Source of the DNA: Eubacteriales Family XIII. Incertae Sedis bacterium
GTDB taxonomy: Bacteria; Bacillota; Clostridia; Peptostreptococcales; Anaerovoracaceae
Length of the DNA stretch: 10,126 nt
Assembly: GCA_031287295.1 (NCBI GenBank)
Contig: JAITTH010000014.1
Coordinates: 1 to 10,126, forward strand
Reading direction: 5' to 3'
In this document: positions 1 to 10,126 of the stretch, piece by piece
Layout: every line of letters starts with the position of its first letter
How positions within the stretch are numbered: position 1 is the stretch's first letter
Program-made: the position numbers and the translations under genes
The notes under the pieces: generated by a model
The model's database searches: none
Told to the model about the DNA's origin: nothing
What the model saw: only the letters and a program-made list of their open reading frames with translations

Positions 1-285
1 ATTGTCGTGAATCAAAATCATACTTCTATTTATGAAATTTCGAATAGCGTCGGTTTGCCGATTCAGACGGTGAAGGCGGATTTGCAGAAGATGATTTCAC
101 TCGGCTATTTTACAAATGCGTACATTCACGAGGGCACCGGCGAGTTTGTCATATCGCATCCGGAGACGCAGGGTCAGACGCAGGGTCAACAGATCATGGC
201 AAAAACTTGCAATCGCTGCGGTGCAAACAACATGGTCGTTGTGGGCACACCGGGCATCTGCGAGTATTGCAAGTCCCCGCTATGA
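1..285 (+). CDS. 3' part of a gene (5' end upstream of window) encoding a winged-helix-like domain followed by a C-terminal Zn-ribbon (two CxxC pairs); family not recognised
   Basis: Frame 1 is open from nt 1 (att gtc gtg ...), so the ORF-track start at 7 is just an internal GTG. Stop TGA at 283-285. The tail ...KTCNRCGANNMVVVGTPGICEYCKSPL is CxxC-(14)-CxxC. The overlapping +2 ORF 116..343 is Arg-rich junk. Confidence 0.5.
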   Translation: MVVNQNHTSIYEISNSVGLPIQTVKADLQKMISLGYFTNAYIHEGTGEFVISHPETQGQTQGQQIMAKTCNRCGANNMVVVGTPGICEYCKSPL

Positions 286-290
286 CAGGC

Positions 291-306
291 GCCCCGATGA
301 AGGGGC
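291..306 (+). terminator. Weak stem-loop (GCCCC-gatgaa-GGGGC) just after the stop of the first CDS; no T-tract
   Basis: Read directly: gccccgatgaaggggc. It is followed by agattgtt rather than a U-run, so at best a weak terminator or pause hairpin. Confidence 0.15.
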
Positions 307-436
307 AGATTGTTACATGAGGCTTATGGTATCATTAAGGTAGAGAAGATTGCTCGAACCGCCTAAAACGGCTCTATAGCAGCCCATACTTTGAGATACC
401 TTAAGGGAAAATTTGGTAACGGAAACAGAGGGAAAT

Positions 437-970
437 ATGATTTACAAAAGCAACGAAACAGAACATCGTGCAGCGATGCATACGGCGGAACTGATGGCAG
501 CTGCGGCACGTACCGCACCGAAAGCCTGTGGCGTAGACATAACAGACACCCTGGTTCTCGATGGTAGCGACAAAGACAAATTGACCGCCGAGATGCGCAA
601 GCTGGGGCAACGTCCCGACAACGCGTTTTTCCTTCGCGATGCCGATAATGTAGATGCCTGTCACTGCATCGTCCTTGTTGGCACAGCGTTAGATCCCCGC
701 GGATTAGACTGCGCACTTTGTGGCGTCAAAGATTGTTTGACTGCACAAAAGCAAGGCATCGCATGTTCTATGGCCTCGCATGATTTGGGAATTGCCATAG
801 GTTCGGCGGCAGCAACCGCCATGGATCACCGCATTGATAATCGGGTGCTGTTTACAGCAGGCATGGCGGCGCTAAGGCTAGGATTTTTCCCGGAAGAAAT
901 AAAGATGTGCTTCGGAATTGGATTGGCGACATCCGGAAAGAATATTTTCTTTGATCGACCAATCGTGTGA
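437..970 (+). CDS. Cys-rich DUF2148-type / ferredoxin-domain-like uncharacterised protein (~177 aa)
   Basis: MIYKSNETEHRAAMHTAELMAAAARTAPKACGVD...ACHCIVLVGT...CALCGVKDCLTAQKQGIAC...GIAIGSAAATAMDHRIDNRVLFTAG... matches my memory of the DUF2148 family (MIY.SE...AARTAPK..G...DHRIDNRV). ATG 437 is preceded by AGAGGGAAAT, a short 4-nt spacer. An in-frame TTG at 413 with a similar AAGGGAAAAT box is the alternative start. The antisense ORFs 363..716, 401..664 and 826..1257 are rejected. Confidence 0.6.
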   Translation: MIYKSNETEHRAAMHTAELMAAAARTAPKACGVDITDTLVLDGSDKDKLTAEMRKLGQRPDNAFFLRDADNVDACHCIVLVGTALDPRGLDCALCGVKDCLTAQKQGIACSMASHDLGIAIGSAAATAMDHRIDNRVLFTAGMAALRLGFFPEEIKMCFGIGLATSGKNIFFDRPIV

Positions 971-985
971 TTCATGAAACGAAAG

Positions 986-1013
986 TTTAGAACCATGACA
1001 TACATGGTACAAT
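986..1013 (+). promoter_or_regulatory. Candidate sigma-A promoter for the EIIC-EAL gene: TTTAGA-N16-TGgTACAAT (extended -10)
   Basis: tttaga(986-991)...TGgTACAAT(1005-1013); a second TACAAT overlaps at 1013-1018. The RBS GGAGG at 1040-1044 sits 6 nt before ATG 1051. Confidence 0.4.
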
Positions 1014-1050
1014 ACAATGATACATTTGTATTGATTCGTGGAGGAATAGT

Positions 1051-3171
1051 ATGTCGGGCAGGTTTGGGAAGATTGCGTCGGTAGTCTCCGAAAACGTAAT
1101 CATCCGATCGATTAACAGAGGACTTATTAATATCATCCCCTTTGTTCTGATTGGCGCGTTCATTGTTGCAATATTGAACTTGCCGATTCCTTCCTATCAG
1201 GATGCGATTGCCAAGATTCTGGGAACGGACTGGCGCACAGTGAGTCTTATGATTCATTTTGGAACGCTTAATGTCATCGGACTCATTGCCCTTTTTTCGG
1301 TTAGCTTCTCCCTTTCAATGGAAGAAAAAATGGTGAAGGATGGGGAGATCAGCCCTCTTGTTATTGTCCTTACGTCGTTTGCTTCTTACACCATCGTTAT
1401 GGCGAGGAGTATGGAAGGGCTGACGTTCCATTATCCGGGCGCCAACGGGTTGTTTGCGGCGATATTCATCGCGGTGATCTCGGTAAAGTGTTTCTCGTTC
1501 TTTAATGTGATTCGAAGGAAGTTTCGAATTTCACAACGATCTGTATTTGATCATCATTTGACCCTCCGGTCGGCATTCAAGGCGATTTTTCCGGTCTTTG
1601 CCACTTTGTTTTTGTTTGCGGTTTTCCGCGTTTTTATAGGAGAATATTTCTCAAATGAGAACTTTGTTGCTTTCTTCGGCAACTTCGTAAATAGGTATTT
1701 ATCCGATGACGGATTTTTCTCGATGGTGATTATCATCCTGATGACGGAGTTCTTCTGGTTTATTGGCATACACGGTGGGGATGTTATTATGGACGGCATC
1801 TCATCAATCGCAAACGGAACCGCAGATGGCGGTGTGGTCTTGACCAAGGAATTTTTCGATACGTTCATCTACCTTGGAGGCTCCGGTGCGACGCTTGGAA
1901 TGCTGCTTGCGCTTTTCTTTGTCAAAACAAGGCACAAAGGAAGGCGGCTTGCAAAGGTATCGCTCTTTCCTGCCATATTCAACATTAACGAGACACTGAT
2001 TTATGGCGTGCCGATTATCTTCAATCCCCTCTTCTTTATTCCTTTCGTGTGTTCTCCGATTGTTCTCGGTGCGATTGCCTTTGTCAGCACACATCTTGGC
2101 ATTCTTCCTGTTGTCGATACCGCCGGGCAATGGACGACACCCATTTTTCTCTCAGGCTACCTCGCGACGGGATCCTATAACGCCATCTTCATTCAGGCGA
2201 TTGGGCTTGCTGTCAGCACCTTCATTTACATCCCTTTCATCAAACTTGCCGGGCGGTCTGAACAGATAAAGAATCAGAACGATTTCGTCGAACTGCAAAA
2301 AGCTGCGATATCCGCAGCGGAAAATGAATACATTTCACTCATTGCACGCAAAGATCATATCGGCGAACTTGCCCGCGATTTCGCTACGGAATTACGGGAG
2401 CAATTTACATCAAAGCGAATTCCTTTTCGCATGGTTTTTCAACCGAAGACAGACGATGCCGGTAGAGTAAAAGGCGCAGAAGCACTTCTTCGCTGGAACC
2501 ATCCGGACTACGGCAATGTTTCACCGGTTATGATTGTCGAAATGTGTGATGAGGCGGAGCTCTCTATTGAACTCGGTCGGTGGGTGCTTGAAAAATCGAT
2601 TCAGGGATTCGCCGCGTTCAGAAGAGCGGGCGTTGATGATATCTCGATTTCAATCAATCTGAATCCACAGCACATTCATGCGGATCCGGGCTTCCCGGAC
2701 TTTGTTGCAAAGGTTCTTTCGAAGTACCGCGTGCCACCGGATCTTGTCGAACTCGAAATAACAGAGCATGCCGTCGTGAATTCCGGAGAAAGTACAAAAG
2801 AAATATTCCGGCGCCTTCGTGACATCGGCGTTTCGCTTTCTATAGACGATCTTGGGATGGGTTATAGTTCGTTGACCTACATTAGCGACTTTGGTGCCAA
2901 GACAGTGAAGATCGACACTTCGCTCATACGCGGAATCGAAAATGATGTCAACAGGCAGGAGATCGTTCGTTCCATTCTCCGTCTTCAGCAACGCATCGAT
3001 ATCGAAATCATCGTTGAGGGCGTTGAGACACGGGCGGAACTTGAGGTTTTGTCTCAGCTCGGCACGAAGTATTACCAAGGCTATTATTTCAGCAAACCTC
3101 TTCCGCCAAGAGAATTTTTGGCGTACCATGCAGAACACGGAAGCGTAAAGCAGTCCAGCCCCACAGTCTAA
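1051..3171 (+). CDS. Membrane c-di-GMP phosphodiesterase: N-terminal PTS EIIC (lactose/cellobiose-type) permease-like domain fused to a C-terminal EAL domain; no GGDEF domain
   Basis: N-terminal ~400 aa is polytopic. It carries motifs I recall from PTS EIIC type 3: FFWFIGIHGG and NETLIYGVPIIFNPLFFIPF (cf. W-F-x-G-I-H-G and NEP-x-I-FG-x-P-x-NP...IPF). The C-terminal domain has every canonical EAL motif: FQPK, AEALLRW, ISINLN, ELEITEH, DDLGMGYSSL, KIDTSL, EGVET, QGYYFSKP. GGAGG RBS at 1040-1044. Confidence 0.85.
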   Translation: MSGRFGKIASVVSENVIIRSINRGLINIIPFVLIGAFIVAILNLPIPSYQDAIAKILGTDWRTVSLMIHFGTLNVIGLIALFSVSFSLSMEEKMVKDGEISPLVIVLTSFASYTIVMARSMEGLTFHYPGANGLFAAIFIAVISVKCFSFFNVIRRKFRISQRSVFDHHLTLRSAFKAIFPVFATLFLFAVFRVFIGEYFSNENFVAFFGNFVNRYLSDDGFFSMVIIILMTEFFWFIGIHGGDVIMDGISSIANGTADGGVVLTKEFFDTFIYLGGSGATLGMLLALFFVKTRHKGRRLAKVSLFPAIFNINETLIYGVPIIFNPLFFIPFVCSPIVLGAIAFVSTHLGILPVVDTAGQWTTPIFLSGYLATGSYNAIFIQAIGLAVSTFIYIPFIKLAGRSEQIKNQNDFVELQKAAISAAENEYISLIARKDHIGELARDFATELREQFTSKRIPFRMVFQPKTDDAGRVKGAEALLRWNHPDYGNVSPVMIVEMCDEAELSIELGRWVLEKSIQGFAAFRRAGVDDISISINLNPQHIHADPGFPDFVAKVLSKYRVPPDLVELEITEHAVVNSGESTKEIFRRLRDIGVSLSIDDLGMGYSSLTYISDFGAKTVKIDTSLIRGIENDVNRQEIVRSILRLQQRIDIEIIVEGVETRAELEVLSQLGTKYYQGYYFSKPLPPREFLAYHAEHGSVKQSSPTV

Positions 3172-3242
3172 AAATCCGGAAAATGAGCAGCATTACGGTT
3201 CCTTTGTATTGCAAGTTTTCGACGGTTTGATAAACTATACTT

Positions 3243-3256
3243 AGCCTCATGAGGCT
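3243..3256. repeat. Perfect 14-nt palindrome AGCCTCATGAGGCT in the 5' leader of the flotillin gene; an operator or RNA hairpin candidate
   Basis: Read directly; its reverse complement is identical. It lies downstream of a weak candidate promoter (TTGCAA 3209-3214 ... TGaTAAACT 3228-3237) and 50 nt upstream of ATG 3309. Confidence 0.5.
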
Positions 3257-3308
3257 TATTCATCCAACGACACAATCGAGAGACTGCTCTTCGAAAGGAA
3301 ATCAAGCC

Positions 3309-5645
3309 ATGGATACTGTCATAAACACCGTCAGTCTAATTATCCTCATTCCAATTGTTATTGTCATACTTGCCGTTGCGTTCGTTATCTTTAAATTGCG
3401 TTACAAAATTGCGAAGTCAAATCAGGCCCTCGTTATTTCCGGCGGAAAGAAAACGAAAAAAGCACAGCAGGGACCCACCGTATTGGTCTCGGGTGGCGCA
3501 TTCATTTCACCGTTCAAAAGACATGAATTCTTCCCCTTGGCGGTCATGACGGTATCGTCGGATGACAAAAAGACGCAGACAAAAACCGTCGTGCCTGTCG
3601 TCGTCAAGTGGACGGCACAGTTAAAGCCGGATATAGAAACAGAAGGTTCGCTGGCGAAAGCGGTAATGGGCTTTATTGGAAAAAGCGACAAAGAAATTGC
3701 AGATTCCCTGCAACAAACATTGGAAGGCGAAGTGAGAGCCGTAATCGCCACGCTTACGCCGGAAGAGGTTATTGAAGGAAGAGATAAATTTAAGTCCGAC
3801 GTGGAGGCGAACGTCCAAGAAAGAATGGCAGAGCTTGGCTTTAAGCTGATTTCACTGAACATTACAGAGGTCGGAGACGATCAAGGGCATTACGACAATT
3901 TGGCAGCGAAAGACCGTGAAGAAAGACGTCGCGAAGCAGAGAACCTGCGTGCAAAAGAACAACAATCCATTGACGAAACAGCAGCTGCGACCAGTCGGGC
4001 CTCCGAAGAGGCGCGCATTGCCAAAGACCTGGCAATTGCAGAGAAAGATCGGGATCTTAAACTGAAAAAGTCGGAGTACCAAGCGGAGACGGACAAGGCG
4101 GGACAAGACGCGCTCTACGCAGGAAGGATTCGCGAACAGGAGAGAGCCAAAGAACTGGCGAACAGCGAAGGTGCGGTTATGGTTGAGCGAGAAAGGCAAA
4201 ACCAGGCGGCTGCCGAAGCCCGTCGCAATGTGGAAACAACCATGGCGGAAACCGCAAAACAAAAGGCAAAAATCGATGCCGAATCTGCGGCGCAAAAGGC
4301 GGAGATTGATGCAAAGGCACGTGTGATCATCGCCGAACAGGATGCCGAGGCGAAAGCGAAGGCCGCCGAGAGAGAAGCCGGAGGTCAAGCCGAAGCCGAC
4401 AAACGTCGCGCAGAAGGTAAGGCAACTGCTCGCAAAACAGAAGCCGAGGCGGAAGCCGAATTCATCAAAAAGACGCGATTCGCCAATGCAGATGGTATTG
4501 CGGCGGAAGGTCGTGCAGAGGCAGAAGCCATTCGTGAAAAGGGTCTTGCCGAGGCAGAAGCCGAAAGAGCAAAGGCAGAAGCGCTCGCTGCGAATGAAGC
4601 CGTTAATCTGCAAGTTACCTTGGCGGAGATCGAGAGCAAAACGCGCATCCAGGTTTCGACTGCCATTGCCACGGCAGTTGCGGAAGTTGGAACAAACGCT
4701 ACCATCATCGATATGGGAGGCAGTGGTCATCGTGAAGAAGGGAATTTGCTGACCAATTTTTTAGGAAGCCTTCCCGAGACATTGGCGAAAATGGATGTTA
4801 AATCGGCGGCACTGAATGGTGCATCCGCCTCAGAAGTCATCAACGCCCTTTCGGCAGCGCTTCAGAACAAAGAGGCGATAGGAGGTTCCGAACTCGGAAC
4901 CATTGCGAAAAAAGTCATACATCATGAAACACCTGAGGGGCAAATGTCCACGACGATAACCGTAACGCCGGTTGCTGAAATCTCGGAAGATGCAGAGGAT
5001 GTCGTTTCTCCACCTGAGGAAAAGATTTCGGAGAATACGAATACGGATTCCGAAGACGCGAAAGAGGAACCCGTTGTCACGGCAGTTGAAGAAAAACCGG
5101 AACCGGAAGACGTAAACACCGAAAGCAAACAAGCCGACGAGGGTGCGTGGACCTTGCCGTTTGATGGGTCTAAGAAAGCGGTCCATGACACGCCTGTTGT
5201 GGAGGAAGTCGTCGAGGCTGTGGTTGCGGAGGAAGTCGTCGAGGCAGTGGCTGCGGAAGAAGTTGTCGAGGCTGTGGCCACGGAAGAAGTCGTCGAAGCC
5301 GAAACAATCGAGGCTCCCGAAGACAATCCCATTCTGGTTGCAGAGGCGAAGGGTGCCGTTGCCGATATCGTTCAAGCGCAGAAGCTTGGTGCTGCGGAAA
5401 CTGAAGAAATTGCCAAGATTTACACCATCGCCAAGGATTCAGGGCTCGACGACAAAGAAGCGCTCGATTTGGTCGCGAAAGGCGTAGGTGCAGTCAAGAC
5501 GATGCACAAATCCGGCGAACGTGTCGATCCAAAAGCCGTCGCCAAGGTTATGCTCGATTTGGATGCCAGTGGCAATGTCGGAACAGATGAAATTATTGAT
5601 TTACTAGCAAACTTCGGGAAAAAGGCGGCAGCAAAGAAACGCTAG
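3309..5645 (+). CDS. floT: Flotillin (SPFH/band-7 family, FloT/YuaG-like) with a long C-terminal extension (acidic tandem-repeat tract plus a ~100-aa helical two-repeat module); 778 aa from ATG 3309
   Basis: The N-terminus parallels B. subtilis FloT from memory: TM helix, then ...KLRYKIAKSNQALVISGG... and VLVSGGAFISPF (cf. ITKYRTAGPDEALIVTG and IVRGGGTFVLPVFQ). It is followed by the SPFH core and an EA-rich coiled-coil (AEAEAKAKAAEREA...). ATG 3309 has AAAGGAA 9 nt upstream. ATG 3249, the ORF-track start, has no RBS and sits inside the palindrome. The minus-strand ORFs 3422-5375 are shadows of the repetitive GC-rich coding sequence. Confidence 0.85.
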   Translation: MDTVINTVSLIILIPIVIVILAVAFVIFKLRYKIAKSNQALVISGGKKTKKAQQGPTVLVSGGAFISPFKRHEFFPLAVMTVSSDDKKTQTKTVVPVVVKWTAQLKPDIETEGSLAKAVMGFIGKSDKEIADSLQQTLEGEVRAVIATLTPEEVIEGRDKFKSDVEANVQERMAELGFKLISLNITEVGDDQGHYDNLAAKDREERRREAENLRAKEQQSIDETAAATSRASEEARIAKDLAIAEKDRDLKLKKSEYQAETDKAGQDALYAGRIREQERAKELANSEGAVMVERERQNQAAAEARRNVETTMAETAKQKAKIDAESAAQKAEIDAKARVIIAEQDAEAKAKAAEREAGGQAEADKRRAEGKATARKTEAEAEAEFIKKTRFANADGIAAEGRAEAEAIREKGLAEAEAERAKAEALAANEAVNLQVTLAEIESKTRIQVSTAIATAVAEVGTNATIIDMGGSGHREEGNLLTNFLGSLPETLAKMDVKSAALNGASASEVINALSAALQNKEAIGGSELGTIAKKVIHHETPEGQMSTTITVTPVAEISEDAEDVVSPPEEKISENTNTDSEDAKEEPVVTAVEEKPEPEDVNTESKQADEGAWTLPFDGSKKAVHDTPVVEEVVEAVVAEEVVEAVAAEEVVEAVATEEVVEAETIEAPEDNPILVAEAKGAVADIVQAQKLGAAETEEIAKIYTIAKDSGLDDKEALDLVAKGVGAVKTMHKSGERVDPKAVAKVMLDLDASGNVGTDEIIDLLANFGKKAAAKKR
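5203..5307 (+). repeat. In-frame 27-bp tandem repeat (~3.9 copies) encoding (EEVVEAVxA)n inside the flotillin C-terminal extension
   Basis: Units: gaggaagtcgtcgaggctgtggttgcg / gaggaagtcgtcgaggcagtggctgcg / gaagaagttgtcgaggctgtggccacg / gaagaagtcgtcgaagccgaaaca. Read directly. Confidence 0.9.
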
Positions 5646-5680
5646 TCATATGAGACTAAGAAAGCAGAGGGGAAATTTGA

Positions 5681-6397
5681 ATGCTTAGAATTGAACACCT
5701 AATCAAGACGTATAGCGGAAAACCTGCGGTGGACGATTTGTCCCTGCACATCGCGAAGGGCGAAATATGTGGATTTATCGGGCACAACGGTGCGGGGAAA
5801 ACAACAACCATTAAGTCAGTCTGCGGGATTCTGGGTTTCGACAGTGGTGAAATTTATGTTGGTGGCAAGTCTATCAAAACAGAACCGCTCGAATGTAAAC
5901 GGCACATGGCGTATATTCCGGACAATCCGGATTTGTACGATTTTTTATCCGGTATAAAGTATCTGAACTTCGTTGCCGATGTGTATGGAATTGATGCGAC
6001 ACAGCGTCAGGAGCGGATTCATTCTTATGCGGATATGTTCGAATTAACGGCAAACCTTGCCCAATCCATCGCAACATACTCGCACGGCATGAAGCAAAAG
6101 CTTGCACTCATTTCTGCGTTCATTCACGATCCGGAATTTATCATCCTCGATGAACCTTTTGTCGGGTTGGATCCAAAGGCAGCACGTATTGTCAAAGATC
6201 TCATGCGTGAAAAGTGCAATGCGGGAGGCGCCGTATTTTTCTCGACGCATGTTCTGGAAGTCGCGGAAAAACTGTGCGACAAGGTTGCCATCATCAAAAG
6301 CGGCAAGTTGGTTGCCTACGGCGATATGGACGTGGTGCGCGGAGATTCCTCTCTTGAAGATGTATTCTTTGAACTGGAGGCAGATGAAAATGATTAA
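5681..6397 (+). CDS. ABC transporter ATP-binding protein (ABC-2 type exporter ATPase)
   Basis: Walker A GHNGAGKTT, signature-like YSHGMKQKLAL, Walker B IILDEPF, H-loop FSTHV. RBS GAGGGG 8 nt before ATG 5681. Only 35 nt after the flotillin stop with no terminator, so it is co-transcribed. Confidence 0.9.
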   Translation: MLRIEHLIKTYSGKPAVDDLSLHIAKGEICGFIGHNGAGKTTTIKSVCGILGFDSGEIYVGGKSIKTEPLECKRHMAYIPDNPDLYDFLSGIKYLNFVADVYGIDATQRQERIHSYADMFELTANLAQSIATYSHGMKQKLALISAFIHDPEFIILDEPFVGLDPKAARIVKDLMREKCNAGGAVFFSTHVLEVAEKLCDKVAIIKSGKLVAYGDMDVVRGDSSLEDVFFELEADEND

Positions 6398-7991
6398 GAC
6401 TCTGTTTTTCATCAATTTAAGAGCCTTGGGTTCGAATTTCATGAAAGGTAGCGGGAATAAGAAAACCGGTGGCGGGAAGATTTTTCTTTTGGTACTGCTT
6501 GTCCTTTATATCGCTGCCGTGTTTGTCGGAATGCTTGCAATGTTCTTCCATTCCCTTTTGGAGCCATTCTTTACCTTTGGAATCGGATGGCTGTATTTTG
6601 CCCTTCTTGGACTTATCGCGTTTGGCATATCTGTCGTTGGTACGATTTTCACCGCATCGGCGCAGATTTTTGCGGCGAAAGACAATGAACTTTTGCTTTC
6701 CATGCCGATAAAGCCATCGGCCATTCTCATGAGTCGCCTGCTTGTGCTTCTCTCCTTTGAGTACGCGCTTACGACAGTCGTTATGCTGCCAGCCTTTGTC
6801 TTGTGGCTTTTTGGAGGGTATGCGACTGCAGCAGGAATCATATTTTTTATCATGGGCGTCTTGCTATTGCCACTTATGGCGATGGCTGCGGCACTGTTGT
6901 TGGCATGGATATTAGGCACGGTTTCATCGCGTTTGCGGCACAAAAACATCATTACGCTTGTTCTTGCTGTTGGCTTCATGCTGGCGTACTTTTACATCAT
7001 GACCAACATTCAAGGCTATTTAGGAGAATTGGTAACAAAAGGTGCCGAGCTTGCGGAAGCATTCCGACGGGCAATTCCACCCCTATACGCCTTTGGGCAA
7101 AGCGTCGCAGAAGGAAGCGCGGGAAGTGCGATGCTCTTTATCCTATGGGCAGTATTGCCGTTTGCCATGGCAGTAGTGCTCGTTTCCAGGAATTACAGAA
7201 AGATACTCATCACGAATCGGGGTGGTGTAAAGACCGTATACAAAGAGAAAGCCGTAAAAGCAAGCGGTGCACTCCCTGCGCTGATTCGAAAAGAATTGGT
7301 GCATTTTTGGAGCAAACCGTTTATCATCCTCAACAGCTCAATCGGTTCGTTGTTCATGCTTATCTTTGCCGTTATGGTTCTCGTAAAGAAAGAGGCAATT
7401 CTTTCGATTATTGTAGACGTAGCACCTATGTTTGGAAATCTATCGCCGATTCCTCTGATGGCGGTTTCTCTTGCAATTTTGGGTGTTTTTAACATCCTCA
7501 GTGCTTCCTTAATCTCGCTTGAGGGGAAAAGTCTATGGATTGCAAAAAGCATTCCCGTACCGATTCGCACAATCATTACATCCAAGGTGTGTACGCATCT
7601 TATCGTCTCCGGTCTTCCTTGCCTTGTCGCCTCGATCTGCGCGATCATTGCTTTTGCGGACGGCGTGACAGACTGCCTTATCATTCTACTGCCTCCGCAG
7701 GTGGCAAGCGCACTCATGGCCGTATGTGGTGTCGCCGTTAACCTGAATCATCCGAAGCTGGAATGGACAAATGAAATATACGCGGTGAAGCAAGGGGCAT
7801 CTGCCATGATTACCATGTTTGGCGCGATGGGGCTGGTTGTCGGATTGAGTCTTGTCTATGCGATTTTGCTGCAAAGCATCGTTACCCTGACGGTGTTTTT
7901 ATGGATTTGCACGGCGGTGTTTGCTGTGGCGATTGTCTTCATCTACTCGGGACTCATGAAATCCGGGGTTCGGAAGTTTCAGGAACTATAG
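6390..7991 (+). CDS. Polytopic membrane permease partner of the ABC ATPase (ABC_export-like putative exporter, ~534 aa)
   Basis: The start overlaps the ATPase stop (gaggcagATGaaaATGattaag; GGAGG at 6376-6380), which indicates translational coupling. ATG 6390, or 6384. The ORF-track start at 6102 is an artefactual upstream extension in a frame overlapping the ATPase. The protein is MKMIKTLFFINLRALGSNFMKGSGNKKTGGGKIF... followed by 10 or more hydrophobic helices. Confidence 0.8.
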   Translation: MIKTLFFINLRALGSNFMKGSGNKKTGGGKIFLLVLLVLYIAAVFVGMLAMFFHSLLEPFFTFGIGWLYFALLGLIAFGISVVGTIFTASAQIFAAKDNELLLSMPIKPSAILMSRLLVLLSFEYALTTVVMLPAFVLWLFGGYATAAGIIFFIMGVLLLPLMAMAAALLLAWILGTVSSRLRHKNIITLVLAVGFMLAYFYIMTNIQGYLGELVTKGAELAEAFRRAIPPLYAFGQSVAEGSAGSAMLFILWAVLPFAMAVVLVSRNYRKILITNRGGVKTVYKEKAVKASGALPALIRKELVHFWSKPFIILNSSIGSLFMLIFAVMVLVKKEAILSIIVDVAPMFGNLSPIPLMAVSLAILGVFNILSASLISLEGKSLWIAKSIPVPIRTIITSKVCTHLIVSGLPCLVASICAIIAFADGVTDCLIILLPPQVASALMAVCGVAVNLNHPKLEWTNEIYAVKQGASAMITMFGAMGLVVGLSLVYAILLQSIVTLTVFLWICTAVFAVAIVFIYSGLMKSGVRKFQEL

Positions 7992-7998
7992 CCTGGGG

Positions 7999-8038
7999 GA
8001 CAAAAGAATAAGCCGTTGTATTTCAAAGCCCTGCTCCG
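7999..8038. repeat. Left arm of long-range inverted repeat: core A gacaaaagaataagccgttg (7999-8018) and core B caaagccctgctccg (8024-8038)
   Basis: The exact reverse complements occur at 8993-9012 (A') and 8919-8933 (B'). The region lies in the 51-nt convergent gap between the permease stop (7991) and the hicB stop (8043). Confidence 0.85.
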
Positions 8039-8042
8039 CGAA

Positions 8043-8450
8043 TTACATGCCGGCTCGACGTGAAATGGCAATTTCTGTGAGTGCGTCTTGAAGAACGCGC
8101 GAAAAATTGATATGGTTCGTTTCGGCAAAAGTGTTAAGCCATGCAGGTATCGTCAAGTTTTTCCGTACCGCTTTTTTGCCAAACCGCTCTGCGTAAGCAG
8201 TCATATCAAGCGCGATGACACTTACGAAGGCATCAGGTGAATCCGCCTCGATTTTTTTTACGGGACTTGGTGCAGGCACATGATTCCCGTTTTCCCATTC
8301 GCTGAGGATCCATCCACTTGCTGCGTCAATTGCCATGTCGAGGGCTTCCGCAAGCGTATTGCCACCGGTTGCACATCCCGGGAGATCGGGGACAACGACT
8401 GCATAGGCATCGCCATCAGGATAAAAAATTGCCGGATAAATCAATTTCAT
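8043..8450 (-). CDS. hicB: HicB-family type II antitoxin-like protein (RNase-H-like fold N-domain plus C-terminal ribbon-helix-helix DNA-binding domain); no HicA gene found nearby
   Basis: MKLIYPAIFYPDGDAYAVVVPDLPGCATGGNTLAEALDMAIDAASGWI... is the classic HicB/UPF0150 N-terminus. The C-terminus ...KNLTIPAWLNTFAETNHINFSRVLQDAL fits an RHH beta-strand plus helix. RBS AGAGGTGG on the minus strand (plus 8455-8462). Stop TAA at 8043-8045. Confidence 0.85.
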   Translation of the reverse strand: MKLIYPAIFYPDGDAYAVVVPDLPGCATGGNTLAEALDMAIDAASGWILSEWENGNHVPAPSPVKKIEADSPDAFVSVIALDMTAYAERFGKKAVRKNLTIPAWLNTFAETNHINFSRVLQDALTEIAISRRAGM

Positions 8451-8495
8451 TTTGCCACCTCTTTTATTTGTGCTTGTTTTAATATTGTTTTGATT

Positions 8496-8525
8496 ATTGT
8501 ATGCGCACTATGCGTATTGTGTCAA
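8496..8525 (-). promoter_or_regulatory. Near-consensus sigma-A promoter for hicB on the minus strand: TTGACA-N18-TACAAT
   Basis: The minus strand reads ctcaaTTGACAcaatacgcatagtgcgcaTACAATaatca. The -35 is plus 8520-8525 and the -10 is plus 8496-8501. The spacer contains the direct-repeat pair ATGCGCA/ATGCGTA on plus, with TGCGCA self-complementary, which is a candidate operator. Confidence 0.5.
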
Positions 8526-8642
8526 TTGAGATATGAAGCCATTCCCAGAATCAAAAAACTACGCGGACCTGCCCGAATACTTTATAATAGTATTGCGATG
8601 AGCGCGGACCGAATCGGATGGAATAAGTAGGAGGCTTAACCA

Positions 8643-8975
8643 GTGGTAAAGAAAAAAACTACAACTGAACAATCCTCGACACTTCCCAAGAAAAGCATAG
8701 CAAACCCCAAAATACCAGAGAAATATATAAGATACCAAGCGTCAACTTCAGTACTGAACTATTGCGTACTCGCAGTGTTCCCATTATTGATATTTTGTAT
8801 TTTCAGTGGCGTCATCGTAAAATACTTGATTCCGAGCTTATTAGGAAATGATCTTGTGATTCTCTTGATATGCTATGGGATTGAAATTCCAATCTATTTT
8901 CTATTCATTTTTCTTATCCGGAGCAGGGCTTTGGTTGTTGACCGCTTCCATTATCGGATGGATAAGATTCGATAA
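8643..8975 (+). CDS. Small hypothetical membrane protein (~110 aa, two predicted TM helices, Lys-rich N-terminus), divergent from hicB
   Basis: GTG start 8643 with AGGAGG (8629-8634) 8 nt upstream and a TATAAT at 8583-8588. The two hydrophobic stretches are VLNYCVLAVFPLLIFCIFSGVIV and LVILLICYGIEIPIYFLFIFLI. The last 18 codons (RSRALVVDRFHYRMDKIR) are encoded by the right inverted-repeat arm, so the native 3' end may have been altered. No homolog recognised. Confidence 0.45.
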   Translation: MVKKKTTTEQSSTLPKKSIANPKIPEKYIRYQASTSVLNYCVLAVFPLLIFCIFSGVIVKYLIPSLLGNDLVILLICYGIEIPIYFLFIFLIRSRALVVDRFHYRMDKIR

Positions 8976-9012
8976 ACTCCCCAAAGTTTGACCAACGGCT
9001 TATTCTTTTGTC
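8919..9012. repeat. Right arm of the long-range inverted repeat: B' cggagcagggctttg (8919-8933), a 59-nt spacer, then A' caacggcttattcttttgtc (8993-9012)
   Basis: Reverse complement of the left arm. In the left arm A and B are 5 nt apart, and here they are 59 nt apart. A' ends exactly at the -35 hexamer of the 9008-9037 promoter. Confidence 0.85.
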
Positions 9013-9037
9013 ACTTGAGGCAGAATATCGTTATAAT
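9008..9037 (+). promoter_or_regulatory. Strong sigma-A-like promoter TTGTCA-N18-TATAAT whose -35 is formed by the end of the right inverted-repeat arm
   Basis: ttgtca(9008-9013) cttgaggcagaatatcgt TATAAT(9032-9037). A small leader hairpin agagg-aag-cctct lies at 9046-9058. Confidence 0.55.
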
Positions 9038-9094
9038 GTTTACAAAGAGGAAGCCTCTTAATGTTTCTGTAGATGGAGGATTGAATGCAAGTCT

Positions 9095-9421
9095 ATGAGT
9101 GATTATCAGATTGATAGAGCACGTTGGGCAGAACTTTCAATCTCTGAACAGATGGGAAATATCGGTTCAGAGGTTGGACGAGCGATTTCTGCGCATCGTC
9201 GGAATTTGAAGGATCGTGAAGAAAGTGCGATAGCTCGCGCACTTGATTTATTCGATGCAACCACAGAGGTATTACTGGGTACTGCCACATAGTATCGGCT
9301 AAAGGAAATTCTTCGAGCCCGGGACGAATTTCTGAGATTATTCTATGATGGTACCTTTGAGGAAAGTGCGGATAAGATAGAAAATTATTTCATGCACTTT
9401 GCTTTTATCGCGCGCAGTTAG
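9095..9421 (+). pseudogene. Degenerate small all-alpha protein gene (108 codons) interrupted by an in-frame TAG at 9290-9292; weak resemblance to the MazG/HisE-like NTP-pyrophosphohydrolase fold
   Basis: MSDYQIDRARWAELSISEQMGNIGSEVGRAISAHRRNLKDREESAIARALDLFDATTEVLLGTAT*YRLKEILRARDEFLRLFYDGTFEESADKIENYFMHFAFIARS*. The sequence after the TAG still reads as a clean amphipathic helix. The E..G..EV then EE..A..LDLF...VLL spacing recalls MazG/HisE helices. There is no good RBS: GGAGG at 9075-9079 is 15 nt away and serves a 5-codon uORF. Antisense ORFs 9093..9290 and 9106..9288 also exist. Confidence 0.35.
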
Positions 9422-9449
9422 AGGCTCATTGCGGTCCACGAGTTTCAAA

Positions 9450-9458
9450 TGATACAAT
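9450..9458 (+). promoter_or_regulatory. Extended -10 element TGaTACAAT with no convincing -35; a second TGaTACAAg at 9466-9474; possible promoter for a transcript running into the hairpins at 9563-9707
   Basis: Read directly: caaaTGaTACAATttctgggTGaTACAAgcc. An alternative weaker promoter is TTGTCA (9524-9529)-N17-TACATA. Confidence 0.2.
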
Positions 9459-9562
9459 TTCTGGGTGATACAAGCCTAACACAGTAACATCCGAAATTTA
9501 CCACTTGAAACCGTTTTATTACTTTGTCACATGAGGCTATGTAGAGTACATATAGCGGAATC

Positions 9563-9602
9563 ATTAGCAGAAACTCGTTTGCTCCTTGCTGTTCTGCTAA
9601 TC
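9563..9602 (+). repeat. Hairpin 1 of a duplicated inverted-repeat pair: ATTAGCAGAAA (9563-9573), 18-nt loop, TTCTGCTAATC (9592-9602)
   Basis: Read directly. The same 11-mer pair recurs at 9660-9700. Confidence 0.8.
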
Positions 9603-9659
9603 AGATTATGCTTGTTATGACCGTAGAACCTGCATTCTGCGCGTTTTTATTATTCCGGT

Positions 9660-9707
9660 GATTAGCAGAATAATGAACAAGAGATGATTTTCTGCTAATC
9701 CTTTTTT
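9660..9707 (+). terminator. Hairpin 2 (GATTAGCAGAA ... 19-nt loop ... TTCTGCTAATC) followed by a CTTTTTT tract; plus-strand intrinsic-terminator-like; overlaps the stop codon of the convergent minus-strand gene
   Basis: gattagcagaa(9660-9670) taatgaacaagagatgatt ttctgctaatc(9690-9700) cttttttgcc. The stem is AT-rich with a long loop, so terminator strength is uncertain. Confidence 0.4.
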
Positions 9708-10126
9708 GCCAATACCCAATTAGATGTGCGTCTGTTCGCCGATGACGGCTCAATAATACCGTCTTTACGCATTGAAGCAAGCAGATAGCGTATCTTGTTG
9801 TCTTTCTTCTTCGCATCAAGGACATCGGAGAGTTTGTCATTCAGTAGATTGGCAAAATCAGCCTTTGCCCCGCACTCGTATTGCTTCAAATATTCAATTA
9901 TGAGGTTTCGATAGTATTGGTCATCAAAGCCCTTGTTCTTGATGTACTGCGCTTTCTCGTCTATAATTTCCGCGACATGTGCGGAGATATAGACGTAGGG
10001 GGCTTTTCCCTCAACCACGCCAAACGCCCGGAGTCGCTTTAGCTGCTCCTTTTCGAGAGGCATATGTTTCTGCACTCTATCAATCAGAAACACGGTTTCA
10101 AGGTCAAACTCCGGATGGTCAAACAA
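9695..10126 (-). CDS. 3' part (C-terminal 143 aa) of a RecG-like / Schlafen-AlbA_2 + HATPase_c_4-family putative transcriptional regulator; 5' end beyond window
   Basis: The frame is open to the window edge; the first codon TTG is not a real start. Stop TAG is the complement of 9695-9697. The tail FLIDRVQKHMPLEKEQLKRLRAFGVVEGKAPYVYISAHV...KIRYLLASMRKDGIIEPSSANRRTSNWVLAKKD matches, from memory, the C-terminal winged-helix region of the proteins often annotated as ATP-dependent DNA helicase RecG-related or putative DNA-binding proteins. Confidence 0.7.
   Translation of the reverse strand: MFDHPEFDLETVFLIDRVQKHMPLEKEQLKRLRAFGVVEGKAPYVYISAHVAEIIDEKAQYIKNKGFDDQYYRNLIIEYLKQYECGAKADFANLLNDKLSDVLDAKKKDNKIRYLLASMRKDGIIEPSSANRRTSNWVLAKKD

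What the first reader, a model, noticed from the sequence alone, without database searches (positions are those of the whole stretch)
1051..3171. Sugar-permease-like (PTS EIIC) sensor domain fused to a catalytically intact EAL phosphodiesterase
The N-terminal ~400 aa carry hallmark motifs of lactose/cellobiose-family EIIC permeases (WFIGIHGG and NETLIYGVPIIFNP...IPF). The C-terminus has every conserved EAL catalytic and metal-binding motif and no GGDEF domain. This suggests c-di-GMP hydrolysis gated by binding or transport of a beta-glucoside-type sugar, which would be a direct link between carbohydrate sensing and c-di-GMP signalling. I believe such EIIC-EAL architectures exist in Firmicutes genomes but are functionally uncharacterised. 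I cannot verify that from here. It sits immediately upstream of the flotillin-ABC operon.
Basis: partly seen in the sequence, partly recalled or inferred. Interest (0 to 1): 0.55.

Follow-up and report, generated by a model that had tools for sequence, protein, structure and literature searches.

The report
Sugar-permease-like sensor fused to c-di-GMP phosphodiesterase
This gene encodes a membrane protein in which a sugar-permease module (PTS EIIC, cellobiose/chitobiose type) is joined to an apparently active c-di-GMP-degrading EAL enzyme, an architecture already listed in databases and widespread in bacteria but never studied experimentally, and most likely a permease turned into a receptor.

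Summary
ORF 1051-3171 (+, 706 aa) has a lactose/cellobiose-family PTS EIIC domain (Pfam 101.7 bits; ChbC 3QNQ E 6e-48) and an EAL domain (210 bits). There is no GGDEF domain. All EAL catalytic and metal-binding residues are invariant across 116 homologues. The EIIC pocket residues (His241 = ChbC His250, Glu314 = ChbC Glu334, GGSGAT, WTTP) are also kept.

The architecture is not new. NCBI already names relatives [quoted passage not shown], a 2022 review lists PTS_EIIC among rare domains in c-di-GMP proteins, and about 135 of the 150 best 50%-identity clusters carry it. It occurs in Clostridia, Coriobacteriia, Desulfobacter and Beta/Gammaproteobacteria. I found no experimental study.

New here:
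- The same EIIC clade is also fused to hybrid histidine kinases and to an MCP signalling domain, so it behaves as a swappable input module.
- A conserved, weakly HAMP-like linker (R-x-D-x-x-G-x-L-A-R) is shared by all these fusions.
- None of 25 EIIC-EAL loci has EIIB, EIIA or HPr nearby, and no glycoside hydrolase operon appeared in the annotated or Pfam-scanned loci.
- The flotillin-ABC adjacency is real but not conserved.

Best reading: a permease-derived receptor that gates phosphodiesterase activity. The ligand and the sign of regulation are unknown.

The parts
986..1013 (+). Promoter-like site (TTTAGA, 16 nt spacer, TACAAT, with TG extension) in the 80-nt gap after the DUF2148 gene
   Evidence: Consensus scan, 9 of 12 matches. 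This is a weak, pattern-only match and is not evidence of function.
1040..1044 (+). Ribosome-binding site GGAGG, 6 nt before the ATG
   Evidence: Read directly from the sequence.
1051..3171 (+). Complete CDS of the EIIC-linker-EAL protein (706 aa plus stop)
   Evidence: ORF list and translation. It is 100% identical to database protein P0001.
1072..2274 (+). PTS EIIC module, lactose/cellobiose/chitobiose family (residues 8-408). It has about 10 TM helices plus re-entrant hairpins, and the pocket motifs WFIGIHGG (236), GGSGAT (276), FNINE (310-314) and WTTP (361).
   Evidence: Pfam PF02378 101.7 bits. TIGR00410 213 bits over the full model. ChbC 3QNQ E 2.6e-48, with His241 aligned to His250 and Glu314 to Glu334. 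Foldseek to 3QNQ E 4e-17. The motifs are conserved in 116 homologues.
2245..2415 (+). Cytoplasmic helical linker (residues 399-455): an extension of TM10, a loop, then a second helix. It carries the family-conserved motif R433-x-D435-x-x-G438-x-L-A441-R442 and is weakly HAMP-like.
   Evidence: In the AF2 model helix 376-424 is followed by loop 425-435 and helix 436-453. The motif is at least 90% conserved. It is shared by the HK and MCP fusions and absent from canonical EIIC P0261. hhalign against HAMP gives probability 74%, E 2.7e-5, but the Pfam HAMP model does not match this protein.
2389..3099 (+). EAL domain (residues 447-683) with the complete catalytic and metal-binding set: E477, R481, N536, E569, E572, D599, D600, K620, E656, Q676, and loop-6 DDLGMGYSS
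   Evidence: Pfam PF00563 210 bits. PDB hits to active EALs (BifA 8ARV E 3e-42, MorA 4RNI, MucR, RocR). Foldseek TM-score 0.88-0.90 normalised to target. The residues are invariant in 116 homologues.

Best explanation
The gene encodes a permease-derived membrane receptor. A dimeric EIIC module of the lactose/cellobiose/chitobiose PTS family binds an extracellular ligand in its retained sugar pocket; the ligand is probably a beta-linked di- or oligosaccharide. The resulting shift of the transport domain, which contains TM10, is passed through the TM10 extension helix and a conserved, weakly HAMP-like linker to the C-terminal EAL domains. This changes their dimer geometry and so their c-di-GMP phosphodiesterase activity.

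Shown here: the two domains, the intact catalytic and pocket residues, the conserved linker, the swapping of the EIIC module among EAL, histidine-kinase and MCP outputs, and the absence of neighbouring PTS partner genes.

Inferred: that a sugar is the ligand, that the signal travels by the elevator movement, that the protein does not need EIIB~P, and whether the ligand switches the enzyme on or off.
For: 1. Both domains are present at high significance and the junction is real: 246 database proteins carry both.
2. The EAL residues E477, L479, R481, N536, E569, E572, D599, D600, K620, D622, E656, E659 and Q676 are invariant in 116 homologues at 29-50% identity. The model superposes on active EALs at TM-score 0.88-0.90.
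3. The EIIC pocket is kept. His241 and Glu314 align with ChbC His250 and Glu334 and are at least 90% conserved. N311, W361, P364 and G276/G277/G279 are invariant. W..G.HG is found in 95% and N.NE in 92% of 235 full-length members.
4. Input-module behaviour: among the 150 best 50%-identity representatives of the EIIC part, three are EIIC-HisKA-HATPase_c-REC and one is EIIC-MCPsignal. In a distance tree they sit among EAL-fused EIICs, while canonical ChbC and P0261 form the outgroup. P0253 still keeps the first ~50 residues of an EAL domain ahead of its kinase.
5. The linker motif is shared by the EAL, HK and MCP fusions and is missing from canonical EIIC. hhalign places it in register with HAMP AS1/AS2.
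6. No EIIB, EIIA or HPr lies within about 10 kb in 25 EIIC-EAL loci (tblastn). Gene tables for 8 distinct loci show no PTS or glycoside hydrolase operon. In 15 genome loci the most frequent neighbour families are MCPsignal, GGDEF and ABC_tran (4 each) and PilZ (2).
7. A precedent exists for a transporter module driving a c-di-GMP enzyme through a HAMP domain: Sd-Amt1 (PMC11152129).
Against: - There is no experimental evidence for ligand binding, phosphodiesterase activity or regulation.
- Retained His and Glu residues are equally expected of a working PTS permease, so transport is not excluded.
- EIIB/EIIA could be encoded elsewhere in the genome.
- The HAMP assignment is weak. Pfam HAMP gave nothing for this protein and one sub-threshold hit (E 0.045) in ten relatives. 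A profile search of PDB sequences found no HAMP protein.
- In EIIC dimers the transport domains lie away from the dimer axis (my recollection of the ChbC structure), so it is unclear how the two linkers would meet. No dimer model could be made.
- The Foldseek superposition on ChbC is loose (TM-score 0.45 normalised to target, rmsd 10.9 A). This may reflect a different conformational state.
Confidence: 0.55

Rival explanations
1. Transceptor or flux sensor. The protein is still a working PTS permease that takes up and, with EIIB/EIIA encoded elsewhere, phosphorylates a beta-glycoside. The EAL domain reports transport flux or EIIB~P docking, not mere binding.
For: The full EIIC model is matched end to end (TIGR00410 positions 4-422 of 424). 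His241 and Glu314, which correspond to the ChbC residues next to the sugar C6-OH (my knowledge of Cao et al. 2011), are conserved. A review treats PTS_EIIC in c-di-GMP proteins as a PTS-linked receiver, and PTS-to-PDE coupling is known in Vibrio cholerae (PdeS-EIIA-Glc; PMC8846402).
Against: No EIIB/EIIA/HPr or sugar-catabolic gene lies near any of 25 EIIC-EAL loci (and the gene tables). The TIGR00410 score is below the family cut-off, and the clade separates from canonical ChbC-type proteins. Hosts include taxa that, to my knowledge, use few or no sugars (Desulfobacter, Raoultibacter, Desulforamulus, Family XIII; names). The EIIC domain itself is not a phospho-acceptor in canonical PTS (established knowledge).
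Confidence: 0.2
2. Anchor only. The EIIC module merely tethers and dimerises a constitutively active EAL phosphodiesterase at the membrane, perhaps near flotillin microdomains, and senses nothing.
For: EAL enzymes need dimerisation and EIIC proteins are obligate dimers (established knowledge). The gene sits next to a flotillin gene in this window.
Against: Pocket residues with no structural anchoring role stay invariant or at least 90% conserved at 29-50% overall identity. The same module with the same linker is recruited by kinases and a chemoreceptor, which need an input. The flotillin adjacency is not conserved.
Confidence: 0.1
3. Reverse wiring. The EAL domain is the sensor (of c-di-GMP) and controls sugar uptake through the EIIC permease.
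For: Some EAL domains act as c-di-GMP receptors, for example FimX and LapD, which appear among the weaker structural and sequence hits.
Against: Receptor-type EALs have degenerate catalytic motifs. Here every catalytic residue is invariant. Kinase and MCP domains replace the EAL on the same EIIC module, which only makes sense if EIIC is the input.
Confidence: 0.05

Closest known systems
ChbC of Bacillus cereus (PDB 3QNQ), the N,N'-diacetylchitobiose PTS EIIC, TC 4.A.3 Lac family
   Same: It aligns over residues 8-403 (E 6e-48). The motifs W-x-x-G-I-H-G, GGSGAT, FNINE and WTTP are shared, and His250 and Glu334 are conserved. The predicted fold matches (Foldseek probability 1.0).
   Different: ChbC ends just after TM10 and works with separate EIIB and EIIA proteins in a chb operon. 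This protein carries a ~50-residue linker and an EAL domain, scores below the TIGR00410 cut-off, belongs to a separate clade and has no PTS partner genes nearby.
Active (class I) EAL phosphodiesterases such as P. aeruginosa BifA (8ARV), MorA (4RNI), MucR (5M1T), RocR (3SY8) and T. denitrificans TBD1265 (2R6O/3N3T)
   Same: There is 26-32% identity over the whole EAL barrel and TM-score 0.88-0.90. All catalytic, metal-binding and loop-6 residues are present.
   Different: Those enzymes take input from GGDEF, PAS, REC or periplasmic domains. Here the input is a transporter module.
Sd-Amt1 (Amt-HAMP-GGDEF ammonium receptor; PMC11152129) and other transporter-derived receptors
   Same: An N-terminal transporter fold has been repurposed as a ligand receptor and is coupled through helical (HAMP) linkers to a c-di-GMP enzyme that must dimerise.
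   Different: The transporter family differs (elevator-type EIIC dimer versus Amt trimer). The output differs (EAL hydrolase versus GGDEF cyclase). The HAMP assignment here is only suggestive. Nothing has been tested experimentally.
Vibrio cholerae PdeS regulated by EIIA-Glc (Heo et al. 2019, cited in PMC8846402)
   Same: It links the sugar PTS to an EAL phosphodiesterase and so to c-di-GMP levels.
   Different: That link is a protein-protein interaction with a soluble phospho-carrier of the glucose family. Here a membrane EIIC of the Lac family is covalently fused, with no sign of phosphorelay involvement.

Membership tests
PTS EIIC, lactose/cellobiose/chitobiose family (Pfam PF02378; NCBIfam TIGR00410; TC 4.A.3) | Match to the Pfam PTS_EIIC model above the gathering score | tested here: met
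   101.7 bits against a cut-off of 30.7, residues 23-336 covering model positions 2-319 of 319.
PTS EIIC, lactose/cellobiose/chitobiose family (Pfam PF02378; NCBIfam TIGR00410; TC 4.A.3) | Score above the curated cut-off of the Lac-family subfamily model TIGR00410 | tested here: not met
   213.4 bits against a cut-off of 236, although the alignment is full-length (4-422 of 424).
PTS EIIC, lactose/cellobiose/chitobiose family (Pfam PF02378; NCBIfam TIGR00410; TC 4.A.3) | ChbC-like fold with the conserved pocket His and Glu (ChbC His250, Glu334) | tested here: met
   phmmer to 3QNQ gives E 2.6e-48, with His241 aligned to His250 and Glu314 to Glu334. Foldseek gives E 4e-17. The residues are at least 90% conserved in the family.
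PTS EIIC, lactose/cellobiose/chitobiose family (Pfam PF02378; NCBIfam TIGR00410; TC 4.A.3) | Encoded with, or fused to, cognate EIIB and EIIA (per PMC13543919, Lac-family systems always have EIIA plus EIIB/EIIC components) | tested here: not met
   No ChbB/ChbA/HPr-like sequence within about 10 kb in 25 EIIC-EAL loci. None appears in the gene tables of 8 distinct loci or among the listed neighbour families of 15 loci. Whole genomes were not examined.
PTS EIIC, lactose/cellobiose/chitobiose family (Pfam PF02378; NCBIfam TIGR00410; TC 4.A.3) | PEP-dependent transport and phosphorylation of a sugar | not testable with these tools
   This needs a biochemical assay.
Catalytically active EAL c-di-GMP phosphodiesterase (Pfam PF00563) | Match to the Pfam EAL model above the gathering score | tested here: met
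   210 bits against a cut-off of 31.3, model positions 3-236 of 236.
Catalytically active EAL c-di-GMP phosphodiesterase (Pfam PF00563) | Complete catalytic and metal-binding residue set (E-x-L-x-R, N, E-x-x-E, D-D, K, E, Q) and loop-6 D-F/L-G-x-G-Y-S-S | tested here: met
   EALLR 477, N536, EITE 569, DDLGMGYSS 599, KID 620, EGVE 656 and QG 676 are present and invariant in 116 homologues. The assignment of roles to these motifs rests on established knowledge of RocR and TBD1265.
Catalytically active EAL c-di-GMP phosphodiesterase (Pfam PF00563) | Hydrolysis of c-di-GMP to pGpG | not testable with these tools
   This needs an enzyme assay.
HAMP linker domain (Pfam PF00672) | Match to the HAMP profile, or to solved HAMP proteins | tested here: not met
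   No Pfam HAMP hit for this protein even at E up to 10. One of ten relatives gave E 0.045 at 14.5 bits against a cut-off of 25. A profile search of PDB sequences found no HAMP protein.
HAMP linker domain (Pfam PF00672) | Two amphipathic helices (AS1, AS2) joined by a connector, with the D-E-x-G-x-L motif at the start of AS2 | tested here: inconclusive
The AF2 model shows helix, 11-residue loop, helix.
Transporter-derived signalling receptors (such as Sd-Amt1) | Transporter module N-terminal to a signalling output, with the same module combined with different outputs | tested here: met
   EIIC-EAL, EIIC-HisKA-HATPase_c-REC (P0156, P0192, P0253) and EIIC-MCPsignal (P0173) were found, interleaved in the EIIC tree.
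Transporter-derived signalling receptors (such as Sd-Amt1) | Ligand binding changes output activity; transport is lost or dispensable | not testable with these tools
   This needs biochemistry or genetics.

The most novel reading that the evidence does not exclude
The EIIC module plus its conserved HAMP-like linker is a general, PTS-independent receptor cassette. It converts the elevator movement of a sugar permease into a piston or rotation signal for EAL, histidine-kinase and chemoreceptor outputs. Because Lac-family EIICs recognise cellobiose and chitobiose-type disaccharides, which are the repeating units of c-di-GMP-controlled matrix polymers (cellulose, PNAG/chitin-like), it could act as a feedback sensor of matrix or polymer breakdown products, including in bacteria that do not eat sugars.
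Probability: 0.3. Interest if true: 0.65.

Novelty: new member of a known kind. Interest (0 to 1): 0.42.

Why it matters
Most c-di-GMP enzymes have input domains whose signals are unknown. Here the input domain comes from a permease family with a solved structure and a narrow, known substrate range (beta-linked disaccharides). That makes the ligand unusually guessable and the signalling hypothesis directly testable. If confirmed, it would give a first-hand molecular link between carbohydrate perception and c-di-GMP turnover in Clostridia and other anaerobes. It would add elevator-type transporters to the list of folds recruited as receptors, alongside Amt and SLC5-type modules. It would also offer a model for how an elevator movement is read out by a cytoplasmic enzyme. 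For this particular window, however, the protein is one ordinary member of a large family that is already catalogued.

Tried and rejected
- Rfam scan of the whole window, looking for a c-di-GMP riboswitch or other leader: nothing at gathering scores.
- Terminator between the EAL gene and the flotillin gene: none predicted, and the fold of 3160-3255 is no better than shuffles (z -0.2). Co-transcription can be neither shown nor excluded.
- Flotillin-ABC linkage as a functional clue: rejected, because no relative shares it.
- HAMP identity of the linker: Pfam and PDB-profile searches failed. Only hhalign was suggestive, so I call the linker HAMP-like and not HAMP.
- Literature search for experimental work on EIIC-EAL, EIIC-kinase or EIIC sensors: only a census mention in PMC8846402. 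The C. difficile DGC/PDE survey (Bordeleau 2011), the ChbC structure paper (Cao 2011) and McCoy 2016 are not held, and the supplement of the review is not held.
Only 16 of 80 loci were full-length.
Full report
**1. What is in the sequence**

The window is an entire 10126-bp metagenome-assembled contig assigned to a 'Clostridiales Family XIII bacterium'. ORF 1051..3171 on the + strand starts with ATG, six nucleotides after a GGAGG, and encodes 706 residues.

Pfam finds two domains and nothing else:
- PTS_EIIC at residues 23-336: 101.7 bits, E 5e-29.
- EAL at residues 447-683: 210 bits, E 4e-62.

NCBIfam places the N-terminal part in the lactose/cellobiose IIC family. TIGR00410 gives 213 bits over model positions 4-422 of 424, although this is below the curated 236-bit cut-off. 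The best solved relative of the N-terminal part is ChbC of Bacillus cereus, the chitobiose EIIC (3QNQ, E 6e-48, residues 8-403). The C-terminal part matches several biochemically studied EAL phosphodiesterases, including BifA, MorA, MucR, PdeA, DosP and RocR.

**2. State of the two active sites**

In the residue-by-residue alignment with ChbC, His241 (in WFIGIHGG) falls on His250 and Glu314 (in FNINE) on Glu334. Trp236, the GGSGAT stretch and WTTP are also shared. From my knowledge of the ChbC structure paper, which is not held in the library, His250 and Glu334 lie next to the sugar hydroxyl that is phosphorylated.

I aligned 116 full-length homologues that are 29-50% identical to the query (A1).
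- Invariant EAL positions are E477, L479, R481, N536, E569, E572, D599, D600, G602, G604, K620, D622, E656, E659, Q676 and G677. This is the complete catalytic, metal-binding and loop-6 set known from RocR and TBD1265 (established knowledge).
- In the EIIC part, N311, W361, P364 and G276/G277/G279 are invariant.
- W236, H241, N313, E314, T362 and T363 are at least 90% conserved.
- Across 235 full-length members from two searches, W..G.HG occurs in 95% and N.NE in 92%.

Selection has thus preserved both the hydrolase site and the sugar pocket.

**3. Predicted structure**

An AlphaFold2 model built on A1 is confident (mean pLDDT 88, pTM 0.81).
- The last membrane helix (TM10) continues without a break into the cytoplasm as helix 376-424.
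- An 11-residue loop (425-435) follows, then helix 436-453, then the EAL barrel.
- Foldseek recovers ChbC (E 4e-17; a loose superposition with TM-score 0.45 normalised to target, possibly a different transport state).
- It recovers active EAL domains at TM-score 0.88-0.90.
- Since EIIC proteins have both termini in the cytoplasm (established knowledge), the EAL domain is on the side where c-di-GMP is found.

**4. How common the architecture is, and whether it is known**

- The word-indexed search listed its best 120 proteins. All but one (P0086, 621 aa) carry both Pfam domains in the precomputed annotation, and that one also matched the EAL part in my own phmmer scan.
- Relatives come from Geosporobacter, Desulforamulus ruminis (named by NCBI 'PTS sugar transporter subunit IIC/EAL domain-containing protein'), Anaerocolumna, Oscillospiraceae, Coriobacteriales and Desulfobacter.
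- A scan of one genome per species added Lachnospiraceae, Anaerofilum, Lactonifactor, Raoultibacter, Bermanella, Azoarcus and Duganella.
- An exhaustive HMMER search with the EIIC part alone (residues 1-450) against 1.84 billion representatives gave 2646 hits, 450 of them below 1e-30. About 135 of the best 150 representatives are EIIC-EAL proteins of roughly 700 residues.
- In the literature I found one mention. A 2022 census of sensory domains in c-di-GMP proteins lists PTS_EIIC as rare and describes it as a 'phosphoreceiver', with no experiment on such a fusion (PMC8846402).
- Further searches found nothing on EIIC-EAL, EIIC-kinase or EIIC sensors. Some key papers are not in the library.

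The architecture is thus catalogued and named, but uncharacterised as far as I can tell.

**5. Evidence that the EIIC part is an input module**

I scanned the length outliers among the 150 representatives against Pfam.
- P0156, P0192 and P0253 are EIIC-HisKA-HATPase_c-REC hybrid kinases.
- P0173 is EIIC-MCPsignal.
- P0186 is EIIC-PAS, probably a truncated kinase.
- P0261 is a plain 433-residue EIIC.

In a neighbour-joining tree of the EIIC parts, P0261 groups with ChbC as the outgroup. The kinase and MCP fusions are scattered among EAL-fused proteins, each with EAL-fused nearest neighbours. P0253 still has the first ~50 residues of an EAL domain before its kinase, a footprint of output replacement. 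Swapping of output domains on a constant N-terminal module is the classical signature of a sensor domain.

**6. The linker**

Between TM10 and the EAL domain the family conserves R433, D435, G438, A441 and R442 at 90% or more. The same motif occurs in the kinase and MCP fusions, whereas canonical P0261 stops right after TM10. The motif resembles the D-E-I-G-x-L-A start of HAMP helix AS2.

The tests gave mixed results:
- Pfam HAMP does not match this protein, and matches one of ten relatives only below threshold (E 0.045).
- A profile search of PDB sequences finds no HAMP protein.

I therefore call the linker HAMP-like and do not file it as HAMP.

**7. Genomic context**

In the window, the gene follows a DUF2148 gene after an 80-nt gap that holds a weak promoter-like site. 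It precedes, by 77 nt and without a predicted terminator, a flotillin-like gene, an ABC ATPase and a membrane protein. None of this is conserved.
- Eight distinct relatives with annotated gene tables have different neighbours.
- A Pfam scan of 118 neighbouring ORFs from 15 genome loci listed MCPsignal, GGDEF and ABC_tran (4 each) and PilZ (2). No PTS or glycoside-hydrolase family appeared among the 25 most frequent families shown.
- A V4R gene plus a GGDEF gene precede the EIIC-EAL gene in both Geosporobacter and Desulforamulus. MCP/CheW genes are nearby in those two and in Anaerocolumna, and LytTR two-component genes in Geosporobacter and Anaerocolumna.

The gene therefore behaves as a free-standing signalling gene, not as part of a sugar-utilisation operon.

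**8. Mechanism**

The best-supported reading (confidence about 0.55) is a permease-derived receptor. A dimeric EIIC binds a ligand in the retained pocket. The movement of the transport domain, to which TM10 belongs (my recollection of the ChbC and MalT structures; the elevator mechanism is summarised in PMC13543919), is carried by the TM10 extension and the HAMP-like linker. This alters EAL dimer geometry, which controls EAL activity in studied enzymes (established knowledge). The closest characterised analogue in logic is Sd-Amt1, an Amt-HAMP-GGDEF ammonium receptor (PMC11152129).

The rivals are:
- A working PTS permease that reports flux or EIIB~P docking (0.2).
- A passive membrane and dimerisation anchor (0.1).
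- Reverse wiring, with EAL as a c-di-GMP sensor (0.05).

The ligand, the sign of regulation and PTS independence are inferences. Several hosts are, to my knowledge, poor sugar users (Desulfobacter, Raoultibacter, Desulforamulus, Family XIII). This hints at sensing rather than feeding, but I could not check their genomes for PTS components.

**9. Verdict**

The protein is a new member of a known, catalogued but unstudied architecture. The added value of this analysis is fourfold: the output-swapping evidence, the shared linker motif, the lack of PTS partner genes, and the wider taxonomic range. Interest is moderate. This is a good experimental target with a guessable ligand, but not a surprise to a c-di-GMP specialist.

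Noticed in passing
window 3249-5645 (+): A flotillin/Band_7 protein of 798 aa. Its FloT-like N-terminal half (residues 34-415) is followed by a long Ala/Glu/Lys-rich coiled region and an acidic tail. The tail is encoded partly by a 27-bp tandem repeat (5201-5296, 3.6 copies, 'EEVVEAVAA'). The annotated ATG at 3249 has no obvious ribosome-binding site, so a later Met (residue 21) may be the real start.
   Followed up: partly
window 5681-7991 (+): A DrrA/ABC-2-type ATPase (5681-6397) is followed by a large polytopic membrane ORF with no Pfam match. The likely true start of that ORF is near 6385, 'MKMIKTLFF'. Together with the flotillin gene this looks like one transcription unit.
   Followed up: no
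window 8043-8450 (-): A HicB-like antitoxin gene with no HicA-sized ORF (35 aa or more) directly upstream on the same strand. It may be an orphan antitoxin, or the toxin gene is very short or was missed.
   Followed up: partly
L001 7572-9612 and L003/L004 6316-8168: A V4R-domain gene followed by a GGDEF gene lies just upstream of the EIIC-EAL gene in both Geosporobacter ferrireducens and Desulforamulus ruminis. In Desulforamulus a ComFB-family gene sits directly in front of the EIIC-EAL gene. This may be a conserved local c-di-GMP module. It is absent from the window.
   Followed up: no
protein P0253 (909 aa), residues 463-514: This EIIC-hybrid histidine kinase retains the first ~50 residues of an EAL domain (including an 'ESL' in place of EAL) before its HisKA domain. 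This looks like a relic of output-domain replacement in an EAL-fused ancestor.
   Followed up: partly
L001 1-481 and L003 1-1021: About 9 kb upstream of the EIIC-EAL gene, Geosporobacter has a GH18 (chitinase-like) gene with a CBM, and Desulforamulus has a GT2/chitin-synthase-like glycosyltransferase. This is a faint hint of a GlcNAc-polymer theme. The genes are too distant and too few to count as evidence.
   Followed up: no
proteins P0099, P0106, P0107; L090: Other 'Clostridiales Family XIII bacterium' MAG contigs encode EIIC-EAL proteins only about 33% identical to this one. The lineage therefore seems to carry several divergent paralogues, possibly with different ligands.
   Followed up: no

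What the first reader, a model, noticed from the sequence alone, without database searches (positions are those of the whole stretch)
7997..9014. ~1 kb segment carrying orphan hicB and a small membrane-protein gene is bracketed by significant inverted repeats
Two perfect cores (20 nt and 15 nt) at 7999-8038 reappear as reverse complements at 8919-9012. A 20-mer match is not expected by chance in 10 kb, whereas a chance 12-mer match is. Arm A is outermost and B innermost on both sides, as in terminal and subterminal repeats of IS or MITE ends or the recombination sites of an inverton. The spacing is asymmetric, with 5 nt between A and B on the left and 59 nt on the right. The right arm overlaps the last 18 codons of the small membrane ORF, so any inversion would be intragenic. 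Its end creates the -35 of an outward-facing consensus promoter, the classic IS-end hybrid-promoter arrangement. The enclosed DNA is AT-richer than the upstream operon. There is no recombinase or transposase in the window and no target-site duplication. Candidates are a phase-variable invertible cassette, a non-autonomous mobile cassette mobilised in trans, or a relic of an insertion or inversion in the terminator region of the ABC operon.
Basis: seen in the sequence. Interest (0 to 1): 0.7.

Follow-up and report, generated by a model that had tools for sequence, protein, structure and literature searches.

The report
Three-copy junction repeat around orphan hicB
The inverted repeats around hicB and a small orphan gene are real, but they belong to a three-copy short repeat in a decaying, AT-rich accessory patch of a Clostridiales MAG contig, and nothing shows the segment flips or moves.

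Summary
The 20-nt pair (7999-8018 / 8993-9012) and the 15-nt pair (8024-8038 / 8919-8933) are perfect, nested inverted repeats, far beyond chance.

Three new facts weaken the IS-end and inverton readings.
1. A third copy of the core lies at 9516-9537 (19/22), direct to the right arm. Its similarity runs 9 nt past the supposed outer terminus.
2. About 40 nt of a hicA 3' end survives just upstream of hicB. The GC drop starts there, inside the bracket, and continues to the contig end, so the bracket is not a compositional unit.
3. No boundary choice gives a target-site duplication. The arms have no obvious dyad symmetry by eye. No ORF on the contig has a recombinase or transposase domain.

The 20-mer is absent from 185,579 species-representative genomes and from viral contigs. 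Its only metagenome hit looks like chance. The window is the whole contig of a Clostridiales Family XIII MAG, and the nearest relative of the flanking permease is 63% identical.

Best reading (about 0.45): junction repeats left by recent rearrangements. A site-specific inversion system (about 0.2) and a transposase-less cassette (about 0.12) remain open. Interest is low to moderate.

The parts
7999..8018 (+). Arm A, left copy (copy 1 of the core, inverted relative to copies 2 and 3). It starts 7 nt after the permease stop codon (7989-7991).
8024..8038 (+). Arm B, left copy. It ends 4 nt before the hicB stop codon (8043-8045 on the - strand). A and B together fill the 51-nt gap between the convergent permease and hicB genes.
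8043..8450 (-). hicB, a HicB-like antitoxin of 135 aa. Its GC (0.49) and codon signal resemble those of the upstream genes.
8458..8497 (-). Probable remnant of a hicA 3' end (..IIKTILKQAQIKEVAK*). Its TGA overlaps the hicB ATG (ATGA). The rest of hicA is missing.
   Evidence: It aligns to the end of a hicA next to a 67%-identical hicB in L009. 13 of 300 shuffles reach the score, but the position immediately upstream of hicB agrees. No Pfam match, because it is too short.
8496..8525 (-). Promoter-like site for hicB (TTGACA, 18 nt, TACAAT). It lies where the hicA body should be.
8643..8975 (+). Small ORF of 110 codons with a GTG start 8 nt after GGAGG. It has a hydrophilic N-terminus and two hydrophobic stretches. 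It is an ORFan with a weak codon signal.
8919..8933 (+). Arm B', right copy, inside the last 18 codons of the small ORF.
8993..9012 (+). Arm A', right copy (copy 2 of the core), 17 nt after the small ORF stop. Its last 5 nt are the first 5 of the -35-like TTGTCA.
9008..9037 (+). Promoter-like site (TTGTCA, 18 nt, TATAAT) facing the interrupted ORF at 9095-9421.
9516..9537 (+). Copy 3 of the core: TTATTACTTTGTCACATGAGGC, 19/22 identical to 9000-9021 on the same strand as copy 2. It overlaps the outer half of arm A' and the 9 nt beyond it.
   Evidence: (D2); no significant similarity further out

Best explanation
The bracket is formed by two of three copies of a short sequence unit. These copies sit at the junctions between gene modules in a recently rearranged, decaying accessory patch downstream of the ABC-transporter operon.

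The fullest copy is the roughly 95-nt stretch B'-59 nt-A' (8919-9012) plus about 10 nt outward. It covers the 3' end and 3' flank of the small ORFan. An inverted partial copy of it, A-5 nt-B, now fills the gap between the permease stop and the hicB stop. A third, more diverged copy of the outer part lies 516 nt further right.

I infer that the inverted copy was laid down by a recombination or repair event, and that its 54-nt shorter spacer is an internal deletion. Both spacers are bordered by CAAA on the B side. The same round of rearrangement probably removed most of hicA and joined hicB to AT-rich foreign DNA.

In this reading the arms are scars or short-homology junctions. They are not the ends of a transposable unit and not a working switch. 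The only present-day function I would assign is incidental: the right copy supplies the -35 of a promoter-like site for the next ORF.

What is shown:
- the three copies and their orientations;
- the sharp, perfect blocks;
- the compositional break inside the bracket;
- the missing hicA (its surviving 3' end is probable, not proven);
- the interrupted neighbouring ORF;
- the absence of a target-site duplication and of recombinase domains.

What is inferred:
- the order and mechanism of the events;
- that the arms are inactive today.
For: - Three copies, not two, and the copy 2 / copy 3 similarity crosses the putative terminus.
- There is a probable hicA 3' remnant directly upstream of hicB, with the rest of hicA missing.
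- GC falls from about 0.50 to about 0.39 at roughly 8450, inside the bracket, and stays low to the contig end.
- The neighbouring ORF 9095-9421 carries an in-frame TAG, yet keeps a positive codon signal in both halves. The small ORF has no homologue among 1.8-5.8 billion proteins. Both fit a young, decaying accessory region.
- There is no TSD, no recombinase or transposase domain on the contig, and no local RNA structure in the arms.
- The 20-mer is absent from 185,579 species-representative genomes and from IMG/VR.
Against: - 35 of 35 positions are identical in two blocks with sharp edges, separated by an unrelated spacer. That is also the signature of two conserved protein-binding sites with variable spacing. 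A plain duplication needs an extra indel plus filler (TATTT instead of the expected GT) to explain the left spacer.
- Three related sites in both orientations within 1.6 kb is the layout of multiple-inversion systems.
- Inactivity is inferred from absence of evidence on a single 10-kb contig. The recombinase could lie just off the contig, and copy number in the source genome is unknown.
Confidence: 0.45

Rival explanations
1. The arms are a site-specific inversion system, either a simple inverton or a shufflon-like switch. The A cores, perhaps with B as an accessory site, would be recognised by a tyrosine or serine recombinase encoded off the contig. That enzyme would flip the hicB / small-ORF module (sites 1 x 2), or that module plus the next one (sites 1 x 3). 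Flipping would change which strand is read through from the ABC operon and from the internal promoters. With a crossover in B, the C-terminal tail of the small ORF would change from ..RSRAL-VVDRFHYRMDKIR to ..RSRAL-KYNGLFFCPPGYSS.
For: - The inverted blocks are perfect and sharp-edged, with an unrelated spacer.
- There are three related sites in orientations -,+,+.
- Asymmetric sites without dyad symmetry are known for the R64 shufflon (own knowledge).
- Recombinases acting from a distance are known for Clostridioides difficile switches (own knowledge).
- The contig ends about 1.1 kb after the right arm, so an adjacent recombinase cannot be excluded.
- HicB relatives in similar MAG contigs sit directly upstream of tyrosine integrase genes (L004 and L005; L009).
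Against: - No recombinase is present in 10 kb.
- No gene outside the segment is obviously switched. The arm-spanning promoter is unchanged by an inversion at A, because the arms are identical, and the permease stop precedes the left site.
- The segment is 880-974 nt, whereas more than 75% of 10,983 PhaseFinder invertons are under 300 nt (PMC11602134).
- No orientation data exist.
- Copy 3 is diverged (19/22).
Confidence: 0.2
2. The segment 7999-9012 (1,014 bp) is a non-autonomous IS-derived cassette, a mobile insertion cassette or large MITE. It would carry hicB and the small ORF as passengers and be mobilised in trans by a transposase that recognises the A/B ends.
For: - The layout and size match the definition of a MIC: two IRs, no transposase, one or more CDS, about 0.7-3 kb (PMC6199540).
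- The terminal plus subterminal repeat arrangement fits.
- The -35 lies at the arm end.
- A single 21-nt identical match, plus a colinear 16-nt match, occurs in an AT-rich mobile-element graveyard downstream of glmS in an unrelated contig (L003).
Against: - There is no TSD for any boundary.
- Similarity between copies 2 and 3 runs past the supposed terminus.
- There are no other copies in genome or viral collections. L003 has one arm only and no B arm.
- The hicA truncation and the GC break lie inside the 'cassette', so it is not one coherent imported unit.
- No transposase is on the contig.
Confidence: 0.12
3. The conserved core is a cis-regulatory element. One version is a DNA site: a -35 / UP module or an operator for a regulator of this island, present upstream of two rightward units and once on the other strand. 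The other version is an RNA motif: because hicB and the small ORF are divergent, both mRNAs would end with the same B'...A' sequence, and a read-through ABC-operon transcript could pair with it (20 + 15 bp).
For: - Copies 2 and 3 share TTGTCAC(N)TGAGGC, including the -35-like hexamer.
- All three copies are intergenic or at gene 3' ends.
- No terminator-like site is predicted between the permease stop and hicB, so read-through is plausible.
Against: - Only copy 2 has a usable -10.
- 20 identical nt is more than operators need.
- The arms show no structure of their own (z between -0.5 and +1.9).
- There is no Rfam match.
- No conservation data are available.
Confidence: 0.12
4. The repeat is an assembly artefact. 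The contig would be mis-joined or mis-oriented at a repeat of length k-1 (20 = 21-1) in a metagenome de Bruijn graph.
For: - The window is a complete 10,126-nt MAG contig.
- Arm A is exactly 20 nt.
Against: - A second, nested 15-nt arm in the correct order cannot come from a k-mer join.
- Any path through X and rc(X) still requires the 20-mer to occur in both contexts in the reads (own reasoning).
- At most the orientation of the middle segment would be in doubt, not the repeat itself.
Confidence: 0.03

Closest known systems
Mobile insertion cassettes (MIC231 of Bacillus cereus) and large MITEs
   Same: About 1 kb, two terminal inverted repeats, no transposase, and one or two passenger CDS. 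These are the definition and size range given in PMC6199540.
   Different: No target-site duplication. No related IS is known. No further copies were found. The similarity to a third copy overruns the 'terminus'. The interior is a mosaic of GC-normal hicB and AT-rich DNA with a truncated hicA.
Invertons: the Salmonella H segment (hix / Hin), C. difficile RecV switches, Bacteroides invertible promoters
   Same: Short perfect inverted repeats flank a segment that contains promoters. The H segment is also about 1 kb and carries a gene (own knowledge).
   Different: No invertase gene lies inside or nearby. The arms have no obvious dyad symmetry by eye. No flanking gene is evidently switched. The segment is longer than most documented invertons. 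There is no orientation evidence.
Shufflons (R64 Rci / sfx multiple-inversion system)
   Same: Three or more short, asymmetric, related sites in both orientations separate small segments (own knowledge for R64; three sites here).
   Different: No Rci-like recombinase is on the contig. The segments do not encode alternative C-termini of a constant upstream gene, because the permease stop precedes site 1.
Modular intergenic repeats of Firmicutes and others (BOX, RUP, ERIC, Correia)
   Same: Short conserved modules (A, B) with variable internal spacing, located at gene 3' ends and between convergent genes, sometimes supplying promoter elements (own knowledge).
   Different: Those families are dispersed in tens to hundreds of copies and are mostly palindromic. 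Here only three clustered copies are visible, they are not palindromic, and genome-wide copy number is unknown.
HicAB type II toxin-antitoxin loci
   Same: hicB is a clear family member (PF15919, phrog_497). Relatives have hicA immediately upstream (L006; L009).
   Different: hicA is reduced to an approximately 40-nt 3' remnant. hicB has its own promoter-like site in the former hicA position.

Membership tests
Inverton (site-specific invertible segment) | A pair of inverted repeats flanking the segment | tested here: met
   20-nt and 15-nt perfect IRs
Inverton (site-specific invertible segment) | Both orientations present in a population | not testable with these tools
   No reads are available. 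The contig is not retrievable from other assemblies. The nearest relative of the flanking gene is 63% identical.
Inverton (site-specific invertible segment) | A cognate recombinase (invertase) | tested here: not met
   No recombinase domain in any ORF of the 10-kb contig. The rest of the genome is unseen, so this is weak negative evidence.
Inverton (site-specific invertible segment) | Inversion changes expression or coding of a gene | tested here: inconclusive
   A crossover in A changes no ORF and leaves the arm-spanning promoter intact. A crossover in B would swap the last 13-14 codons of an ORFan. No flanking gene is evidently switched.
MIC / MITE (non-autonomous IS derivative) | Terminal inverted repeats and no transposase | tested here: met
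MIC / MITE (non-autonomous IS derivative) | Target-site duplication | tested here: not met
   No direct repeat of 3 bp or more for any boundary within about 6-10 nt of the A ends
MIC / MITE (non-autonomous IS derivative) | Similarity ends at the element terminus | tested here: not met
   Copies 2 and 3 stay similar for 9 nt beyond the IR (8/9 identical)
MIC / MITE (non-autonomous IS derivative) | Multiple copies, or a related autonomous IS with the same ends | tested here: inconclusive
   0 exact matches in genome contigs and viral contigs. 1 in metagenome contigs, in an unrelated context. The source genome and ISfinder are not searchable.
Shufflon | Three or more related sites in both orientations | tested here: met
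   Copies at 7997-8011 (-), 9000-9014 (+) and 9516-9530 (+)
Shufflon | Adjacent Rci-type recombinase, and segments encoding alternative 3' ends of one gene | tested here: not met
   No recombinase. The permease stop (7989-7991) lies before site 1.
Integron cassette / attC | A structured, imperfectly palindromic attC at the cassette 3' end, all in one orientation, with intI nearby | tested here: not met
   The units do not fold better than shuffles. Copy 1 is inverted. There is no integrase.
HicAB toxin-antitoxin pair | HicB antitoxin domain | tested here: met
   PF15919, E=4.1e-17; phrog_497, E=3e-38
HicAB toxin-antitoxin pair | Adjacent intact hicA toxin gene | tested here: not met
   tblastn finds only an 11-residue C-terminal match directly upstream of hicB. 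The frame is closed 24 codons upstream.

The most novel reading that the evidence does not exclude
This would be a three-site, shufflon-like inversion system in an uncultured Clostridiales Family XIII bacterium. An off-contig recombinase would use asymmetric sites of about 20 nt (TTATTCTTTTGTC core, with B as an accessory site). It would flip a module made of an antitoxin-derived regulator (orphan HicB) and a small membrane ORFan. That would alternate which of them is sense to read-through from the ABC-transporter operon, and would optionally recode the ORFan's C-terminal tail.
Probability: 0.12. Interest if true: 0.55.

Novelty: new member of a known kind. Interest (0 to 1): 0.25.

Why it matters
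If the arms are only junction scars, the locus is a small, clean example of how accessory patches are built: a toxin-antitoxin pair loses its toxin, and the orphan antitoxin is retained with a new promoter. That is ordinary.

It would matter more if reads showed inversion. It would then be a gene-carrying inverton in a little-studied Clostridiales lineage, with unusual two-block asymmetric sites and a third site. Site-specific inversion is poorly charted in such lineages. The question is cheaply decidable from the original reads.

Tried and rejected
- **Exact look-ups of the window's own proteins.** I looked up hicB, the small ORF and the permease to find the same locus in other assemblies. 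Nothing was on record.
- **Orthologous loci through the permease.** Only 62% and 37% relatives were found, with unrelated downstream genes. No empty-site comparison is possible.
- **The 20-mer in public collections.** There were 0 matches in genomes and 0 in viral contigs. The 1 metagenome match (L003) is an unrelated 68%-GC contig. The match lies in an AT-rich region downstream of glmS, with no second arm, no B arm and no flank similarity. A colinear 16-mer match also occurs there, and 5 of 300 shuffles reach that score. I treat this as probably chance, since a 20-mer is expected roughly once by chance in a collection of about 10^11-10^12 bases (my estimate; the collection size is not given). 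It stays unexplained.
- **BLAST of 7950-9700 against plasmids and phages.** Only hicB coding similarity turned up.
- **Rfam.** Nothing was found.
- **Terminator or local RNA structure for the arms.** z-scores ran from -0.5 to +1.9, so this was rejected.
- **Extended homology of copy 3 to the B / spacer part.** It was not significant.
- **Analogous IRs around hicB in the hicB-integrase loci L004 and L005.** None were found.
- **Reciprocal target duplications.** These would be expected from a replicative inversion. None were seen by eye.
- **Family assignment of the ORFs.** Searches of Pfam, NCBIfam, PADLOC, PHROGs and PDB gave no match for the small ORF or the interrupted ORF 9095-9421. The truncated last ORF gave only sub-threshold hits.
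Full report
**Source and limits**

The permease encoded at 6390-7991 is 100% identical to a protein annotated 'MAG: hypothetical protein LBU41_00560 [Clostridiales Family XIII bacterium]'. Its only contig is 10,126 nt long, so the window is that whole contig. The next closest permease is 63% identical. The two loci recovered from species-representative genomes (62% and 37% identity) have unrelated genes downstream. Exact look-ups of the window's own proteins return nothing. Strain-level comparison, empty-site tests, copy number in the source genome and read-based orientation tests are therefore all out of reach. What follows rests on the sequence itself plus distant relatives of hicB.

**The observation**

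It is correct.
- Arm A (7999-8018) and arm A' (8993-9012) are 20 nt and 100% complementary.
- Arm B (8024-8038) and arm B' (8919-8933) are 15 nt and 100% complementary.
- A is outside B on both sides. The spacers are 5 nt and 59 nt.
- In 200 dinucleotide-preserving shuffles neither pattern recurs, even with mismatches allowed.
- These are the only perfect inverted pairs of 15 nt or more on the contig.
- On the left, the two arms fill the 51-nt gap between the permease stop (7989-7991) and the stop of hicB (8043-8045, minus strand).
- On the right, B' lies in the last 18 codons of ORF 8643-8975, and A' lies 17 nt after its stop.
- The promoter-like site TTGTCA-18-TATAAT at 9008-9037 is there. 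Such sites are not enriched in the region.

**New anatomy 1: a third copy**

- The sequence at 9516-9537 (TTATTACTTTGTCACATGAGGC) matches 9000-9021 (TTATTCTTTTGTCACTTGAGGC) at 19 of 22 positions on the same strand. None of 200 shuffles gives such a match.
- This match covers the outer 13 nt of arm A' and the 9 nt beyond it. Position 9012/9014 is therefore not where similarity ends.
- The reverse complement of the left copy also shares AGGCTAT with copy 3, just outside the perfect block.
- Beyond about 22-33 nt, copy 3 has no significant similarity to the others.
- The locus thus has three related sites in orientations -, +, +, spaced 975 and 516 nt apart, each at a boundary between genes.

**New anatomy 2: the interior is a mosaic**

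- hicB (PF15919, E=4e-17) has GC 0.49 and a codon signal like the upstream genes.
- Immediately upstream of its ATG, the minus strand reads ..IIKTILKQAQIKEVAK-TGA, and the TGA overlaps the ATG. This matches the C-terminal ..ILKQAGL end of HicA toxins.
- It aligns at the nucleotide level with the end of the hicA that precedes a 67%-identical hicB in L009. 13 of 300 shuffles reach the score, but the position agrees.
- The frame is closed 24 codons upstream, and the hicB promoter-like site (8525-8496) sits where the hicA body should be. hicA was therefore probably truncated.
- GC falls from about 0.50 to about 0.39 at this point and stays at 0.38-0.45 to the contig end. The AT-rich block begins inside the bracket and runs past it.
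- In that block, the small ORF has no homologue among 5.8 billion clustered proteins or 1.84 billion representatives read exhaustively by HMMER. Its codon signal is weak (-0.05 against 0.26-0.45), although its frame is the best of six and it has a good ribosome-binding site.
- The next ORF (9095-9421) has an in-frame TAG at 9290-9292.
- This is a young, decaying accessory patch.

**Tests of the active readings**

- *Transposable cassette.* Its size and layout fit a mobile insertion cassette: two IRs, no transposase, one or more CDS, 0.7-3 kb (PMC6199540). However:
  - No boundary choice gives a direct repeat of 3 bp or more.
  - Similarity overruns the 'terminus'.
  - The interior is not one coherent unit.
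  - The 20-mer is absent from 185,579 species genomes and from IMG/VR.
  - The single metagenome hit (L003) is a 68%-GC contig. There the 21-nt match sits in an AT-rich region downstream of glmS, full of transposon-end-like repeat arrays. It has no partner arm, no B arm and no flank similarity. A colinear 16-nt match 215 nt away keeps this from being cleanly dismissed, so I leave it as unexplained and probably chance.
- *Inverton.* The inverted repeats are there, but:
  - No ORF on the contig has a recombinase domain.
  - The arms have no obvious dyad symmetry by eye and no local RNA structure.
  - An inversion at A would change neither an ORF nor the arm-spanning promoter.
  - The segment is 880-974 nt, whereas more than 75% of 10,983 PhaseFinder invertons are under 300 nt (PMC11602134).
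  - In favour: the two perfect, sharp-edged blocks separated by unrelated spacers look like conserved binding sites. Three sites in both orientations resemble a shufflon. HicB relatives in similar MAG contigs sit directly upstream of tyrosine integrase genes.

**Most likely explanation (about 0.45)**

The arms are junction repeats left by the recombination events that assembled this patch. An inverted partial copy of the roughly 95-nt 3' flank of the small ORF was laid down beside the 3' end of hicB. It then lost 54 nt internally; both spacers are bordered by CAAA on the B side. This happened in the same period in which hicA was truncated. The right copy incidentally provides a -35. The events and their order are inferred, and present-day inactivity is argued from absence of evidence.

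**Rivals**

- A site-specific inversion system with an off-contig recombinase: about 0.2.
- A transposase-less cassette: about 0.12.
- A shared regulatory DNA or RNA motif: about 0.12.
- An assembly artefact: about 0.03. The nested second arm argues against it.

**Verdict**

The feature is real and statistically solid, and its anatomy is richer than first described. Nothing shows it to be active, and its kind is not new. Read mapping to both orientations and a search of the rest of the MAG would settle it quickly.

Noticed in passing
window 9563-9700 (+): This is a nested, roughly 140-nt imperfect palindrome just after copy 3. Two 40-nt hairpins (stems ATTAGCAGAA / TTCTGCTAAT, 19-nt loops, at 9563-9601 and 9660-9700) flank a terminator-like hairpin with a T-run (9622-9650). 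Region 9545-9715 folds at -51 kcal/mol with z = -4.2, and 0 of 200 shuffles fold as well. There is no Rfam match. It could be a bidirectional terminator between convergent genes, a small MITE or REP-like element, or an sRNA.
   Followed up: partly
window 8458-8497 (-): This looks like a remnant of the last approximately 13-16 codons of a hicA toxin gene, with its stop overlapping the hicB start (ATGA). The toxin has been lost and the antitoxin kept, with a new promoter-like site (8525-8496).
   Followed up: yes
window 9095-9421 (+): A 108-codon ORF is interrupted by an in-frame TAG at 9290-9292, and both halves keep a positive codon signal. It has no match in Pfam, NCBIfam, PADLOC, PHROGs or PDB. 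A 5-codon mini-ORF (ATG at 9086, MQVYE*) sits behind the GGAGG and overlaps its start.
   Followed up: partly
L004 4001-5563, L005 1049-2611, L009 1501-3405: In other MAG and metagenome contigs, close HicB relatives (66-67% identical) lie directly upstream of a tyrosine integrase (Phage_integrase) gene. In L004 and L005 there is no called hicA, and the pair sits at the edge of an island with Abi_2 and HTH genes. A hicB-int pairing may be a recurrent module.
   Followed up: partly
L003 5040-6363: This is a 36-41% GC island right after glmS in a 68% GC contig. It contains three separate arrays of 20-22-nt spaced direct repeats (5073-5131, 5204-5247, 5577-5636), resembling stacked Tn7-like or IS21-like transposon ends, plus an IstB-like gene fragment (6013-6282, -). 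It also holds the only public exact match to arm A (5535-5555) and a colinear 16-nt match to window 9033-9048 (5770-5785).
   Followed up: partly
window 5171-5299 (+): Four tandem 27-nt repeats lie inside the Band_7 / flotillin-like gene (3249-5645). They encode repeated (A)EEVVEAV units in an acidic C-terminal extension.
   Followed up: no
window 1051-3171 (+): A single 706-aa ORF combines a PTS EIIC membrane domain (residues 23-336) with a C-terminal EAL c-di-GMP phosphodiesterase domain (447-683).
   Followed up: no
window 8613-8627 and 8953-8966 (+): A short direct repeat, ATCGGATGGA(A)TAAG, brackets the small ORF: one copy lies just before its ribosome-binding site and the other in its last codons. 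A 10-mer match is within chance for this region, and the extension is marginal.
   Followed up: no
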